In this document: in pieces, positions 1 to 64,000 of the stretch
How positions within the stretch are numbered: position 1 is the stretch's first letter
Layout: every line of letters starts with the position of its first letter
Source: Eubacteriales bacterium
GTDB taxonomy: Bacteria > Bacillota > Clostridia > Oscillospirales > CAG-382
Direction: 5' to 3'
DNA length: 64,000 nucleotides
Assembly (NCBI GenBank): GCA_028705495.1
Contig: JAQWDK010000004.1
Location: 17,868 to 81,867 of the forward strand
Translations under genes and position numbers: made by a program
The notes under the pieces: generated by a model
Told to the model about the DNA's origin: nothing
The model's database searches: none
What the model saw: only the letters and a program-made list of their open reading frames with translations

Positions 1-171
1 GTTATCGCTCCGATTAATGAAGCTGACGACTACCTGAAGGTTATGTCGGTTGTATTCCAAAACAGAATACCGCTAACAGGGAAACCAATCGATAAAGCTA
101 TGTGGGGTCAGGCAGATTGGTTCTATGTAGTAAGACCGTTTACAGAGATTGACAAGGAGGAAGATGAATGA
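1..171 (+). CDS. 3' end of an ORF running off the window (possibly the DUF58-type partner that often precedes transglutaminase-like membrane proteins)
   Basis: Frame 1 is open from nt 1 to TGA at 169-171 (...VVRPFTEIDKEEDE*). The stop overlaps the next start as ATGA (168-171). The product is a context guess only. Confidence 0.4.
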   Translation, partial: VIAPINEADDYLKVMSVVFQNRIPLTGKPIDKAMWGQADWFYVVRPFTEIDKEEDE

Positions 172-2417
172 GAATTTCCTCTGATTATATTTTATCAACT
201 TTGTCCGACGCCGTTATTATCTCAGTTGGCGCAACAGGTGCGATTTTTGCAATATTAAGCGCATACAACTTAACCTATAACAGCGCGATTATAATAATTA
301 TAACGGTTACATCAGCGCTCATCTTCTCCGCTGTTTTTCATGCGCCAAAAAAAGTAAAGCGAATCGGTCTTGCGGTTTGTGGTATCGCTTTATTTGTCGG
401 CTATTATATGTACTCCACCGAAATAAACGGCGGATTCGTATATTTTTTTAATATCGTTTCAAGGCTTTTTCATAAGCTGTCAATCGACTTACCGACATTT
501 AACTTTCAACCATATCTGTTTTTCTTTCAAACGAGCCTTATAACAGCATTTTTCACCTATTTCTCAGTAATTTTCACCTTTGTTATAGCGTTTGCGCTTA
601 TAAGCATGAGGTCTACCTCTCTCTGCTTTCTGTTCTCGTTAATCTTTGTTTTCCCGTCATTTATTTTTATAAATATGCCGCCGGATATCGAGGCTATAAT
701 TCTTTATCTCGCGTTTATCTTGACGGTCTTCTTGACGAACAGTATAAGACTTGGTAGGAAAAGAACGAGCAGTGCGGTCGCCGTTCTTGTACCGATGCTT
801 ATTTTCCTTGTGCTTGTGAGGACTGTTTCGCCGGAAGAGACATATGTGAGATCTGATATCGGCGAAAAAATTTATGAGTTTTTTGCTAATAGACTTCCGC
901 TTAATCCGGAAACGAGCGAAAACCCTCTGCCCACAGTTTCGGGAGTTGATTACCAAGGTAATCCTCTTTTATCCGTTGACCTTCGGAACGCTGAACCGCC
1001 CGAAGGCACTGGAGTTGTTATGAGTGTAAAAACCAATTTGCGCGGGATACATTATCTACGTGGTATCACTTATGATACTTATAGCGACTCGAGCTGGACG
1101 ATAACCCCAAATGATCCGGATATCACCATTATACAATACAAAGTCGCTCTTTTACCCGGCACAAATCCTGAGTTTCCACTAAATCCTCATACTTATGCAA
1201 CTTATTCTGCGATGACGGCCGAGGATGAAAATGGTAATGTTGGATTACAGTCCACCGCACCAAGTATGTTTCACATCAGCTCCTTTAGTCGTGGTATTGC
1301 TTATATGCCGTATCTCTCGTTCTATAACGGCGATGACGGATTTAGCATAGAGAATGACTCTTATGTGATGCGAAACACTGCATATTCGGGATATACATTT
1401 ATGACCTATGACCCGATGCTGATTGGTAGTTTGATAGGCTCAGGCAACTCATATAGACCGGTAGACAACAGTGATGAAGAAACATTTAATCGCATCTATG
1501 GTGCCATAGTAAATGAAAGATACTATAATTTGCCACATGCGCAGTTTTATTTTTTCAGAAATCTTCTCAGTAAAGAATCGCTTGTCACCGATGGGGACGA
1601 TTATAAAACCATAACAGCAATAATCGAGTATGTCCAGAACAGTGCGACATACGATCTTAAAGCACCAAAAGCTCCTATAGGTGAGGACTTTATCGAATAC
1701 TTCCTTACTGAAAGCAAAAGTGGATTTTGCATTCACTTTGCTTCAGCTGCCACGTGCATGCTCCGCGCTGCAGGTTATCCCGCAAGATATGTCACGGGGT
1801 ATGTCGCGAATGTAAGCAGCGGTGAAGTTTGGACAGCCGTCACAGAGAAAGCAGCTCACGCCTGGGTCGAGGTTTACTTTGACGGCATCGGTTGGATTCC
1901 CTTTGATCCGACACCTGGAATACCGGGTGTTACAGCACCGCCGGTTGCCGAAACAAGCGAAGAGACAAGTCAAGTAGAATCGACAACATCAGTTCCAGAA
2001 ATCACTGAGTCTGAGACTTCATCTGAAAACAGCGAAAACGGTGAACCTTTTACAGTTGATTTAACAACCTTTGCGAAAGTTCTGCTCTTAAGCTTAAGTG
2101 TATTTGCAGTTTTAGCACTACCTTTTATCAGAAGGCGGTATATAAACACAAAGAGAATAAATGCATTTACATCGGAATCAACTAACAAAGCAGTAATATG
2201 TGCATGGCAGTATCTTGAAAGACTACTCGTTTATGAGGTGAAACCTCCGACGGAGGTTTATGAAACAGCGTTGAAAGCAGCGTTTAGCAATCATAAACTC
2301 AGCGATGATGAGAGAAAGTCAGTTGTAGAATTTGCTGTAAAATCAGCTGCTGAAGTTGATAGCTCTCTGCATTTCTTTAGAAAAATTGTTTTCAGATACC
2401 TAAAATGTCTTTATTAA
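168..2417 (+). CDS. Transglutaminase-like multi-pass membrane protein
   Basis: 749 aa. The N-terminus has many TM helices. Transglutaminase core with Cys/His/Asp context: SGFCIHFASAATCMLRAAGYPARYVTGY ... AAHAWVEVYFDGIGWIPFDPTPG. A Ser/Thr/Glu-rich linker and a C-terminal TM follow. Confidence 0.85.
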   Translation: MRISSDYILSTLSDAVIISVGATGAIFAILSAYNLTYNSAIIIIITVTSALIFSAVFHAPKKVKRIGLAVCGIALFVGYYMYSTEINGGFVYFFNIVSRLFHKLSIDLPTFNFQPYLFFFQTSLITAFFTYFSVIFTFVIAFALISMRSTSLCFLFSLIFVFPSFIFINMPPDIEAIILYLAFILTVFLTNSIRLGRKRTSSAVAVLVPMLIFLVLVRTVSPEETYVRSDIGEKIYEFFANRLPLNPETSENPLPTVSGVDYQGNPLLSVDLRNAEPPEGTGVVMSVKTNLRGIHYLRGITYDTYSDSSWTITPNDPDITIIQYKVALLPGTNPEFPLNPHTYATYSAMTAEDENGNVGLQSTAPSMFHISSFSRGIAYMPYLSFYNGDDGFSIENDSYVMRNTAYSGYTFMTYDPMLIGSLIGSGNSYRPVDNSDEETFNRIYGAIVNERYYNLPHAQFYFFRNLLSKESLVTDGDDYKTITAIIEYVQNSATYDLKAPKAPIGEDFIEYFLTESKSGFCIHFASAATCMLRAAGYPARYVTGYVANVSSGEVWTAVTEKAAHAWVEVYFDGIGWIPFDPTPGIPGVTAPPVAETSEETSQVESTTSVPEITESETSSENSENGEPFTVDLTTFAKVLLLSLSVFAVLALPFIRRRYINTKRINAFTSESTNKAVICAWQYLERLLVYEVKPPTEVYETALKAAFSNHKLSDDERKSVVEFAVKSAAEVDSSLHFFRKIVFRYLKCLY

Positions 2418-2422
2418 AATCA

Positions 2423-2450
2423 AAACCCGGCTAACTCGCCGGGTTTTACT
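2423..2450 (+). terminator. Rho-independent terminator after the transglutaminase-like gene
   Basis: AAACCCGGC-taactc-GCCGGGTTT followed by a T-run. Confidence 0.8.
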
Positions 2451-2471
2451 ATTTGTGGAAATATATAATAG

Positions 2472-2500
2472 TTGATTTTTTTAGCACTATGTGATAGAAT
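2472..2500 (+). promoter_or_regulatory. Sigma-A type promoter of the nusB operon
   Basis: TTGATT (2472-2477), 17-nt spacer, TGaTAGAAT extended -10 (TAGAAT at 2495-2500). Confidence 0.6.
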
Positions 2501-2565
2501 AGTTTGAATTATTACGCGACTTTTCGCGTAAAACCAGAGCAGTTCGAAAGGAACTAAAATTATTT

Positions 2566-3030
2566 ATGAATAGACGGGTAGCGCGGGCTATCGCGCTTGA
2601 GCTCTTATTTGAATTCGATTTCAACAGAGAAAAAAGCCCTGATGAAATTATAATAACAGCAGAAGAATCACGCGAAATAAAAGTCAACAGCTTCGCAAGA
2701 AGCATTTTTACCCTTGCAGCAACAAATATTGATGCGGTGGATGGCCTTATTTCACAAAAATCTGAAAATTGGAAACTTGACCGAATAAGCAAGCTTGCTA
2801 AAACAGTGATGAGGCTTTGTGTAGCTGAGATCGTCTATGCCGGAACACCTGACAGGGTTGCAGTCAACGAAGCGGTTGAGCTGTCAAAAGCTTATGACGA
2901 TGAAAAGGGAGCAGCCTTTATCAATGGTGTTCTCGGGGGTATCGTGCGTTCACTACCGGGTTATGACGGAGAACAAAAACCAAAAGCATCGGACGACGAC
3001 GGCGAAGTACAGCAGGGCGAAAGTGATTGA
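2566..3030 (+). CDS. nusB: Transcription antitermination factor NusB
   Basis: 154 aa. N-terminus RRVARAIALELLFEFDF and overall NusB-like helical pattern. Position upstream of xseAB as in Firmicutes. Confidence 0.9.
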   Translation: MNRRVARAIALELLFEFDFNREKSPDEIIITAEESREIKVNSFARSIFTLAATNIDAVDGLISQKSENWKLDRISKLAKTVMRLCVAEIVYAGTPDRVAVNEAVELSKAYDDEKGAAFINGVLGGIVRSLPGYDGEQKPKASDDDGEVQQGESD

Positions 3031-3051
3031 CATAATACCGGAGGTGGGGAA

Positions 3052-4302
3052 TTGAATCAAATGACAAGCTCCGCCGGAGCAAGCTCAGCATCGGTGTTAA
3101 CCGTTTCTCAGATAAACGGGATGATAAAAAAGCATGTTGAAAGCTCACCGTATCTAAAATCCGTCTATATTAAAGGCGAGATATCGAACCTTACGGTTCA
3201 CACAAGCGGACATTATTATTTTTCTCTCAAAGATTCTGGCTCAGTTTTGAAATGCATAATGTTCAGAGCGGCGGCAACAAAGCTTGTTTTCGCACCTGAA
3301 AACGGACTTAATGTAATTTGCCGCGGAAGAATATCTGTTTACGAACAGGGCGGTTATTATCAGCTTACTGTCGAGGCGATGAAGCCGGATGGTGTTGGAG
3401 AGCTGTATATTGCCTTTGAACAGCTGAAAAAGAAGCTGAATGCTGAAGGGCTTTTCGACAGAAAATATAAAAAGCCACTACCAAAAACGCCATATCGTGT
3501 CGGCATTGTAACCTCTCCGACCGGTGCTGCGGTGAGGGATATCATAAAAATCAGTCGCAGACGCTTTCCGCCTGCAAAACTTCTTCTCTATCCCGCTCTT
3601 GTTCAGGGTGAGGGAGCGGCCGCCAGCGTAATACGCGGTATTGAATATTTTAACCGTACCGATTCCGCGGATGTTGTTATAATTGGTAGGGGCGGAGGTT
3701 CAATAGAGGACTTATGGGCATTTAATGACGAAAATTTAGCGAGAGCAATTTTTCGTTCAGCGATCCCAATAGTATCGGCTGTCGGTCATGAAACAGACTT
3801 TACAATTTCCGATTTTGTTGCCGATGTTAGAGCCGCAACCCCTTCAGATGCAGCACAGCTCTGTTTACCTGAGATAGAAACATGTCATACAAGACTGACG
3901 AATGTAGCCCGGAGACTGTGCGACTCGCAGCTTTCTAACATATCCGAAAGGCGTTCTGCACTTGCGCTGCTTAAAAACAGCAAGCCTCTTACATCACCTT
4001 TTAACACTATTAATGACAGAAGAACGAAACTTGTAGATCTTGAGAGCAGTCTTTTCTCGGCGATACATTATTCTCTTGAAAGAAAAACAACTTCAGCCGA
4101 ACACATTGGTGAAAAACTCGCTCTGCTTGATCCGTTTTCGCCGCTCAAACGAGGATATGCTATTGCATTCGGGAAAGACGGTGCGGTTACAAGGGTCGGC
4201 TCTCTTGAAACAGGCGATGAGCTTAAGCTCAAATTCGCCGACGGTGAAGTAGATACAAGGATCACCGCTGTAAGAAAAGAAAGGCAAGAATCAAATGAGT
4301 AA
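3052..4302 (+). CDS. xseA: Exodeoxyribonuclease VII large subunit
   Basis: 416 aa. Motifs VGIVTSPTGAAVRDI and GRGGGSIEDLWAFNDE. The start is TTG 3052 or ATG 3061. An 8-nt overlap with xseB. Confidence 0.9.
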   Translation: MNQMTSSAGASSASVLTVSQINGMIKKHVESSPYLKSVYIKGEISNLTVHTSGHYYFSLKDSGSVLKCIMFRAAATKLVFAPENGLNVICRGRISVYEQGGYYQLTVEAMKPDGVGELYIAFEQLKKKLNAEGLFDRKYKKPLPKTPYRVGIVTSPTGAAVRDIIKISRRRFPPAKLLLYPALVQGEGAAASVIRGIEYFNRTDSADVVIIGRGGGSIEDLWAFNDENLARAIFRSAIPIVSAVGHETDFTISDFVADVRAATPSDAAQLCLPEIETCHTRLTNVARRLCDSQLSNISERRSALALLKNSKPLTSPFNTINDRRTKLVDLESSLFSAIHYSLERKTTSAEHIGEKLALLDPFSPLKRGYAIAFGKDGAVTRVGSLETGDELKLKFADGEVDTRITAVRKERQESNE

Positions 4303-4531
4303 AACTACAAATCACACCTTTGAAACAGCAATGAAAAGGCTTGAAGAAATTGTTGTCGCTCTTGACGACGGTTCCGCACCGCTTGATGAGCTGATAAAGC
4401 TATTCGAAGAGGGCACAGGTCTTGTCAAGCTTTGTAATACTATGCTTGACAAAGCTGAAAGCAAGGTTAAAATATTGTCCGAAAAGAACGGGGTAGTAAC
4501 CGAAGAGGATTTTACGACCACGGAGGAATAA
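4295..4531 (+). CDS. xseB: Exodeoxyribonuclease VII small subunit
   Basis: 78 aa. FETAMKRLEEIVVALDDG is the typical XseB N-terminus. Overlaps the xseA stop. Confidence 0.85.
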   Translation: MSKTTNHTFETAMKRLEEIVVALDDGSAPLDELIKLFEEGTGLVKLCNTMLDKAESKVKILSEKNGVVTEEDFTTTEE

Positions 4532-4535
4532 GGGA

Positions 4536-5453
4536 TTGAATGATCATTATAAAAATCTTGAGGAGCGCATCAATACGCTTTCTGAAGTGACAAAAAAAGA
4601 AATAGAAATTGTATCCAGGTCAAAAATCGGTGAAACATATTATAAAACGCTAATTGACTCGATGAATTATACCTTAGACGCCGGCGGTAAGATGATACGC
4701 TCGTTTCTTGTGTATGAATTTTGCTCCGCTTCTGAGGAAAGCGACACCCATTCTGAAGGTTGTGAAAAATACGCAGCGGCTGTGGAAATGATGCATAGCT
4801 TTTCGCTCATACATGACGATTTGCCTTGTATGGATAATGCTTCTCTACGTCGTGGAAAGACGACTAACCACCTCGTTTTCGGTGAAGCGACAGCGCTTCT
4901 TGCGGGTGATGCACTCGCAATTCTTGCTCTTCACACCTGCGCTTCTAACAGACTCTACTCTCCGAAACAAAACTGCGAAGCCGTGGAATGCCTTAGCCAT
5001 TATGCAGGCAGGGATGGTATGATCGGTGGTCAACAGCTTGACCTTGAAGGCGAAAAAAGTCTTTTGTCGAAAGAACAGCTCGACCTTATGAACAGCATGA
5101 AAACTGGCTCTCTAATGGCAGCTTCTTGTGAGCTCGGCTGTATTGCAGGTATGGCAAGGACAGCGAGAAGAGTCGGTGCAAAGGGATATGGATTCCTTCT
5201 CGGACGTGCATTCCAAGTAACTGACGATATCCTCGATATAGAAAGTAGTCCAGAGCTTCTTGGAAAAGATATTGGAGCTGATAGCGAAAATAATAAATCA
5301 ACTTATGTCACACTACTCGGGCTTGAAGGAGCAAGAGAGTTTGCAAAAGAGCTGACTGAAAGCGCAAAGAAATGCCTTGAAGCATTTCCAGACAGCCAGT
5401 CGAAGAGAAACCTACTGCTATTAGCGGATTATTTACTTGAGCGAAAAAAATAG
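4536..5453 (+). CDS. ispA: Farnesyl/geranyl diphosphate synthase (polyprenyl synthetase family)
   Basis: 305 aa. First and second Asp-rich motifs: FSLIHDDLPCMDNASLRRGK and FQVTDDILD. Confidence 0.9.
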   Translation: MNDHYKNLEERINTLSEVTKKEIEIVSRSKIGETYYKTLIDSMNYTLDAGGKMIRSFLVYEFCSASEESDTHSEGCEKYAAAVEMMHSFSLIHDDLPCMDNASLRRGKTTNHLVFGEATALLAGDALAILALHTCASNRLYSPKQNCEAVECLSHYAGRDGMIGGQQLDLEGEKSLLSKEQLDLMNSMKTGSLMAASCELGCIAGMARTARRVGAKGYGFLLGRAFQVTDDILDIESSPELLGKDIGADSENNKSTYVTLLGLEGAREFAKELTESAKKCLEAFPDSQSKRNLLLLADYLLERKK

Positions 5454-5456
5454 TTA

Positions 5457-5485
5457 TTGAATATAATAGCATAACATGATATAAT
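5457..5485 (+). promoter_or_regulatory. Near-consensus sigma-A promoter immediately after the ispA stop, driving the ncRNA gap
   Basis: TTGAAT (5457-5462), 17-nt spacer, TGaTATAAT (TATAAT at 5480-5485). Confidence 0.65.
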
Positions 5486-5489
5486 AAAA

Positions 5490-6075
5490 TGATAAGAACT
5501 ATTAATGGCGCAGTATCCTAGTTGGACCGTCGTTCCCGAAAGCGGGCCTAAAAATCCGCGTAAGGGCAAAACGATGAAGCTCCTTGTGCTTGCTTTAGAC
5601 GCCCAGTTTAGGGTGGGTGCTGGGAGAATGGACTGCGGGCGCCCCGTAATGGCATACGGGACACGACCCGTTTTCCGTAGAGGCTTTTTTCTGTGCTGGC
5701 ACGGTTTTTTTCGTAGCTGGTACGGTTAAAAGATTAAACCTATCACGCGGTACTTTTTGTTGCTGTGGATAGAGTAGCCTGACTTGAGTGGTTTTGGCGG
5801 ATGGGTGTTCACACCGGTGTAGTAAGTCGACGACGATGCTGGTTATCGCTCCCTGAAACCTCTGCTGCAAAAGAGTCTAAGGAACGGAAGCGGTCTATTG
5901 AGGAAATCTCCTAGGCTGAGATATCAGGCACAGGATGGATTGCAGTGTGAACTAAAAGGTAATCAAGTCCCGGCTCCGGTGACGGACCGGCTGTTGGTTT
6001 AAAGGGAAACCACTTTATCGGCGACGAAAAGTACTGACTGGGGAAAGCCTACTTGACCGGATGTCACAAAGTTTA
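5490..6075 (+). ncRNA. ole: OLE (ornate, large, extremophilic) RNA candidate; the ends are approximate
   Basis: A 667-nt gap (5454-6120) in an otherwise tightly packed operon. It holds only short overlapping ORFs on both strands with implausible products. It is locally GC-rich with many short helices (e.g. CCGGCTCCG-gtga-CGGACCGG at about 5970-5990) and has its own promoter. The flanking order nusB-xseA-xseB-ispA-[gap]-small TM protein-dxs-tlyA-nadK-argR-recN is the published OLE/oapA neighbourhood. No covariance model was run. Confidence 0.75.
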
Positions 6076-6120
6076 CGTCTTGTGCCGCCATTCATATTTT
6101 TATATAAAGGAAAAGAAAAA

Positions 6121-6780
6121 ATGGACGACCAAAAGGGCGAAGTTCCGTTGCCCGATGTCCCGAAAAAGGACATATCTCGGAACAAAAAACCAAAGAAAAA
6201 ACAAAAGCAGGGGCAATACGTCTGGGCAATAAAAGTTTTTATTGCATCACTTTTAACTACAGCAATCCTGACGCTGATTACCGAGGAATCAATTAACAAT
6301 ATATCCATGGTAGCGGCTTTTGTTCTTCTCGTTATAATAATCTTAATAAATATAATATTTGATGTTGTCGGACTTGCCGTTGCCACCGCGGCGGAAAGTC
6401 CTTTTCATTCTATGGCGGCAAGAAAAAATCGTGTCGGGAAAACAGCGGTCAAGCTTTTAAAGAACGCAGACAAAGTTTCATCTATATGTAATGACATCGT
6501 CGGAGATATCGCAGGTATCGTTTCGGGTGCGACAAGTGTTGCGATCGCCGCGAAAATATTTTTAGGCAACCCACATGAATCATGGTTTACTTTACTCCTG
6601 ACATCCCTTGTTGCAGCGTTTACCGTCGGAGGAAAAGCGTTCGCAAAGAAACTTGCGATTGTAAAAAGTACCGAAATTATAATACTAACTTCCCGCTTCC
6701 TATCTTTTTTTAGCTTACAAGGCAGAAAAGAGAGAAATAAAAGCAAAAAAACGAAGATTAAACACGAAACCCGAAAATAA
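6121..6780 (+). CDS. oapA: OLE-associated membrane protein (OapA-like), 4-5 TM helices
   Basis: The tracked ORF is 6061-6780. ATG 6121 has the RBS aaaggaaaag. Lys-rich N-terminus (KKDISRNKKPKKKQKQ), then TM helices. Its position between the ncRNA gap and dxs matches oapA. Assigned by synteny and topology only. Confidence 0.6.
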   Translation: MDDQKGEVPLPDVPKKDISRNKKPKKKQKQGQYVWAIKVFIASLLTTAILTLITEESINNISMVAAFVLLVIIILINIIFDVVGLAVATAAESPFHSMAARKNRVGKTAVKLLKNADKVSSICNDIVGDIAGIVSGATSVAIAAKIFLGNPHESWFTLLLTSLVAAFTVGGKAFAKKLAIVKSTEIIILTSRFLSFFSLQGRKERNKSKKTKIKHETRK

Positions 6781-6800
6781 AAATAAGGGAATCATAAAAA

Positions 6801-8645
6801 TTGGAAATACTTGATAAAATAAAATCCCCTTCAGACTTAAAAAACCTCAGTTATGATTGTCTTGACAAGTTAGCTAAGGAGCTTCGCGGAGAAGTAATAA
6901 AAACCGTATCAAAAAACGGTGGGCATCTTGCCTCAAACCTCGGCGTTGTCGAGTTGACTATCGCAATCCACAGGGTTTTTAACTCTCCTGAAGACAAAAT
7001 AATATGGGATGTCGGGCATCAAAGCTATATCCATAAACTCCTGACAGGACGTAGAGAGAATTTTTCGACGCTCAGAAACTATGGCGGTGTGTCCGGTTTT
7101 ACTCTCAGGAGTGAGAGTGAGCACGACCCATTTGGCGCAGGTCACAGCAGTACATCAATCTCTGCCGCTCTTGGCTTCGCCAATGCAGATGCACTTAACG
7201 GCAAAAAAAACTTCACTGTTTCGGTAACTGGTGACGGTGCATTCACAAACGGGATGATATACGAAGCGCTCAATAACTGCACAAAGCGTGATTTAAACCT
7301 AATTATTATACTTAATGATAACGATATGTCTATCAACATGAATGTAGGTGCTTTTGCGGAACATCTTGCAAGATTCCGTACAAGCCAAAAGTATTTTAGT
7401 TTTAAACATGGAACTAAAGCTACTTTTGAAAAAATACCAGTAGTGGGTAAAGGACTCGTTAAAGTTGCAAGAGGTTTCAGAGATTTCGGCAAGAGGCTTG
7501 TTTGGAGCGAAAATCTTTTTGAACATTTAGGCGTAGAATACATCGGTCCGGTAAACGGCAATGATATAAATAAGCTTGAAATAGCACTTTGCGAAGCAAA
7601 AAAACTTGGTAAATGCTGTCTTGTCCATGTACAAACAAAAAAGGGAAAGGGCTATGCTTACGCTGAAAAGAACCCTTCGAGATATCATTCTGTCGGAGCG
7701 TTTGACCCACAAAAGGGCGTTTCACTATCTAGCGGTTCGTCGTTCTCCTCGGAAGCAGGTAAAAGCATACTCAATCATGCAAAGGAAGACAGCGATATCT
7801 GCGCCATAACTGCAGCAATGACGGATGGTACGGGACTCAGCGAATTTTCCGAGGCGCTACCCGAAAGATTTTTTGATGTCGGTATTGCCGAAGAACATGC
7901 TGTTACCTTTGCCGCAGGACTAGCCGCAGCAGGAAAAAAGCCAGTAGTGGCGATTTATTCAACCTTTCTACAGCGTTCTTACGACCAGATTTTACACGAT
8001 GTTGCACTCCAGAAACTGCCGGTCGTTTTTGCGGTAGACAGAGCAGGACTTGTCCACAGTGATGGAGCGACGCATCATGGTCTGTTTGATGTTGCTATGC
8101 TTAGAAATATACCGAATGTTTCGGTGTTTTCTCCAGAAACCTATGAAGAGATTGAGCTTTCTTTTGCAAAAGCATTCAGAAGCGAAATTGCGACGGCTGT
8201 CAGATACCCAAAAGGCAAAGAAAACTCGAATTATGTAAACTTTATTCGCAGTGGATTTATTTCCCATGTCGATATAGGTGAAAAACCCAAAATCGCTATA
8301 ATAACGTATGGAATAATAACAAAAAATGCTTATGATGCCGCAGTTTCTCTGTTAAAAGACGGTGTTTCTGTAAGGATTATTAAGCTAATCCAAATAAAAC
8401 CGATTGATTTTGAAAAGCTAAACGAACTGCTTTGTGGCATAGACTTTGTTTATGTACTTGAAGAAGGAATCCGCAGCGGCGGTGTGGGCGAAATGCTTAA
8501 AGCAGAACTTAATATCAAAACAGAAGTGCGCGCAGTTGAAGATAGATTTGTCACTTTTGGTGATACCGAAAGTTTACACCGTGAATGCGGTTTTCTACCA
8601 GAACAGATTGCAGCTGATATAAAGGAAAAAATCCGTGAGGCTTGA
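6801..8645 (+). CDS. dxs: 1-deoxy-D-xylulose-5-phosphate synthase
   Basis: 614 aa. GHQSYIHKLLTGRR, TPP-binding GDGAFTNGMIYEALN, transketolase-like C-terminal half. Confidence 0.95.
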   Translation: MEILDKIKSPSDLKNLSYDCLDKLAKELRGEVIKTVSKNGGHLASNLGVVELTIAIHRVFNSPEDKIIWDVGHQSYIHKLLTGRRENFSTLRNYGGVSGFTLRSESEHDPFGAGHSSTSISAALGFANADALNGKKNFTVSVTGDGAFTNGMIYEALNNCTKRDLNLIIILNDNDMSINMNVGAFAEHLARFRTSQKYFSFKHGTKATFEKIPVVGKGLVKVARGFRDFGKRLVWSENLFEHLGVEYIGPVNGNDINKLEIALCEAKKLGKCCLVHVQTKKGKGYAYAEKNPSRYHSVGAFDPQKGVSLSSGSSFSSEAGKSILNHAKEDSDICAITAAMTDGTGLSEFSEALPERFFDVGIAEEHAVTFAAGLAAAGKKPVVAIYSTFLQRSYDQILHDVALQKLPVVFAVDRAGLVHSDGATHHGLFDVAMLRNIPNVSVFSPETYEEIELSFAKAFRSEIATAVRYPKGKENSNYVNFIRSGFISHVDIGEKPKIAIITYGIITKNAYDAAVSLLKDGVSVRIIKLIQIKPIDFEKLNELLCGIDFVYVLEEGIRSGGVGEMLKAELNIKTEVRAVEDRFVTFGDTESLHRECGFLPEQIAADIKEKIREA

Positions 8646-9384
8646 TGTTTATCTTGTTACAAAAGGTTTTTGCGACAGCAGAAGTCGTGCCTCTGAGCTT
8701 ATAAAAAGCGCTTTTGTGTTAGTTGACGGAAAGACAGAAACAAAAGCGTCTAAGAATGTTGAAGGTTGTAGGGTAGAGCTTGTTGGAGATATGAAATATG
8801 TCTCCCGTGCCGGATTAAAACTCGAAGCGGCATTAGAGAAATTTGAAATAGATGTAAAAGGCTCTGTTTGCCTTGATGTTGGTGCCTCTACTGGAGGTTT
8901 TACCCAGTGCTTGCTAAACCATGGCGCAGAATTTGTATATGCGCTTGATGTTGGAAGAAGTCAGCTACACAGCTCTCTTAAAAATGATGTGCGTGTAAAA
9001 GATATGCCTGGATTAAATGCAAGGAATATTGGAAAAGAGCTTTTTGATAAGAAGATTGATGTTGTGACAATGGATGTATCTTTCATTTCACAAACTCTAA
9101 TTTATAGCACAGTCGCTTCCATTCTTGACAGAGACGGCGTATTTATCAGCCTTGTAAAACCACAGTTTGAAGCAGGCAGAGAAAATATCGGCAAGGGTGG
9201 GATTGTCAGGGAAAGCAAAGGACTCTACGAAGATATATTCAAAAAGCTATCCTCTGCCGCCGCAGAGCACAATCTGGCAATGACTAAAACAATGGAATCG
9301 CCGATCAAAGGCGGTGACGGCAATAGAGAATTTCTTGCGTGTTTCTATTTCTCAGAAACCAAAAGCGCAGATAGGAAAGATTAG
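8635..9384 (+). CDS. tlyA: TlyA-family rRNA 2'-O-methyltransferase (S4 domain + FtsJ-like)
   Basis: 249 aa. MRLDVYLV N-terminus (GTG start). SAM motif DVGASTGGFTQCLL. An 11-nt overlap with dxs. Confidence 0.9.
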   Translation: MRLDVYLVTKGFCDSRSRASELIKSAFVLVDGKTETKASKNVEGCRVELVGDMKYVSRAGLKLEAALEKFEIDVKGSVCLDVGASTGGFTQCLLNHGAEFVYALDVGRSQLHSSLKNDVRVKDMPGLNARNIGKELFDKKIDVVTMDVSFISQTLIYSTVASILDRDGVFISLVKPQFEAGRENIGKGGIVRESKGLYEDIFKKLSSAAAEHNLAMTKTMESPIKGGDGNREFLACFYFSETKSADRKD

Positions 9385-10164
9385 ATGAAAGCAGTTCGTA
9401 TAGTTAAAAACACAAAAAAGCCCGACGCACTGCAATATGAAAAAGAAGTCCAGCGGCGTTTAGACGAGCTTGGTATAGCTTACGACGACGAATCAAAGGC
9501 TGAAGCTATCATTGTTCTCGGCGGTGACGGCACAATACTGCCACTTGCGGGCTCACCCCTTCCGCTGCTTGGTATTAATTTGGGCAATGTTGGCTACATG
9601 AGCGAACTCGAAAAAGACGAACTAAGCCTTCTCTCATGCCTTGTAGACGATAGTTATTATGTTGAAGACCGTATGATGCTTGATATTTTTATAGATGACG
9701 GCAACACTGAAACACTCTTCTGTTCAGCACTAAATGAAGTAGTGATGTCAAAAGGTGCGGTTTCTCATATGATAGATATCGAGTTTTCAGCTTGTGGCAG
9801 GGTTGTCTCCGTTTATAGCGCCGATGGGCTTATAGCGGCAACACCAACAGGTTCAAGCGCATACTCCATGGCATCCGGTGGCCCGATAGTGGATCCAAAG
9901 CTTGAGCTTATCTGTTTAACACCTGTAAGCTCACATTCGCTGCTGAATTCAAGGTCGCTTATATTTCCGCCTTTTGCAGAGCTTGCGATGAAATTCTTAC
10001 CTACAAGGGGGAAGAAAGCTTATCTTTCTGTAGACGGTAGGAAGTCGATTCCGATTGACAACAAAGTGACGGTGAAAATCAGAAAATCAGATAAAACAAC
10101 AAAGCTTATCAGACTCAACGGTCACTGTTTCTGCGATATACTTTATAGAAAACTTTCAAAATAA
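9385..10164 (+). CDS. nadK: NAD kinase
   Basis: 259 aa. IIVLGGDGTIL motif. The ATG directly follows the tlyA TAG. Confidence 0.9.
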   Translation: MKAVRIVKNTKKPDALQYEKEVQRRLDELGIAYDDESKAEAIIVLGGDGTILPLAGSPLPLLGINLGNVGYMSELEKDELSLLSCLVDDSYYVEDRMMLDIFIDDGNTETLFCSALNEVVMSKGAVSHMIDIEFSACGRVVSVYSADGLIAATPTGSSAYSMASGGPIVDPKLELICLTPVSSHSLLNSRSLIFPPFAELAMKFLPTRGKKAYLSVDGRKSIPIDNKVTVKIRKSDKTTKLIRLNGHCFCDILYRKLSK

Positions 10165-10183
10165 CAAAAGGACGGTCGTACGG

Positions 10184-10633
10184 ATGAAAACGCACCGACA
10201 GGAACTGATTTTAAAGCTAATTAAAGAAAACCGCATAGAAACGCAGGAGGATTTAGCGCTTCGTATCAAAAATGCTGGGATCAAAACAACACAAGCGACT
10301 ATTTCAAGGGATTTAAGAGAGCTGGAGATTGAAAAAGTTCTTGACAAAAACGGTGGAACTCGTTATGCGGTAGTGACAAAACCAGGAGTTGGTACAACTG
10401 CAAAATACGAAAAACTACTTGCTGACACAGTCAGAAGTATTGACTATGCCGTGAATCTTGTAGTCCTTAAATGCTATGTAGGAATGGGAAATGCCGCAGG
10501 TGCTGCGGTTGATGCGATGGACTGGGAAGATATTGTCGGAACAATTGCCGGTGACGATACACTACTTATAATTACTAAATCAGAAGCTAAAGCGATTGAA
10601 GTTTGTAAAAGGCTTCAAGAACTATCAAGATAG
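10184..10633 (+). CDS. argR: Arginine repressor
   Basis: 149 aa. Winged-helix N-terminus HRQELILKLIKENRIETQEDL ... TQATISRDL. C-terminal oligomerisation domain GTIAGDDTLLII. Confidence 0.9.
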   Translation: MKTHRQELILKLIKENRIETQEDLALRIKNAGIKTTQATISRDLRELEIEKVLDKNGGTRYAVVTKPGVGTTAKYEKLLADTVRSIDYAVNLVVLKCYVGMGNAAGAAVDAMDWEDIVGTIAGDDTLLIITKSEAKAIEVCKRLQELSR

Positions 10634-10661
10634 AAATCTAAAACGTCGGAGGGAATACGCG

Positions 10662-12356
10662 ATGCTTGTTTCGCTTCATGTTGAGAATATTGCACTTATA
10701 AAAAAGCTGTCGCTCGAACCGAACGGCGGTTTTTGCGTATTCACGGGAGAAACCGGTGCAGGTAAAAGCATCATCATCGACGCTGTCAATATGCTCTGCG
10801 GAGCGAGAAGTGATAGGGATTTGATCAGAACAGGAGAGGACTTCGCTCTTGTTGAGGGTGCTTTTGGCGAACTGTCCAAAACTGAACTTGATGCGCTTGC
10901 GGAGCTTGATATAGAACCCGACGAAGATGGGCTTGTATTCCTATCAAGAAGACTTAGTGCAGATGGAAAAGCAAGCGCGAAAATTGGAGGCAGACCCGTC
11001 CCAGTATCAAAGCTCAGAGAAACAGCAGAAAAGCTTATCAGAATCCATGGGCAACAGGACACAAGGATGTTGTCGGATTCATCAACCTTTATTACAATGC
11101 TCGATAAATACGCTAACAATAGTGTAGCATTATCGGAATACAAAACAGCATACAAAAAGATGACCGAGACGGAGAGAGAGCTTAAAACTCTTGTAAAGGA
11201 CGACTCAGAGAAACGCAAAAGAGCGGATTATCTTGACTACGCTATCAATGAGATAGAGGGAACAAAACTCAAAACTGGAGAAGAAGAAAAGCTAAGTGAA
11301 GTAAAACTACGGTTGTTGAACGCTGAAAAAATAGCTTCTGGTTGCTCGGCTGTATACGATGTGCTATATGGCTCTGAGCGAATAACTGCGGCTCAGCTTG
11401 TAGATGGAGCTAAAAGGGAGCTATCGACACTTGTCAATATCCTGCCTGAACTTGAACCGCTAATTAATAGACTTGAGAGCGTAAGAATTGAAATTGAGGA
11501 TGTTGCATCGAATTTACCGGGATTTATCGATGATGACACATCAGAAATAAACAAAAAGCTTGATAGATTAGAGGACAGACTGTCAGTCATACAGGAACTT
11601 AAACGCAAATATGGCGGAAGCGTTGAAGCAGTACTTCAATCTCTAGTAGATATGAAGGAAGAGCTTCAAAAAATCGAAAACTACGATGAATACATAAAAA
11701 ACCTTAGCAAAAAACTCGAATTAGCAAGTTTAGAAGCTACAAAAAAAGCATCGGAACTGACAGCAACAAGGCAGAAAGCCGCAGAAGAGCTTGCAGAGCG
11801 TATGCGTGAGGAGCTTGTGTTTCTCGACATGGCGAAGCTGAAATTTGTGGTTGACATAACCCCGAAACAACTCAGCGCAGACGGTGCTGACATCGTCGGT
11901 TTCTTAATAAGCGTAAATATTGGGGAACCGCCAAAGCCAATCGACAAAATCGCTTCCGGCGGTGAGCTTTCAAGAATTATGCTTGCGCTACTAAGCGTAC
12001 TTTCCCGTGCGGATGGCGCAGGTACGCTGATTTTCGACGAAATAGACACAGGAATCTCTGGTGCCACCAGCCGAAAGATCGGTCTTAAACTGCTTGGACT
12101 GACAGAATCAGCTGAACCGGTGCAGGTACTTTGTGTCACCCATTCAGCGCAGATTGCAGCGCTTGCAAATATGCATCTGAAGATAACGAAGGAAGAAAAG
12201 GAAGGCAGAACATTTACTTATGCAAATGTTCTTGACAGGCAGGGAAGAATTGACGAGTTGTCAAGGATAATCGGTGGTTTGGATAATTCCGGTGTAATCT
12301 CTGCAGCTGCTAAAGAGCTGCTTGAGAGAAAGGATTATGATGCTATCAAAAGATAA
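10662..12356 (+). CDS. recN: DNA repair protein RecN
   Basis: The tracked ORF starts at 10596 inside argR. MLVSLHVENIALIKK at 10662 is the typical RecN start. Walker A FTGETGAGKSIIIDA, long coiled coil, C-terminal LIFDEIDTGISG. Confidence 0.9.
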   Translation: MLVSLHVENIALIKKLSLEPNGGFCVFTGETGAGKSIIIDAVNMLCGARSDRDLIRTGEDFALVEGAFGELSKTELDALAELDIEPDEDGLVFLSRRLSADGKASAKIGGRPVPVSKLRETAEKLIRIHGQQDTRMLSDSSTFITMLDKYANNSVALSEYKTAYKKMTETERELKTLVKDDSEKRKRADYLDYAINEIEGTKLKTGEEEKLSEVKLRLLNAEKIASGCSAVYDVLYGSERITAAQLVDGAKRELSTLVNILPELEPLINRLESVRIEIEDVASNLPGFIDDDTSEINKKLDRLEDRLSVIQELKRKYGGSVEAVLQSLVDMKEELQKIENYDEYIKNLSKKLELASLEATKKASELTATRQKAAEELAERMREELVFLDMAKLKFVVDITPKQLSADGADIVGFLISVNIGEPPKPIDKIASGGELSRIMLALLSVLSRADGAGTLIFDEIDTGISGATSRKIGLKLLGLTESAEPVQVLCVTHSAQIAALANMHLKITKEEKEGRTFTYANVLDRQGRIDELSRIIGGLDNSGVISAAAKELLERKDYDAIKR

Positions 12357-12876
12357 ATCGCGACAGATATTATTTATCTTGCTTTTGATACTGACACTTT
12401 TCTGGACTGCGTTTATTTTTTCAAACTCCTTAAAAGACGGCGAGCAATCAAAAGCTGCAAGCGGTAAAGTTGTTGAAGTTGTTGAAAAAGCAGCAGATGT
12501 GATTGGTATTGAGATAAAGGAAACAGGTGACGGATTAACTCTTGAAGGTGTATCGCTCTTTGTAAGAAAGTCGGCGCATATATTAGAATTCGCTGTTTTG
12601 GGGTTTTTATCTTTTCTCACAGTATCCTTCTTTGTAAACGGTACGAAGTCTCTTCTATCGCTCCTCTATCCCCTTGTTACAGCAATAACAGACGAGCTGC
12701 TGCAGCTTACAAGCCCAGGTAGGAGCTGCCAACTCACAGATGTGCTTATCGATATGGCGGGAGCTACTGTGGCTGCTTTAATCGCATACCTTGTCGTCAG
12801 AATACACAAAAGCAGAACCGCAAAATCATGCAATACGGTCAAAAGCGAGAAAGTTAAGATATTTGCTCAAAAATAA
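12322..12876 (+). CDS. VanZ-like family membrane protein
   Basis: 184 aa, 4 TM. VRKSAHILEFAVLGFL resembles the VanZ-like signature. The start may be 12337. Confidence 0.6.
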   Translation: MRERIMMLSKDKSRQILFILLLILTLFWTAFIFSNSLKDGEQSKAASGKVVEVVEKAADVIGIEIKETGDGLTLEGVSLFVRKSAHILEFAVLGFLSFLTVSFFVNGTKSLLSLLYPLVTAITDELLQLTSPGRSCQLTDVLIDMAGATVAALIAYLVVRIHKSRTAKSCNTVKSEKVKIFAQK

Positions 12877-12933
12877 AGTATTTTGAGCATTTTGATAGTA
12901 TAACTAATAAAATAGATTTTTACGGAGGTTCAC

Positions 12934-13848
12934 ATGCCGATTCTTGAAGTGAAGAATATCACAAAGCACTTTGGAGCGAAAACTGTTGTCAGAAATGTTA
13001 GCTTTGAAGTCAACCCAGGCGAGATCGTCGGCTTCCTCGGTCCGAATGGAGCGGGTAAGACGACAGCAATTAAGATGATTCTCGGACTGCTGTCGATCGA
13101 TAGCGGAGAAATCATAGTTAACGGCTTCAATGTCAGCGAGAAGAGAGAACAAGCCCTTCAACGCGTCGGCGGAATAATCGAAAGCCCGGAACTATACGGG
13201 TATCTGACCGGTAAAACTAACCTTAGACTTTTTGCTTCGATGTATGACGGCATAAAGGATGAACATATTGATACAGCCGTTAGAACTGTAAGACTTGAAA
13301 ACAGAATCAACGATAAGGTTAAGAAGTATTCACTCGGTATGAGGCAGAGACTTGGTGTTGCTCAGGCGATATTACACGACCCAAATCTTCTAATTCTCGA
13401 CGAACCGACAAACGGACTTGACCCGAATGGAATAAAAGAACTCAGAGACAACCTTCGCAACCATGCAAAAAAGGGAGCGGGTGTACTTGTATCATCCCAT
13501 CAGCTTGCTGAAATGGAGCTAATGTGCGACAGGGTTGCAATCATTGAAAACGGCGTCATAACGACGACGATGAATATATCTGACATAAACAAACAAAACG
13601 ATGATGTAGTTTTAAGTTACCTTTTTGAGACCGACAACAACGAGAAAGCTGTGGAACTTTTGGCAAGAAATCAGGTCGAATCCAGCGTAGAAAAAGACCT
13701 GTTAAAGCTGAGTTGCAGTAAGGTTGACGCTTCAAAGGCTTTGAAACATCTAATTGACGGCGGTGTTAACATCTACTCAATGCAGTACGAACACAAGTCG
13801 CTTGAAGAGGCGTTCCTTGAGCTCACCGATAGATCATCTATAAAATAA
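12934..13848 (+). CDS. ABC transporter ATP-binding protein (ABC-2 subfamily)
   Basis: Walker A GPNGAGKTT, signature YSLGMRQRLGVA, Walker B LLILDEPTNGLD. Confidence 0.9.
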   Translation: MPILEVKNITKHFGAKTVVRNVSFEVNPGEIVGFLGPNGAGKTTAIKMILGLLSIDSGEIIVNGFNVSEKREQALQRVGGIIESPELYGYLTGKTNLRLFASMYDGIKDEHIDTAVRTVRLENRINDKVKKYSLGMRQRLGVAQAILHDPNLLILDEPTNGLDPNGIKELRDNLRNHAKKGAGVLVSSHQLAEMELMCDRVAIIENGVITTTMNISDINKQNDDVVLSYLFETDNNEKAVELLARNQVESSVEKDLLKLSCSKVDASKALKHLIDGGVNIYSMQYEHKSLEEAFLELTDRSSIK

Positions 13849-13881
13849 AAGCGCAAGCAGTCGGATTGAAAGGATTGACTT

Positions 13882-15573
13882 ATGAACAAGTTAGGAAGAC
13901 TTATCCGCAACGAGATAATAAAAAAGATAAAGCAGCCCAGCACAATTATCCTTGCTTTGGTTTTTATTGTTTTCTGTACTTTATTACCGTTTTTTGCGAA
14001 AGCAAACGAATACATTTACGATTATGACTATGACATAATTGAAAAGGATATTGAAAGTTATCAATGGAGGTACGATTGGGAAGCTCAAAAAGGAAGTAAC
14101 GGTGAAATAGAATTACCGGATTACGTTGTTAATCAGTACGATGATGCAATAAACTTTCTAAAAAAGTTTACCGGTAAGGGCATAACTTATGAAGACTGGA
14201 GATATAGCCTTATACAGGAAACCACAAGAAAAATACAGTCAAATTACGTTATTGGACTGATCCTTGATGATAAATTAGACACGTATGACAAAGAATCATT
14301 ACAATATCTCGAAGATCCCACCGGATACGCGTGGCAGTTAGAGTATCCTGATAAAGAAATTCTTCAATCTGAATGTGATGAGAATAAATCCTTTATCGAT
14401 AAGATGACGAAGATAATTGAAGAAAACGACTATAAATATTATGTATCAAATTTGATTGAAACTATAAAATCATCTATCGATGTCAGTGAAAAACAACTTG
14501 AAACACTAAAGGAAAAACAGAGTAAAACCCCAAGCAAAGAAACTGAAAAAGAAATAAAAAACCTTGAAACACAAATCGGGCAAATGAGAGAAGCACTTAA
14601 AATCCCCGAATATAGGTTGGAGAAAGATATTCCGCTCGATAACAGTTGGAAAGATAAAACTTTAAATGCACTGGAATACAACTTACAGCAGATAACTGGA
14701 TTAGAACTAGAGTTAGAATCGCTTAAAGAACCCGGCAGACGCAATGATTTTGACTATCTTGGCTTAACAATTGAAGACCAAATTAAGATTGTTGAAAAGC
14801 AAATAGCTAAAACCCAAAACATGACTATGATTTACTGGGAGAGCCTTGAAAAAGATACTCCCGAAATTGGTGTCGCCGCTTCTTCTCGTAATAACAGCCT
14901 AAACTACATGTCGATGACAATTTTCTCAGCAATCATATCCCTCTTTATCGCAGCGAGTATGGTTTCGAATGAATTTTCGACAAAGACGATTAATATGCTC
15001 GTTATAAGACCTGTGAAGAGGTGGAAGATACTTACCGCAAAATACATCACCGTGCTTATTTTCGCTTATGGTATCTACTTTATAGGAATGCTCGGCTACA
15101 TGCTTTCGATTGGCTTAAACTACGGTTTCACAGATTTTGCAAACCCTTATATGTTCGTTTCCGGTGGTACTGTACACAGCATGAATTTCTTCATTCACAT
15201 GCTCTTGAAGGTTCTTATGCATTCCTCTAACATCGTTTTCCTTGTAACGCTTGCATTCATGATGTCGACGCTTACAAAGAACACAGCACTTTCTGCAATT
15301 ACAAGTATGGGTGCGTACTTTATCGGAAGCATTGTAACAAGCATCGTTATATTCGCTGCACCAAAAATGATCGGTGTTCTTAAACATACCTTCCTACCAT
15401 ATGTCGACCTAAACACTATAATACCGAGTAATACGGGCGGCATGATGGGTGGATATAACGATATAATGTCCTTTTTATATGATCCAATATACGGTATGAT
15501 ACATCTATTCGTGTTGTCAGCGGTTATGTTTGCTGTATCTCTGATTGTGTTCAATAAACGAGATGTAAAATAA
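13882..15573 (+). CDS. ABC-2 type permease with a large (~330 aa) extracytoplasmic coiled-coil insert after TM1
   Basis: 563 aa. One N-terminal TM, a long charged/coiled region (EKQLETLKEKQSKTPSKETEKEIKNLETQIGQM), then ~5 TM helices. Follows the ATPase gene. Confidence 0.6.
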   Translation: MNKLGRLIRNEIIKKIKQPSTIILALVFIVFCTLLPFFAKANEYIYDYDYDIIEKDIESYQWRYDWEAQKGSNGEIELPDYVVNQYDDAINFLKKFTGKGITYEDWRYSLIQETTRKIQSNYVIGLILDDKLDTYDKESLQYLEDPTGYAWQLEYPDKEILQSECDENKSFIDKMTKIIEENDYKYYVSNLIETIKSSIDVSEKQLETLKEKQSKTPSKETEKEIKNLETQIGQMREALKIPEYRLEKDIPLDNSWKDKTLNALEYNLQQITGLELELESLKEPGRRNDFDYLGLTIEDQIKIVEKQIAKTQNMTMIYWESLEKDTPEIGVAASSRNNSLNYMSMTIFSAIISLFIAASMVSNEFSTKTINMLVIRPVKRWKILTAKYITVLIFAYGIYFIGMLGYMLSIGLNYGFTDFANPYMFVSGGTVHSMNFFIHMLLKVLMHSSNIVFLVTLAFMMSTLTKNTALSAITSMGAYFIGSIVTSIVIFAAPKMIGVLKHTFLPYVDLNTIIPSNTGGMMGGYNDIMSFLYDPIYGMIHLFVLSAVMFAVSLIVFNKRDVK

Positions 15574-15602
15574 ATATCTTTACGGGAAGGAGGGAGTCTG
15601 GT

Positions 15603-16604
15603 ATGTCAAACCGCAATGACGATTTTGAGGTTTCGTTTCTCAACCCATTTGCCACCAAAAGCTCTGAAACAAAGGGCAGACTCCGTCCAACCGATGAATA
15701 CGAAATACGCACACCTTTTCAGCGTGACTGTGACAGAATAATTCACAGTAAATCGTTCAGAAGACTGATGCACAAAACTCAGGTTTTTATCGCACCTGAG
15801 GGCGACCATTTCAGAACAAGACTAACACACACCCTTGAGGTGTCTCGTATTGCAAGAACAATGGCGAGGGGACTACGACTCAACGAGGACCTAGCCGAAG
15901 CGATTTCGCTCGCGCATGACCTCGGGCACACACCCTTCGGGCATTCGGGTGAGAGGGCGCTTGCGAGTCTTAACCCCAACGGCTTTTCCCACAGCGCACA
16001 GAGCCTTAGGGTGGTGGACAAGCTCGAAAACTCCGGACAAGGTCTTAACCTTACTTTCGAGGTAAGAGACGGTATAGCAAAACACACAGGTGTTTCGGTA
16101 GCGAACACACTTGAAGGCAGACTTGTAAAGCTTGCTGATAGAATCGCTTATATAAATCACGATATCGATGATGCTGTCAGAGCTGGCATTATTGAGAAAA
16201 GCGATATACCGATGGAGCTGTCAAAAGCACTTGGCCAAAACCACGGAGAGAGAATTAACACCATGGTTTTAGCAGTGATTAATAACGGAGTAGAATCCGG
16301 TGTCGGCTTTACTGAGCCAATTGGAACATTAACAGAAAATTTGCGTGATTTTATGTTCGAAAAAGTGTACAGAAACGAAAAAGCGCTCTCTGAAGAAGAC
16401 AGAATTACCAGAATGCTTACGATTATGTACAGCTATTTTAAGGAAAAACCCGATTTGCTGCCTTCTGAATGTATTTCCTGCATCGAATCGGATGGAATAG
16501 ATACCGCGGTCTGCGATTATATCGCCGGTATGACCGACCGTTATGCGATTGCGGTGTTTGATGGCATATTTGTGCCAAGATCATGGGCGGTCGGAACACA
16601 GTGA
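15603..16604 (+). CDS. dgt: dGTP triphosphohydrolase-like HD-domain protein
   Basis: 333 aa. FQRDCDRIIHSKSFRRL and HDLGHTPFGH motifs. Position before dnaG-rpoD. Confidence 0.85.
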   Translation: MSNRNDDFEVSFLNPFATKSSETKGRLRPTDEYEIRTPFQRDCDRIIHSKSFRRLMHKTQVFIAPEGDHFRTRLTHTLEVSRIARTMARGLRLNEDLAEAISLAHDLGHTPFGHSGERALASLNPNGFSHSAQSLRVVDKLENSGQGLNLTFEVRDGIAKHTGVSVANTLEGRLVKLADRIAYINHDIDDAVRAGIIEKSDIPMELSKALGQNHGERINTMVLAVINNGVESGVGFTEPIGTLTENLRDFMFEKVYRNEKALSEEDRITRMLTIMYSYFKEKPDLLPSECISCIESDGIDTAVCDYIAGMTDRYAIAVFDGIFVPRSWAVGTQ

Positions 16605-16616
16605 GGAGGACGGAGG

Positions 16617-18383
16617 ATGGCATTTTCAGCCGCATTTTTGGATGAGCTTAAATTTCGCAACGAGCTCCCCGACGTTATCTCCCAATATGTAAATCTTAGA
16701 CGAACAGGCTCGAATATGGTCGGACTTTGCCCGTTCCATAGCGAGAAAACTCCCTCATTCGTTGTTTTTCCCACAACCTCAACCTTCAAATGCTTCGGCT
16801 GCGGAGCTGGTGGTGATGTCGTCGGATTTGTGATGCAAATAGAAAACCTCGACTATCCGGCAGCGATTGAGTTCCTTGCAAGACGCTGCGGTATACCGCT
16901 TGAGGAAGATGGATTTTCTAAAGAAAGCAAAGTCAGCAGAAAACGCGTTCTTGAACTGAACCGTGAAGCAGCTAAGTTCTTTCACAACTACTTGATGTCC
17001 CCCGGTGGGGAAACGGCATTACAATACCTGAAAAACAGGCAGATCAAGGACACAACAATAAAGCATTTCGGCCTTGGCGCATCACCTGCCGGATGGAGCG
17101 CACTCACAGAGCACCTAACATCATTAGGATACAAAAGCGAAGAGCTGACGGCCGCTTTTCTCGCAGGTTCGAAATCAGGCAGAACCTATGACTATTTTCG
17201 TAACCGAGTCATCTTCCCAATTATCGACCTTAACGGAAATGTTGTCGCTTTTGGCGGGAGAGCAATGGGTGACGAGAAGCCAAAGTACATAAACACCTCC
17301 GACACCCCTGCATTCAAAAAGAGCAAGAATTTATTCGCTTTGAATTTTGCGAAAAATTATGCTTCCGAATCGCTTATTATGTGCGAAGGTTATATGGATG
17401 TCATAGCCCTACACCAGGCAGGATTTACAAATGCGGTGGCGACACTCGGCACAGCTGTGACCTCGGAACATGCGAGAATAATCGCAAGATTTACGAAGAA
17501 TGTGCTCCTTGCTTACGACTCTGACAGCGCGGGTAAAAGAGCGACAGACAAAGCGATAGAAGCTCTTACTGAGCTTGGTATAAATGTAAGGGTTATCGAA
17601 CTTGGAGATGCAAAAGACCCAGATGATTTTATAAAAAAACAAGGAGCAGGAGCATTTGGACTAAAGCTCAAAGGTTCTTCGGGTAGGATAGATTACGCAA
17701 TAGGTGAAATATTAAAAAAATATAACCTTTCTTTACCTGACGACCTACAAAGTGCTACGGACGAGCTTATAAATTATATCGCAGCTTTAGGAGACAAGCC
17801 GTCTCGGGAGATATATTCCCAAAGAGCTGCAGAGCTTCTTGGGCTGTCTGCTGATGGAATTGCAAAAGTAGCCGAACAAAAAGCAAAAAAATTCGTAAGA
17901 AGGGCAAAAAAAGAATTTGATGATTCAGAAATCAGAAAAAAGGCAGGATATGGCGATAAAGTAAACCCAGGAAGGTTGAAATTTGCTGATATTTCAACGA
18001 TAGAAGAACGAATACTGGGAATACTTCTAATACGGGTAGATCTCGGTATTGAAGCGTTAAAACAACTTGGTGAGGACGATTTTTTCACTGAATTTTCAAA
18101 AAAACTATTTCGATTTATGAAACCCTTTCTCGAGGAAGGCAAAGAGGTAAACATATCCGCAAATGGTTTTTTCACACCAGAAGAGCAGGGAGTAATAGCA
18201 GGTTATATGGCTTCGAGACTTAAACTTGAAAAAAATGATTTTGAAGTTCTTGAAGCTGATATAAAACTCCTCAAGGAAAAGAAAACTGATCTTGAGCTTG
18301 AAGAAAAGGTGAATGAGGATTACGAAAATCTTGGTGAATACCTCGAACATTTAAAGCGAAAGCATAAAGATAAAAAGCAGTGA
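16617..18383 (+). CDS. dnaG: DNA primase
   Basis: 588 aa. Zinc ribbon CPFHSEKTPSF...CFGCGAGGD. TOPRIM MCEGYMDVI ... AYDSDSAG. Confidence 0.95.
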   Translation: MAFSAAFLDELKFRNELPDVISQYVNLRRTGSNMVGLCPFHSEKTPSFVVFPTTSTFKCFGCGAGGDVVGFVMQIENLDYPAAIEFLARRCGIPLEEDGFSKESKVSRKRVLELNREAAKFFHNYLMSPGGETALQYLKNRQIKDTTIKHFGLGASPAGWSALTEHLTSLGYKSEELTAAFLAGSKSGRTYDYFRNRVIFPIIDLNGNVVAFGGRAMGDEKPKYINTSDTPAFKKSKNLFALNFAKNYASESLIMCEGYMDVIALHQAGFTNAVATLGTAVTSEHARIIARFTKNVLLAYDSDSAGKRATDKAIEALTELGINVRVIELGDAKDPDDFIKKQGAGAFGLKLKGSSGRIDYAIGEILKKYNLSLPDDLQSATDELINYIAALGDKPSREIYSQRAAELLGLSADGIAKVAEQKAKKFVRRAKKEFDDSEIRKKAGYGDKVNPGRLKFADISTIEERILGILLIRVDLGIEALKQLGEDDFFTEFSKKLFRFMKPFLEEGKEVNISANGFFTPEEQGVIAGYMASRLKLEKNDFEVLEADIKLLKEKKTDLELEEKVNEDYENLGEYLEHLKRKHKDKKQ

Positions 18384-18475
18384 TGCTTTCAACATACAAA
18401 TTTTTAAACAATATCTATACCAAATGGCAAAAGAGGTTATAATGACCTCAGCTCAGAAAGGCTGGACTGACATAG

Positions 18476-19573
18476 ATGAAAAGTAACACAGTAGTTGATG
18501 AACTTATAGAACGAGGCAAACAGCGGGGGTCTCTTAACAACACAGAGGTGTTGGAAGCCTGCGATGGCTTCGACTGCGAGCTTGAGAAATTCGAACTTGT
18601 GAACGATGTACTCGATGATAGCGGGGTTGATATCAACACAGATTCCGATAACGAGCTCTTATTGATGCTCGATGAAGTTGACGACGACCTTGTAATCGAC
18701 GACAGCCCTGAGGAAGTTGACACCCTTCTCTCGCAAGAAGGACTCCCGATGGACGACCCGGTTCGTATGTACCTGAAGGAAATCGGAAAAGTATCCCTTT
18801 TGTCAGCTGACAAAGAGCTTGAATTAGCATATAAGATGGCGAATGGTGACGAAAGCGCGAAAAATCTACTTGTAGAGTCGAACTTACGACTTGTGGTTAG
18901 TATCGCAAAGAGATATGTAAACAGAGGTATGTTCTTCCTCGACCTCATTCAGGAAGGCAACCTCGGCCTTATGAAAGCTGTCGAAAAGTTTGACTACAGC
19001 AAGGGATACAAGTTCTCTACCTATGCTACATGGTGGATAAGACAAGCGATAACAAGAGCAATTGCGGACCAGGCAAGGACGATAAGAATACCGGTTCACA
19101 TGGTAGAAACGATAAACAAGGTGCTTCGTACCTCTCGTCAGCTTCTCCAAGAATACGGCAGAGACGCGACTGCTGAAGAAATATCAGAAGTTATGGGTAT
19201 GCCGATTGATAAAGTGCGTGATATAATGAAAATTGCCCAAGAGCCTGTCTCACTTGAAATGCCGATAGGCGAGGAGGAGGACAGCCACCTCGGCGACTTT
19301 ATCGCTGATGACCACACACCGTCACCATCCGACAAAGCGGCGTCTACAATGCTCCACGAACAACTGCTTGAGGTACTGCATACGCTTACTCCAAGAGAGG
19401 AAAGCGTTTTAAAGCTGCGTTTCGGTTTAGAGGATGGCAGGCAGCGCACACTTGAAGAGGTCGGAAAGATTTTCGACATAACTCGTGAGCGTATCCGCCA
19501 GATTGAAGCAAAAGCCCTTCGTAAACTCAGGCATCCGAGCCGTTCTAAGAGACTCAAGGACTATTTAGAATAA
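18476..19573 (+). CDS. rpoD: Primary RNA polymerase sigma factor (SigA/RpoD)
   Basis: 365 aa. Acidic region 1. Region 2 [19 protein letters not shown]. Region 4 [20 protein letters not shown]. Confidence 0.95.
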
Positions 19574-19630
19574 ACTATGTGCGAAAAAGGATATCTCGAT
19601 TTAATCAGCAGCGAAAGGAATAATCATAAT

Positions 19631-20299
19631 ATGAAAATTGGTGTTATCTGTCCGATGGAAGTCGAGATGGAAAAACTCGCATCTGTTTTTGGTGCGAAAG
19701 AGTACAAAAAAGGAATCTTTAAAGCATCGCTCACAGGCGGAAGTGAGCTATACATAGCGCTCAGCGGAATAGGTAAGGTTAATGCAGCTGCATCAACGCA
19801 AAGACTTATAGACTTAACAGAATCGGAGGTTATCATCAACTCCGGCGTTGCTGGTGGTCTGAATCCGAACCTGAGTATCGGTGAAATTGTCGTATCAGCA
19901 GACAGTGTTTATCATGATTTTAACCCTCTATCGCTGCTTGACGAATACAGCCCGTTCGGTAAGATTTTTAAAGCTGACAAAGAGCTTATTTCTATCGCCG
20001 AAAAAGCTTGTGAAGAAAACGGTATAAAGTACACAGTTGGCACGATTGCCACAGGAGACAGATTTGTCGCTGACGACGATGATAAAAGCCGCATTACAAC
20101 AGATTTCGGCGCTGATTGCGTAGAGATGGAAGGCGCAGCGGTTGCACATGTTTGTGTGCTCAATAGCGTTAGATTTATTATTATTCGCTCTATTTCCGAT
20201 TTTGCTGATGATACAGCTGAAACGCATAATGAGCACGAAAAACCTGCGGCGGATAATGCAGCTGCAATAACCGAGTTCATTATAAAAAGTCTGGTATAA
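19631..20299 (+). CDS. mtnN: 5'-methylthioadenosine/S-adenosylhomocysteine nucleosidase
   Basis: The tracked ORF starts at 19577. ATG 19631 follows the RBS gaaagga and gives MKIGVICPMEVE. VEMEGAAVAH motif. Confidence 0.85.
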   Translation: MKIGVICPMEVEMEKLASVFGAKEYKKGIFKASLTGGSELYIALSGIGKVNAAASTQRLIDLTESEVIINSGVAGGLNPNLSIGEIVVSADSVYHDFNPLSLLDEYSPFGKIFKADKELISIAEKACEENGIKYTVGTIATGDRFVADDDDKSRITTDFGADCVEMEGAAVAHVCVLNSVRFIIIRSISDFADDTAETHNEHEKPAADNAAAITEFIIKSLV

Positions 20300-20329
20300 T
20301 CATTTCTCCGAAAGGTATATATTTTTGGT

Positions 20330-21349
20330 ATGAAGGAAAAACTCGAACAAATTCAAAAAGCTGCCATAGAGCAAATTGTTTCAGTCACGACTGCGGATGA
20401 GCTTGAGGCGGCTAAGGTCAAGTATTTAGGTAAAAAAGGTGAATTGACAGCTATTCTCCGAGGTATGGGTGCATTGACTGCAGAAGAAAGACCCATTGTC
20501 GGTCAGGTTGCGAATAATGTCAGAGAAGCCATCGAACAAGCGGTTTCCGACAAGCGTGCGCTTATAACAGCCGCAGAGCGTGAAAAACGCTTTGAGAAAG
20601 ATAAACTTGATGTGACGCTTCCCTCAAAAAGAAGAGGACTGGGTAGAATACACCCGATCACAAAGACAATTTACGAAGCTCGTCAGATATTTCTTGATAT
20701 GGGATTTACAATTGCCGAAGGACCGGAAATTGAGCTGGTTGAATACAATTTTGATGCCCTCAACGCTCCGAAAGATCATCCTTCAAGGGATATGACTGAT
20801 ACATTCTATATCGATAAATTAACGGTTCTCAGAACACAAACATCACCGGTTCAAGTCCGCGAGATGAGAGCTAACAAGCCCCCTATTCGCATTATTTCCC
20901 CGGGTAGAGTCTACCGCTGCGATCCTCCTGATGCAACTCATTCACCTGTGTTCCATCAGCTTGAAGGTCTTGTCGTTGACAAGGGTGTTTCTATGGGTGA
21001 CTTAAAGGGCACACTCGATATGTTCGCTCGCAAAATGTTCGGACCCGAAACACGCACAAGATTTAGACCGCATAATTTCCCCTTCACGGAGCCGTCTGCT
21101 GAAGTTGATGTTTCTTGCTTCGCCTGCGGCGGTAAAGGTTGCCGCTTCTGCAAGGGAGAGGGTTGGATTGAGATACTCGGAGCAGGAATGGTTCACCCGA
21201 ATGTGCTTGAGAGCTGCGGTATAGATTCTCATGTTTATACAGGGTTCGCTTTTGGTGTCGGTATGGACAGAGTTACGATACTCAAGAACAATATAGATGA
21301 TATGAGACTGCTTTTTGAGAACGACCTGCGCTTCTTGTCGCAGTTTTGA
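20330..21349 (+). CDS. pheS: Phenylalanine--tRNA ligase alpha subunit
   Basis: 339 aa. Class II motifs incl. FHQLEGLVVD and GFAFGVGMDR. Confidence 0.95.
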   Translation: MKEKLEQIQKAAIEQIVSVTTADELEAAKVKYLGKKGELTAILRGMGALTAEERPIVGQVANNVREAIEQAVSDKRALITAAEREKRFEKDKLDVTLPSKRRGLGRIHPITKTIYEARQIFLDMGFTIAEGPEIELVEYNFDALNAPKDHPSRDMTDTFYIDKLTVLRTQTSPVQVREMRANKPPIRIISPGRVYRCDPPDATHSPVFHQLEGLVVDKGVSMGDLKGTLDMFARKMFGPETRTRFRPHNFPFTEPSAEVDVSCFACGGKGCRFCKGEGWIEILGAGMVHPNVLESCGIDSHVYTGFAFGVGMDRVTILKNNIDDMRLLFENDLRFLSQF

Positions 21350-21383
21350 TTTGCATTTTAACGGAAAGGTTAGATTCTGAAGA

Positions 21384-23786
21384 ATGAAGGTATCATTAAA
21401 CTGGCTTCGTGACTATGTTGATGTTGATTGCTCTGTGAGCGAATACTCAAAATTAATGACAGACACCGGTACGAAGGTAGAAGAATACGAACAGCTCGGA
21501 GAAGAGCTGAAAAATATATATGTAGGCAAGGTGCTTAGCGTTGAAAAGCACAAGGATTCCGACCATTTGTTTATATGTAAGGTCGATATGGGCGACAAAA
21601 CACTCCAGATAGTAACAGGTGCGCAAAATGTTCTCGTCGGCTCTCTTGTACCCGTTGCCGTTGACGGCGCTGTCGTTGAAGGCGGAAAGAAGATTAAATC
21701 CGGTAAACTCCGCGGGGAACTTTCTGAAGGTATGCTTTGCTCACTGGAAGAATTGGGGCTTACAATAAATGATTTCCCTTATGCTGAAGAAGATGGCATA
21801 TTTCTGCTTCAGGAGGACTGTAAACCCGGCGACGATGTAAAGAAAGTCTGTATGCTTGAAGATACAGTCGTTGATTTCGAGCTCACTTTCAACCGTCCCG
21901 ACTGCCTTGCAATGCACGGAATAGCAAGAGAAAGCGCGGTTACTCTTGGTAAAGATTTAAGAATTAATGTTCCTGCTGTTGACGATAAAATAAAAAACGG
22001 CAAAATATCTCCAGCTGTTCTTAAGATCGATGTACTTGATAAAGAGCTTTGCCCGAGATACTGTGCGGCAATTATAAAGAATGTAAAAATCGAGCCGTCT
22101 CCGCTTTGGCTCCGCTCAAGACTTCGCACAATGGGTGTTCGCCCGATTAATAATATTGTCGATATAACAAACTATGTGATGCTCGAATACGGTCAGCCGA
22201 TGCACGCTTTTGATTATAATTACATCGGATCGAAACATATCGTCGTCAGACGCGCAAACAAAGATGAAAAAATCACAACCCTTGACGGAAATATTCGCGA
22301 GCTTACCGAAGATATGCTCGTTATAGCAGATGGCGGTAAGCCGGTAGCCCTTGCTGGCATTATGGGCGGCGAGAACAGCGAAATTCTTGACACTACAACG
22401 ACTGTTGTTTTTGAAAGCGCGAATTTCAGCCGTTCAAGCGTTAGAAAAACTGCGACTGCTCTTGGTATGAGAACGGAAAGCTCTGCAAGATTCGAAAAGG
22501 GTCTTCCTGCAGTCAGCGCAATGTCTGCACTGTTAAGAGCGATAGAGCTTGTAACGAAACTTAATGCAGGCGAACCGGAAGCTGGAATAATTGATGTAAA
22601 TAATGCGGATATAAGCTCTCATAAGGTGCCATTCGAACCGGAAAAAATTAATGCAATTCTCGGCACTTCGATCTCCGCAGATGAAATGGAAAGGCTTTTA
22701 AAACCTTTAGAAATCGTCAAAGACGGCAGCGACCCCAAAATGTTAATAGTCCCGCCGTTTAGAAACGACATTGAAAGAACTGCTGATATAGCTGAAGAAG
22801 TGGCACGACTTTACGGATACGACAAAATCGAAGCGACACTTTTTTCTGGTGCGGCAGTACCGGGCGGTCTTACTGACAAACAGAAGTTTGATACAATCCT
22901 GACAAAAACTGCAGCAACCCTTGGCTATTATGAGGTATATACCTATTCCTTTGTCAGCCCTGCGATTTATGGTATGCTCAGATACCCAGCCGACCATCCG
23001 GGCCGAAGCAGCATTAAAATCATAAACCCCCTCGGTGAAGATACGAGCATTATGAGAACATCTGCAGTGCCTTCTGTCTTAAAAACAGCGGCTTATAACT
23101 ACAGCCGCCGTGTAGAAGCGGTCAAGGTTTTCGAACATGGTCTTGTTTACATCCCCGACGATAACGGCGAACATAAGGAGAACAAGAGTTTAGTTGCTGT
23201 CGCCTATGGCGAAAACTACGACTTCTACGATATGAAGGGCTTTGCCGAAGATCTGCTTGAGTCAGTTGGTGTAATAGATGTCGACTTTGCAGCCGAAAGC
23301 GTTTCCTTCCTACAACCAGGCAGAAACGCGGTTATATCTGTAATGAACCGAGGTGTTAGTGTTGTCATCGGAAGGCTAGGGCAGCTCCATCCCGAGTGCG
23401 CACAAGAATTCGGATTACCGGAAGCTACATTTGTGTTAGAGCTCGATTGCGAAGTGCTGTATAATAACCTTCCTACCGCACACCAATACACACCGCTACC
23501 GATTTATCCTTCCGTGTCAAGAGATATTGCTCTTGTGTTTGGAGATGATATCCCAGCGGGTGATGTAAGAAGATGCATATCCGAAAGCGGAGGAAAACAG
23601 CTTGTTTCAGTCGATATTTTCGATGTTTATAAGGGTAAAGGCATACAGGAAGGCAAAAAGAGCGTAGCATACAGCCTTGTGCTTCAGAACAGAGAAAAGA
23701 CACTAAGCGATGAAGAAGCTGATGCAGTTGTCGCCAAAGTTCTTAAAAAAGTCAAGGAAAAATACGACGCTGATTTAAGACAATAA
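21384..23786 (+). CDS. pheT: Phenylalanine--tRNA ligase beta subunit
   Basis: 800 aa. N-terminal tRNA-binding (OB) domain, B3/B4 and B5 regions, C-terminal FDX-ACB-like domain. Follows pheS. Confidence 0.95.
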   Translation: MKVSLNWLRDYVDVDCSVSEYSKLMTDTGTKVEEYEQLGEELKNIYVGKVLSVEKHKDSDHLFICKVDMGDKTLQIVTGAQNVLVGSLVPVAVDGAVVEGGKKIKSGKLRGELSEGMLCSLEELGLTINDFPYAEEDGIFLLQEDCKPGDDVKKVCMLEDTVVDFELTFNRPDCLAMHGIARESAVTLGKDLRINVPAVDDKIKNGKISPAVLKIDVLDKELCPRYCAAIIKNVKIEPSPLWLRSRLRTMGVRPINNIVDITNYVMLEYGQPMHAFDYNYIGSKHIVVRRANKDEKITTLDGNIRELTEDMLVIADGGKPVALAGIMGGENSEILDTTTTVVFESANFSRSSVRKTATALGMRTESSARFEKGLPAVSAMSALLRAIELVTKLNAGEPEAGIIDVNNADISSHKVPFEPEKINAILGTSISADEMERLLKPLEIVKDGSDPKMLIVPPFRNDIERTADIAEEVARLYGYDKIEATLFSGAAVPGGLTDKQKFDTILTKTAATLGYYEVYTYSFVSPAIYGMLRYPADHPGRSSIKIINPLGEDTSIMRTSAVPSVLKTAAYNYSRRVEAVKVFEHGLVYIPDDNGEHKENKSLVAVAYGENYDFYDMKGFAEDLLESVGVIDVDFAAESVSFLQPGRNAVISVMNRGVSVVIGRLGQLHPECAQEFGLPEATFVLELDCEVLYNNLPTAHQYTPLPIYPSVSRDIALVFGDDIPAGDVRRCISESGGKQLVSVDIFDVYKGKGIQEGKKSVAYSLVLQNREKTLSDEEADAVVAKVLKKVKEKYDADLRQ

Positions 23787-23792
23787 AAGTTT

Positions 23793-23830
23793 TTCCCGAA
23801 GAACAACAACGTTCTTCGGGAAATTTTATC
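23793..23830 (+). terminator. Rho-independent terminator after pheT
   Basis: TTCCCGAAGAAC-aacaac-GTTCTTCGGGAA followed by attttat. Confidence 0.85.
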
Positions 23831-23866
23831 CTATTATAAAGTACGCTTTTTAAACGTAGTAGATTC

Positions 23867-23895
23867 TTGACTAAACTGACCAAACAATATATAAT
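23867..23895 (+). promoter_or_regulatory. Sigma-A promoter of the 23920-27065 cluster
   Basis: TTGACT (23867-72), 17-nt spacer, TATAAT (23890-95). Confidence 0.6.
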
Positions 23896-23919
23896 AATAT
23901 ATATTTACTTTATATTACA

Positions 23920-25797
23920 ATGGGGAGAGATACTGTGATTTCGAAAAGACAAGCATTTAATAGCGTTTTAGCAGTTTTTCTCGCCATTATGCTATTGTTT
24001 ACCTTCTGTTTTACAAGCGTTTCTGCAGCAGTTTACAACGCTGATGAGATTATTTCTATAATCGAAGGCGTTATCACAAAGAAAAAGACAGCGCTATACG
24101 GCAGCGGTGACATTTCTCTTTTTGGTGACGAGTTTTATAAAAGCGCAGGAAACCCTGCCTCCGATTGGTATGCGTTCAGCACTGGTAGACTTGGAACGGA
24201 AAACAATTATTCAGAATACCTTGCATTTTTAAAAAACTATGTAGAACAGAGATATGATGAAAACGGCGGTCTTGATGCGAGAAAAGCAACGGAATGGCAC
24301 AGGATTGCCCTTGCGGTGTTAGCGCTCGGTTCGGACCCGACGATGTTCGGTAAGACAAAAGACGAAAAAAATATAAACCTGATTGCAGATGGAGTATACA
24401 ATAGACCTGAAGGATCGCCTCTTTCTGCGCAGGGGAGTAACGCATACATTTGGGCTCTTATCACACTTGACTCAAACAGATACAAGGCACCTGAAGGAAC
24501 GAGAAACCGACTAATAAACGAAATACTGCGCTATCGCTTGGATGACGGTGGCTTTTCTCTTGATGGAAAAAACAGTGACACCGATGTCACAGCAATGGCG
24601 CTTCAAGCTCTTGCTCCCTATGTCAATAGCGAAGAACCGTATGAAGTGAATGATAAAACGCTTAAAATGTTCGAGATTGTTGACAAAGCACTCGATTTCT
24701 TATCTAAGACACAGAACGAAAACGGTAGCTTCTCTTCATGGGGTGCAGAAAACAGTGAAAGTACTGCACAGGTAATCACTGCTCTATGCGTGATTGGAAT
24801 AGATCCTCTAAATGATGAGCGTTTTATAAAAAACGGTTATAACCTTCTTGATGCACTCCTTGAATACAGAATGGACGACGGAGGTTTTGCTCATTTGTTG
24901 AAGCCCGGCGAAAAAACTGACGGTATAGCCGGTGAACAGGCTCTATACTCGCTTGTCGCGATGTACAGATATTACGGCGGTTTTCGTTCTCTCTATGATT
25001 TCAGAGAGGAACAAAGCGCAGAGCTGAAGGAAAGCATAGAAAATCTTCGGGAATCGATTAAAGAGCTGACAGATGATTCTACTGCTTCTGAAATAACAGC
25101 TGTTTATAATGACTATCTCTTGATACCGATAACTGAGAGAAGTTATGTTTCTGAATATCCGCATCTCTCAGCACTTATGCAAAAGTACTGTATCGAAAAT
25201 AGGTCTGAATTTTTAGCGGATTACATGGGTGAAAGAGATAATGGCAACGGTACGGTTACAGACCTTTTAGACAGTGGCGAGATAGTTTTTGATACTGTTT
25301 TTACACAGTCAGATACCGCAGAAGCTGAAGGAATCCTAGATGATTTATCTACTGAATATTATATAACTGTCATAAAACTTACTGACAAGCTCGAGAGAGC
25401 AACCAACAAATCAGATTACACGGAACTCCTTGAGCGTCTTTATAGCCTAAAGTCAGATATCGAAAACCTAAAAGATGAAATTGATGATATAAATGCGCAA
25501 ATTACGAACAAGCTCAGCCCATATAGCGAGCTAGAAAAAGGTGACGCGGAACTTATTAATTCTCTTATCGAGAGAACGGATAAATTATCCGAACACGACA
25601 GAGAACTGATAACAGGCTATGAAGTGTTGCTACAAGCAAAAGCGAAGCTTTCATACCTTGAAAGGCAACCATATATTTACGCAGGTATAATTGCTGTTTT
25701 AGTGTTACTTGTAGCTGTTCTTATGATAAGGATAAAGAAGCGCAAAGATGCAAAAAAATTCCTGAGATGGAGGAGTGAGGATAATTATTTTAGGTAG
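23920..25797 (+). CDS. Surface-anchored prenyltransferase/squalene-oxidase-repeat (alpha/alpha toroid) protein with coiled-coil stalk and C-terminal TM anchor
   Basis: 625 aa. Signal peptide (AVFLAIMLLFTFCFTSVSAA). Repeated DDGGF(S/A) plus aromatic repeats (RLDDGGFSL, RMDDGGFAHL, NENGSFSSWG) typical of terpenoid-cyclase-like toroids. Coiled coil, then PYIYAGIIAVLVLLVAVLMIRIKKRK. Confidence 0.55.
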   Translation: MGRDTVISKRQAFNSVLAVFLAIMLLFTFCFTSVSAAVYNADEIISIIEGVITKKKTALYGSGDISLFGDEFYKSAGNPASDWYAFSTGRLGTENNYSEYLAFLKNYVEQRYDENGGLDARKATEWHRIALAVLALGSDPTMFGKTKDEKNINLIADGVYNRPEGSPLSAQGSNAYIWALITLDSNRYKAPEGTRNRLINEILRYRLDDGGFSLDGKNSDTDVTAMALQALAPYVNSEEPYEVNDKTLKMFEIVDKALDFLSKTQNENGSFSSWGAENSESTAQVITALCVIGIDPLNDERFIKNGYNLLDALLEYRMDDGGFAHLLKPGEKTDGIAGEQALYSLVAMYRYYGGFRSLYDFREEQSAELKESIENLRESIKELTDDSTASEITAVYNDYLLIPITERSYVSEYPHLSALMQKYCIENRSEFLADYMGERDNGNGTVTDLLDSGEIVFDTVFTQSDTAEAEGILDDLSTEYYITVIKLTDKLERATNKSDYTELLERLYSLKSDIENLKDEIDDINAQITNKLSPYSELEKGDAELINSLIERTDKLSEHDRELITGYEVLLQAKAKLSYLERQPYIYAGIIAVLVLLVAVLMIRIKKRKDAKKFLRWRSEDNYFR

Positions 25798-26317
25798 AAA
25801 AAAGGACATTCTTATAATTTTTTTAGCTATACTTCTTATTGCCGTACTTGTGCACGGTGTGGAGATACAGTCAGTCGAGGAATATTATCTCACTCATATT
25901 GATGATATAAACTCAGACTCTGAAACTGTAACCCTGTCAATAGACTGCTCGTCTATACTTGAAAATTACGATAAATTAGATAAATCACTCCGTGATGAAA
26001 AATTTGTGCCTGAAGATGGAATTATACTTCCAAAGACTCGGTTAGTTCTCCGCCAAGGTGATACCGCTTTTGATGTACTAAACCGTGCCACCAAAAAATA
26101 TAGAATCCATATGGAATATCAAGGTGCTGACCTTAACGCTTTCAGTAGTGTTTACATTAAAGGCATCAACTATATTTATGAGTTTTCCTGCGGCGAGACC
26201 TCCGGTTGGACCTACTTGGTAAACGGTCTTTTTCCCGACCAAGGTATTTCTCAGTACAAATTAAAAGACGGTGATGTACTTGAGCTTATATATAGTTGCG
26301 AGCTAAACATCAGATAA
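25775..26317 (+). CDS. DUF4430-like secreted/anchored beta-domain protein
   Basis: 180 aa. N-terminal TM/signal, then a small domain ending GWTYLVNGLFPDQGISQYKLKDGDVLELIY, as in the DUF4430/transcobalamin beta-domain family (recalled from memory). GTG start overlaps the upstream gene. Confidence 0.5.
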   Translation: MRIIILGRKKDILIIFLAILLIAVLVHGVEIQSVEEYYLTHIDDINSDSETVTLSIDCSSILENYDKLDKSLRDEKFVPEDGIILPKTRLVLRQGDTAFDVLNRATKKYRIHMEYQGADLNAFSSVYIKGINYIYEFSCGETSGWTYLVNGLFPDQGISQYKLKDGDVLELIYSCELNIR

Positions 26318-26333
26318 TATAAGAGGTTGGGTT

Positions 26334-27065
26334 ATGAAGCTTTTACGAAAAGAAAACGGTAAACTTGATTGGCGACGAATAGTAGGCCTAATTGTTCTGA
26401 TAACACTTGTTCTATCAATCGTATACGCAATTATTATGGTTATCTCATCCCCTTCAGATACTAATCCAGGAGAACACCAGAAATTAAAGAGCGACTATCT
26501 TCTGATGATTTCTCAGTGCATTCTCGGTATAATCGTTATGGCAGTACCGTCTGTTATCGAAAAACGTTTTTCGCTCAGACTTCCTAATTTTATGTACATC
26601 CTTTACTTTGTTTTCCTATACTGCGCAATTTATCTCGGTGAAGTTCGGAGTTTTTATTTTGTTATCCCCCATTGGGACACAATTCTACACTCAATGAGCG
26701 CAGCGATGCTTGGCGCATTCGGGTTTATTATCATTGAAACAATGGGTAAATCAAAACGCTGTAAAATTAATCTAAGCGCTGGATTTATCGCCTTCTTTGC
26801 ATTTTGTTTCGCCCTGACTGTCGGCACTGTCTGGGAAATATATGAGTACCTTGCAGATGGACTATTCGGATTCAATATGCAAAAATTTACGCTTGAGGGT
26901 GGAGAAAACCTTATCGGAAGAGCAGCCCTTGTGGATACAATGGAGGATTTGATAACGGATGCAATAAGCGCAGTTATCATCTCGCTCGTTGGATATGCTG
27001 CATATAAACGTAACGAAAAGAAGAATGCAGTGAGAAGCGACTGCGTTTGTGAAACAGTAGAATAA
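26334..27065 (+). CDS. Six-TM membrane protein of unknown function
   Basis: 243 aa, 6 predicted TM helices. HWDTILHSMSAAMLG and WEIYEYLADG motifs. No confident family assignment. Confidence 0.4.
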   Translation: MKLLRKENGKLDWRRIVGLIVLITLVLSIVYAIIMVISSPSDTNPGEHQKLKSDYLLMISQCILGIIVMAVPSVIEKRFSLRLPNFMYILYFVFLYCAIYLGEVRSFYFVIPHWDTILHSMSAAMLGAFGFIIIETMGKSKRCKINLSAGFIAFFAFCFALTVGTVWEIYEYLADGLFGFNMQKFTLEGGENLIGRAALVDTMEDLITDAISAVIISLVGYAAYKRNEKKNAVRSDCVCETVE

Positions 27066-30000
27066 TTGAGCCGGAGGGATTTTGTGAATAAACTTCACAT
27101 CGGAAAAAACGACGGACTGGTCTACAAAAAGATAACTGCGGACAATTATGACGCGGCTTGTTCATTATGCATTAGGGTTTTCGATAAGCAAGTCGCGCCA
27201 CTCAATCCTCCCCATGGAAGGGACACTTTTGTCAAATTCGTTACAGGTCAACCCTTAAAACAGACTTTTGATAACGGAGAGGTGTTTTTTCACGGCTGTT
27301 TTGATACAAATATATCGCCCGAAAGGCTCGTTGGAATAATAGCCGTTAAATTTATTAGAAGACAGCCGCATATTTCGCTGCTGTTTGTTTTAGATGAGTA
27401 TTCTGGCAAGGGAATAGGCGCTGAACTAATTAGGATCGGTGTCGGTAATGCAAAAAGTGTCACTGTCAATGCAAGCATAAACGCAGAAGAATTTTATAAA
27501 AAGCAAGGTTTCAGGCGAACAGCTGGTGTTGTTTTTGAGGACGGGTTAAAAACTATACCGATGAAAAAGACTGAAGACCGAAAAACAATGAAGCTCTTCT
27601 CTGGTGTGCTCTCGGTTATACTTCCTGTACTGATTGCACTTATTGCGCTATACGCAAATGGTATCTCACCGTTCGGAGAAAAAAGTTTTTTGATTTACGA
27701 TTTAAAAAGTCAATATATTGATTTTTATAACTCATTTTCAAGAATATTTTCCGGTGATTTATTCTACAGCTTTTCACGCACTCTCGGTGGAGACAATTTC
27801 ACACTAAACGCCTACTATCTTTTTTCGCCGTTTAACCTGATTTTACTTTTCTTTTCAAAGGAATCTATGGCTGATGGAGTGCTTGTTCTCTATCTGCTAA
27901 AAACCACAGCTTCTGGATTTTCTTTTGCGTTTGTGATGCAAAAGACATCACTAATAAACAGGTGTGGCAGAGTATTTTACATAATGCTCCCTGCAGTCGC
28001 TACAGCTTACGCATTATGCGGTTTCGCAGTATCCTATTCTCTTAATGTGTTCTGGCTTGATGCACTTGTGCTTTTGCCGTTTTTGTCACTGGCGTTGGAA
28101 AAAGCAATTAAAGGAAAGCCTGTTTCATACATAGTCATCACAACACTTTCGCTGATGATAAACTTTTATTTTGGGTTTATGCTTGTTATATTTTCACTAA
28201 CATCATTTTTCGCATACTCGAAAATTTTAAGTTCATCATATAAAACAATTCATTTTAGAAAATTTATAAAATTTACCTCTATCGGTTGTATGTTATCAGG
28301 TTTTGTTACCGTTCCGGTGCTGTTCGGCCTCTTAACGACGAAGCTTTCAACCTCCAATCCTCTGTATGCGATATTTAGCTCCGCAGGAAGTTACGAATCG
28401 CTCTCGATGATTGGGATACTACTTTTAGTTGTTGCAATAGTGATAACCTTGATTCAAGTAGGCGAGCGTTTTTTGCCAAACAATAAAAAAAGCTTAGAAA
28501 AAGAAAAAAAGTTTTCGCTTCATTTCGTTGATCCAGAGGTTAAGAAACTGATTATCCCGCTTGCGGCTGCTATAATTATTTTTTGGATGTTTATACAGTT
28601 CGACTTAACCTCCTCTTTGTTCTTGTCTCTTTTCCCGACAAATCAGGATGTTAATGTACCACCACTTTTTATAACTATGACGGGTGCTGTTTTTGCTCTC
28701 ATTTTTGTTTTCCTAAATAGAATAGATAAAGAAAAAAGAATCGCGCTATCCATGCTTAGCGCTTTTTGGCTTCTTACACTATTAATAAAACCGCTTTATC
28801 TTGTTTTACATATGGGACAGCAACCACTGTCTTATCCAGGCAGATATATTTTTATAATTTCATTCCTTCTACTGCAAAATGCAATGATCGCATCAGGTAG
28901 AATTTCAGTACACAAATGCGGTGATGGAGCCATAAGGGACAACTCCCCAGTACGCATAGCAGCTCTAATTAGTGTTGCTTTGCTTATGGTTTTTGAAACA
29001 TCAGTGAATGCTTTCCTCGTCTTTAGAAACAACGAAAGTTCATACTACGGTTATACTGATAGAAACGCATATATTAAATATGTCAAAAACAATGATGCGG
29101 TAATCGAAAAAGTAAAAGAATCAGAAAAAAGTTTTTTTAGAACTGAAAAAACTTATAACCGATCGCTAAATGACGCTTACACTTTTAACACAAGCGGTAT
29201 TTCTCACTATTCCTCGATGTATGAAAATGAGATTATCAATACTCTAAACCTAATGGGTTTGTCCGCAAGCGCGTACTGGGTACAGTACAAAGGCTCAACA
29301 CCAGTTACGGATATGCTCTTCGGCATAGATTATGTGCTTGATGACAACATCCTTACTACGTTTTATCAGGAAAAGTATTATAAAAAGCAGTTTTCCGAAA
29401 ATGGGATAAGTGTTTATAAAAACCCTTATTCGCTAAATCTTGCAATAGCGGTTCAGAGTGAAGCTGAAAATCTAAGGGCTGATACGATAGATCCGTTCAT
29501 GCTTCAAAATAACTATGTAAAAGCTGTCACAGGAGCTGAACTACAGCCTTTTTCCATTGTTAACAGTTACGAAAGAGAAGAAACAGTCTTTTCGGATGGC
29601 AGCAATTACGGAAAAGAAGATAATGGTAAAACAGAGAACATCACCTATACCTTTGAGCTGGAAAAAAGCGGCGGGCTGTTTATGTGCATTAAATACGGCA
29701 CAAGGCCGGTCAGAATCTTTGTAAATGGTGAGTACATTACGCATTATTTCACACATGATACGAGTGGTAGTGTTTATCTCGGTGATTTTTCATCAGGGGA
29801 TGAGGTCATTATTTCCCTGGAAGCAAATATTGGGATGGGTGAGAGTGTTGTTGGGATAAAAGAGGAAAACGAATTTTTTGCTGTCCTTGATATAGATAAA
29901 CTTCAAAATATAGTCGACTCCATCAAAGATAAAACAAAAGTTTTAAAAGCGGAGTCAGGCAAAATCAATATCATTGTAGAGAATGGACAAGATTTGATGC

Positions 30001-30215
30001 TGACACTGCCTTATTCGCCGGGATGGAAGGCAAAGGTTGACGGTGTGGCAACTGAGACTTTCAATATCGGAAGCGGTTTTCTCGGAGTTGAATTACTAAA
30101 CAGCGGAGAACACAGCGTCGAGCTTGTTTATACGCCTCCTGGCCTTGGTAGGGGAGCGATAATAACGGTTCTTGGTGTTATTGCTTTGGTTTTAGTCCTG
30201 ACGAAGAAGAAATAA
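27066..30215 (+). CDS. GNAT N-acetyltransferase domain fused to a YfhO-family polytopic membrane (glycosyl)transferase
   Basis: 1049 aa with no stop between the parts. Residues ~20-165 are GNAT-like (YSGKGIGAELIRIG, EEFYKKQGFRR). From MKLFSGVLSVILPVLIALIALYANGISPFGEKSFLIYDLKSQYIDFY onward it has the YfhO-like N-terminus, >12 TM helices and a large C-terminal ectodomain. Confidence 0.65.
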   Translation: MSRRDFVNKLHIGKNDGLVYKKITADNYDAACSLCIRVFDKQVAPLNPPHGRDTFVKFVTGQPLKQTFDNGEVFFHGCFDTNISPERLVGIIAVKFIRRQPHISLLFVLDEYSGKGIGAELIRIGVGNAKSVTVNASINAEEFYKKQGFRRTAGVVFEDGLKTIPMKKTEDRKTMKLFSGVLSVILPVLIALIALYANGISPFGEKSFLIYDLKSQYIDFYNSFSRIFSGDLFYSFSRTLGGDNFTLNAYYLFSPFNLILLFFSKESMADGVLVLYLLKTTASGFSFAFVMQKTSLINRCGRVFYIMLPAVATAYALCGFAVSYSLNVFWLDALVLLPFLSLALEKAIKGKPVSYIVITTLSLMINFYFGFMLVIFSLTSFFAYSKILSSSYKTIHFRKFIKFTSIGCMLSGFVTVPVLFGLLTTKLSTSNPLYAIFSSAGSYESLSMIGILLLVVAIVITLIQVGERFLPNNKKSLEKEKKFSLHFVDPEVKKLIIPLAAAIIIFWMFIQFDLTSSLFLSLFPTNQDVNVPPLFITMTGAVFALIFVFLNRIDKEKRIALSMLSAFWLLTLLIKPLYLVLHMGQQPLSYPGRYIFIISFLLLQNAMIASGRISVHKCGDGAIRDNSPVRIAALISVALLMVFETSVNAFLVFRNNESSYYGYTDRNAYIKYVKNNDAVIEKVKESEKSFFRTEKTYNRSLNDAYTFNTSGISHYSSMYENEIINTLNLMGLSASAYWVQYKGSTPVTDMLFGIDYVLDDNILTTFYQEKYYKKQFSENGISVYKNPYSLNLAIAVQSEAENLRADTIDPFMLQNNYVKAVTGAELQPFSIVNSYEREETVFSDGSNYGKEDNGKTENITYTFELEKSGGLFMCIKYGTRPVRIFVNGEYITHYFTHDTSGSVYLGDFSSGDEVIISLEANIGMGESVVGIKEENEFFAVLDIDKLQNIVDSIKDKTKVLKAESGKINIIVENGQDLMLTLPYSPGWKAKVDGVATETFNIGSGFLGVELLNSGEHSVELVYTPPGLGRGAIITVLGVIALVLVLTKKK

Positions 30216-30218
30216 TTA

Positions 30219-38520: not shown

Positions 38521-39776
38521 CAAATTTTCGAAAGAGAGCCGAGAAGGTCTTCGAGTATATCGCTGACATCTTCGATTCCCACTGAAAGTCTAATCATGCC
38601 TGGGGAAATACCTGCACCGACTAATTGTTCATCTGAAAGCTGACGATGAGTAGAGGAAGCAGGATGAAGAACGCAGGTTCTCACATCTGCAACATGTACA
38701 ACATTGTTGGCGAGTTTGAGCCCTTCCATAAATTTAACAGCGCGTTCTCTTGTGCCTTTGATATTAAAAGACATAACGCCGCTACAACCGTTGGGAAGAT
38801 ATTTATCTGCTAAAGTTTTATAGGGGTTTCCGGCGAGTGTGGGGTAATTAACTAATTCGATTTTATCATTTTTAGAAAGCTCATCGGCGACAGTAGCAGC
38901 ATTTTTACAATGGCGCTCCATTCGGACACCGAGTGTCTGTATGCCCAAATCAAGCAGGAAAGCTCCCATTGCAGTCTGGTAATTACCAAGGTCACGAACA
39001 AGTTGAACACGCATTTTTGCGACATAAGCGGCCTTGCCGAAATGTTCGGTATAGATAAGCCCGTGGTAGGACTCGTCCGGTAGAGTTAAACTGGGGAAAT
39101 CCTTCCAGTCGAAGTTTCCGCTGTCTATAACAACTCCTCCGAGCTGCACTGCATGACCGTCAAGGTATTTTGTTGTCGAATGTATGACAATATCCGCGCC
39201 GTATTCGATAGGACGACACAGAACGGGGGTTGGGAAAGTGTTATCGACAATAAGCGGCAGACCGTTTGAATGGGCAAATTTCGCGAATTTTTCAATATCA
39301 AGAACAGCGATAGCGGGGTTTGCTATTATTTCAGCGAATACAGCTTTCGTATTGGGGCGGATTGCTTTATTAAGCTCATCTATATCAGCATCCTGATCTA
39401 CGAAGGTGCAGTCTATACCAAAGCGTTTTAAAGTAACGGCGAAAAGATTAAATGTTCCGCCGTAAATTTTAGAAGAAGCTATAAAGTGATCCCCTGCGGA
39501 GAGGATGTTGACAATAGAAAGGAAGGATGCGGACTGCCCGGAGGAAACGCAGAGAGCTGCAACACCGCCTTCAAGAGCAGCGAGTTTTTTTTCAACCTGT
39601 TCAACAGTCGGGTTGCTAATTCTTGAGTACATATGTCCTGGTCCGAGGTCGAAAAGCTTTGTAATTTCATCGGGTGAGGAGTATCTGTAAGTCGTTGATT
39701 GGTAGATCGGGAGAGCCAGCGGTTGACCGTTTTCCGCGCGGTACCCTTCATGTAAACATTTTGTCTCGATTTTCAT
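38520..39776 (-). CDS. metY: O-acetylhomoserine/O-acetylserine sulfhydrylase (PLP-dependent)
   Basis: 418 aa. PLP-lysine context VIHSTTKYLDGH. Cys/Met-metabolism PLP family pattern throughout. Confidence 0.85.
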   Translation of the reverse strand: MKIETKCLHEGYRAENGQPLALPIYQSTTYRYSSPDEITKLFDLGPGHMYSRISNPTVEQVEKKLAALEGGVAALCVSSGQSASFLSIVNILSAGDHFIASSKIYGGTFNLFAVTLKRFGIDCTFVDQDADIDELNKAIRPNTKAVFAEIIANPAIAVLDIEKFAKFAHSNGLPLIVDNTFPTPVLCRPIEYGADIVIHSTTKYLDGHAVQLGGVVIDSGNFDWKDFPSLTLPDESYHGLIYTEHFGKAAYVAKMRVQLVRDLGNYQTAMGAFLLDLGIQTLGVRMERHCKNAATVADELSKNDKIELVNYPTLAGNPYKTLADKYLPNGCSGVMSFNIKGTRERAVKFMEGLKLANNVVHVADVRTCVLHPASSTHRQLSDEQLVGAGISPGMIRLSVGIEDVSDILEDLLGSLSKI

Positions 39777-39811
39777 TTTTGTACCTTTTATTTAATTATT
39801 GATTTATTCTT

Positions 39812-39872
39812 TAAAAATAGTACCCGCGCATACGCATGGCGGTGATAACACCTGCACGGAAAGCGCGGGAGG
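39812..39872 (-). terminator. Compound stem-loop plus U-run downstream of the LCP gene / upstream of metY
   Basis: Minus strand: CCCGCGC ... (inner GGTG-uuau-CACC) ... GCGCGGG followed by TACTATTTTT. Confidence 0.5.
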
Positions 39873-39888
39873 TTTTTTCTTTAGGGGA

Positions 39889-40836
39889 CTACTTCTGAGT
39901 TTGGAACATCGAAACAGCTCTTGCGACATCCGGCTCAAAATATGTTTCTTCGCCGCTCTGGCGCATTGAACCTGGATATTGTATAACCTGTTTCGAAAAT
40001 GAGGTATACTTGAAAATCAGTTCGGTATTGCTGTTGAGAGCTTGGAGGGTGATGTTTGTGTTTGAGTTGCTGACTAACGCTTCGATAAGCGAAGGTGCTT
40101 TAGAAACGTTCTCCATCGTCAACACTTGAACGAGCATCGACTGAACAAGGTCACGCTGAAGCTCAAGTCTACCGGTTTCACCTGTGGAGGGAACAAAGCG
40201 CACAAGCTTACTGACTATCTCACCGTTTAGTTTTGTTCTTCCTTTTTTGAGGTCTATGACAAGGTCCTGTTCAGGGTCCTCATAAAACATATCGTAGGGA
40301 ATGTTAAAATAAACATTGTTAAGCTTATCAACAGTCTTAATAAGTCCATTGATATCAAATACCGCATAAAAATCGATCTGCAGTCCGGTTATCGCTGTAA
40401 TCTTTTCTTTGAAAAATGTAATATCTCTCGATTTTAGCAGTGTTTTCAGCTTCTGCTGAACACCGTCAATTTGAAGCTGCATATCGGTCGGTACCGAAAC
40501 AATAAGATAAGTCTTAGTTTCTTTATTGACCTTGACGAGCATTGCAGCGTCTATGTTACCATACATATCAGTGCCGAGCACAAGTGTGGTAAAGGATGTG
40601 CCTTTAATTTCATCTACAGGTTGGCTCACATCAGGAGATTCATCCGGAGAAGTGTCTTCAGATGGGTTCGATGTGTCAACTGCGCTTTCCGTTCCGCTTG
40701 TCGCTTCGGACTCGGCGGTTAAAAAGAAGTCGACTGCGGAGGGAACCATTTTATAAGCGATGAAACCAAATGCGATTAATGCCAAAATAAAGGTTATAAA
40801 AAAGTTTCTGAATCCTTTAGACATATAAGTCTCCAA
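39889..40836 (-). CDS. LytR-CpsA-Psr (LCP) family cell-wall polymer ligase
   Basis: 315 aa. N-terminal TM, acidic linker, LVLGTDMYGNIDAAMLVKVN ... SVPTDMQL pattern. Confidence 0.8.
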   Translation of the reverse strand: METYMSKGFRNFFITFILALIAFGFIAYKMVPSAVDFFLTAESEATSGTESAVDTSNPSEDTSPDESPDVSQPVDEIKGTSFTTLVLGTDMYGNIDAAMLVKVNKETKTYLIVSVPTDMQLQIDGVQQKLKTLLKSRDITFFKEKITAITGLQIDFYAVFDINGLIKTVDKLNNVYFNIPYDMFYEDPEQDLVIDLKKGRTKLNGEIVSKLVRFVPSTGETGRLELQRDLVQSMLVQVLTMENVSKAPSLIEALVSNSNTNITLQALNSNTELIFKYTSFSKQVIQYPGSMRQSGEETYFEPDVARAVSMFQTQK

Positions 40837-40857
40837 TCTTAAGCGTAAGGTATAACC

Positions 40858-41415
40858 TTACAACTTGAAGTCCGAGGGCTCAAAGTTGCCCGCATACGCA
40901 AAGAGATAATCGTCGCTCATAGGGAAGTCTGTTTTAAAAGTACCTAACGGCACATTAAAAACCTTGTCATAAAACGCAACACCGTCACAGACTGAAAACT
41001 TAGGAAATTCCACAAGTCCTCTACCTGTATACTTGACATAAGCTTCTTTGCGCACCCAAACTTTAGCGAAACGATGTGGAGTGTTATCTCCACTTCTTAC
41101 GTAATCAACTTCGTCAGGAGCAAAAAATCTTTCTGCAAGTGTGTTATAATCGGTTTTTCTTTGTGGATCCGAAAGCCTCGGTAGATATTCGCCGTCAATA
41201 CCGATTGGTGTGTCAGCAAAGGCGAACATCATAATTTCACCGGTAGTTGTAACGCTTAGATATATTCCGTGTTCTTCCTTGACATAGGGTTTTCCACTAC
41301 TTGAATATATAATCTCTATGTCGGATTTACCCGAATATTCTGCGAGTGCGTTAGCAAGCGTTTCACGCCTTTGCTCCTTCGCCTGGTATTCGTAAACCAT
41401 CAGCTTTACGCTCAT
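40858..41415 (-). CDS. 4'-phosphopantetheinyl transferase (Sfp-type)
   Basis: 185 aa. GIDGEY and VWVRKEAYVKYTGRGL (W..KEA..K..G.G motif). Confidence 0.65.
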   Translation of the reverse strand: MSVKLMVYEYQAKEQRRETLANALAEYSGKSDIEIIYSSSGKPYVKEEHGIYLSVTTTGEIMMFAFADTPIGIDGEYLPRLSDPQRKTDYNTLAERFFAPDEVDYVRSGDNTPHRFAKVWVRKEAYVKYTGRGLVEFPKFSVCDGVAFYDKVFNVPLGTFKTDFPMSDDYLFAYAGNFEPSDFKL

Positions 41416-41506
41416 AAATGTCCTTGCCTTTCTTAGGTAGGCGAAACGCCTTATTGTTCATAATGAAATTATACAGTCTATAAATGAATTATGTTTGGAA
41501 TATTCT

Positions 41507-44050
41507 TTACATTTCAGTGTCGGACGCCTCATCAGAAATCACTTCATCTGAATCGTTTTCTAAATCTTCATCCAACTCTTCTTCCTCTTCTTCGGGAGGA
41601 ACGACAGCGAAGTTTACTATGGTAGAATCCTCGCCTGTACGCATAACGATAACGCCACCGGTTGCACGACCATAGACGGGTATTTCGCTTGTCTTTGTTC
41701 GGATAATTATACCGTTGTCGGTTATAAGCATAATATCATCTTCGGGAGTAACAAGTGATATTCCCGCAAGGTTGCCTGTTTTATCGCTGAGCTTGTGACA
41801 GATAACACCTTTACCGCCTCTGTTTTGGACGGGGAAATCATCAATACTGCTTCGTTTTCCATAACCGAGTACAGATATTGATATGATGTCCTGACCGTTT
41901 TCAGCGTAATTTTCAGGGATTGCTGCTGCACCAACGATGAATTCGCCCTCGTCAAGAGTCATGGCTTTTACACCTCTGGCTTGTCTACCAACGCTTCTGA
42001 CATCATTTTCGTTGAACCTAATTGCTCTACCTGTATCGGATGCAACAATGATATCAGCGTTTCCGCCAGTGCGCATTACATATAACAACTGGTCTCCCTC
42101 ATCAAGGGTGATTGCAAAAATTCCAGCAGTACGCTTTGTTTTATACTCCATTATGTTAATACGTTTAACAACACCATAACGGGTTACCATAACGAAGTAT
42201 TCATCCTCGGTAAACTCAGTTATCGGTATAATCGCGGTGATTTTTTCACCTTCATCAAGCATAAGAAGATTGACAAGGTTTGTTCCACGGGAAGTTCTGC
42301 TCGCTTCCGGAAGTTCATAACATTTCTTGATATATACTCGTCCAGTGTTAGAAAACATCAGAAGGAAGTCGTGGCTTCCAGAAATTATGACATCCTCAAC
42401 AAAGTCCTCGTCACGGGTTGTCATGGCTGTTATACCCTTGCCACCTCTGCGCTGTGCGCTATAAGTCTCAGCGGGCAATCGCTTGATATATCCAGCGTGG
42501 GTGACGGTAACAACACTTTGCACACGCTCAATTAAGTCCTCGATTAGAATATCGTTATCAGCCTGTTCTATACCGGTGCGTCTTTCGTCACCGAACTTAG
42601 CTTTTATTTCGTTGAGGTCGTCTTTTATTATAGCTGTTACTCTTGTAGGGTCGCCAAGTATTGTTTTAATTTCATCAATCTGGCTATACAAAGATGCGAG
42701 TGTTTCTTCAATCTTCTCTCGCTCCATTCCCGACAGTCTGCCGAGTGTCATATCGACAATCGCTTGAGCTTGAATATCAGAAAGCTCATAACGCTCAATC
42801 AAAGCTCTCTTTGCATCGGAAATTGATTTGCTTGCGCGGATTATCTTAATAACCTCATCAATATGATCGATGGCAATTTTGTAGCCTTCGTAAATATGAG
42901 CAAGTCTTTCAGCTTTTTCAAGCTCAAACTTTAATCTTCTTGTGACTATTTCTTCTTGATGGTTGAGATAGTGAACAAGCATCTCCTTGAGGTTTAGAAG
43001 AAGAGGTTCGTTGTTGACAAGAGCGAGCATATTTATCGCAAATGTATCCTCAAGCTGTGTCATCTTGAACAGCTGGTTGAGGACAATTTGAGGATTTGCC
43101 TCTCTCTTGAGGTCGACAACGATACGCATTCCGTTTCTACCGGATTCATTGCGTATATCCGAAATACCCTCAATGCGCTTATTTTTAACATGCTCCGCCA
43201 TAGTTTCAAGTAGTACAGAGCGGTTGACCTGATAGGGAATTTCCGTAACAATTATACTTGTACGGCCGTTCATTTCCTCAAAATGAGTCTTTGAGCGGAT
43301 TTTAACTCTGCCCTTACCAGTCATGTATGCTTCATAAATGCCTGCGGTGCCGTGTATTGTACCGTAGGTAGGGAAGTCGGGACCCTTTATGTAATTCATC
43401 AGGGTCGGAATATCTGCATCAGGATTGTCGATGAGATAATTTATCCCATCGATTACTTCACTGAGGTTATGCGGAGGTATATTTGTTGCCATACCGACCG
43501 CGATACCAACCGAACCATTAACGAGAAGATTCGGAAAACGGCTGGGTAGGCATGTTGGTTCCTGTAGTTTGTTGTCAAAGTTAGGAACAAAGTCAACGGT
43601 GTTCTTTTCGATATCTTTGAGCATCAAATCGGCCATTCTCGCCATTCTTGCTTCCGTATAACGATAAGCAGCCGCCGAGTCGCCGTCTATATTACCGAAG
43701 TTTCCTTTGCCCTCGATTAGTGGATAGCGCAGCGAAAACGGCTGTGCCATACGAACCATAGTATCGTAAACAGCCTGGTCTCCGTGCGGGTGATAATGAC
43801 CGAGTACATAACCGACAGTCGTTGCAGACTTACGGAAGGGCTTGTCATAGGTTAGCTTTTCTTCGTACATCGAGTAAAGAATACGGCGATGTACCGGCTT
43901 TAATCCGTCACGGACATCTGGTAAAGCACGACCTATAATAACGCTCATCGCATAATCGATGTAAGCGGTCTTTACTTCTTTTTGTATATCAACATTCAGA
44001 ATAGTTTGACTTTCGTGATGAGGATAATCGTGGTTTTCGTTTCCTGCCAT
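41507..44050 (-). CDS. gyrA: DNA gyrase subunit A
   Basis: 847 aa. Active-site region [16 protein letters not shown]-terminal beta-pinwheel repeats and acidic tail. Confidence 0.97.
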
Positions 44051-44100
44051 TTATATTTTAGACCATCCTTTCAATGGAGAGGTAGCATAATATTTTATTA

Positions 44101-46074
<1,974 letters not shown>

Positions 46075-46083
46075 CTATTAATT

Positions 46084-46362
46084 TTATCCTTCCGTTACGA
46101 TTGTTTCCGTCGCCATGCTTCTGCTTTCAAGAGTTCTGACTGCTGAAGCTGATATAAAAAGTTTTGACTTTTTTGTTCCGCGTTTTGCGGCTAAAATGAG
46201 TGATTTAGGCAGATCAGAACAAACTGATTCGGTTTCGCCCTTGTCGTCGGCTGCTTTCAGAAAATCTTTAGTTGCTACCGATTGTGTCGCTGTCTCAATA
46301 TCAAAGAATCCGACGACATCATTAGTGCGAAGGAACCTTCCGCCACCGATATGCAAAAACAA
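46084..46362 (-). CDS. DUF370 (RemB/YaaB-like) small protein
   Basis: 92 aa. MFLHIGGGRFLRTNDVVGFFD resembles the B. subtilis YaaB/RemB N-terminus. Sits in the conserved position just upstream of gyrB. Confidence 0.7.
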   Translation of the reverse strand: MFLHIGGGRFLRTNDVVGFFDIETATQSVATKDFLKAADDKGETESVCSDLPKSLILAAKRGTKKSKLFISASAVRTLESRSMATETIVTEG

Positions 46363-46537
46363 AAGAGCACCTCCGAAGTCTTATAACAAACACACCGCGC
46401 GCCGCATGGCAGGCGCGCTTGGTATTTTTATCGGTATTTATTTATGAAAAAAACATGTGATACTTGAATTTCTATCATATATATTATATCACAGACAGTC
46501 GAAAATGTCAACTCTGCATAAAAGGGTTTCGGCTGTG

Positions 46538-47782
46538 TCATTCGCTCTTTTCATCGTCTGAAGATTTCTTTTTCTTTACTTTGCTGAGGAATGTCTTTAC
46601 TGTCATCTTTTCTTTTGTTTTCTTATCGTTTTCGTCAGGAGGTGGGTTCTTCCAAAGCTTTATTACCTCAGCATCATTTAGGTTCTTTAAGATAATAATT
46701 GTGATGGGGAAGAGGAAGAGACCGACAACACCCATAAGCTGCGCTCCCACATACATACAAATGAGCGTAACGAGAGGGTAAAGACCGATGTAGGTACCGA
46801 CTATTTTTGGTTCCATAATCTGCCTTACAACGGTTATAACAAGGTACAGTATAAGAAGCCCCACTCCAAGGAAAACATCACCGATTATTAGGCTATAAAT
46901 CGCCCAGGGGATGAGAATCGTCCCTGTTCCGAGAACCGGGAGTATATCTATAATCGCTGTAAAAAATGCAAATATAAACGCGTAGCGCACGTCAAGTATT
47001 GTAAATCCGACAAACAACTCAGCGAATGTTATCAGGATGATAAGGCTGTACGCTTTGATATACTTACCGGTTGTTGCTGTAAATTCTGTTTTTACGAGTT
47101 TTCCAAAGTTTCTGACCTTTTCGGGTAGTTGAGCCGCGAAAAATCCATTTATCTTCTTGAAATCGTGAGAAAAGTAGAAAGCGGAGACAATAACGATAAT
47201 TGTGTCTATCAAAAGCTTAGGAACAAAAGAAGCTATTTTTGTTATTGCGGGAATGATTGTATCGATATTGGCGATATTTGAAGCGAGTGTGCTAAGAGCA
47301 TTTTTGATGATTTCGTCGATGTTTGTCCATGCGGCTCTGAGGTTCTCACGTACATCGATAAACGGTATCTTTGATGCAATATCTTCGATTACCTTATCCA
47401 CAAAATCGGAATTATCATTCATCTCGCTGACAAAGCTCGTTAAATTAGCGGCAAGAATTTTAAGCTCGTAATAGAGTCTTGAGCCCGTTTTGTAAATGAG
47501 AAACCCGATTAGAAAAACAACACCTATTACAAGGATGAATATCGAGAGCTTTTTAGGGAAATGAGCTCTTTTTGAGAGAAAGTTTATGATCGGTTGAAGA
47601 ATTAATGCAACAACATAAGCAACAACAAACGGATAAATCAACGGCATAAGATATTTTAAAAATACATAACCGAAGATAAATATAATTACACCAGCTAAAA
47701 GGGTGTAAATTGTCTTCTTGTTGTTTCTAAAGAAAGTTGCAATCTTGTCGTATAATTGTGAAAGTTTTTCCGATAAGCTCAT
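46538..47782 (-). CDS. AI-2E/PerM family transporter (YtvI-like integral membrane protein)
   Basis: 8 TM helices with a central soluble insert. The tracked ORF begins with TTG 47812; ATG 47782 (MSLSEKLSQLYDK) is preferred. Lys-rich tail. Confidence 0.7.
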   Translation of the reverse strand: MSLSEKLSQLYDKIATFFRNNKKTIYTLLAGVIIFIFGYVFLKYLMPLIYPFVVAYVVALILQPIINFLSKRAHFPKKLSIFILVIGVVFLIGFLIYKTGSRLYYELKILAANLTSFVSEMNDNSDFVDKVIEDIASKIPFIDVRENLRAAWTNIDEIIKNALSTLASNIANIDTIIPAITKIASFVPKLLIDTIIVIVSAFYFSHDFKKINGFFAAQLPEKVRNFGKLVKTEFTATTGKYIKAYSLIILITFAELFVGFTILDVRYAFIFAFFTAIIDILPVLGTGTILIPWAIYSLIIGDVFLGVGLLILYLVITVVRQIMEPKIVGTYIGLYPLVTLICMYVGAQLMGVVGLFLFPITIIILKNLNDAEVIKLWKNPPPDENDKKTKEKMTVKTFLSKVKKKKSSDDEKSE

Positions 47783-47834
47783 TGTGCCGCCAATCTGCCT
47801 TATTGAAGGCAATTCTCAATTTGTAAATTCGGTA

Positions 47835-47863
47835 TTGACAAAGCTCTGGGCTTGTGTTAAACT
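47835..47863 (+). promoter_or_regulatory. Sigma-A promoter of tRNA-Glu
   Basis: TTGACA (47835-40), 17-nt spacer, TGtTAAACT (TAAACT at 47858-63). Confidence 0.65.
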
Positions 47864-47898
47864 AAACCTCGCACCAAGGCTTAAAAAACAATTTAACT

Positions 47899-47973
47899 GG
47901 CCTGTTAGTCAAGTGGTCAAGACGCCGCCCTCTCACGGCGGAGACAGGGGTTCGACTCCCCTACGGGTCACCA
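47899..47973 (+). tRNA. tRNA-Glu (anticodon CUC)
   Basis: GGCCTGT/ACGGGTC acceptor, D-arm GTCAAGTGGTCAAGAC, anticodon stem CCGCC/GGCGG with loop CTCTCAC, T-arm AGGGG-TTCGACT-CCCCT, encoded CCA. Close to the B. subtilis tRNA-Glu sequence as I recall it. Confidence 0.9.
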
Positions 47974-48016
47974 GCTGAGCTGGACTCAATTCTGCAATTG
48001 GGTTCAGCATTTTTTT
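47974..48016 (+). terminator. tRNA-Glu terminator (copy A of a duplicated 42-47-nt element)
   Basis: GCTGGACTCAATT-ctgc-AATTGGGTTCAGC (13 bp with G.U pairs) plus TTTTTTT. Confidence 0.8.
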
Positions 48017-48078
48017 CCGTAGCAATTACATTGCCACTAAAACCCACTATATGCAGAAATCTATATTTTACGTTTGAC

Positions 48079-48125
48079 AGCTGAAGCTGGACTCAATTTC
48101 ACAATTGGGTTCAGCATTATTTATT
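48079..48125 (+). repeat. Copy B of the terminator element (~90% identical to 47974-48016)
   Basis: GCTGAAGCTGGACTCAATTTCACAATTGGGTTCAGCATTATTTATTT. Preceded by TTTGACA, which resembles the tRNA 3' end TCACCA. Confidence 0.7.
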
Positions 48126-48179
48126 TAAAAAATCGGCGGATAGTTGCTATCAGGTTTTGATAAGTCCATCCGCCGAAAA

Positions 48180-49421
48180 CTATGCTTCGAGTATTCTTAA
48201 ATCAGCGAGTATTTCCGCGCCTTTATTTACAAGACGCTCAAGTTTCGCTTTATGTTGTATAAGCGTAGCTGAAGGAGCGACAAACGCTTTGCTATCCTCA
48301 CCGAGAACAACTTTAACTTTGCCGAATTCTCTTGTAATATCATTAGCATCGATCTTACCACCGATGCAGACGAAGTAGCCGCTTTCTATTTCGTTGTAAT
48401 CGACAAGTCTGCTCTCGCCGACATTTTTCCAAACATTGCGAGAGGGTTTGTACTTGATAACATCAACTATATCACCGACGACTGCGCTTGCAGTGGGAAG
48501 AGCACCAGCGCCTTGACCGCAGAAGAGCAGGTCGCCGACATAATCACCCGTTACAGAGACAGCGTTGTAAACACCATCAACAGATGCGATTGAATGGTCC
48601 TCGTGTAAAGCTACCGGAGCAGTATAAACGGCGAGTTTATCACCATCGATAGCATAAGCGCAACCTGCAAGTTTGATTTTGTAGCCAAGCTTATCTGCGA
48701 GTGCGAGGTGTTCGGTTGTTATTTCTGTTATACCCTCGTAATAGACATCTTCCGGCACTATGTATATACCGTAGGTAAGGTTCGCAAGTATGCAAATTTT
48801 ACGGCAAGTGTCCGCGCCGCTGATATCCGCAGTTGGATCAGCTTCTGCATAACCTTTTTTCTGAGCGTCAGAAAGTGCGTCGGAAAAAGCTGTTCCGTTG
48901 CGTTTCATCTCAGTTAATATATAATTTGTTGTTCCGTTTAAAATGCCATAAACTGATTTAATCTTATTTGCTGTAAGACAATTTGTAAGGGGTCTGATAA
49001 TCGGAATACCACCACCTACGCTTGCTTCGAACATATAAGAAACGTTCTTTTCTGCTGCAATAGCGAGAAGTTCAGGACCATAAGCCGATACAACGGCCTT
49101 GTTCGATGTTACTACATTCTTACCGGACTCAAGTGCACGTTTTGTAAATTCAAAAGCAGGATGGAGTCCTCCCATTGCTTCAACAACGATTGACACTTCT
49201 TCATCGCTAAGGATTTTATCAATATCTCCCGTCACTCTATCAGCGAGGGGGTGCCCCTCAAAAGTGCGGCGGTCCATTATATATTTAACCTCAATTCCGT
49301 CTTTATCGACGGAGTTGATTTTATTTCTAAGTGTATCTGCGTTCTTGAGTATGATATCGGCAACGCCGCCGCCGACAACCCCCATACCCATTATTGCTAT
49401 TTTCACCATCCGGGTATTCAT
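48180..49421 (-). CDS. hom: Homoserine dehydrogenase with C-terminal ACT domain
   Basis: 413 aa. NAD-binding IAIMGMGVVGGGV, catalytic-domain pattern, C-terminal regulatory domain. Confidence 0.9.
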   Translation of the reverse strand: MNTRMVKIAIMGMGVVGGGVADIILKNADTLRNKINSVDKDGIEVKYIMDRRTFEGHPLADRVTGDIDKILSDEEVSIVVEAMGGLHPAFEFTKRALESGKNVVTSNKAVVSAYGPELLAIAAEKNVSYMFEASVGGGIPIIRPLTNCLTANKIKSVYGILNGTTNYILTEMKRNGTAFSDALSDAQKKGYAEADPTADISGADTCRKICILANLTYGIYIVPEDVYYEGITEITTEHLALADKLGYKIKLAGCAYAIDGDKLAVYTAPVALHEDHSIASVDGVYNAVSVTGDYVGDLLFCGQGAGALPTASAVVGDIVDVIKYKPSRNVWKNVGESRLVDYNEIESGYFVCIGGKIDANDITREFGKVKVVLGEDSKAFVAPSATLIQHKAKLERLVNKGAEILADLRILEA

Positions 49422-49485
49422 CCTTATCTAAAATAATAATTGCTATATTTGAATGCGTATGATAACCGCATTATCGACACAATAC

Positions 49486-49514
49486 ATTCTACCACAAAAT
49501 AGCTGCATTTGCAA
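49486..49514 (-). promoter_or_regulatory. Sigma-A promoter of hom
   Basis: Minus strand: TTGCAA, 17-nt spacer, TGgTAGAAT. Confidence 0.55.
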
Positions 49515-49622
49515 TGCTGATAATGTAAAAAGAAAAAGCGGCAGACAGCGGCTTTTTCTTTTTTATGGTTATAAATTAATTTTATATGAAAAGTTAGGTT
49601 TACAAAGCAACTGTTGTTCTTT

Positions 49623-50633
49623 TTACTTTATGAACTGTTGTATGCCTGCTTGTGCAAACAATGCCACAATAACAACCGAGATGTCTATAATTACTCCTGC
49701 AATCATCGGTTTAGCACCAACACCGGCAACCTCTTTTAAGCTGGTCTTAAGCCCGATTGATGCCAAAGCCATGGATAAAAAGAATTTTGACAGGAAAGAA
49801 ACGCCGGTTACGACGTTTTCCGGCACAATTCCTGTGCTTCTTATACCAACCACTGCAAGGAACCCAAGTATAAACCAAGGGAATATTTTGCGTATGCTCA
49901 CTTTTTCCGCTGTTTTAGTAGGTGCTTCTTTTTTTGCGTAAATCCAAGCAAAAATAAGGACAATTGGTACAATAAAAAGCGTTCTCGTGAGTTTTACTAT
50001 TGTTGCAAGCGAACCTGCCGCATCTGAAAACGCATAACCCGCAGCAACAACGGACGATGTGTCATTGACCGCAGTACCAATCCAAAGTCCATAACTGGTA
50101 TCACTCAGACCTAAAAGCTTACCAATCCACGGGAAGGCGATTACTGTTATGATATCAAAAATAAAAGTTGCTGATATTGCGTAAGCGATATCTCTGTCTT
50201 TTGCGTAAATTGTGGGTCCTACTGTTGCAACAGCAGTTCCTCCGCAAATTGAGGTACTTATTGAAAGCAAGCTTGCTAACTTCCAATTTATTTTAAAGGC
50301 TTTCTTGCATATAAATCCTACGCCGAAAGCTGTAACAAATGTAAACAACAACAGTATCAGCGCATATTTTCCTGCTTTAATAACCTGAGTAAAACTTAAA
50401 GTTATTCCTGCGAGGATTATTCCCGCACGTAGAATTTTTTTGGATGTCCAGTTAATACCCGGGTTGAAAGCCTCATAACGACCAAGTAATGGATTCAACA
50501 GCATACCTAATAATAAAGCGAGCAATGTTTCCCCAAGAAATCCGGAAGGGACCAGCATATTGATTAGGAAAGCTACCACTGCAATCCCCACTGATAGTGA
50601 AATTCCTGATAAGTACTTTTTAACGTGACTCAT
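49623..50633 (-). CDS. YeiH/UPF0324 family putative sulfate-exporter-type membrane protein
   Basis: 336 aa, ~10 TM. Divergent from a LysR regulator, as in yeiH-yeiE pairs. Confidence 0.65.
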   Translation of the reverse strand: MSHVKKYLSGISLSVGIAVVAFLINMLVPSGFLGETLLALLLGMLLNPLLGRYEAFNPGINWTSKKILRAGIILAGITLSFTQVIKAGKYALILLLFTFVTAFGVGFICKKAFKINWKLASLLSISTSICGGTAVATVGPTIYAKDRDIAYAISATFIFDIITVIAFPWIGKLLGLSDTSYGLWIGTAVNDTSSVVAAGYAFSDAAGSLATIVKLTRTLFIVPIVLIFAWIYAKKEAPTKTAEKVSIRKIFPWFILGFLAVVGIRSTGIVPENVVTGVSFLSKFFLSMALASIGLKTSLKEVAGVGAKPMIAGVIIDISVVIVALFAQAGIQQFIK

Positions 50634-50748
50634 TTGTCTTATTCCTTTACTTTATTTTTTATCTTGTATTGATTTTATCACATTTGTTTGATAAAATAAA
50701 ATTATACTTTATTATATAAATATAAATAAAAATTATGGAGTGGTAAAT

Positions 50749-51657
50749 ATGCTCGATTTCAGACACGAAACATTTCTTACTCTGTGCTCATGCGGAAGTT
50801 TTACAAAAGCAGCGGAGCTTTTACACATTACGCAGCCTGCCGTTTCGCAGCACATTAAGTATCTTGAAGAATATTACGGATGCAAACTATTTGATACAGT
50901 AAACAGAAAAATAAAACTTACACATCAAGGAGAACTCTTAAAAGAGTTTGCAACGACTGTCTTTTCAGACTCCAAACATTTTAAAGAAAATATCCAATCT
51001 GTCCAAACAGACACAATGCAGTTTTCCTTTGGAGCGACTTTATCTATCGGAGAATATGTTATGCCTGAGATACTATCTCGCATGCTTATAAAATATCCAG
51101 AAATGAAATTTCATATGTCTGTTGCTAATACACAAGTTCTGCTTGAAAGGCTAAACAATGGTGAGCTGGATTTTATTGTGGTTGAAGGGTTGTTTGATAA
51201 ATCGGAGTATGACTCTACAATTTTCAGCCTTGAAAACTTTATAGCGGTTTGTTCTCCAAAATCGGAATTAGCAAAAGGAGAGGTGGGTTTTCAAGAGATT
51301 ACGGGAAACCGTCTAATATTACGGGAACGAGGATCCGGTACTCGCGAAATATTCGAAAACATATTGCAAAAAAACAATTATTCTCTCCACGCATTTGAAA
51401 AAATGATTGAGATAGGAAATATGGCTGCTATAAAGAAAATGGTTTCAAACAACTTAGGAATAACTTTTCTTTTTGAAGTCGTGGTAAAAAAAGAAATAGA
51501 AGTCGGAAAGTTATTTGCTGTTAACATTCCTGATTTTTCTGAAAAACGCGAATTCAATTTTGTCTTATTAAAAAACAGCTTTTTCCGCCAGAGGTATATG
51601 GGAATTTACGAACTACTAAAACAAGCATTTCAAGAAATGAACAGTGATTTTAATTGA
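50749..51657 (+). CDS. LysR-family transcriptional regulator
   Basis: HTH FTKAAELLHITQPAVSQHIKYLE. C-terminal substrate-binding domain. ATG 50749 follows GGAGTGG. Confidence 0.85.
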   Translation: MLDFRHETFLTLCSCGSFTKAAELLHITQPAVSQHIKYLEEYYGCKLFDTVNRKIKLTHQGELLKEFATTVFSDSKHFKENIQSVQTDTMQFSFGATLSIGEYVMPEILSRMLIKYPEMKFHMSVANTQVLLERLNNGELDFIVVEGLFDKSEYDSTIFSLENFIAVCSPKSELAKGEVGFQEITGNRLILRERGSGTREIFENILQKNNYSLHAFEKMIEIGNMAAIKKMVSNNLGITFLFEVVVKKEIEVGKLFAVNIPDFSEKREFNFVLLKNSFFRQRYMGIYELLKQAFQEMNSDFN

Positions 51658-51777
51658 GAGCCAGAACTAAAAAATCACTTTTATAGCTACTATAACAGCT
51701 TGTTTACTTGTCACATTATATTTTAACAGCAATATAATGAACTATACCCATTTAATTCATTATGAAAGGAAATATAT

Positions 51778-52254
51778 ATGGACAAAGCAAACTCAAAACC
51801 TCTTATTTCAACTCCACTCTCTGCTGAGAGTATGTCGATGTTACAGCAAACACCGATAACACCGGGGAACGCAAATCAATCTCCTATTCTACCTTCGGAA
51901 CCTCAGTTAGAGGATATGGAAAATCTATATCCGGATATTTACAAGGATCTATATCCGGTTGTCCTTGCTGCGGTAAACAGTTTAATAGCAGCGGGGTATA
52001 CTATTACGCCTGATGCAATTGACGACATCGTAGACAACATAATCAGGAACAGCGGTTTGTGGTATGAAGACGAGGATGACGGCGAAGACATGGAGCCCGA
52101 AACAATGCCTGTGCAATTAGGTTTTGGTCGTATGCCGTATCGCAGGCGCAGACGCAGGTATCACAATCGCGGCACTCTACGGGATCTCGTAAGAATTTTG
52201 TTGCTTCGCGAGCTGTTTACCAGGGGCAATAATCAACCTTATCTTTGGAGGTAA
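51778..52254 (+). CDS. Pro-rich/Arg-rich 158-aa orphan protein
   Basis: RBS aaaggaaatatat. Pro/Gln-rich N-terminus, acidic centre (YEDEDDGEDMEPE), RRRRRRYHNRG, then LRDLVRILLLRELF. Confidence 0.5.
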   Translation: MDKANSKPLISTPLSAESMSMLQQTPITPGNANQSPILPSEPQLEDMENLYPDIYKDLYPVVLAAVNSLIAAGYTITPDAIDDIVDNIIRNSGLWYEDEDDGEDMEPETMPVQLGFGRMPYRRRRRRYHNRGTLRDLVRILLLRELFTRGNNQPYLWR

Positions 52255-52259
52255 ATTGC

Positions 52260-53171
52260 GTGAATAATCTAACCGATCAGCAATATGTGGTAAAATCACT
52301 GGAACTGCATCTATTTTTCGGACGCATCATGAAGGAGCATTCGTTTTTTTTAGAAGCAGGATTCACTCCAAAGAACGCTTCTTTCGCTGTTGCAGCTGAT
52401 AAATATAAGGTTGAGTTCGAAAAGCTTCTCCGAAATGCAATTCGACTTAGCAATGGAATCGTGAGTTATGAAGCTCTACACTCTGGAGAGTTTATCACCG
52501 ATTACACGCTGGGTTCTGAGCAAAAGACGCAGAACTTTACTGGAATCGCAATTGACACAAATCTGACGACACAAGAAGCCGCGCTTCACAGTGGAGTTAA
52601 TCCAAATGTTAATTCAAGTCTTGTGCGTGCTGTCCGTGAATTGAATACCGGAGCATTACCGCTGATAAACAGCTTGATTGACTTTAAAACTCAAATACTT
52701 AACGGTATGTTATCATGTAATATGTTTACAATGAATTACCCGCTTCTTGTTGACCACATCAGGAGAGAAGCAAGGATGTACCGCGACCATCTGACGGCGC
52801 TTGAGCAAGGTCAGGACATGGACCACAACACAAGAGATATGGAACTGTTTTGGGATCAGATTATGCTGGAGCATGCACTCTTTATACGAGGCTTACTTGA
52901 CCCGTCCGAAGGTGAGCTAATTAATACAGCGAATGATTTTGCGGCTGAATACAGCGCTCTCATCGAACAAGCACTATCCGCCAACGACGCGATGCTTGAG
53001 ACTGTGACAACTGAAACGCTCGAGGGAACAAAATCATATCGTGATTTTAAAACAGCAGCAACAAAAGGTATCGCCGAATGCAAAATCCGCTCTATAATTC
53101 TACCGCTTTTAGCAGACCACACCCTGCGTGAAACAAATCACTATATAAGACTTCTTAATCAAACAAAATAA
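52260..53171 (+). CDS. DUF2935-type (two-repeat helical, hemerythrin-like) protein
   Basis: GTG 52260 lies 7 nt after a GGAGGT located inside the upstream gene's last codons. Two repeats: GRIMKEHSFFLEAGF and FWDQIMLEHALFIRGLLDPSE. Confidence 0.6.
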   Translation: MNNLTDQQYVVKSLELHLFFGRIMKEHSFFLEAGFTPKNASFAVAADKYKVEFEKLLRNAIRLSNGIVSYEALHSGEFITDYTLGSEQKTQNFTGIAIDTNLTTQEAALHSGVNPNVNSSLVRAVRELNTGALPLINSLIDFKTQILNGMLSCNMFTMNYPLLVDHIRREARMYRDHLTALEQGQDMDHNTRDMELFWDQIMLEHALFIRGLLDPSEGELINTANDFAAEYSALIEQALSANDAMLETVTTETLEGTKSYRDFKTAATKGIAECKIRSIILPLLADHTLRETNHYIRLLNQTK

Positions 53172-53197
53172 TACTTGAATATTGTTGCATAACAAAT

Positions 53198-53228
53198 ACG
53201 CCGAACCCATATTAAAAGGGCTCGGCGT
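53198..53228. terminator. Bidirectional terminator at the core/island boundary
   Basis: ACGCCGAACCC-n9-GGGCTCGGCGT. Confidence 0.6.
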
Positions 53229-53239
53229 AAATTGTTCGA

Positions 53240-53815
53240 TTAATCATGAATTGTAATAAAATTTTTCAATGCGGTTGTAATGTCGTCTTGTGCAACCAAC
53301 AAAATTTCACAGTTCTCAAGCTCTTGAATACTGAACTTATCAATTTCATCGTTGCATACTAAAATAGCCGCTCTGTTAACGATTTCAGCGTTCATGTACT
53401 CGTTGAATTCTTGAATATCTCTATTGACCGCCTCTTCGACTCTTATATAACCTTCATCTTCAATTACTTCGGCTGTCCAAGCATTTATTTCTTTATCGTA
53501 AAACATTAAGTAATCTAATATAAGAAAATTTTTATAAAAGAAATAACCATAACCGTTTAAGCGAACTTCCTTGCGTCTGATATATTCGATTGGTAAGTCA
53601 GCCTTCATGATCGAGTCATACATACGAATATAGTATGATGAGGTTGACATCCATGTGTATTTTTCTTTTGTATCTTTGTAATACTTTGTAATGCGGTATC
53701 TGATGAAATCAATCGGCGTATATAGGAAAACTCCAATTATTATCAAAATTAAAAATGGTATAAAAAGAACTACTAAAATAACTTTACCGAATTTAACTAA
53801 CTTTTCTTTAATCAA
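53240..53815 (-). CDS. Orphan single-pass membrane protein (191 aa)
   Basis: TTG 53815 lies 5 nt after AAAGGCGGTGA and gives MIKEKLVKFGKVILVVLFIPFLILIIIGVFLY. Tyr/Glu-rich soluble C-terminal domain. Low GC. Confidence 0.5.
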   Translation of the reverse strand: MIKEKLVKFGKVILVVLFIPFLILIIIGVFLYTPIDFIRYRITKYYKDTKEKYTWMSTSSYYIRMYDSIMKADLPIEYIRRKEVRLNGYGYFFYKNFLILDYLMFYDKEINAWTAEVIEDEGYIRVEEAVNRDIQEFNEYMNAEIVNRAAILVCNDEIDKFSIQELENCEILLVAQDDITTALKNFITIHD

Positions 53816-53867
53816 TATCACCGCCTTTGAAAGAATTATAAATTGTAAGATAAAAAGAAGCAATACA

Positions 53868-54437
53868 CTATTCTGTTATTTCTTCAATTATATAAAGCAA
53901 ATTGCTATATTCATAATACTTAAACCTATAATACGAACCTTTCTTTAGATTTACATCTAATTGAAAAACATAATATGTGTTCGTATTGTTTATAAATTTT
54001 ACCTTAGGTCTGGTTCCATCAATCTCCGGAATATAAATTTCAACGATTCCAGTAATATAAACATCTTCTGCATAATAATCTTTAAACGCACTTTCTACTC
54101 TCTGATATGAACCAATTGCCATCATACAAAAGAGAAGCAATACAACCAATCTCTGTAGTATTGTTTTTGTTAAGTTTATGCTTGGTTTTTTTATTATTGC
54201 TAATATAAAATCAATTATAAAACTGATTACAATAGCAACCGCAAAAGATAGCAAAATCATAAAAAATCTTATATCGCCACAAAGAACTCTCGTATCCAAG
54301 TCGCTCGAATACGAGGGCAAAATCATTACAGCTAAAAATATTATCAGAGGAATAGTGATTATTAATACTCCTAACACAACTTCTTTTTTGGTAACTTGCT
54401 TTTTAGGAGGATAATAAGAAATATCATAATCGTTCAT
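53868..54437 (-). CDS. Orphan 3-TM membrane protein (189 aa)
   Basis: Three hydrophobic helices, then a beta-rich Tyr-rich C-terminal domain. A 4-nt gap to the next gene. Low GC. Confidence 0.5.
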   Translation of the reverse strand: MNDYDISYYPPKKQVTKKEVVLGVLIITIPLIIFLAVMILPSYSSDLDTRVLCGDIRFFMILLSFAVAIVISFIIDFILAIIKKPSINLTKTILQRLVVLLLFCMMAIGSYQRVESAFKDYYAEDVYITGIVEIYIPEIDGTRPKVKFINNTNTYYVFQLDVNLKKGSYYRFKYYEYSNLLYIIEEITE

Positions 54438-54825
54438 ATCATCAATTCCTTTTTTCTTGATTTATTGACTTAATTTTAGCATGCATTTATTTTCATGTCA
54501 ACGATTTATTAAAATATGCTTTGCGTAGCAAAGCTTTTGTTCTTTCTTGTTTTTTATTTTACGGGGACAAGTTAAATATCCGGCTTTCATTGGTGGTGAA
54601 GTAATCCACTAACATACGCAATCTCAATGATATATGGCTTAAGCTGCATGCTATAACATCCGTTCCTTCATATTCGAAGCGTATATCATATGTTCGGAGG
54701 GGATAGCTATTATAAGCTTTTTTGTGGTAAATCAGTAAATATTTCGTAAGTCCCATTTAACGGACACATAAAATAATATAATATAAACAGAGAGTAAATA
54801 TGGCGCTTGCGAAAGGGGTATATCG

Positions 54826-55350
54826 ATGTTAGATGGATTTAATGGTGGAGGATTTGACCCGAACGGCTCCATTGAAAGCAATGTGAATAATCATTATGTA
54901 TTTAGAGAAACAAGCAGCGGAAGCGGTGGTGGAGGTGGTGGTAAAAAAGGCGGATCAGGTAGCAGCGGAAATGGATGCTCCTATATTGTCTACGCTATCA
55001 TAGCTGCATATTTTATCCTAAGCAACCCCGAAGCAATAATTATGTTGCTTCTTCTATCAGCGACCATCGCGTTGGGTGTTTGGATTGTGCATAAGATATG
55101 GACTGATCTAAGCGGAAAACGATTAAACATTTATTTTAGAGGAGCTGCCAAGGTTGTCGCCGGGTATCTTTCTGCATTTGGATTTTTCGCAATTCTGATT
55201 GAAATAGATGATTTTTTAGACTGGAAAATTTTCTGGTCCATATCAGCGGATTGGGTTATAATCTTCAGTATTGTTTTATTAATAGTATTTGTTTATTTGA
55301 TCAAGCGGGGATTTGATAATAGAATTAATATAGCCGACAATAATGAGTAA
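54826..55350 (+). CDS. Orphan membrane protein with Gly-rich N-terminus (174 aa)
   Basis: RBS aaagggg. SSGSGGGGGGKKGGSGSSGNG, then ~4 TM helices. Confidence 0.5.
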   Translation: MLDGFNGGGFDPNGSIESNVNNHYVFRETSSGSGGGGGGKKGGSGSSGNGCSYIVYAIIAAYFILSNPEAIIMLLLLSATIALGVWIVHKIWTDLSGKRLNIYFRGAAKVVAGYLSAFGFFAILIEIDDFLDWKIFWSISADWVIIFSIVLLIVFVYLIKRGFDNRINIADNNE

Positions 55351-55385
55351 ACAAAATGCCACTACAGTGCATGGAAAAACAAAAC

Positions 55386-55408
55386 GCACCTTGCAAAAAG
55401 CAAAGTGC
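55386..55408. terminator. Hairpin between convergent orphan genes
   Basis: GCACCTTGC-aaaaa-GCAAAGTGC. Confidence 0.45.
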
Positions 55409-55502
55409 GAAATATTGCATTGTGTACGAGATGTAAAGAGAAGTTTGTCATTGACAAAAATCGATAGTCTTTATGTAAAGAGGTAATGAAAAAGGATGTA
55501 TG

Positions 55503-55760
55503 CTATTTGTTTTTATTTTGAATGATTTTAACACACCAGAAAAGCCATAAGACCATAAACCCAAATGAAATAATCCAACAAATAATTGCGCCTAAAATCC
55601 CCGTAGCATTTAATGCTGAAATACCGGCTAAGATTCCTATTGTAATTAATAGTCCACATAAAATTGACGTTATCATTAATCTAACTATTATTGGGACTTT
55701 TTTACTTTTTGTTGCACCTAAAAGCCCTTCAATAAATATTTCAAATATTATTCCCATCAA
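55503..55760 (-). CDS. Orphan small 3-TM membrane protein (85 aa)
   Basis: Almost entirely hydrophobic (ILCGLLITIGILAGISALNATGILGAIICWIISFGFMVLWLFW). Confidence 0.45.
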   Translation of the reverse strand: MMGIIFEIFIEGLLGATKSKKVPIIVRLMITSILCGLLITIGILAGISALNATGILGAIICWIISFGFMVLWLFWCVKIIQNKNK

Positions 55761-55977
55761 TAAATCTCTCCATGTATGTAGATAATTTATTTAAATAAGT
55801 ACTATCTTTTCTATCATTGCCTTTGCTTGAATAATATCACAAATACCTATATATTTCCATTATAATATTAAAAGACTATTGACATAAAGATGCCTGCAGA
55901 ATTTTTGATTGAAGACATGAACCTATCTCTAATTACAAAAATCTAATTGTTCTTTTTCGCCGTGTTGATTGAAGCGA

Positions 55978-56199
55978 TTAGCATAACTCTGCCTCTTTAA
56001 GTGCGATTTGAAGCTTCGCGATAAAATCGGCTTTGCTGTGAGAGTATTGTGCCTCGCGGATGTTCGCACCGATTGATGTGCCGCTTCTGCCGATCTGGTT
56101 AGAAGTGATTGATTCACGCTTTTCTTTGAGTTGTTTGACGAAGTTGATTACTGAAACCGCAAAATTCATTGATTGAGTACGAAGTTTTGAATTAGACAT
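55978..56199 (-). pseudogene. Four-helix-bundle protein (23S rRNA IVS-protein family), copy 1, truncated/deleted
   Basis: MSNSKLRTQSMNFAVSVINFVKQLKEKRESITSNQIGRSGTSIGANIREAQYSHSKADFIAKLQIALKEAELC*. The family core (QIGRS..SI.ANI.E ... ADF...L.I.LKE) is present. It stops ~50 codons early. Beyond the stop the same frame reads ...RKRTIRFL*, matching the C-terminus of copy 2 (STIRFLL), which implies an internal deletion. Confidence 0.65.
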
Positions 56200-56223
56200 T
56201 GAGCGCACCTCACTTCCTAACAT

Positions 56224-56252
56224 ATTATACCATACACTTATGAGGTTTTCAA
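56224..56252 (-). promoter_or_regulatory. Sigma-A promoter of four-helix-bundle copy 1
   Basis: Minus strand: TTGAAA, 17-nt spacer, TGgTATAAT. The RBS GAGGTG follows. Confidence 0.65.
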
Positions 56253-56416
56253 TAGTGAAGTTGCGGCTTTGCCGCAGTGAAGTATTGTGGCTGCGCCGCA
56301 AAGTGAGGCTAAGTGTGCCACCCACGCCCGCAGGCACTTCACGAGGCGTAGCCTCGCTTCATGCGCGCAGCGCACTTCTCGTGCCAAAGGCACATCGCGT
56401 TACGATGTGCCTTTGC
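56253..56416. repeat. Mini-hairpin array 1 (7 short GC-rich hairpins with GTGAAG / CTTCAC linkers)
   Basis: TGCGGC-ttt-GCCGCA (56262-76), TTGTGGC-tgc-GCCGCAA (56285-301), GTGCC-n13-GGCAC (56315-37), CGAGGC-gta-GCCTCG (56342-56), TGCGC-gca-GCGCA (56362-74), GTGCC-aaa-GGCAC (56381-93), AAAGGCACATCG-cgtta-CGATGTGCCTTT (56386-414). Linkers are GTGAAGT on the left and CTTCA(C/T) on the right. Confidence 0.8.
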
Positions 56417-56422
56417 TGTGTT

Positions 56423-56467
56423 GTGACTACAATTTAGATGAAAAGCCGTGACACTACGATTTAGATG
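56423..56467. repeat. Tandem direct repeat GTGAC(AC)TAC(A/G)ATTTAGATG x2
   Basis: GTGACTACAATTTAGATG (56423-40), aaaagcc, GTGACACTACGATTTAGATG (56448-67). Confidence 0.7.
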
Positions 56468-56566
56468 CACGCTTTTTCTCGCGAGGGTACACGAACCCCT
56501 TGGCGATGATGGGTGTTGCGCTTGACCGTTGACCGACGGGGTATAAAGCCATGCTTGTAACGAAGT

Positions 56567-56806
56567 CTATGTATTATATACTGGCTTATACACCCAATGT
56601 GTATCTAAGTCTATTACATAATCCACCTTAACATGAGGATCAAAAGGAATCACTTCATAACCATAGCGCATACCAAAAGCGGAGGGAAACTCCTTTTCGC
56701 TAACAAGATTAAATATTTCTTTAGTTTTTTCTCGAAGTTCTGATTCTCCAATTCCTTTTCCATGCAGTAGTATATCGCCGTATACGGATTCTATGTAAAA
56801 TATCAC
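56567..56806 (-). CDS. 79-aa orphan protein coupled to four-helix-bundle copy 2
   Basis: The tracked ORF (56567-56887) overlaps the 3' end of copy 2 in another frame. GTG 56806 follows GGAAGGA and overlaps the copy-2 stop as GTGA. Product: MIFYIESVYGDILLHGKGIGESELREK... Confidence 0.45.
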   Translation of the reverse strand: MIFYIESVYGDILLHGKGIGESELREKTKEIFNLVSEKEFPSAFGMRYGYEVIPFDPHVKVDYVIDLDTHWVYKPVYNT

Positions 56807-57177
56807 TTTTTTCCTTCCGTCGCCGTATTGAGATTGTTTTTCGCTGTCGTAATAGACTTCACAAGTAAAAATCTTATTGTCGAGCACTTGCGGTCAAGTG
56901 TTTTATACCTCATTTCATCAATATACTCACTTTTCCAAAGCATTTCAAGCCATTTGCTCGTTTCGTTGGTCTCTTTCAATGAAATTTCAAGCTTTGCAAT
57001 AAAATCGGCGCGACCGTGAGCGTATTTACTTTCAGCAATATTTGCACAAATGCTTGTCGCGCTTCTGCCGATCTGATTTGATATTACATTTTCGTGATTT
57101 GCACGGAGTTCCTTTGTTAATTGTAAAACCTAAACAGATAATTCCATTGAAAGATCACCGAGCTTATCTTCTCTCAC
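56803..57177 (-). pseudogene. Four-helix-bundle protein (23S rRNA IVS-protein family), copy 2, full length but with an in-frame TAG
   Basis: GTG 57177 follows AAAGGTGGTGG. VREDKLGDLSMELSV*VLQLTKELRANHENVISNQIGRSATSICANIAESKYAHGRADFIAKLEISLKETNETSKWLEMLWKSEYIDEMRYKTLDRKCSTIRFLLVKSITTAKNN.... The TAG at 57130-57132 aligns with Ser in copy 1. Confidence 0.65.
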
Positions 57178-57201
57178 GATGCCACCACCTTTCATAGAAT
57201 A

Positions 57202-57230
57202 ATTATATCATAATTTCAACTAAAAACCAA
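57202..57230 (-). promoter_or_regulatory. Sigma-A promoter of four-helix-bundle copy 2
   Basis: Minus strand: TTGGTT, 17-nt spacer, TGaTATAAT. Confidence 0.55.
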
Positions 57231-57446
57231 CTGCATTTCAGCGCACAAACTAACGGCTTCATTCCGTTTGCGCGAAGCGCAACATCATTGGGCGAAAACC
57301 CACATCATTTGCCGAAGGCAACTTCATTTACGGCAAAGCCGTAACATCGTTCATTTGTGCCGCGCGGGGCGGCAATGAAGTTGAGCTAACGCTCAAATGA
57401 TGTTGCGCGCGTTGCACGCAAATGATGTTGTGCCTACGGACACAAA
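57231..57446. repeat. Mini-hairpin array 2 (~9 short GC-rich TTG..CAA hairpins with CATCATT / AATGATG linkers)
   Basis: TTGCGC-gaa-GCGCAA (57268-82), TGGG-cgaaaa-CCCA (57289-302), TTGCC-gaa-GGCAA (57309-21), TTACGGC-aaa-GCCGTAA (57328-44), TTGtGCCGC-gcggg-GCGGCAA (57355-75), TTGAGC-taac-GCTCAA (57381-96), TTGCG-n9-CGCAA (57403-21), TTGTGCC-tac-GGaCACAA (57428-45). Linker polarity flips near 57365. Confidence 0.8.
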
Positions 57447-57479
57447 TGAAAAATCCGAAAGCGAGAGCTTTCGGATTTT
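57447..57479 (-). terminator. Terminator of tRNA-Gln
   Basis: Minus strand: AAAAATCCGAAAGC-tctc-GCTTTCGGATTTTT. Confidence 0.85.
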
Positions 57480-57555
57480 TGGCAGGGGTGGATGGACTCG
57501 AACCATCGGAATGCAAGAGTCAAAGTCTTGTGCCTTACCACTTGGCTACACCCCT
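57480..57555 (-). tRNA. tRNA-Gln (anticodon UUG)
   Basis: Minus strand: AGGGGTG TA GCCAAGTGGTAAGGC A CAAGA-CTTTGAC-TCTTG ... GATGG-TTCGAGT-CCATC CACCCCT G CCA. Confidence 0.9.
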
Positions 57556-57578
57556 ATATTAAATTGTCACTGACGGAT

Positions 57579-57607
57579 ATTATACTTTACGCAGCCTATT
57601 TTGTCAA
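57579..57607 (-). promoter_or_regulatory. Consensus sigma-A promoter of tRNA-Gln
   Basis: Minus strand: TTGACA, 17-nt spacer, TATAAT. Confidence 0.7.
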
Positions 57608-57630
57608 TACTTTTTCTTTTCTAATCTAAT

Positions 57631-57669
57631 TAAAACTCAAACGGCAGAACCGCAGGTTCTGCCGTTTGA
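57631..57669 (-). terminator. Terminator of prs
   Basis: TCAAACGGCAGAACC-n3-GGTTCTGCCGTTTGA followed by a U-run on the minus strand. Confidence 0.85.
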
Positions 57670-57684
57670 CTAATTTTATTTTAT

Positions 57685-58806
57685 TTAATCCCCAGCTGCT
57701 TCGTATCTTTTAATAAGTTGTTGCAGTCTCTTTGTGGCATCGAGGAGTGATGATATAGAGTGGTCAAAGCTGAGGGTGTTGACGATTTTGGCAATGAACT
57801 TTGATAAGTCAACTTCAACAAACCAAGGTCTTTTCTTGACTTCTTCCGGTACATAGGAAAGGTTAGTCGTGAACATCCTTGTCAGCTTTCCTTCTTCGTA
57901 GAGTTTATCAAACTTTTCGACACCTTCTGTAAAGAACGTGAAGGTTGATGCAACATAGGTGTTGCCGATTTTATACTTTCCAATTTCGTTTATAATATCA
58001 ATTATGGACTCGCCCGAAGCTATCATATCATCGACGATAAGAACGTTCTTTCCGCTGAGATCGCCACCGATGTATTCATGCTGAATAATCGGGTTTTTGC
58101 CGTTGACAATTCTTTGGAAATCGCGACGCTTGTAGAACATACCAACATCAAGACCAAGGACATTTGCGTAATAAATCGCTCTGTCCATCGCACCTGTGTC
58201 AGGGCTTATAACGGTCATATTGTCTCTGACAGCCGGTAGACCTTCGGTTTCGATCATCTTCTTAATCATAGTGTATGTCGGATAGATATTCTCGAAAGAG
58301 GTGTTAGGAATGGAGTTGTGAATTGTCGGGTCGTGAACGTCAAAGGTAATAATCGCATTGACACCCATGTTCTGAAGCTCGTTGAGTGCCATTGAGCAGT
58401 CGAGAGATTCTCTACCTTTTCTCTTGTGCTGACGAGAGGCGTAAAGAAGGGGCATTATAACAGTTACCCTATTAGCCTTACCGCCGATTGCCGAGAGAGT
58501 TCTCTTGATATCCTGGAAATGCTCGTCCGGTCCCATTTTGTTTTCAAAGCCGAACATTCGGTAGGTTTCGCTGTAGTTTCCGACATCCGCAAGAATGTAG
58601 ATATCTTTACCGCGTACAGAATCGAGGAGTTTTACCTTACCTTCTCCGTTTGAAAAACGAACCTGTTCGATAGGTATAAGATAGGACTGAACGCTGTGCC
58701 CGGAGCCTCTCATACCAACGATATGTTGGTCAATCATATCTCCAAGCTTATTGCAGCTTTTTAGAGCAATGATGCCAAGCTCGCCGTGATTCATGGTTTC
58801 GGTCAT
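57685..58806 (-). CDS. prs: Ribose-phosphate pyrophosphokinase (long, divergent form)
   Basis: 373 aa. PRPP-binding loop LIVDDMIASGESI. N-terminal Pribosyltran_N-like half (RFSNGEGKVKL, GKDIYILADV). Confidence 0.75.
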   Translation of the reverse strand: MTETMNHGELGIIALKSCNKLGDMIDQHIVGMRGSGHSVQSYLIPIEQVRFSNGEGKVKLLDSVRGKDIYILADVGNYSETYRMFGFENKMGPDEHFQDIKRTLSAIGGKANRVTVIMPLLYASRQHKRKGRESLDCSMALNELQNMGVNAIITFDVHDPTIHNSIPNTSFENIYPTYTMIKKMIETEGLPAVRDNMTVISPDTGAMDRAIYYANVLGLDVGMFYKRRDFQRIVNGKNPIIQHEYIGGDLSGKNVLIVDDMIASGESIIDIINEIGKYKIGNTYVASTFTFFTEGVEKFDKLYEEGKLTRMFTTNLSYVPEEVKKRPWFVEVDLSKFIAKIVNTLSFDHSISSLLDATKRLQQLIKRYEAAGD

Positions 58807-58962
58807 GTAAAAAAACCTCCAAAAGAATTATTTATTTTACAAAAATCGCGCTATATTATAATTCTATAAAATATATCCGATTTAGTAAATGGACAAAATT
58901 GATGAAAATAAGGGTTGGGAATGAATTGATTTGTGCATTAATTTCTCTCAACCCTTATTTTT

Positions 58963-60033
58963 CTATATTATTTCAAGATAATCCCTGTCCGGTAGCTTAG
59001 GGAATTTTGCAGACGGTAGTGTTTGATACCAATAAGCAACAGATGATATGTCATCCTGACGAGGAAGGTATCTTCCACCGCTGCGCCAGCCGAGAGCCTG
59101 AATAGTTACACGAAGGTCAGTTTCGAACCTTATCGGGTCATTTATATGCCAGCGGTATAGCCCGAATCTTTGATTTGCTGAGTAAAGCCCGTCGGGACGG
59201 GTAACTGTCGGCATACCGCTATATGGAGTGGTGTACTCTGTATATTTTCCGTTAACATCGAAATTATATGCACCGCCGAAATAATCCTCTGTGCCAGTGC
59301 CGCAAATTGTCGGGAATTCGTCGTCGCCGTCAATGTAAAATTTGACTTCTCCTTCGCCCCACCAACCGTTGTTGTTGACACCCCAAGTCATATAAGTGCC
59401 GACAAATTGACCTTTGCCGGTTACACCGTCAAGGATAGTATAGATATCTTTATAGGGTAGCGGATTACGGCGTCGGAACTGAGCATGGAAATAGGCAGCA
59501 TCATCGGGAACTTCGGTCAATGAGTAGTCAACCTGATAGTAAAAGTAGTAACCTTTGTCATCAAGGTTTTCGACAGTCATACGGCAGCTTTTTTTGAAAG
59601 GCATATCCCAATAGCAATTTAAGCTCTTGTTAGGGTTACAGCAAACCGCGAGAGAGCTGATTTGATAGTGTGTGTCGAAAGGGTTACAGAAAAAATCACC
59701 AATGGGGACTTCAACTGAAGGTGTTTCTGAGCCATCCCAGTAGATACGAAGAATTACAAGTCTTGAGTTTACAGTAGTCCAAATATGGTTGATCACACCC
59801 GGTCCATCGATCGCGGCAATTTCGACTGTCTTTCCAGCCTCAAGGATGAAATATGGAGACACCTTCCAGCCCTGACCGAGGTCTCTTGCACACTGCATCC
59901 CAGTGCCTTCAGTTGCCATACCGCCTTTACCCTTTTCGCCTGTAAAGTTTTCTGCAGAAATGGACCTTGATTTTGCATCAGACAGCATAAACAGATTTGA
60001 CATATTGCTTCCAATACCGTTAAATTTATACAT
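58963..60033 (-). CDS. DUF2961 / glycoside hydrolase family 172-like protein
   Basis: 356 aa. RSISAENFTGEKGKGG, GPGVINHIWTT and a beta-sandwich-like composition, as I recall for DUF2961. Not verified. Confidence 0.55.
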   Translation of the reverse strand: MYKFNGIGSNMSNLFMLSDAKSRSISAENFTGEKGKGGMATEGTGMQCARDLGQGWKVSPYFILEAGKTVEIAAIDGPGVINHIWTTVNSRLVILRIYWDGSETPSVEVPIGDFFCNPFDTHYQISSLAVCCNPNKSLNCYWDMPFKKSCRMTVENLDDKGYYFYYQVDYSLTEVPDDAAYFHAQFRRRNPLPYKDIYTILDGVTGKGQFVGTYMTWGVNNNGWWGEGEVKFYIDGDDEFPTICGTGTEDYFGGAYNFDVNGKYTEYTTPYSGMPTVTRPDGLYSANQRFGLYRWHINDPIRFETDLRVTIQALGWRSGGRYLPRQDDISSVAYWYQTLPSAKFPKLPDRDYLEII

Positions 60034-60174
60034 ATCTTTTCCTTTCTTGGCCAGATATATTATAATAAACTGCTCCCCAAATATTATACATTATATAAGG
60101 TTGATTTTCAATCACTATTATGGAAAAAAATCTGATTTTAAAGGAAAAAAATCAGTTATCGTTATTGTATACAA

Positions 60175-60221
60175 ACACAACATATTGTTTTTTGTGCAAG
60201 ATTTCGGTCAATATATAGTTG
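60175..60221 (+). promoter_or_regulatory. Tandem NrdR boxes upstream of nrdD
   Basis: ACACAACATATTGTTT (60175-90; 14/16 to the recalled consensus acaCwAtATaTwGtgt) and GGTCAATATATAGTTG (60206-21; core CAATATATAG). The box starts are 31 bp apart. Box 2 overlaps the -35 of TTGTTT-17-TGcTATACT (60219-47). Confidence 0.6.
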
Positions 60222-60339
60222 TTTTTATTTTTTTGATATGCTATACTAAATCATCGGAGTTAACACCTCCGGTTAAACATCGACACTGCAAAAATAACAA
60301 CTAATTAAACCAACTACATATGTCTGAAAGGAAAGCATC

Positions 60340-62466
60340 ATGAAGGTCATCAAACGAGACGGCCAGACCGTCGATTTCGACAGAAGCAAAATTATAAAAG
60401 CTATTAAAAAGGCCAACCTTGCGGTTGAAGAAGAGGACCGTTTGTCTGAAGACGAAATTGAAGAAATCGTTTCTTCGATTGAGTCGAAAAACCGCTCACG
60501 CCTACTTGTTGAGGATATACAGGACATGGTCGAGTCTGGGATCATGGCAAAAGGGAAGTTCAACCTCGGCAAAGCATATATAATCTATCGCTATTCAAGA
60601 GCGCTTGTCCGTAAAGCCAACACCACGGACGAATCGATATTGAGCCTTATAAAGAACTCAAATAAAGATGTTATGGAGGAAAACTCCAACAAAAATGCCG
60701 TAACGGCTGCAACACAGCGTGATCTTATTGCAGGCGAAGTGTCAAAAGACCTTACGAAAAGAATTCTTCTTCCAGAAAAAATTATAAAAGCGCACGAAGA
60801 GGGCGCGATACATTTTCATGATGCGGATTACTTCCTCCAACCGATTTTTAACTGCTGCCTTATAAATATCGGTGATATGCTTGATAACGGAACCGTAATG
60901 AACGGTAAAATGATTGAAACACCGAAAAGCTTCCAGGTAGCCTGCACGGTACTGACCCAGATTATCGCTGCTGTCGCTAGCAGTCAATATGGCGGTCAGT
61001 CGGTGGATATACGCCATCTAGGTAAATATCTTCGCACGAGTTACAATAAATTCAAAACTCAAATTACTGCCGAGTGCGATGGTGAAGTCCCTGAAGCAAT
61101 TATCGAAAAAATCGTTGATGCAAGACTCAAGGACGAGCTTCGTTCCGGGGTTCAAACAATACAGTACCAAATCAATACACTAATGACGACCAACGGACAG
61201 TCTCCGTTCGTTACTCTTTTCCTGAACCTTCAAGAAGATGATGAATATATAAAAGAAAACGCTCTTATCATCGAGGAAATTCTCCGCCAGCGTATCAAGG
61301 GGGTAAAAAACCAAGCTGGTGTTTATGTAACGCCCGCATTCCCAAAGCTTATTTATGTTCTCGACGAACACAACAATTTAACCGGTGGAAAGTACGATTA
61401 CCTCACGAAGCTTGCCGTAGTCTGTTCGTCGAAAAGGCTTTATCCGGATTACATTTCAGCGAAGAAAATGCGTGAAAATTATGAAGGTAATGTTTTCAGC
61501 TGCATGGGTTGCCGTAGCTTTTTAACACCATGGAAGAACGAAAAGGGCGAGTACCAATTCGAGGGCAGATTTAATCAAGGTGTTGTCAGCCTGAACCTTC
61601 CTCAAATTGCGATCCTTTCGAAGGGTGACGAAGACAAGTTCTGGAGTCTTCTTGACGAAAGGCTTGAGCTTTGCCGCGAGGCGCTTATGTGCCGTCATAA
61701 TGCGCTCAGGGAAGTCACTTCGGACACAAGCCCCGTTCACTGGCAGTACGGAGCAATAGCAAGGCTTGGCAGGGGCGAGAAAATTGAAAAGTATCTGATG
61801 GATGGCTATTCTACTATTTCGCTGGGCTATATAGGTATTTTTGAGATGACAAAACTCATGACGGGTGTCAGCCATACTGATCCTGCAGGCACGGAATTTG
61901 CACTCAGTGTTATGAAACATATGCGCGCAGCATGCGATAAATGGAAGAAGGAAACCGGTATTGGATTCGGTCTTTACGGTACGCCAGCGGAATCCCTATG
62001 CTACCGCTTTGCAAGAATAGATAAAAAGCGCTTCGGTACGATAGAGGATGTCACCGACAAAGGCTACTACACAAATTCCTATCATGTTGATGTTCGAGAA
62101 GATATTGATGTTTTCAGCAAATTCGATTTCGAAAGCCAGTTCCAGAAAATTTCGTCCGGCGGTGCGATCTCATATGCTGAAATTCCAAACATGGGGCACA
62201 ACCTCGAAGCTCTTGAAGAAATTGTAGGCTATATCTACGAAAACATCCAATACGCAGAGTTTAATACAAAGTCCGACTACTGCCAGAAATGCGGTTTTGA
62301 CGGTGAAATTATCATCAACGATGACGACGAGTGGGAGTGCCCCAACTGTCATAACAAAGAACACGCAACACTCAATGTCACAAGGCGCACCTGTGGTTAT
62401 CTTGGCGAGAACTTCTGGAATGTCGGTAAGACAAAAGAAATCAAGGCAAGGGTGCTGCATATATAA
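60340..62466 (+). CDS. nrdD: Anaerobic ribonucleoside-triphosphate reductase (class III)
   Basis: 708 aa. N-terminal ATP-cone. C-terminal Zn ribbon CQKCGF...CPNCH. Glycyl-radical motif RRTCGYLG. Confidence 0.95.
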   Translation: MKVIKRDGQTVDFDRSKIIKAIKKANLAVEEEDRLSEDEIEEIVSSIESKNRSRLLVEDIQDMVESGIMAKGKFNLGKAYIIYRYSRALVRKANTTDESILSLIKNSNKDVMEENSNKNAVTAATQRDLIAGEVSKDLTKRILLPEKIIKAHEEGAIHFHDADYFLQPIFNCCLINIGDMLDNGTVMNGKMIETPKSFQVACTVLTQIIAAVASSQYGGQSVDIRHLGKYLRTSYNKFKTQITAECDGEVPEAIIEKIVDARLKDELRSGVQTIQYQINTLMTTNGQSPFVTLFLNLQEDDEYIKENALIIEEILRQRIKGVKNQAGVYVTPAFPKLIYVLDEHNNLTGGKYDYLTKLAVVCSSKRLYPDYISAKKMRENYEGNVFSCMGCRSFLTPWKNEKGEYQFEGRFNQGVVSLNLPQIAILSKGDEDKFWSLLDERLELCREALMCRHNALREVTSDTSPVHWQYGAIARLGRGEKIEKYLMDGYSTISLGYIGIFEMTKLMTGVSHTDPAGTEFALSVMKHMRAACDKWKKETGIGFGLYGTPAESLCYRFARIDKKRFGTIEDVTDKGYYTNSYHVDVREDIDVFSKFDFESQFQKISSGGAISYAEIPNMGHNLEALEEIVGYIYENIQYAEFNTKSDYCQKCGFDGEIIINDDDEWECPNCHNKEHATLNVTRRTCGYLGENFWNVGKTKEIKARVLHI

Positions 62467-62555
62467 TACTAATCTCAGATAAAAGTAACGATAAAAATAT
62501 CGTTTACTCAATTTTATCGACGTTTATAATTGAGATTGGTATAGGAGGGTTCTTC

Positions 62556-63086
62556 TTGAACTATGCAAAAATCAAACCTCATGACATATCAAACGGAACG
62601 GGAATAAGAGTTTCTTTATTTGTGAGCGGATGCAACCATGGTTGTAAGGGCTGTTTCAACAGCGAAGCATGGGATTTCGGTTATGGTAAACCCTACACTG
62701 AAGCACAGACTGAGCAGATACTTAAATCTCTTGAACCTGACTATATAAAGGGGTTCTCCTTGCTCGGAGGAGAACCCTTTGATCCGAATAATCAACCTAC
62801 AGTTTTAGAAATTCTGAAAAGAGTTAAAAGCGAATATCCGGAAAAATCAGTTTGGTGCTATACTGGATATGATCTTGAAAAAGAACTGCTTGCAGGAAAA
62901 GCTGAAAGCATCGAAACAGTTGAAGAAATTCTCGGATATATAGACATCCTCGTTGACGGAAGATTTGTTGAGGAACTAAAAAACATAAAAATAAAATTCA
63001 GAGGTTCAGAAAACCAAAGAATTATAGATGTGAAAAAATCCCTGAAACAAGGCAACATAGAACTATGGGACGGTAGTTACATCTAA
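62556..63086 (+). CDS. nrdG: Anaerobic RNR activating protein (radical SAM)
   Basis: 176 aa. The TTG start follows GGAGGG. Cluster motif GCNHGCKGCFN. Confidence 0.9.
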   Translation: MNYAKIKPHDISNGTGIRVSLFVSGCNHGCKGCFNSEAWDFGYGKPYTEAQTEQILKSLEPDYIKGFSLLGGEPFDPNNQPTVLEILKRVKSEYPEKSVWCYTGYDLEKELLAGKAESIETVEEILGYIDILVDGRFVEELKNIKIKFRGSENQRIIDVKKSLKQGNIELWDGSYI

Positions 63087-63090
63087 AAAA

Positions 63091-63546
63091 ATGGAGAAAA
63101 AAGCAATGCAAAAAGTGAAAATAAGAAAGTTAAACGAAAAAGCAGTACTTCCGACATACGGCTCAGAATATGCAGCAGGCGCGGATTTATACGCTTGTAT
63201 CGATAATACGGTAACAATAGCTCCAGGTGAAACAGTTTTGATAAAAACCGGGCTTGCAGCAGAAATACCGACAGGGTATGCGGGTCTTATTTACGCGCGA
63301 AGCGGTCTTGCGTCCAAAAAGGGACTCGCGCCGGCAAATAAAGTCGGTGTTATCGATTCCGATTACCGCGGTGAAATAATGGTCGCGCTGCATAATCACT
63401 CAAAAAACCCAGCCATTATCGAGAGCGGAGAAAGAATCGCACAGCTTGTGGTCACACCGTTTTTAAGAGTTGATTTTATAGAATCTGAAGAACTTTCAGA
63501 CACGACAAGAGGTACAGGCGGTTTTGGTTCTACGGGGACAAAGTAA
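63091..63546 (+). CDS. dut: dUTP diphosphatase
   Basis: GSEYAAGADLYA, VIDSDYRGEIMV, C-terminal RGTGGFGSTG. The start is 63091 or ATG 63106 (GGAG 10 nt upstream). Confidence 0.9.
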   Translation: MEKKAMQKVKIRKLNEKAVLPTYGSEYAAGADLYACIDNTVTIAPGETVLIKTGLAAEIPTGYAGLIYARSGLASKKGLAPANKVGVIDSDYRGEIMVALHNHSKNPAIIESGERIAQLVVTPFLRVDFIESEELSDTTRGTGGFGSTGTK

Positions 63547-63560
63547 TCGAATATAGTAAA

Positions 63561-63607
63561 AAGGACTGTTTCGACAATTAACTTTGTCGAAACAGTCCTT
63601 GAGTTTT
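63561..63607 (+). terminator. Strong terminator after dut
   Basis: AAGGACTGTTTCGACAA-n6-TTGTCGAAACAGTCCTT (17 bp) followed by gagtttta. Confidence 0.85.
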
Positions 63608-63871
63608 ATGAGCTTTATTTTGACTTTATTGCTGCCTGTGCAGAACGGTACTCAGGTAGGCGTTTGGGAACAACAGCTCCTTATTCGTCTGATTCCTTAT
63701 CATATAAATCCAGTGATGCTATTCCTCCATTTTGGTCATTTAAAATTAGTTTTGAAGAAGCTGAAAAATATCGTAAATCATGTGGCTTCTATCTTCGTAA
63801 AAATCAATGGGAAGATATGACGATTGATTTATATCTCTAAACAAATGCAACTATTTTTAATATTCATTATG

Positions 63872-63908
63872 GCCGCTTGTTTTTTTATAAAAGCAAGCGG
63901 CTTTTTTT
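63872..63908 (+). terminator. Rho-independent terminator closing the 63.6-63.87 kb segment
   Basis: GCCGCTTG-n14-CAAGCGGC plus TTTTTTT. Confidence 0.7.
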
Positions 63909-63967
63909 ATTGCCGATTTTACATAGCCTCACCTTAACGGGCGGGGCTAAATTGATGAAAGGAGGTA

Positions 63968-64000
63968 AAAAGATTGATATGCAAGTCAAAATTTCCATGC
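63968..64000 (+). CDS. 5' end of an ORF running off the window
   Basis: aaaggaggt RBS 12 nt before ATG 63968 (MQVKISM...). Too short to name. Confidence 0.35.

Follow-up and report, generated by a model that had tools for sequence, protein, structure and literature searches.

Gut-1-like hairpin arrays adjoin Avd-like four-helix-bundle genes downstream of a clostridial tRNA-Gln gene

What are the two damaged small genes, each preceded by a chain of hairpins, that follow a tRNA-Gln gene in a genome of the Clostridia? The DNA analysed, a stretch of 64,000 nucleotides from assembly GCA_028705495.1 (contig JAQWDK010000004.1), is referred to as the window, and all coordinates are those of the window. 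An earlier note on this DNA had described tandem modules of hairpin array, promoter, four-helix-bundle (4HB) gene, and small open reading frame (ORF) on the minus strand, and all the features that it listed are found in that order and place (Table 1). The tRNA-Gln gene has a σ70 promoter of its own, with 12/12 matches, at 57607–57579. No further array of this kind is present elsewhere in the 64-kb window, and searches for exact-protein matches to the PRPP synthetase and the 79-aa protein of the window found none.

Table 1. Features of the locus in minus-strand order, from the tRNA-Gln gene to the end of 4HB copy 1.
Feature	Coordinates	Strand	Basis
tRNA-Gln (UUG), upstream neighbour of the modules	57480..57555	-	ARAGORN; Rfam tRNA, 65 bits
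Intrinsic terminator (A-run, 14-bp stem, T-run)	57449..57480	-	Repeat search and promoter/terminator scan
Hairpin array 2	57252..57448 (approximate)	-	Sequence; RNA MFE z = -4.6; sub-threshold Gut-1 match
Promoter of 4HB copy 2, TTGGTT-17-TATAAT, TGn extended -10	57202..57230	-	Read from sequence
4HB (Avd-like, PF05635) apparent pseudogene, copy 2	56803..57177	-	Profile matches; in-frame TAG at 57132-57130
79-aa gene, GTGA overlap with 4HB copy 2	56567..56806	-	32 homologue clusters; AF2 model
Spacer with 15-nt direct repeat (56426-56440 and 56453-56467)	56416..56566	-	Repeat search
Hairpin array 1	56255..56415 (approximate)	-	Sequence; RNA MFE z = -5.0; Gut-1 match, 34.1 bits
Promoter of 4HB copy 1, TTGAAA-17-TATAAT, TG-extended	56224..56252	-	Promoter scan, 11/12
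4HB apparent pseudogene, copy 1, N-terminal 71 residues, then deletion and frameshift	55978..56199	-	Profile matches; alignment
Out-of-frame C-terminal remnant of 4HB copy 1, MLIASINTAKKNN*	55943..55984	-	Matches family C-terminus LIASINTAK

Profile searches place both genes in the 23S-rRNA-IVS-protein/four-helix-bundle family, as the earlier note had proposed. Copy 2 matches PF05635 (8.7e-25, 87.4 bits; cut-off 33.8) and TIGR02436 (7e-27, 93.7 bits; cut-off 24), and copy 1 also matches both above the curated cut-offs (2.2e-15 and 57.2 bits for PF05635; 63.9 bits for TIGR02436). The family is large, with more than 7,900 clusters matching one member at E ≤ 1e-20. A profile of 4HB relatives matches PDB entries 2RLD (4e-45) and 2GSC, both deposited with five chains. 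The family also gives weak matches to the bAvd-like family PF22296, and PF05635 has been reported to resemble Avd (PMC10053308). The suggestion that the 4HB proteins are HEPN-like fails at the level of profiles and motifs: no HEPN family is matched at E ≤ 1, and an Rx4-6H motif is missing from the conserved core RSxTSIxANIxE, in which no His follows 4–6 residues after the Arg.

Both copies are damaged, in line with the decay suggested earlier. Copy 2 is interrupted by an in-frame TAG. Its true start is likely the GTG at 57177, behind the ribosome-binding site (RBS) GAAAGGTGG, rather than the ATG at 57195, the former being preferred because of the comparison with homologues. Copy 1 has an internal deletion of ~33 codons and a frameshift. 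Neither retains an intact ORF of ~115–120 aa, and both thus appear to be pseudogenes, unless the breaks are assembly errors of the metagenome-assembled genome. The two copies are followed by an AT-rich unannotated stretch. In the alignment they have the core QIGRS..SI.ANI.E..Y.H..ADFIAKL.I.LKE in common, so this part of the claimed paralogy stands; the C-terminal TIRFL of copy 1, claimed as a second shared feature, is not homologous in position because it is located past the stop and past the true C-terminal remnant. The copies are ~51% identical in protein and 70% identical in DNA over 111 nt, and therefore represent two distinct 4HB lineages rather than a recent duplication. Among the matches listed, the nearest relative of copy 2 is L126 (61% identical), and the nearest relatives of copy 1 are L127, L130, L131, and L165 (76–86% identical).

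Array 2 is composed of about nine short GC-rich hairpins, and none of 200 shuffled sequences (0/200) folds as well. Its first four or so units have CAUCAUU/CUUCAUU linkers and GNA/GNNA-type loops; the next five or so have complementary AAUGAUG/AAUGAAG linkers and UUC-type loops. The complementary linker pairs were found by an inverted-repeat search (I4, I6, I10, and I11). With this R-to-F order array 2 follows the rarer arrangement, which is also that of L200. In array 1, which has the canonical F-to-R order, one long hairpin is followed first by units joined through GAGAAGUG/GUGAAGUG linkers, then by a central hairpin, and lastly by units with complementary CACUU/ACUUCAC linkers. The GTGAAG/CTTCAC linkers of array 1 are found in L127, L130, L131, and L165 as well. 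Promoter 1, with an upstream TG, begins two bases past the last linker of array 1, a placement seen also in L001, L036, L123a, L153, and L174. Promoter 2 has a TGn extended -10, and the TATGATATAAT motif recurs at its position in related loci; promoter 2 is absent from the promoter scan list because its -35 is too weak (3/6 positions match the consensus).

Do arrays and 4HB genes occur together beyond the window? Two surveys, one starting from an array pattern in DNA and one from the 4HB protein, bear on this; the surveyed loci are related to each other and do not count as independent. The DNA-first survey, the pattern of which is biased towards GTGAWAT linkers, found at least ~90 arrays in gut Clostridia. 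Among the matches listed, 4HB is the sole recurrent family adjoining the arrays, and in the eight loci listed with a 4HB gene the start is ~40–55 nt after the last matched linker. A control on viral contigs gave 120 pattern matches, which yielded one canonical array and no 4HB gene. In the protein-first survey, 42 of the 75 4HB relatives listed (56%) have an upstream repeated 6-mer together with its reverse complement, compared with 0/375 shuffles. At least five hairpins within 170 nt are present in 21/75 of the upstream regions listed, compared with 3/207 shuffles and 2/49 downstream controls. The association with hairpin arrays suspected in the earlier note is thus recurrent, and these neighbourhoods demonstrate that array and 4HB gene are physically coupled in many lineages. 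The 4HB protein probably has its nucleic-acid partner in the array.

The suspected adjacency to tRNA genes recurs, too. At least 17 arrays in the DNA-first survey are located just downstream of a tRNA, and 22 of the 67 4HB genes listed in the protein-first survey have a same-strand tRNA upstream. More than 10 different tRNA species adjoin arrays, and arrays are also located at the ends of tRNA and rRNA operons (for example, in L116). In related loci, the repeated unit includes a hairpin equivalent to the terminator of the window. The tandem arrangement of the window does not extend to other loci: no tandem duplication of the module is found in the 80 4HB loci listed, only two frameshifted genes.

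Of the arrays found by the DNA pattern, ~90% among the matches listed have no adjoining 4HB gene. This suits a reading of the array as a REP/BIME-like intergenic element that serves the host where strongly transcribed units end, by backing up termination, by insulating, or by shielding 3′ ends from exonucleases. The 4HB gene would only tend to settle nearby, without a specific protein–array interaction. Arrays follow the terminators of tRNA, rRNA, and protein genes, in some cases where two genes converge; the array and the terminator hairpin move together, and the multi-hairpin arrangement is inverted, as in BIMEs. We consider this reading fairly unlikely, since 4HB is the only recurrent neighbour among the matches listed, the upstream inverted array of 56% of the listed 4HB relatives has a nearly fixed position with respect to promoter and RBS, and the linker changes with the 4HB clade, which a shared host function does not predict.

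The position of the array relative to the transcription start differs among loci. A promoter is located between array and 4HB gene in 22/31 loci, where the array is therefore not obligatorily part of the 4HB mRNA; a terminator precedes the array as well. In L150, L158, L165, L175, and L127, the array abuts the RBS and leaves no room for a promoter, so the array there must be transcribed as a leader. L165 has no U-run after the tRNA.

In the array alignment, 96.7% of cells are paired, compared with 63% in shuffles and 38–51% in slid controls, and the covariation score is 0.877, compared with 0.249 in shuffles, 0/500 of which reach the observed score. This covariation supports the hairpins and a long-range helix, which are kept by compensatory changes. 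The two strands are not equivalent. In 43/56 arrays, the RNA of the gene-sense strand folds more stably than its antisense (Wilcoxon p = 5e-6), G·U outnumbers A·C in the hairpins by 13 to 5, and the long-range helix has 13 G·U cells and three non-standard ones, one of which is C·A. By this asymmetry, it is the gene-sense strand that is likely to fold, as RNA; the asymmetry would also fit single-stranded DNA, since genes co-oriented with replication have their sense strand as the lagging-strand template. Counting against the reading favoured below, the loop types behave as if the array were an inverted duplication, the F half having UUC/UGC and the R half GAA/GNRA. A wobble bias to the antisense of F units, obtained when the count was pooled by unit orientation, was rejected, as the count by strand gives the gene-sense bias.

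The arrays are polar: on one strand, the order is tRNA, F half, R half, and gene, with array 2 and L200 as exceptions. The linker heptamer varies by lineage, yet the 5′ and 3′ halves of the array always remain complementary to each other. Which linker type is present depends on the clade of the adjoining 4HB protein, both window copies included. One protein that reads duplex DNA in both orientations could explain why F and R linkers are complementary. In an operator reading, the heptamers would be sites in duplex DNA (iteron-like, direct and inverted) at which the 4HB protein or another factor represses the adjoining promoter, with the hairpins as incidental spacers. Such sites would account for the co-variation of motif and protein clade, for the last linker, which abuts or overlaps the -35 element in most promoter-bearing loci, for tandem heptad blocks without hairpins (L156, L157, L168, L180, L194, and L201), and for GTGAAAT heptad runs adjoining PF05635 genes in one Chlorobi and one Oscillospiraceae contig. 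Duplex binding leaves the compensated stems, the long-range helix, and the strand-specific G·U bias and stability unexplained, some arrays have no promoter at all, and arrays also occur alone; we regard the operator reading as improbable. The ATTTCACA linker was also considered as a DnaA box, a reading given up for lack of conservation at the base that follows the heptamer.

A kinship of the arrays with the catalogued Gut-1 motif had been missed in the earlier note. Array 1 matches the Gut-1 model (RF01706) with 34.1 bits (E = 1.5e-4) at 56402–56331 and array 2 with 22.0 bits at 57352–57277, neither reaching the gathering threshold of 50 bits. Both arrays follow the Gut-1 pattern of at least three short hairpins on one strand with a conserved UGAA-containing linker between them. 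Like Gut-1, arrays of this type consist of short GC-rich hairpins on the same strand with a conserved GUGAAAU-like linker between them and come from gut Clostridia; the linkers of the window arrays, GAAGUG and AUGAUG, are unlike the GUGAAAU-like linker. Matches above the threshold (54–78 bits) are located directly upstream of related, intact 4HB genes in seven loci (L001, L074, L115, L018, L112, L030, and L054), on the same strand as the 4HB gene and as the upstream tRNA where one is present. In addition, an original Gut-1 seed, BAAZ01025322.1, runs on into the sequence that precedes the 4HB start in L140/L142. On sequence and pattern, the window arrays are sub-threshold relatives of Gut-1. 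The Rfam model consists of three hairpins in 77 nt, whereas the array here is polar and inverted, spans ~180 nt, and has a closing long-range helix, an indication that more than half of the real element lies outside the model. The paper that described Gut-1 gives neither an associated gene nor a function for it, only its occurrence in human gut data (Weinberg et al. 2010; PMC2864571). In the literature on Gut-1 and on the 4HB family, we found no paper linking the two and no description of the pairing of array and 4HB gene.

The recurrence behind tRNA genes raises the question of mobility. Near-identical array families, with the terminator hairpin, occur at non-orthologous sites, for example behind tRNA-Tyr (L001), tRNA-Ala (L123a), and a protein gene (L123b). 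An element that is mobile or recombinogenic and has the 3′ side of tRNA genes as its target, with the hairpins as recognition sites in single-stranded DNA and the 4HB protein as an accessory, as Avd is, for a reverse transcriptase (RT) supplied in trans, would explain this pattern. It would also fit the number of tRNA species involved, the stacking of two unrelated modules behind one tRNA-Gln in the window, the AT-rich stretch behind them, the contigs that often break at an array, and the frequent pseudogenised copies. We think it doubtful, because recombinase, transposase, and RT are absent from the larger ORFs scanned within ~8 kb in the window and none recurs beside the arrays listed, neither a target-site duplication nor an empty site was identified, and an identical 4HB protein was found only in the same genomic context across samples.

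The 79-aa ORF has a GTG start that overlaps the stop of 4HB copy 2 (GTGA), so that the two are translationally coupled. Its family comprises homologues of 76–86 aa, and the AF2 model has a pLDDT of 93.9. A PDB fold search with this model gave no significant match (none with E below 0.08), and searches of Pfam, PADLOC, and PHROG gave no match. The earlier note had taken the ORF for a coupled partner, possibly in a toxin-antitoxin or defence-like cassette. The GTGA overlap is present in L001 as well, and a few other 4HB genes precede unrelated small coupled ORFs (L115, L054, and L326). The partnership does not hold up: the family directly follows a 4HB gene only in the window, L001, and L002, it is found in 0/80 of the other 4HB loci listed, and 56 of the 74 4HB loci listed have no closely following ORF of any kind. 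Elsewhere, its homologues are solitary (L003) or follow a DMP19 gene (L004/L005). With the pairing not conserved, no PADLOC, PHROG, or toxin/antitoxin family match for the small protein, and no PADLOC defence-system match for the 4HB protein, the toxin-antitoxin or defence-like reading is rejected as highly improbable. The 79-aa ORF is a real conserved gene, but an occasional passenger or cargo outside the core of the module.

What, then, is the locus? The reading that we favour, tentatively and at somewhat less than an even chance, is that it holds two independently derived, decayed copies of a conserved module, composed of a terminator, a Gut-1-type array of ~180–200 nt, usually a σ70 promoter, and an Avd-like 4HB gene, which lodges just downstream of a tRNA or another strongly terminated gene. 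The array would act single-stranded on the gene-sense strand, most likely as RNA; this would arise where transcription of the upstream unit reads through, or as a 5′ leader on the 4HB mRNA. As the cognate ligand of a 4HB oligomer, it may serve feedback control or form a ribonucleoprotein, by analogy with Avd; arrays without a gene would be non-autonomous or relic copies.

The conserved module resembles several known systems in part. Avd acts in diversity-generating retroelements (DGRs), together with structured RNA and GC-rich hairpins, and the similarity of PF05635 to Avd and the weak PF22296 matches relate the two protein families. DGR targets require a GC-rich hairpin of 7–10 bp, the stem sequence of which is free and the GRNA loop of which is important, and the authors suggest that the hairpin may contact Avd (PMC3240598). 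The R-half hairpins here, read on the sense strand, likewise combine GC-rich stems with GNA/GNRA loops, but they are many rather than one, and the array is upstream of the gene. The lack of an RT led to the rejection of a DGR reading: no RT domain is present in the larger ORFs (158 aa and up) scanned between 48.2 and 62.5 kb. A repeat search of 55900–57500 showed short repeats only, with no template/variable repeat pair in that region.

The 23S rRNA intervening sequences (IVSs) that carry a PF05635 ORF share with the module the protein family, the context of stable-RNA transcription, and an extensive self-complementary RNA flank. Unlike these, the module is outside the rRNA gene (no rRNA match is present in the 64-kb window), and the complementary elements are upstream of the ORF instead of bracketing it. 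Processing of 23S rRNA IVSs by RNase III serves as an analogy only. Like REP/BIME elements with RAYT, the arrays are dispersed, inverted intergenic palindromes, mostly without a gene and in a minority of cases beside one characteristic small gene. This gene is not a Y1 transposase, and no Y1 (IS200/IS605-like) transposase was found beside the arrays listed or in the window scan. Unlike in REP/BIME elements, the hairpins of a single array have different stems, which compensatory changes preserve, and the polarity is fixed with respect to upstream genes. Integron and REP-RAYT readings were rejected because integrase and transposase are absent.

In ribosomal-protein autoregulatory leaders and omega heptad operators, a structured or iterated nucleic-acid element directly precedes the gene of a small protein that binds nucleic acids. 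The module has the same layout, with nucleic-acid binding by the 4HB protein only putative, and the 4HB fold is unrelated to the ribbon-helix-helix of omega-type repressors. The ATATCAC linker contains ATCAC, which we take to be the omega heptad core; this may be coincidence.

Gut-1 has been an Rfam entry without function since 2010, and PF05635/TIGR02436 is likewise without an assigned role outside DGRs. The coupling, the fixed polarity and tRNA adjacency, and the co-variation of motif and clade combine the two into a single hypothesis open to test, namely binding of the array by the protein, with possible links to rRNA intervening sequences and to the hairpin that DGR targets require. In its boldest form, which we consider possible but unlikely, Gut-1 RNA and the Avd-like/23S-IVS 4HB proteins would be one system, in which a pentameric protein reads a polar chain of mini-hairpins (each a hairpin plus a lineage-specific heptamer), the two forming a ribonucleoprotein module that propagates or regulates itself and colonises tRNA and rRNA operons at their 3′ flanks. 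If true, this would give PF05635 a function outside DGRs and would explain the genes inside rRNA intervening sequences.

As a minor observation on the spacer of the window, the first ~70 nt past the stop of the 79-aa gene resemble L001 when compared by eye.

The surveys reveal a conserved polar module made of a terminator, a hairpin array of the type of the Rfam RNA motif Gut-1 (RF01706), an optional promoter, and a gene resembling Avd, the accessory protein of diversity-generating retroelements (DGRs). The module is found preferentially 3' of tRNA genes; covariation upholds its structure, and its repeated motif is lineage-specific.

The window contains two such genes. As the earlier note had proposed, both ORFs belong to the 23S rRNA intervening-sequence/four-helix-bundle family (PF05635/TIGR02436; hereafter 4HB), and both are damaged, copy 2 by an in-frame TAG and copy 1 by deletion of ~33 codons and a frameshift, its true C-terminal remnant (MLIASINTAKKNN*) lying in another frame. 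Assembly errors could account for these pseudogene calls. The C-terminal TIRFL that the earlier note counted as shared by the copies sits at a non-homologous position in copy 1. Protein identity between the copies is about 51% and DNA identity 70% over 111 nt; they are two lineages side by side, not a recent duplication. Arrays 2 and 1, the hairpin chains preceding the respective copies, fold far better than shuffles (z = -4.6 and -5.0), and a search across the 64-kb window found no further arrays of this kind.

Features of the two modules in the window, in order of reading
Feature	Position	Strand	Remarks
Strong promoter, then tRNA-Gln	57555-57480 (tRNA-Gln)	minus	
Intrinsic terminator	57480-57449	minus	3' of tRNA-Gln
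Hairpin array 2	about 57448-57252	minus	
Promoter of 4HB copy 2		minus	TTGGTT-17-TATAAT; -35 weak; TGn extended -10
4HB copy 2		minus	in-frame TAG at 57132-57130
79-aa ORF	56806-56567	minus	GTG start overlapping stop of 4HB copy 2
Spacer between 79-aa ORF and array 1		minus	15-nt direct repeat, 56426-56467
Hairpin array 1	about 56415-56255	minus	
Promoter of 4HB copy 1	56252-56224	minus	TTGAAA-17-TATAAT; 11/12 match
4HB copy 1	56199-55978	minus	73 codons to stop; first 71 align with family

Species-representative genomes were scanned for three GTGAWAT motifs spaced 8-20 nt, a pattern biased towards GTGAWAT linkers; this gave at least 120 loci, mostly gut Clostridia MAGs, with about 90 true hairpin arrays among the matches listed. 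Hairpin units are spaced 16-25 nt around a centre of about 35 nt; where both orientations occur, units with the forward linker (F) almost always come first and those with the reverse-complement linker (R) second. Among the matches listed, 17 arrays have a tRNA gene 32-130 nt upstream, always lying on its 3' side, and the F half faces the tRNA in 8/8 canonical arrays that have one next to them. The sole recurrent family among clustered array-adjacent ORFs of these matches is 4HB (L018, L030, L033, L054, L073, L074, L112, and L115, plus L001 and the window). The same pattern in a viral-contig control gave mostly constant-period tandem repeats and one canonical array, with no 4HB gene beside the matches.

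The protein-first survey, in which an alignment of ten 4HB sequences was searched against metagenome loci, retrieved at least 80 loci with 36-61% identity to window copy 2. Surveyed loci are all from MAGs and metagenomes, and the counts are not independent events because the loci are phylogenetically related. In 42 of 75 upstream regions among the matches listed, a 6-mer occurs at least two to three times and its reverse complement at least twice (0/375 shuffles); 21 of the 75 contain at least five short hairpins in 170 nt (3/207 shuffles, 2/49 downstream controls). By eye, the architecture is that of the window: terminator, CAAYGAAAU start, F-linker hairpins, centre, R-linker hairpins, and promoter/RBS. 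Among the matches listed, a tRNA ends 150-340 nt upstream of 4HB on the same strand at 22 of 67 loci and on the opposite strand at none. The expected recurrence of hairpin arrays with 4HB, as well as tRNA adjacency, is thus found from both directions. We consider the rival view of the array, as a REP/BIME-like element without a protein link, unlikely.

Linker pairs differ by lineage (GTGAAAT/ATTTCAC, ATGAAAT/ATTTCAT, GTGATAT/ATATCAC, GTGAAG/CTTCAC, CGATAT/ATATCG, and ATGAAG/CTTCAT), and the linkers of the two halves are complementary in every one. A minority of loci (L156, L157, L168, L180, L194, and L201) have tandem heptad blocks without hairpins. Among the matches listed, the closest relatives of copy 1 (L127, L130, L131, and L165; 76-86% identity) have linkers of the array 1 class, GTGAAG/CTTCAC, and for copy 2 the closest relative (L126, 61%) has ATGAAG/CTTCAT, near the linkers of array 2. 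Therefore, gene and array are inherited together. Hairpin-free GTGAAAT-type heptads also occur in tandem beside a bona fide PF05635 gene in Chlorobi (L056 686-734) and on both sides of one in Oscillospiraceae (L041 972-1100 and ~1460-1530), which suggests that the heptamer-4HB link reaches beyond the Clostridial hairpin arrays. Intergenic tandem octamers (GGTGAAAT / AGTGAAAT, 5-9 copies) were seen at L007, L013, L081, L103, L124, and L125 (Bacteroidales and others); none of them has a 4HB gene closer than about 700 nt.

The R-half hairpins and a long-range helix between the array 5' start (e.g. GAAAUAAAUCC) and centre (GGAUUUAUUUC) were evaluated in an alignment of 20 canonical arrays. Paired cells amount to 96.7%, versus 63% in shuffles and 38-51% in slid controls; the covariation score is 0.877, a value reached by 0/500 shuffles, versus 0.249 in shuffles, and 24 of 26 pairs have changes on both sides. 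RNAalifold adds two linker pairings, first F with last R and last F with first R. Loop types are mirrored between the halves (UUC/UGC in F, GAA/GNRA in R).

Three lines of evidence favor folding of the gene-sense strand. Read on the strand that carries the tRNA and 4HB gene, non-Watson-Crick pairs in the hairpins are more often G.U than A.C (13 versus 5), and the long-range helix has 13 G.U cells versus 3 non-standard, one being C.A. Of 56 arrays, 43 are more stable as sense than as antisense RNA (Wilcoxon p = 5e-6). At least five lineages have the array directly against the ribosome-binding site; a promoter does not fit between them, so the array must belong to the 4HB transcript there, and one of the five, L165, also lacks a U-run 3' of the tRNA. 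A promoter, often with an extended -10, lies between array and gene in 22 of 31 array-bearing loci. The reading of the array as duplex-DNA operator sites, to be judged beside this strand bias, is in our view quite unlikely; the bias itself fits ssDNA as well as RNA. We tentatively favor a reading in which the array would act as a sense-strand RNA and as the putative cognate ligand to which the 4HB oligomer binds, either in autoregulation or in an RNP; solo arrays, those without a 4HB gene, would be relic or non-autonomous copies.

Both window arrays are relatives of Gut-1, scoring 34.1 bits (array 1; E = 1.5e-4) and 22 bits (array 2), below the gathering score of 50. The 2010 description of Gut-1 is of three hairpins with GUGAAAU between them, from human-gut metagenomes only, with neither function nor gene context (PMC2864571). 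The seed-alignment flanks already show the larger array pattern, running from tRNA and terminator through GUGAUAU-linker hairpins to hairpins with complementary AUAUCAC linkers. Seed BAAZ01025322.1 runs on into sequence preceding the 4HB start codon in human-gut contigs L140 and L142, and above-threshold Rfam Gut-1 matches lie directly upstream of the 4HB genes from the GTGAWAT scan, on the same strand. In an Akkermansia MAG (L011 2312-3306), three above-threshold matches spaced about 440-500 nt are separated by a repeated small ORF, and a 4HB gene lies 3 kb off; on the original seed contig BAAZ01000130.1, matches recur every 240 nt.

In PDB, the 4HB profile matches 2RLD (4e-45) and 2GSC (3e-5), with five deposited chains each. 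Resemblance of PF05635 to DGR Avd has been published (PMC10053308); matches of 4HB members to bAvd-like (PF22296) are weak. DGR target recognition requires a 7-10-bp GC-rich hairpin of free stem sequence with a GRNA loop, for which its authors suggested a possible contact with Brt, Avd, or the RNA (PMC3240598). This hairpin requirement is an analogy to the arrays here, where no reverse transcriptase is present.

The 79-aa ORF is a genuine conserved small gene, with 32 clusters of homologues, mostly 76-79 aa; its predicted model is confident (pLDDT 93.9) and has no significant match among PDB structures. It follows 4HB only in the window and L001/L002, and elsewhere stands alone after metK or behind a DMP19-family gene. 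A coupled ~80-aa partner, as the earlier note envisaged, is not general: the family is at 0/80 other 4HB loci among the matches listed, 4HB genes are mostly monocistronic, and coupled downstream genes vary (unrelated small ORFs, cytidine deaminase, and acetyltransferase-like proteins). Next to these data, a toxin-antitoxin or defence cassette seems scarcely credible. At L004 160-817 and L005, a DMP19 (PF14300, DNA-mimic) gene directly precedes the 79-aa homologue, which hints that the 79-aa family has various small helical proteins as partners. About 70 nt 3' of the 79-aa stop codon are similar by eye between window 56500-56566 and L001 975-1040 (cttcgtt(t)acaa.catggc.tt...).

Sites that are not orthologous carry the same array families, terminator hairpin (gcacttgc...gcaagtgc) included: 3' of tRNA-Tyr in L001 and L326, 3' of tRNA-Ala in L123a, and 3' of a protein gene in L123b. 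The 4HB-type promoter and RBS (GAAAGGCGG) are retained in L123a and L036 but precede other genes. Broken 4HB genes (frameshift or truncation) are common (twice in the window, L054, L165, and L182), and many 4HB-bearing contigs are short or break off at the array. The idea of a mobile element targeting tRNA flanks by ssDNA hairpins bears on this dispersal; recombinase, transposase, and reverse transcriptase genes are absent near the window modules and not recurrent beside arrays among the matches listed, and the same protein was found across samples in the same context only. We regard this mobile element as distinctly improbable. At L123 4272-5228, a 134-aa BspA-type LRR gene lies between two near-identical terminator-plus-array units; because its promoter and RBS are of the 4HB type, cargo has taken the place of the 4HB gene there. 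The annotated 175-aa 'gene' at L326 2425-2952 in a public assembly is an artefact covering a promoter, two tRNA genes, a terminator, and a hairpin array.

Directly downstream of the decayed window modules is an island-like AT-rich stretch (about 53200-55900; 26-32% GC versus about 38-46% around). Its ORFs of 207, 189, 174, and 85 aa have no Pfam, PADLOC, or PHROG family and a single faint CARF_TM-like match (E = 0.002). An ARRPOF RNA match at 53105-53266 (minus; 32.8 bits versus 127 needed) is probably chance. The OLE (ornate large extremophilic) RNA at 5489-6107 on the plus strand, which identifies the source as an anaerobic Firmicute, is full-length (442 bits, E = 1e-126).

Follow-up and report, generated by a model that had tools for sequence, protein, structure and literature searches.

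What is a chain of short GC-rich hairpins, joined by a recurring seven-letter word, doing directly in front of a gene promoter? The question is raised by array A, at 56253..56416 on the minus strand of the window, i.e. the whole stretch of 64,000 nucleotides that was analysed. A first-pass annotation had described it as the second of two such chains, of opposite polarity, and had suggested that it is a maintained element.

The array in the window

Array A is built of hairpins and 7-nt words, arranged in two parts, and is taken here in the direction in which the gene downstream of it runs. Its parts are the following.

56253..56416, minus strand: array A
56338..56393, minus strand: gene-distal half, with the words GAGAAG, ATGAAG and GTGAAGT; the Gut-1-like part
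56310..56337, minus strand: conserved centre, GTGCC-TGCGGGCGTGGGT-GGCACACTTA
56253..56309, minus strand: gene-proximal half, with the words CCTCAC, ACTTCAC and ACTTCAC
56262-56276: hairpin TGCGGC-ttt-GCCGCA
56285-56301: hairpin TTGTGGC-tgc-GCCGCAA, with one T.G pair
56315-56337: centre hairpin GTGCC..GGCAC, with a 13-nt loop
56342-56356: hairpin CGAGGC-gta-GCCTCG
56362-56374: hairpin TGCGC-gca-GCGCA
56381-56393: hairpin GTGCC-aaa-GGCAC
56385..56415: perfect 13-bp hairpin, arms 56385-56397 and 56403-56415

All the hairpins listed in the first-pass annotation are present, and the array holds six short GC-rich hairpins in addition to the long terminal one, to which 12 bp had been assigned and which in fact has 13. 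Five of the mini-hairpins are perfect or near-perfect, with stems of 5-7 bp and loops of 3 nt. The linkers had been described as GTGAAGT left of the centre and its complement to the right, and this is what is found: GTGAAGT lies at 56255 and 56277 of the plus strand and occupies 56336-56342 of the minus strand. Past the centre the plus strand reads ACTTCAC (56336-56342), followed by the linkers CTTCA and CTTCT. The words of the gene-distal half separate the hairpins at 56393-56381, 56374-56362 and 56356-56342; the hairpins of the gene-proximal half lie at 56301-56285 and 56276-56262.

Could this be a set of chance palindromes, or an ordinary cluster of terminators in a GC-rich patch? The local GC of array A is 0.59-0.63, compared with 0.41 over the window, and a terminator scan calls the 13-bp hairpin terminator-like; the only other hairpin called here is 57449-57480. 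However, an intrinsic terminator cluster has a T-run behind each hairpin, and the mini-hairpins of array A have words after them instead. A density of four or more perfect GC-rich hairpins in 200 nt is reached at two places of the 64 kb, 56.15-56.5 kb and 57.2-57.45 kb, and nowhere else. The folding energy of array A has a z of -4.6 on the minus and -4.1 on the plus strand, and none of 200 shuffles folds as well. Chains of at least three hairpins with linkers of 3-12 nt number 116 in related loci and the window, and 5 after local shuffling. Together with the homologous arrays in more than 60 genomes and their covariation (see below), these shuffle controls refute chance palindromes, and we consider the probability of either explanation to be negligible.

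Two units behind a tRNA gene

The neighbourhood of array A, also on the minus strand, contains the following features, where 4HB stands for a four-helix-bundle gene of family PF05635.

57480..57555, minus strand: tRNA-Gln (UUG) gene with encoded CCA, the docking point of the tandem units
57449..57480, minus strand: terminator at the start of unit 1, with A-run, 14-bp stem and T-run, directly after tRNA-Gln
57256..57448, minus strand: array B, with the architecture of array A and the opposite word polarity
57202..57230, minus strand: unit 1 promoter, TTGGTT-17-TATAAT, matched in position in three related loci (L001, L002, L010)
56803..57177, minus strand: unit 1 4HB gene (B family), PF05635 at E 9e-25, with an in-frame TAG at 57132-57130
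56567..56806, minus strand: unit 1 cargo ORF of 79 aa, whose GTG start overlaps the 4HB stop as GTGA
56417..56566, minus strand: spacer from the unit 1 cargo to array A, with direct repeats at 56426-56440 and 56453-56467
56224..56252, minus strand: unit 2 promoter, TTGAAA-17-TATAAT, with an extended -10 (TG before the -10)
55978..56200, minus strand: truncated 4HB gene of unit 2, PF05635 at E 2e-15, with 73 of about 117 codons

Read along the minus strand, the order is tRNA-Gln, unit 1 (B type), a spacer that is not recognisable and unit 2 (A type). The window contains two decayed units in tandem behind tRNA-Gln, and array A belongs to the second of them.

The placement of array A directly upstream of the -35 of a four-helix-bundle gene, as claimed in the first pass, is correct. 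Its final word ends directly 5' of the -35 of the near-consensus promoter at 56252-56224, which is conserved across related loci in the alignment and is followed by a ribosome-binding site and the PF05635 gene. In this gene the homology to intact genes ends at KEA, and the DNA beyond is AT-rich and unrelated. The 73-aa product is on record from a Eubacteriales MAG and is identical to one database protein (P0121), while its relatives have 115-120 aa. The two 4HB genes of the window score 57.2 and 87.4 bits against a Pfam cut-off of 33.8, and PDB entry 2RLD matches, at E 3e-33, a close homologue (P0122) that is 93% identical to the window gene. Neither copy has an intact frame of 115-125 codons, one being truncated at codon 73 and the other interrupted by the TAG; the homologues are intact. 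The interrupted gene of unit 1 is probably a pseudogene, and its cargo ORF has no match to a Pfam family.

Array B carries ACATCATT in its tRNA-side half and AATGATGT or AATGAAGT in its gene-side half, so that the polarity is indeed opposite in the two arrays. Its segments a and a'', which correspond to the closing helix described below, are at 57448-57438 and 57361-57352, and homologues of it are present in loci of other genomes. The intrinsic terminator in front of it looks bidirectional.

In the spacer between the two units (56417..56566) neither the box of about 60 nt nor the terminator of intact tandem units is recognisable, and the HMM of this box has no match anywhere in the window. Neither ARAGORN nor Rfam finds a tRNA remnant 5' of array A. 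The tRNA-Glu gene of the window has no array behind it.

Homologous arrays are conserved and covary

Homologous loci were drawn from MAG and metagenome assemblies. The two 4HB proteins of the window have 1,300 and more than 7,800 matches in MAGs and metagenomes of gut Clostridia; each of the two has over a thousand relatives that are 85-97% identical (84-100% among the best matches listed), and many sit on short contigs. For the A-family gene 80 genomic loci were fetched, and for the B-family gene 10 places, which represent three distinct loci.

In all regions read, the layout upstream of the gene is a tRNA with CCA, an intrinsic terminator, the array start AACTAAGTGTGCC, 3-4 hairpins with GTGAAG linkers, the centre ..GGCACACTTAACTTCAC, 3 hairpins with CTTCAC linkers, the -35 and -10 elements and a ribosome-binding site, followed by the 4HB gene. 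The A-type array can be matched position by position 5' of intact 4HB genes in more than 60 genomes of gut Clostridia. The first-pass annotation had named the absence of arrays at such intact genes as the observation that would count against a maintained element; the intact homologues do carry arrays, and the number of genomes, together with the strong covariation of the hairpins, upholds the maintained element over random palindromes.

From its first GTGCC hairpin on, array A aligns column by column with 62 homologous arrays. In the resulting alignment of 63 sequences (window included) invariance is 90% or more in the words, at the start and in the centre, and the stems vary. The 31 pairs of the local hairpins are nevertheless paired in 93.9% of cases, as against 27-45% with slid partners, and two-sided changes are seen in 25 of the 31 stem pairs (378 cells), which none of 500 shuffles reaches. 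A long-range helix is present as well: in intact copies the array's first 10 nt (a) have their complement in the 3' part of the centre (a''), and in the 63 arrays this helix a/a'' is 98.6% paired, with 3 covarying pairs. The same 5' segment also makes the first local hairpin, and that hairpin and the helix are mutually exclusive; the minimum-energy fold of one intact array favours the a/a'' helix plus local hairpins. A ladder fold, in which left words pair with right words, was rejected: the pairs that RNAalifold proposes are invariant, and the variable partner words mismatch (GATAAG vs CTTCAC, and likewise in the B type).

Among 216 distinct hairpins there are 1138 Watson-Crick pairs (96.7%), 23 G:T, 10 A:C and 6 others; on the gene-sense strand G:T exceeds A:C (23 vs 10, p 0.035). 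The loop-closing pair is nearly always C:G, and the loops read C-TNC-G on the GTGAAGT strand and C-GNA-G or C-AAA-G on the ACTTCAC strand. As DNA, GCGNAGC is an extraordinarily stable mini-hairpin (PMC13037366).

When array A is compared with the intact homologues, its gene-proximal half has one hairpin unit fewer. At the other end, the 13-bp hairpin is an inverted duplication of CGATGTGCCTTTG. Since it occupies the place that the tRNA, the terminator and the array start (AACTAAGT) have in intact homologues, it is a local rearrangement. The decayed window copy of the array has also begun to gather mismatches.

The two arrays of the window had been taken for paralogous modules whose duplication might be dated. 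They belong instead to two distinct, widely distributed families, each with a 4HB clade to itself: in family A the word is GTGAAGT, in family B ATGATGT or ATGAAGT. A local tandem duplication was rejected, as either module is much more similar to its family members elsewhere than to its neighbour in the window. Judged by their words, the array types seen are GTGAAGT; ATGATGT or ATGAAGT; GATGATAT; GATGAAAT or GGTGAAAT; and ATGAATT. Both polarities are found for one word family, in types B and F and in types C and D. The linkers are conserved, whereas the palindromes of one array differ from each other and from those of other arrays. There are also variants without hairpins, in which words of the same kind form contiguous heptads in the same context (L068, L148, L033).

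A functionless, minisatellite-like by-product, generated by slippage and unequal exchange between words and carried along with the units, would explain that one locus (L026) has three tandem array copies behind tRNA-Pro, and that hairpin units shift position and are gained or lost as a whole, as in the window copy. However, neutral repeats would build up mismatches, and what is kept across many families of Clostridia, in several word types, is the architecture, the near-invariant words and the Watson-Crick-perfect stems. We find this explanation quite improbable.

The array is the front part of a gene cassette

A kind of small gene cassette abounds in gut Clostridia (Oscillospiraceae, Acutalibacteraceae, Ruminococcus and others), and the array forms its structured front part. 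An intact unit starts with an intrinsic terminator, the two-part array, in which the orientation of the 7-nt word flips at the conserved centre, and a sigma-A promoter. It continues with a 4HB gene of PF05635, which is usually present, and a variable cargo gene, and closes with a box of about 60 nt ending in CTCTTTCGCA. A unit begins with the base next to the CCA of a tRNA gene, or next to the box of the unit in front of it, and has a terminator behind it.

A co-oriented tRNA gene, with 28 anticodons represented, is found 5' of 66 of the 83 4HB loci, its end lying about 230-470 nt and mostly about 250-290 nt 5' of the 4HB start. Among the 17 loci without a tRNA, 11 are cut by contig ends. Of the other tRNA gene ends on the same contigs, about 4 of 12 carry an array.

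The cargo gene is translationally coupled to the 4HB gene: the last codons of the latter (..SINTAKEN.K) include a ribosome-binding site, AAGGAG, and the two genes overlap as ATGA or TAATG. The homology between loci ends exactly at this overlap of 4HB and cargo. As cargo, small enzymes of unrelated kinds are encoded: GNAT, NUDIX, FMN reductase, nucleotidyltransferase, MazG, kinase-like ATPase, EEP nuclease, DUF4279 and pyrophosphatase. In total 52 boxes were found, each with a terminator directly 3' of it that stands alone or starts another unit, and a unit following a box usually has a different word type.

Not all units follow the full scheme. One locus (L020) contains an apparently non-coding unit at 4930-5190, whose array lies between two terminators. 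L083, L085, L070 and the minus-strand copy of L075 have the array followed by the ribosome-binding site with no promoter in between, and there the array must be transcribed.

The loci above were reached through the 4HB gene. An array-anchored sample was obtained by scanning metagenomes with a 17-mer of the centre, which matched 94 stretches. The counts are small: 25 of the 80 loci listed are arrays, and the others are mostly chance matches. Of the 18 arrays with enough upstream sequence 12 follow a tRNA, and among the 22 with enough downstream sequence there are 9 full and 2 partial 4HB genes; the arrays without a 4HB gene have a promoter and another gene instead. The recurrence of arrays 5' of 4HB genes, which the first-pass annotation had proposed, holds in more than 60 genomes, but the gene is optional. 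An obligatory link was rejected, as in this array-anchored sample about half of the A-type arrays have no 4HB gene, which leaves terminator, array and promoter as the constant core. In the searchable literature no description of such a cassette was found.

The unit appears to move as a block

In three different MAG species (L014, L018, L023) a block of 1,107 bp, which begins with the base next to CCA and ends where the box ends, is common to all with 97-98% identity. The gene in front of the block is a tRNA for Ala in one case, a tRNA for Leu in another and a tRNA-like gene ending in CCA in the third; the flanks are not related to each other, and the terminator behind the block differs among the three. 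Other pairs of loci have nearly the same unit behind tRNAs for Ser and Asp, Val and Ala, or Val and Leu. In the opposite case, one tRNA-Ser locus has different cargo in two genomes (L020 and L042). Further, identical copies of terminator plus array flank the 4HB gene and cargo on both sides in L071, and in L076 a second such copy comes after them. Since the same unit is found behind different tRNAs in different genomes, it is transferable as a block and appears to move.

No recombinase or transposase was found inside any unit, and neither an empty site nor a circular junction was seen. Carriage by phages or plasmids was rejected as well: in plasmid and phage collections only weak matches to the coding part of the module were found, the 9 viral matches of the A-centre 17-mer all lie in coding DNA and are due to chance, and the B centre has no viral matches.

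Relation to Gut-1

Array A matches the Rfam family Gut-1 (RF01706) at 34.1 bits (E 6e-4; 56331-56402, minus strand), and array B matches it weakly, at 22 bits; the gathering threshold of Gut-1 is 50 bits, so both window arrays are below it. The cmscan alignment of array A nevertheless spans all 77 positions of the model, and sister arrays with GATGATAT or GATGAAAT words, at equivalent cassette positions behind the cargo gene in related loci, exceed the threshold with 66.1, 58.3 and 53.7 bits. The other sub-threshold Rfam matches nearby (ohsC, NrrF, CrcZ, mir-875, sR44) were discarded as noise.

Gut-1 and the arrays have in common tandem short GC-rich hairpins, C-UUC-G loops, a purine-rich 7-nt linker (consensus GUGAAAU) and gut bacteria as their source. 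Array A has at least three consecutive hairpins of this kind with a 7-nt linker resembling GUGAAAU, and the hairpin covariation on which Gut-1 is based is also present in A-type arrays. In contrast, the words of the window arrays are different (GTGAAGT and ATGATGT), as the scores of 34 and 22 bits reflect. On this comparison array A is a diverged member of the Gut-1 element family.

The Rfam model consists of three hairpins of one half and describes just half of the real element: in the original Gut-1 alignment the other half, its words inverted, can be seen in the flanks, and one of the cases also has a tRNA and a terminator upstream. The mirrored two-part layout, the closing helix, the terminator-promoter context and the link to tRNA and cassette are undescribed for Gut-1, which was reported simply as occurring in gut metagenomes (PMC2864571).

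Weinberg et al. (2010) rated Gut-1 an RNA on the basis of covariation (PMC2864571), and a structured RNA has to be considered for the arrays too. It would be transcribed by read-through from the tRNA or an upstream gene, similar to a 3' external transcribed spacer, and form a domain closed by the a/a'' helix. As a stable RNA it might bind a protein or a small RNA by its single-stranded words, like a sponge, or it might be a barrier to processing and decay between the tRNA and the cassette mRNA. The covariation of the local hairpins and of a long-range helix over 100 nt is what such an RNA would show, as is the excess of G:T over A:C on the sense strand. Moreover, the units without a promoter between array and ribosome-binding site have the array in their transcript, and the array of L020 lies between two terminators.

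However, most arrays are located 5' of the promoter of their own unit and 3' of a strong terminator, and the orientation of the words relative to transcription is not conserved, both polarities being found. The two halves of an RNA would carry complementary words, yet these partners do not covary (GATAAG faces a constant CTTCAC) and are mismatched in the B type. G:U makes up just about 2% of the pairs, and the loops are triloops and not the stable tetraloops of RNA. We regard the RNA, in either role, as a serious rival to the platform described next, though somewhat less likely than it. The G:T excess and the promoter-less units count against the platform and suit an RNA role just as well.

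A proposed folded single-stranded platform

We are much more confident of the identity and context of the array than of its mechanism. The full reading that we favour, although we give it somewhat less than an even chance, is that the array is the front end of the cassette and at the same time a cis-acting platform of folded single strand. The array would act as a folded single-stranded nucleic acid, for which the hairpins would be kept as nearly perfect Watson-Crick palindromes with 3-nt loops closed by C:G. The folded-out hairpins would bring the conserved words side by side in a run of heptads, an arrangement that is seen directly in the hairpin-free variants. Given the mirrored halves and the occurrence of both polarities, either strand would offer an equal platform; the two polarities also argue against a reading in one transcript direction.

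The platform would serve as the recognition site of the cassette for a trans-acting factor, putatively a recombination or insertion machinery, of which the 4HB protein might be a partner. The 4HB gene is, however, missing in about half of the A-type units. In a side role, array and terminator might also insulate the promoter of the cassette from the strong tRNA gene upstream. By analogy, the logic of the array resembles that of a folded integron attC site. A palindrome of 5-7 bp does not readily extrude from duplex DNA, so a DNA platform must assume that the single strand comes from replication or from read-through RNA.

A different possibility is that the words are operators in duplex DNA, which bind a transcription factor at the downstream promoter and possibly autoregulate the 4HB gene, in a manner similar to the heptads bound by the omega protein of plasmid pSM19035. 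The words are the most conserved part of the array, and the last of them ends 5-8 nt 5' of the -35 in nearly all units. Each 4HB clade seen has its own word (GTGAAGT, ATGATGT, GTGAAAT, ATGAATT), although such a match is expected from simple co-inheritance, and contiguous heptads without hairpins exist in the same context. But operators leave unexplained why the palindromic spacers show compensatory changes and why there is an a/a'' helix. The distance from word to word varies between 20 and 25 nt, so the words have no common helical phase in duplex DNA, and some arrays (L020, L075) have no promoter after them. Avd, to which the 4HB protein is related, binds nucleic acids non-specifically, and DNA binding by 4HB is an analogy with Avd only. 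Operators are in our view unlikely.

Returning to the folded single strand, a more specific proposal, which we make tentatively, is that the arrays, with the leading terminator and the trailing box, are folded single-strand attachment sites of an undescribed cassette system. Small self-expressing units would then enter at a precise point, after the CCA end of a tRNA gene and ahead of its terminator, line up head to tail and exchange their cargo, by means of a machinery acting in trans and possibly with the help of the Avd-like 4HB protein.

Comparison with known systems

The units resemble integron cassettes in that they are small, mostly have one gene of unrelated cargo and are stacked head to tail at a fixed docking point. 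Similar to attC, which acts as folded single-stranded DNA, the array is a cis site that varies in sequence and is constant in structure. However, no integrase or attI is seen with these units, and their borders read ..CCA|(C)GAAAA.. and ..TTCGCA|A-run, not GTTRRRY. The core sites of integron cassettes lie within an imperfect palindrome at the cassette's 3' end, whereas the units have their structured site, made of many hairpins, at the 5' end; further, the units carry their own terminator and promoter, and they dock where a tRNA gene ends.

REP/BIME elements of enterobacteria and BOX elements of pneumococci are also mosaic, modular and hairpin-rich, with units in both orientations and in variable numbers. 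Like them, the arrays lie outside genes, just after genes or terminators. In REP/BIME, however, the conserved repeat is the palindrome, and here it is the linkers while the palindromes differ; no RAYT-type transposase is known here, and the arrays are tied to a promoter and to cassette ends.

With elements of the IS200/IS605 type and their non-autonomous derivatives the units may share insertion just behind a short fixed sequence, which in their case is CCA or GCA, the lack of inverted terminal repeats and of a visible target duplication, a terminal hairpin and, possibly, the use of single-stranded DNA. In contrast to them, no TnpA is identified, and only the left end has a hairpin, the right end (the box) being without a clear one. 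The many hairpins and the words have no counterpart there.

The S23p ORF of intervening sequences in 23S rRNA and Avd of diversity-generating retroelements are PF05635 proteins too, encoded next to or inside a stable-RNA gene. Here, in contrast, the 4HB gene is found behind tRNA genes, has its own promoter, leads the cargo and has no reverse transcriptase nearby.

The omega protein of pSM19035 recognises heptads that are contiguous in duplex DNA, 5' of promoters, in direct and inverted orientation. The arrays similarly have 7-nt words, direct and inverted, just 5' of promoters, and some array types use ATATCAC; but here the words are split by obligatory hairpins, and no omega-like protein is present.

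Implications

What is new here is the cassette context of the array; the array itself is a relative of the known Gut-1 motif. The first-pass picture was right about the element, and missed the tRNA and terminator, the relation to Gut-1 and the cassette structure. To our knowledge Gut-1 has been an orphan since 2010, known just from gut metagenomes and without host, context or function. Gut-1 and its diverged relatives are now placed in named Clostridia, the real element is about twice the size of the model and mirror-symmetric, and the family has a fixed genomic grammar: tRNA or box, terminator, array, promoter, 4HB, cargo and box. For annotation it matters that the arrays break assemblies, many homologues being found at contig ends, and they should be masked or modelled.

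The 4HB proteins of PF05635 are, as far as we know, among the commonest uncharacterised small proteins of bacteria, and known to us only as Avd in retroelements and as ORFs in the intervening sequences of 23S rRNA. Their place as an optional leader gene of transferable units behind tRNA genes gives a setting in which their function can be tested.

If mobility of the cassettes is borne out, the gut microbiome would have a new way of shuffling genes, and the units would also be a natural, compact part consisting of terminator, insulator, promoter and leader. Should the arrays indeed be attachment sites, gut Clostridia would have an integron-like system, and Gut-1 would be given a function.

Boundaries of the unit

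The unit, or cassette, sits behind the CCA end of a tRNA gene and runs in the order terminator, array (a two-part chain of GC-rich mini-hairpins and 7-nt words), promoter, usually a PF05635 four-helix-bundle (4HB) gene, cargo gene and box. The box is a conserved stretch of about 60 nt on the 3' side of the cargo gene, found at 52 places in the loci fetched from related gut Clostridia, for instance at:

L014, 4756-4813: box
L071, 4707-4764: box

It consists of a pair of similar half-units, its end reads ..CCGTTT..CTCTTTCGCA, and on the right the shared block ends with it. At all 52 places a terminator follows directly, and before the next unit the box occupies the same position as the tRNA end.

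In related genomes a common core, ..CTTTTGTCTACC..GACAAAAG.., recurs in the terminators 3' of tRNA genes, both with and without an array behind them. Many unit terminators carry this core, as does the following:

L082, about 1700-1760, minus strand: terminator with the shared core

The outer stem of these terminators shows compensatory changes, and they look like a separate terminator family. In the window, the stretch 47899-48010 holds tRNA-Glu (CUC) followed by an ordinary terminator, and neither array nor cassette is found behind it. The 5' arm and loop of this terminator (about 25 nt, GCTGGACTCAATT..CAATTGGGTTCAGCAT) occur a second time at about 48085-48118.

Array A (word GTGAAGT, window 56253-56416) is separated from the cargo of unit 1 by a spacer (56417-56566, minus strand). 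Here a direct repeat, ACTACAATTTAGATG / ACTACGATTTAGATG, lies at 56426-56440 and 56453-56467, 27 nt apart, where box and terminator would be expected. Adjoining it is a weak T-arm-like motif, GGGGTTCGTGTACCC (minus strand), within 56480-56540; no tRNA was called in that interval.

At L014 a direct repeat of about 75 nt (3616-3690 and 4838-4920) brackets a CCA-ending tRNA-like gene together with the unit. The repeat holds an apparent reversed T-arm (GGACTCGAACC). ARAGORN made no call for the tRNA-like gene (3640-3730).

Variation among arrays

Some arrays lack hairpins and are found in the same setting, between terminator and promoter:

L068, 4210-4640, minus strand: hairpin-less array
L148 and L033, after their boxes: hairpin-less arrays

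They are built of contiguous heptads (CTCTTCA CTCTTCA CTTTTCA ...), a spacer and inverted heptads (AGTAATA GTGAATA ...). The array of L075 (5580-5760, minus strand; words CATGAATTG / AATTCATG) lies after the stop codon of the upstream gene and ahead of the 4HB ribosome-binding site. Since it has neither terminator nor promoter, it must belong to an mRNA.

Between tRNA-Pro and the 4HB gene, L026 (3320-3990) contains three tandem copies of a segment comprising the terminator 3' half, array A and the -35 region, which shows that array duplication occurs through unequal exchange.

Just one further place in the window, 32598-32656, has three short GC-rich hairpins in a chain; its linkers show no conservation, and the chain may be due to chance.

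Junction with the cargo gene

In all loci with array A's 4HB family, the last 30 nt of the 4HB reading frame end in ..AAGGAGAAnnnnAAATGA (e.g. L011, 4320-4351). The ribosome-binding site and the start codon for the next gene, whichever gene that is, are thus encoded within the 4HB frame, and consequently each cargo protein begins with methionine followed by a codon whose first base is A.

Follow-up and report, generated by a model that had tools for sequence, protein, structure and literature searches.

A mini-hairpin array related to the Gut-1 motif lies between tRNA genes and Avd-like protein genes in Clostridia and may act as a docking platform

Introduction

What is the chain of very short hairpins that separates a tRNA gene from a four-helix-bundle gene in a Eubacteriales genome, and what might such a chain do? 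The chain lies in a stretch of 64,000 nucleotides, which we analyzed as a whole and refer to as the window. An earlier note on this DNA placed it between tRNA-Gln and the promoter of the protein gene, described it as variable stems joined by constant linkers in two opposed half-arrays, and stated that the element class could not be named. Here, we describe the array and its neighbors, compare it with related loci in Clostridia, and weigh the explanations for it.

Gene organization around the array

The array belongs to a module read on the minus strand, and a second module of the same kind follows it. The main features are listed below.

57480 to 57555, minus strand: tRNA-Gln(UUG), found by ARAGORN (Rfam tRNA, 65 bits)
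57449 to 57480, no strand assigned: H0, a 14-bp hairpin with a symmetric A-run and T-run, the first conserved unit of the module (terminator scan)
57241 to 57480: array 1, about ten short GC-rich hairpins, with four CWTCATT linkers and then three to four in reverse complement
57202 to 57230, minus strand: promoter of four-helix-bundle gene 1, TTGGTT, 17 nt, TGATATAAT (extended -10; sequence reading)
56803 to 57177, minus strand: four-helix-bundle gene 1, Avd-like, PF05635/TIGR02436 (translations; Pfam E 2.4e-20)
56567 to 56806, minus strand: variable 'cargo' ORF of 79 aa, whose GTG start overlaps the stop codon of four-helix-bundle gene 1
56416 to 56573, minus strand: RE-B, a conserved 3' element, TACATAG..CCCATCATCGCCAAGGG..CAC, separating the cargo ORF from the module that follows
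56250 to 56415, minus strand: array 2, with GTGAAG/CTTCAC linkers and the half-arrays in opposite order
56224 to 56252, minus strand: second promoter, TTGAAA, 17 nt, TATAAT with TG
56199 down to 55978, minus strand: four-helix-bundle gene 2 (PF05635), truncated, 73 aa

The array 1 module begins directly after the encoded CCA of tRNA-Gln. The context given in the earlier note is right: tRNA-Gln, a terminator-like hairpin, and a PF05635 gene downstream on the minus strand. By its sequence, H0 is a bidirectional intrinsic terminator, with symmetric A6 and T6 runs. It is kept as AAAAAATCC..GGATTTTTT beside unrelated tRNAs; across loci its stem core evolves freely (identity 0.52), and the A/T runs reach 0.93. 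A promoter-like site is found at the position matching the gene 1 promoter in 54 of 72 related loci. An antisense promoter-like site (TTGTTA-17-GATAAT) appears in the 5' coding region in 36 of the 72, and may be fortuitous, as it sits in conserved coding sequence.

Both window proteins belong to PF05635 (73.2 and 57.2 bits, cut-off 33.8), and the intact homologues of gene 1, which are 78–97% identical, belong to TIGR02436 (95–112 bits, cut-off 24). The window protein family matches PDB 2RLD with an E value of 1.4e-23, and 2RLD was deposited with five chains. Gene 1 carries an in-frame TAG at 57130–57132 and is therefore probably a pseudogene. Both four-helix-bundle genes of the window are defective, and both arrays are intact. 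The 79-aa cargo ORF has no match in Pfam, NCBIfam or PADLOC; a homologue occupies the corresponding position in one related locus (L005). RE-B has no Rfam match, recurs at the same position in 15 of 80 loci, and shows partial covariation.

Array 2, at about 56250–56415, had been overlooked in the earlier note. It begins with a 13-bp hairpin at 56385–56415, and its folding z-scores are -4.19 and -4.76.

Structure of the mini-hairpin array

Direct reading of the sequence gives the following hairpins in array 1, together with a closing hairpin obtained from the fold.

57241 to 57273, minus strand: closing hairpin GCGCAAAC..GTTTGTGCGC, with an inner ACGG/CCGT stem at 57253–57267 (fold)
57268 to 57282, plus strand: mini-hairpin TTGCGC-GAA-GCGCAA
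57289 to 57302, plus strand: mini-hairpin TGGG..CCCA
57309 to 57321, plus strand: mini-hairpin TTGCC-GAA-GGCAA
57328 to 57344, plus strand: mini-hairpin TTACGGC-AAA-GCCGTAA
57350 to 57379, plus strand: central hairpin GCCGC..GCGGC, inside TTCATT/AATGAA
57381 to 57396, plus strand: mini-hairpin TTGAGC..GCTCAA
57403 to 57421, plus strand: mini-hairpin TTGCGCGC..GCACGCAA, one mismatch
57428 to 57445, plus strand: mini-hairpin TTGTGCC..GACACAA, one mismatch

The closing hairpin is kept in related loci as GCGCAAACGGAAT..CCGTT..GTGCGC. Since it and the last mini-hairpin overlap, they are alternative pairings. The density of perfect mini-hairpins in this region is the highest of the window, and both strands fold better than all 200 shuffled sequences (z of -4.96 and -3.73).

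Exact CWTCATT linkers start at 57257, 57283, 57303 and 57322 on the plus strand and at 57374, 57396 and 57421 on the minus strand, with degenerate copies at 57349 (GTTCATT) and 57445 (AATGAAA). Seven of the 26 CWTCATT matches of the window thus fall within 171 nt, where about 0.07 would be expected. The loops are also polar: where the strand reads CATCAT they are G-N(N)-A, and in the other half they have the reverse-complementary sequence. Linker and loop polarity both flip near 57365, which bears out the two opposed half-arrays of the earlier note, as the roughly ten hairpins bear out its chain next to tRNA-Gln. Read on the gene strand, the array is organized as follows.

57381 to 57448, minus strand: tRNA-proximal half-array, three hairpins, each followed by CATCAT or CTTCAT ('L-type')
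about 57438 to 57450, minus strand: S1, the 5' partner of a long-range helix, within the tRNA-proximal half-array
57348 to 57380, minus strand: centre, the GCCGC/GCGGC hairpin and S3 (GGCACAAATGAACG on the gene strand, 57348–57361)
57268 to 57347, minus strand: gene-proximal half-array, four hairpins with ATGATG or ATGAAG between them ('R-type')

Related loci share the array and the Avd-like protein

The linker 12-mer occurs exactly in the arrays of 60 of 80 related loci, and the possibility raised in the earlier note that the motif is unique to this locus proved false. The same architecture stands upstream of a PF05635/TIGR02436 gene, 78–97% identical, in more than 60 Clostridia genomes. Of the 80 type-1 loci, essentially all those with upstream sequence available have an array ahead of the PF05635 gene, as do five independent type-2 species. 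Arrays or array remnants also occur without an adjacent four-helix-bundle gene (L012, L025).

Comparing the two protein types showed covariation of the protein clade with both the linker motif and the order of the half-arrays. Type-1 proteins are preceded by CATCAT and then ATGATG linkers in the order L, centre, R (64 of 64), and type-2 proteins always by GTGATAT and then ATATCAC linkers in the order R, centre, L.

In 27 of the 43 loci checked, the array begins immediately after the CCA end of a tRNA, and the junction of CCA and AAAAA follows many different tRNAs: Trp, Gln (twice), Met, Ser, Arg (three times), Tyr, His, Cys and Gly. The distance from H0 to the centre is 125–135 nt in 59 of 62 loci, and the first half-array keeps its length and architecture over more than 55 species-level genomes. 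The gene-proximal half-array varies from one to more than seven units, and unit copy number is expanded in three loci (L033, L035, L042). Two loci carry hairpin-less versions, in which five TTCACTC heptads are followed by inverted AGTGAAT heptads (L008, L018).

Beyond the protein gene, the cargo is highly variable, with 50 families in 66 loci, including GNAT, AAA_15/21 and WapI-like proteins. Tandem modules occur in the window and in two other loci (L062, L022). In seven loci, the last 15–61 nt of the upstream sequence are directly repeated at the far end of the cassette. Within populations, all 69 contigs have an identical array arrangement and differ only by SNPs.

Linkers are conserved in sequence and stems in pairing

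Superimposing the related loci revealed two kinds of constraint. Linker identity is 0.86–0.93, near that of codon positions 1 and 2 (0.88) and far from position 3 (0.56), and the arms of the long-range helix are similarly conserved (S1 0.97, S3 0.91). Hairpin interiors reach only 0.43–0.72, the rate of third codon positions, with complementarity retained. At four homologous positions, perfect stems average 13.0, 6.4, 5.9 and 4.4 bp, and chimeras joining arms from different loci average 3.8, 3.0, 3.1 and 2.1 bp. In hairpin H2, 14 sequences show double compensatory changes. The linkers are thus under purifying selection, and the stems are constrained in structure only, in line with the earlier note's reading of linkers conserved in sequence and stems conserved in complementarity.

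S1 and S3 are complementary over 13 nt or more in 38 of 55 loci and over 10 nt or more in 53 of 55; their variants covary, and RNAalifold picks this S1:S3 helix. The covariation proposed in the earlier note holds as conserved pairing, but is not by itself proof of RNA, since G·T pairs (23) are as rare as A·C pairs (24) among the 2621 pairs. For the same reason, strand assignment by wobble pairs is uninformative.

Relationship to the Gut-1 motif

The published Gut-1 motif (RF01706) consists of variable hairpins with a constant GUGAAAU linker between them, and was rated as certainly RNA from covariation (Weinberg et al., 2010; PMC2864571). Only three hairpins were described there; the opposed half, the tRNA junction and the protein are not mentioned (PMC2864571). 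The curated gathering threshold of RF01706 is 50 bits. On the minus strand, array 2 scores 34.1 bits (E 1.5e-4, 56331–56402) and array 1 scores 22.0 bits (57277–57352), both below this threshold. Type-1 arrays elsewhere score 27–29 bits or give no match, and one related locus (L062) exceeds the threshold with 57.7 bits.

The likeness goes beyond these scores. Both elements consist of tandem short GC-rich hairpins with free stems, UUC-type loops and a constant 7-nt linker; in the window, at least three consecutive variable-stem hairpins are separated by a constant linker that differs in sequence from that of RF01706. Identical unit hairpins (TGCTTCGCA) are found in both, and hybrid arrays occur. 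In both cases a tRNA with its terminator comes before the hairpins, and an opposed half-array and a PF05635 gene come after them. In the Gut-1 seed BAAZ01025322, tRNA-Arg, terminator and array are followed by a PF05635 gene into which the locus runs, so that the seed and the window share one gene order; this original seed locus is among the type-2 cases. The differences lie in the linkers, which are AUGAUG/CAUCAU and GUGAAG/CUUCAC in the window and not GUGAAAU/GUGAUAU, and in the reverse order of the halves in array 1.

Judged on these features, array 1 is a divergent relative of the Gut-1 RNA motif below the RF01706 threshold. The element class can therefore be named after all: RF01706 matches the window arrays below threshold and a related locus above it. 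The earlier note had held that a match to a catalogued family would count against a new element; such a match exists in part, for both window arrays, at sub-threshold scores. In the literature on PF05635, TIGR02436 and Gut-1, our search turned up no work on the function of either the array or standalone members of the family.

Comparison with other element classes

REP/BIME, attC and IS200/IS605 ends had been set aside in the earlier note, correctly, as dispersed copies are absent and RAYT, IntI and TnpA are all missing. The units are confined to two arrays within 64 kb, and the 80 loci hold no RAYT-like gene. The array has many hairpins, lies 5' of the gene, has its own promoter and comes with no recurring integrase, which separates it from attC. 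No tnpA or tnpB is found in the 80 loci or near the window locus. A CRISPR array, with cas genes and constant repeats of 23–50 nt around unique, non-palindromic spacers, does not fit either: the constant part here is 6–7 nt, the variable parts are palindromes of 9–19 nt that are stable within species, and the population contigs show no CRISPR-like hypervariability. Repeats of type III toxin–antitoxin systems, which are identical, tandem and direct, about 36 nt long, and share one transcript with a terminator and the toxin gene behind them, are excluded by units that differ and switch orientation, with a terminator before the array and a promoter after it.

We also rejected several readings of the repeats themselves. 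S1 and S3 are inverted repeats, but all 69 population contigs and all 64 type-1 loci show a single orientation, which is at odds with an invertible segment between them. A 'ladder' fold, in which each CATCAT pairs with an ATGATG, is predicted by RNAfold for the minus strand of the window; it cannot be general, as the unit numbers of the half-arrays differ widely (e.g., L036, L025, L033). Because the units do not have lengths divisible by three, the ORFs that span the array are artefacts. The linkers resemble the start of an extended -10 element (TGTGATAT..), with no usable hexamer on reading the sequence. No blastn match was found in phage or plasmid collections and none in viral contigs, and PADLOC does not match the protein or the cargo to a defence system.

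Diversity-generating retroelements (DGRs) deserve a closer comparison. No recurrent RT-like ORF cluster is present in the 80 loci and no Pfam reverse transcriptase near the window locus, and template and variable repeats are absent from its surroundings, so the module is not a DGR. The likeness concerns the Avd stem-loop: an Avd-family protein (PF05635-like, pentameric) is encoded beside GC-rich stem-loops whose stem sequence is free and which are recognized via bases presented outside the helix. The array differs from it in having many hairpins of 4–8 bp instead of one of 9–11 bp, and in lying upstream of a promoter instead of within the avd-TR-Sp transcript. The intervening sequences of 23S rRNA offer another parallel, with a PF05635 protein within a stable-RNA transcription unit and conserved complementary sequences. 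There, one stem brackets the gene, whereas here the complementary segments are arrays upstream of it, and the gene stands behind tRNA genes with a promoter of its own.

A possible docking platform for the Avd-like protein

In our preferred reading, to which we assign a probability of roughly 0.4, the adjacent pentameric Avd-like protein would use the array as a multivalent docking platform, reading both hairpin shape and linker sequence. The array would be the cis-acting nucleic-acid part of a two-part module, and the protein encoded immediately downstream the other. Each unit would consist of a short hairpin, whose stem need only pair, and a 6–7-nt linker, whose sequence is read. Two opposed half-arrays with about four to five linkers each would make up the platform, the first enclosed by the S1:S3 long-range helix of 10–15 nt. 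Speaking for this reading are the linkage of array and PF05635 gene, the match of linker motif and half-array order to protein clade, the selection seen in linkers and stems, and the placing of the protein in a stem-loop-binding family.

Recognition may follow the example of Avd and its DGR stem-loop, where an 11-bp stem-loop touches all five protomers and flipped-out bases lodge in the crevices that separate them; 207 of 278 DGRs are predicted to have stem-loops of this kind (bioRxiv 10.1101/2023.10.23.563531). The observed number of linkers per half-array, about four to five, matches a pentamer, a piece of numerology that is only suggestive. Once bound, protein and array would form a nucleoprotein complex heading the cassette, and this complex may feed back on expression of the protein and the coupled variable gene, or may mark the cassette for exchange. 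We infer the binding itself, the bound form (read-through or antisense RNA, or single-stranded DNA) and the regulatory outcome. The array lies between a terminator and a promoter, so no primary transcript is evident; the symmetric H0 and the antisense promoter-like site in 36 of 72 loci may provide a route to RNA.

Several observations go against the docking reading. The stems have no G·T excess, unlike typical single-strand RNA structures, and with 4–8 bp they are shorter than the 9–11-bp stem-loops bound by Avd. The two protein clades come with opposite half-array orders, and any single-strand model must fit both. In addition, L012 and L025 have arrays without the adjacent gene, and in the window intact arrays stand beside two defective genes.

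Alternative explanations

The array could instead act at the level of double-stranded DNA, with the linkers bound by a regulator, either the four-helix-bundle protein or a different factor, and the palindromes setting spacing or bending. Such an operator or iteron array would suit its position, which is shortly before a conserved promoter and not within any obvious transcript, the linkers in both orientations, the stems that are equally Watson–Crick on both strands, the hairpin-less heptads of L008 and L018, and the typical unit period of about 21 bp. It would also recall the heptads of the omega repressor and iterons, in which constant 6–7-bp elements in both orientations are stacked upstream of a promoter. 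However, a pure distance role accounts neither for pairing that has survived many compensatory changes nor for the polarity of the G-N(N)-A loops, and unit lengths of 15 to 27 nt mean that helical phasing is not kept. Omega-repressor and iteron arrays lack the structure-conserved hairpins between heptads, and the neighbor protein is neither ribbon-helix-helix nor Rep; PF05635 proteins are not known as sequence-specific binders of double-stranded DNA. We consider an operator unlikely. A recombination site is less likely still. Here array, H0 and tRNA 3' end would form the arm region of an attachment site, with hairpins folded in single-stranded DNA as in attC, and a recombinase or retro-element enzyme encoded elsewhere would insert or exchange cassettes at tRNA 3' ends. 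The boundary at the CCA of many different tRNAs, the 15–61-nt direct repeats in seven loci, the tandem modules and the extremely variable cargo, akin to integron cassette content, all speak for it. Loops of the d(C-GNA-G) type form very stable DNA mini-hairpins, and the array loops are of that type on one strand. Yet neither the 4 kb examined around each of the 80 loci nor the surroundings of the window locus show a recurring integrase, transposase or reverse transcriptase, searches of phage, plasmid and viral collections did not find the element, and the array is stable within species (69 of 69 contigs). No empty site was recovered for the window locus either: the exact PRPP-synthase protein has no record, a contig with a 99% identical protein ends 96 nt past the gene, and the 83–84% relatives lack synteny and a downstream tRNA-Gln.

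Read as Rfam annotates Gut-1, the array would be a free-standing small RNA independent of the protein, e.g., a sponge for a factor binding AUGAUG/GUGAUAU linkers. The RNA classification by covariation (Weinberg et al., 2010), an architecture like that of multi-hairpin sponge RNAs and the significant fold z-scores agree with this. The array has no promoter in front, however, and a strong terminator before instead of after it; the G·U signature is missing, and linkage to and covariation with one protein family are strict, which makes a free-standing RNA decidedly unlikely in our view. A passive element, which would reinforce termination after the tRNA, block exonucleases or shield the cassette promoter from read-through, is very unlikely. 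Its place directly after the tRNA terminator is suitable, and REP-like hairpin stacks are known to stabilize upstream RNA, but linkers conserved at 0.86–0.97, opposed halves, the S1:S3 helix and the covariation with protein clade would have no explanation. Finally, the palindromes might be a non-functional by-product, multiplied within a silent spacer through template switching or slippage. Quasi-palindrome correction would give perfect palindromes with no strand bias, as observed, and units have expanded in L033, L035 and L042. This reading is disfavoured and highly improbable, given that conservation of the linkers and of S1/S3 far exceeds that of synonymous sites and that the first half is fixed in length and architecture over more than 55 species-level genomes.

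Implications

The docking platform may be part of something larger. Gut-1-type arrays and Avd-like proteins might together define an unrecognised class of Clostridia cassettes linked to tRNA 3' ends and similar in function to integron cassettes, an extension that we regard as tentative and on the unlikely side. A pentameric four-helix-bundle protein would recognize multivalent single-stranded hairpins and linkers, and the complex would drive capture, exchange or controlled expression of the variable downstream gene, bounded by ATGA (with the stop codon of the four-helix-bundle gene) and the TACATAG of RE-B. The moving would be done by an enzyme encoded elsewhere, possibly a reverse transcriptase. 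The resemblance to integrons lies in recognition apparently by structure, variable accessory-type downstream genes and tandem cassettes. The differences are that IntI is absent here, and that a multi-hairpin 5' array with a promoter replaces the single imperfect 3' hairpin of a promoterless cassette.

Gut-1 has been an Rfam entry since 2010, from human-gut metagenomes only and without context or function. Our comparison shows the motif to be one half of a larger symmetric element, with sequence variants missed by the Rfam model and a start right after a stable-RNA gene, and ties it to a standalone Avd-like four-helix-bundle protein with which it covaries. The Avd-like family is very large, with thousands of relatives in one search, and its known role is confined to DGRs. 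Two orphan entities, the motif and the protein, thereby become testable together as partners, and they may belong to a cassette system of abundant gut Clostridia, with GNAT, ATPase, immunity-like and unknown small genes as its cargo.

Architecture of the hairpin array

Read on the gene strand, the locus leads from a tRNA gene through the hairpin array into an Avd-like four-helix-bundle gene (PF05635/TIGR02436), and a second array and gene lie beyond it.

Features of the window locus (window coordinates)
57555 down to 57480 (−): tRNA-Gln(UUG), first feature on the gene strand
57480–57449, read on (−): H0, a 14-bp hairpin with symmetric A- and T-runs, listed by the scan as a terminator
next after H0, read on (−): three mini-hairpins, each followed by CATCAT or CTTCAT
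after these three units, read on (−): central GCCGC/GCGGC hairpin
after the central hairpin, read on (−): four mini-hairpins with ATGAAG or ATGATG between them
between the ATGAAG/ATGATG units and the promoter, read on (−): closing hairpin
between the closing hairpin and the four-helix-bundle gene (−): promoter TTGGTT, 17 nt, TGATATAAT
57177 down to 56803 (−): first PF05635 four-helix-bundle gene
about 56250–56415, 5' of the second PF05635 gene: array 2, same design, linkers GTGAAG/CTTCAC
55978–56199, downstream of array 2: second PF05635 four-helix-bundle gene, truncated to 73 aa

The earlier note had described a chain of mini-hairpins whose linkers switch polarity, and this observation is confirmed. 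Of the 26 exact matches to CWTCATT in the 64-kb window, 7 fall inside 171 nt of the first array, four on one strand and then three on the other. The array holds the highest concentration of perfect mini-hairpins anywhere in the window, and both of its strands fold better than all shuffles. An in-frame TAG (57130–57132) interrupts the first gene, and the second is truncated; both copies are thus defective and decaying, while the arrays beside them are intact.

Elsewhere in the window, a full-length OLE (ornate large extremophilic) RNA at 5489–6107 (+), scoring 442 bits, places the organism among anaerobic Firmicutes. The only contig with a 99% identical PRPP synthase, L167 (3615 nt), ends 96 nt past that gene, about 30 nt short of the tRNA-Gln start as placed in the window.

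Conservation of the array in related loci

A one-genome-per-species scan gave 271 relatives of the protein, and we compared the loci of the best 80. These belong to uncultured Clostridia, among them Oscillospiraceae and Acutalibacteraceae, and their proteins are 78–97% identical. Wherever upstream sequence is available, the same module stands 5' of the four-helix-bundle gene. The linker 12-mer, for which the earlier note had proposed a search, occurs exactly in the arrays of 60 of the 80 loci and at no other place in those loci. The length from H0 to the centre is 125–135 nt in 59 of 62 loci.

Mean pairwise identity is 0.56 at third codon positions of the gene, 0.88 at first and second positions and 0.86–0.93 in the three linkers, and it reaches 0.97 in S1, the segment after H0 (CATTTGTG), and 0.91 in S3 at the centre (GGCACAAATGAACG). 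The hairpin interiors show 0.43–0.72, and their complementarity is kept all the same. At four homologous positions, perfect stems average 13.0, 6.4, 5.9 and 4.4 bp, against 3.8, 3.0, 3.1 and 2.1 bp for chimeric stems whose arms come from different loci; in hairpin H2, RNAalifold reports double compensatory changes in 14 sequences. The description 'variable palindromes, constant linkers' is therefore quantitatively right. Since the linkers are conserved and pairing is retained in drifting interiors, these alignments make an origin as a neutral by-product unlikely.

In some loci, ATGATG-type units are greatly expanded (at least 7–15 copies), in part downstream of the gene: L033 1–290 and 676–727, L042 3985–4080, and L035, where a run of N breaks the expansion.

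Inverted half-arrays and a long-range helix

On the strand reading CATCAT, about 80% of the loops are G-N(N)-A (GCA, GAA, GTCA, GCAA etc.), and loops in the other half-array are the reverse complements of these. This switch of loop polarity indicates that the units are truly inverted, more than palindromic. The stems contain 2574 Watson-Crick, 23 G·T and 24 A·C pairs and thus no strand bias, a pattern unlike that of a structure under selection in a single RNA strand.

S1, the first 10–15 nt after H0 (TTCATTTGTGCCGC), is the reverse complement of S3, and in 38 of 55 loci the complementary stretch spans 13 nt or more. The two segments vary together (TGTGCC, TGTGTCC, TATGTCC; also TTTGTTTG with CAAACAAA), and RNAalifold favours the S1:S3 helix over the local first hairpin. 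The first half-array is thus enclosed by a long-range helix or inverted repeat, as it also is in the second protein clade. No inversion between S1 and S3 was observed: 69 of 69 population contigs and 64 of 64 loci share a single orientation.

Relationship to the Gut-1 motif

Gut-1 (Rfam RF01706), known from human-gut sequences, was classed as certainly an RNA, with nothing further said (Weinberg et al., 2010; PMC2864571). Its consensus is CAaUGAAAU-hairpin-GUGAAAU-hairpin-GUGAAAU-hairpin-GUGAAAU. On the gene strand, the model matches array 2 at 56331–56402 (34.1 bits, E 1.5e-4) and the first array at 57277–57352 (22 bits, E 0.17), both below the 50-bit threshold. At a related locus, L062, a match of 57.7 bits lies immediately behind tRNA-Gln, a second of 40 bits lies on the opposite strand, and a PF05635 gene of the second clade follows.

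In the Gut-1 seed alignment, the motif is already flanked on one side by a tRNA 3' end and a terminator and on the other by inverted AAUAUCAC units. A metagenome scan found the seed locus again in dozens of human-gut assemblies, in the order tRNA-Arg, H0, four GTGATAT units, centre, four ATATCAC units, promoter and four-helix-bundle gene. Three more species repeat this order, one behind tRNA-Gly, one behind tRNA-Gln and one (L170) behind a partial tRNA 3' end without an ARAGORN call. Unit hairpins such as TGCTTCGCA are common to Gut-1 and the window-type arrays. By its sub-threshold matches, shared hairpins and common locus order, the window element is a new sequence variant of this known, uncharacterised motif class, below the formal Rfam threshold. 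The earlier reading thus stands in large part, except that the class it could not name has a name.

Two further arrays have no four-helix-bundle gene after them, namely a hybrid with GTGAAAT and ATGATG linkers together (L025 4930–4990) and one with a third linker type, TATATCATCA/TGATGATATA (L012 5230–5400).

A possible cassette-like setting

The module starts directly after the tRNA CCA in 27 of 43 loci checked, across 11 anticodon types; in the others it is preceded by a conserved element whose end is CAC or a tRNA-like CCA. Seven loci carry, at the far end of the cassette, a second copy of the 15–61 nt that lead up to this junction, which looks like an insertion or attachment-site signature.

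Far-end repeats (locus coordinates)
L002: about 4820–4942
L008: about 4950–5063
L045: about 2060–2180 and about 3230–3350
L061: 5180
L048: 4375
L077: 4317
L018: 2197

The repeat is either the final ~21 nt of the target tRNA (T-loop to CCA) or 44–61 nt of the sequence that happens to lie in front of the module. In three loci the repeat comes after a conserved hairpin, GACAGTCC-n3-GGACTGTC.

The gene that follows the four-helix-bundle gene changes from locus to locus almost without exception, with 50 families among 66 loci. Those identified include two of GNAT type, a WapI-like immunity protein, an AAA_15/AAA_21 ATPase and small membrane proteins. Its start codon overlaps the preceding stop codon (ATGA) in 24 loci. 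The tRNA-end junction, far-end repeats and variable downstream gene suggest a cassette-like system. No recurring reverse transcriptase, integrase or transposase was found near the 80 loci or the window locus, nor was the element found in the phage, plasmid and viral collections searched.

Directly after the variable ORF lies RE-B, a conserved element of about 160–190 nt (window 56416–56573 (−); L001 4748–4909; also L004, L007, L008, L012, L013, L018–L022 and L031). It opens with TACATAG, the source of the stop codon, and closes with CAC just before the next H0. Its interior includes CCCATCATCGCCAAGGG and a pair of covarying direct repeats of ~14 nt, and the element shows some compensatory pairs. 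RE-B has no match in Rfam and may be a further new structured element belonging to this system. An AT-rich block at 53200–55800 (31–34% GC versus ~42%) adjoins the cassettes and carries small orphan membrane-protein ORFs, none with a Pfam match.

RNA or DNA, and a candidate docking role

Signs for RNA are the Rfam judgement of Gut-1, the symmetry of H0, which resembles a bidirectional terminator though no convergent gene is present, and an antisense promoter-like site, present in 36 of 72 related loci, within the 5' part of the four-helix-bundle coding sequence. In the window this site (TTGTTA-17-GATAAT, 57114–57142 (+)) is aimed through the array at H0, and its transcript would cover the ribosome-binding site, promoter and array and end at H0; the site may be a by-product of conserved coding sequence. 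Against a one-strand RNA we count the missing G·U signature in the stems, the position between terminator and promoter, the opposite half-array orders of the two clades, the C-GNA-G loops, which form DNA mini-hairpins of exceptional stability, and the existence of hairpin-less heptad arrays. The latter lie beyond the last cassette (L008 5100–5230, L018 2285–2430) as bare heptads, with TTCACTC about five times, inverted AGTGAAT two to four times and a second terminator.

Among the rival readings, an independent sRNA appears improbable. That the array acts as a duplex operator is unlikely, though better favoured than the sRNA; a recombination site is only slightly less improbable than the sRNA. 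An insulator ranks below all of these, and a by-product, given the conserved linkers and retained pairing, is hardly credible.

Our preferred reading is that the adjacent Avd-like protein would dock on the array. Linker motif and half-array order follow the protein clade: type 1 arrays read CATCAT then ATGATG (64 of 64), and type 2 arrays GTGATAT then ATATCAC (5 species). The protein, a TIGR02436 member by family-model match, matches PDB 2RLD (E 1.4e-23) and weakly 2GSC (E 0.059), both deposited with five chains; 2GSC and Avd are structural homologues according to a review (PMC10053308). In the cryo-EM structure of the Bordetella phage retroelement, an Avd pentamer holds an 11-bp stem-loop, and crevices between protomers take flipped-out bases; Avd-type stem-loops are predicted in 207 of 278 diversity-generating retroelements (bioRxiv 10.1101/2023.10.23.563531). 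The pentamer structure, the clade-tracking linkers and the five-chain homologues lead us to favour a mechanism in which hairpins of arbitrary sequence would hold out constant linker bases to a pentamer, each half-array offering about 4–5 linkers. Binding of the array by a pentamer is our inference from these homologues, and docking of the adjacent Avd-like protein, with a probability of roughly 0.4, would be the most likely role of the array.
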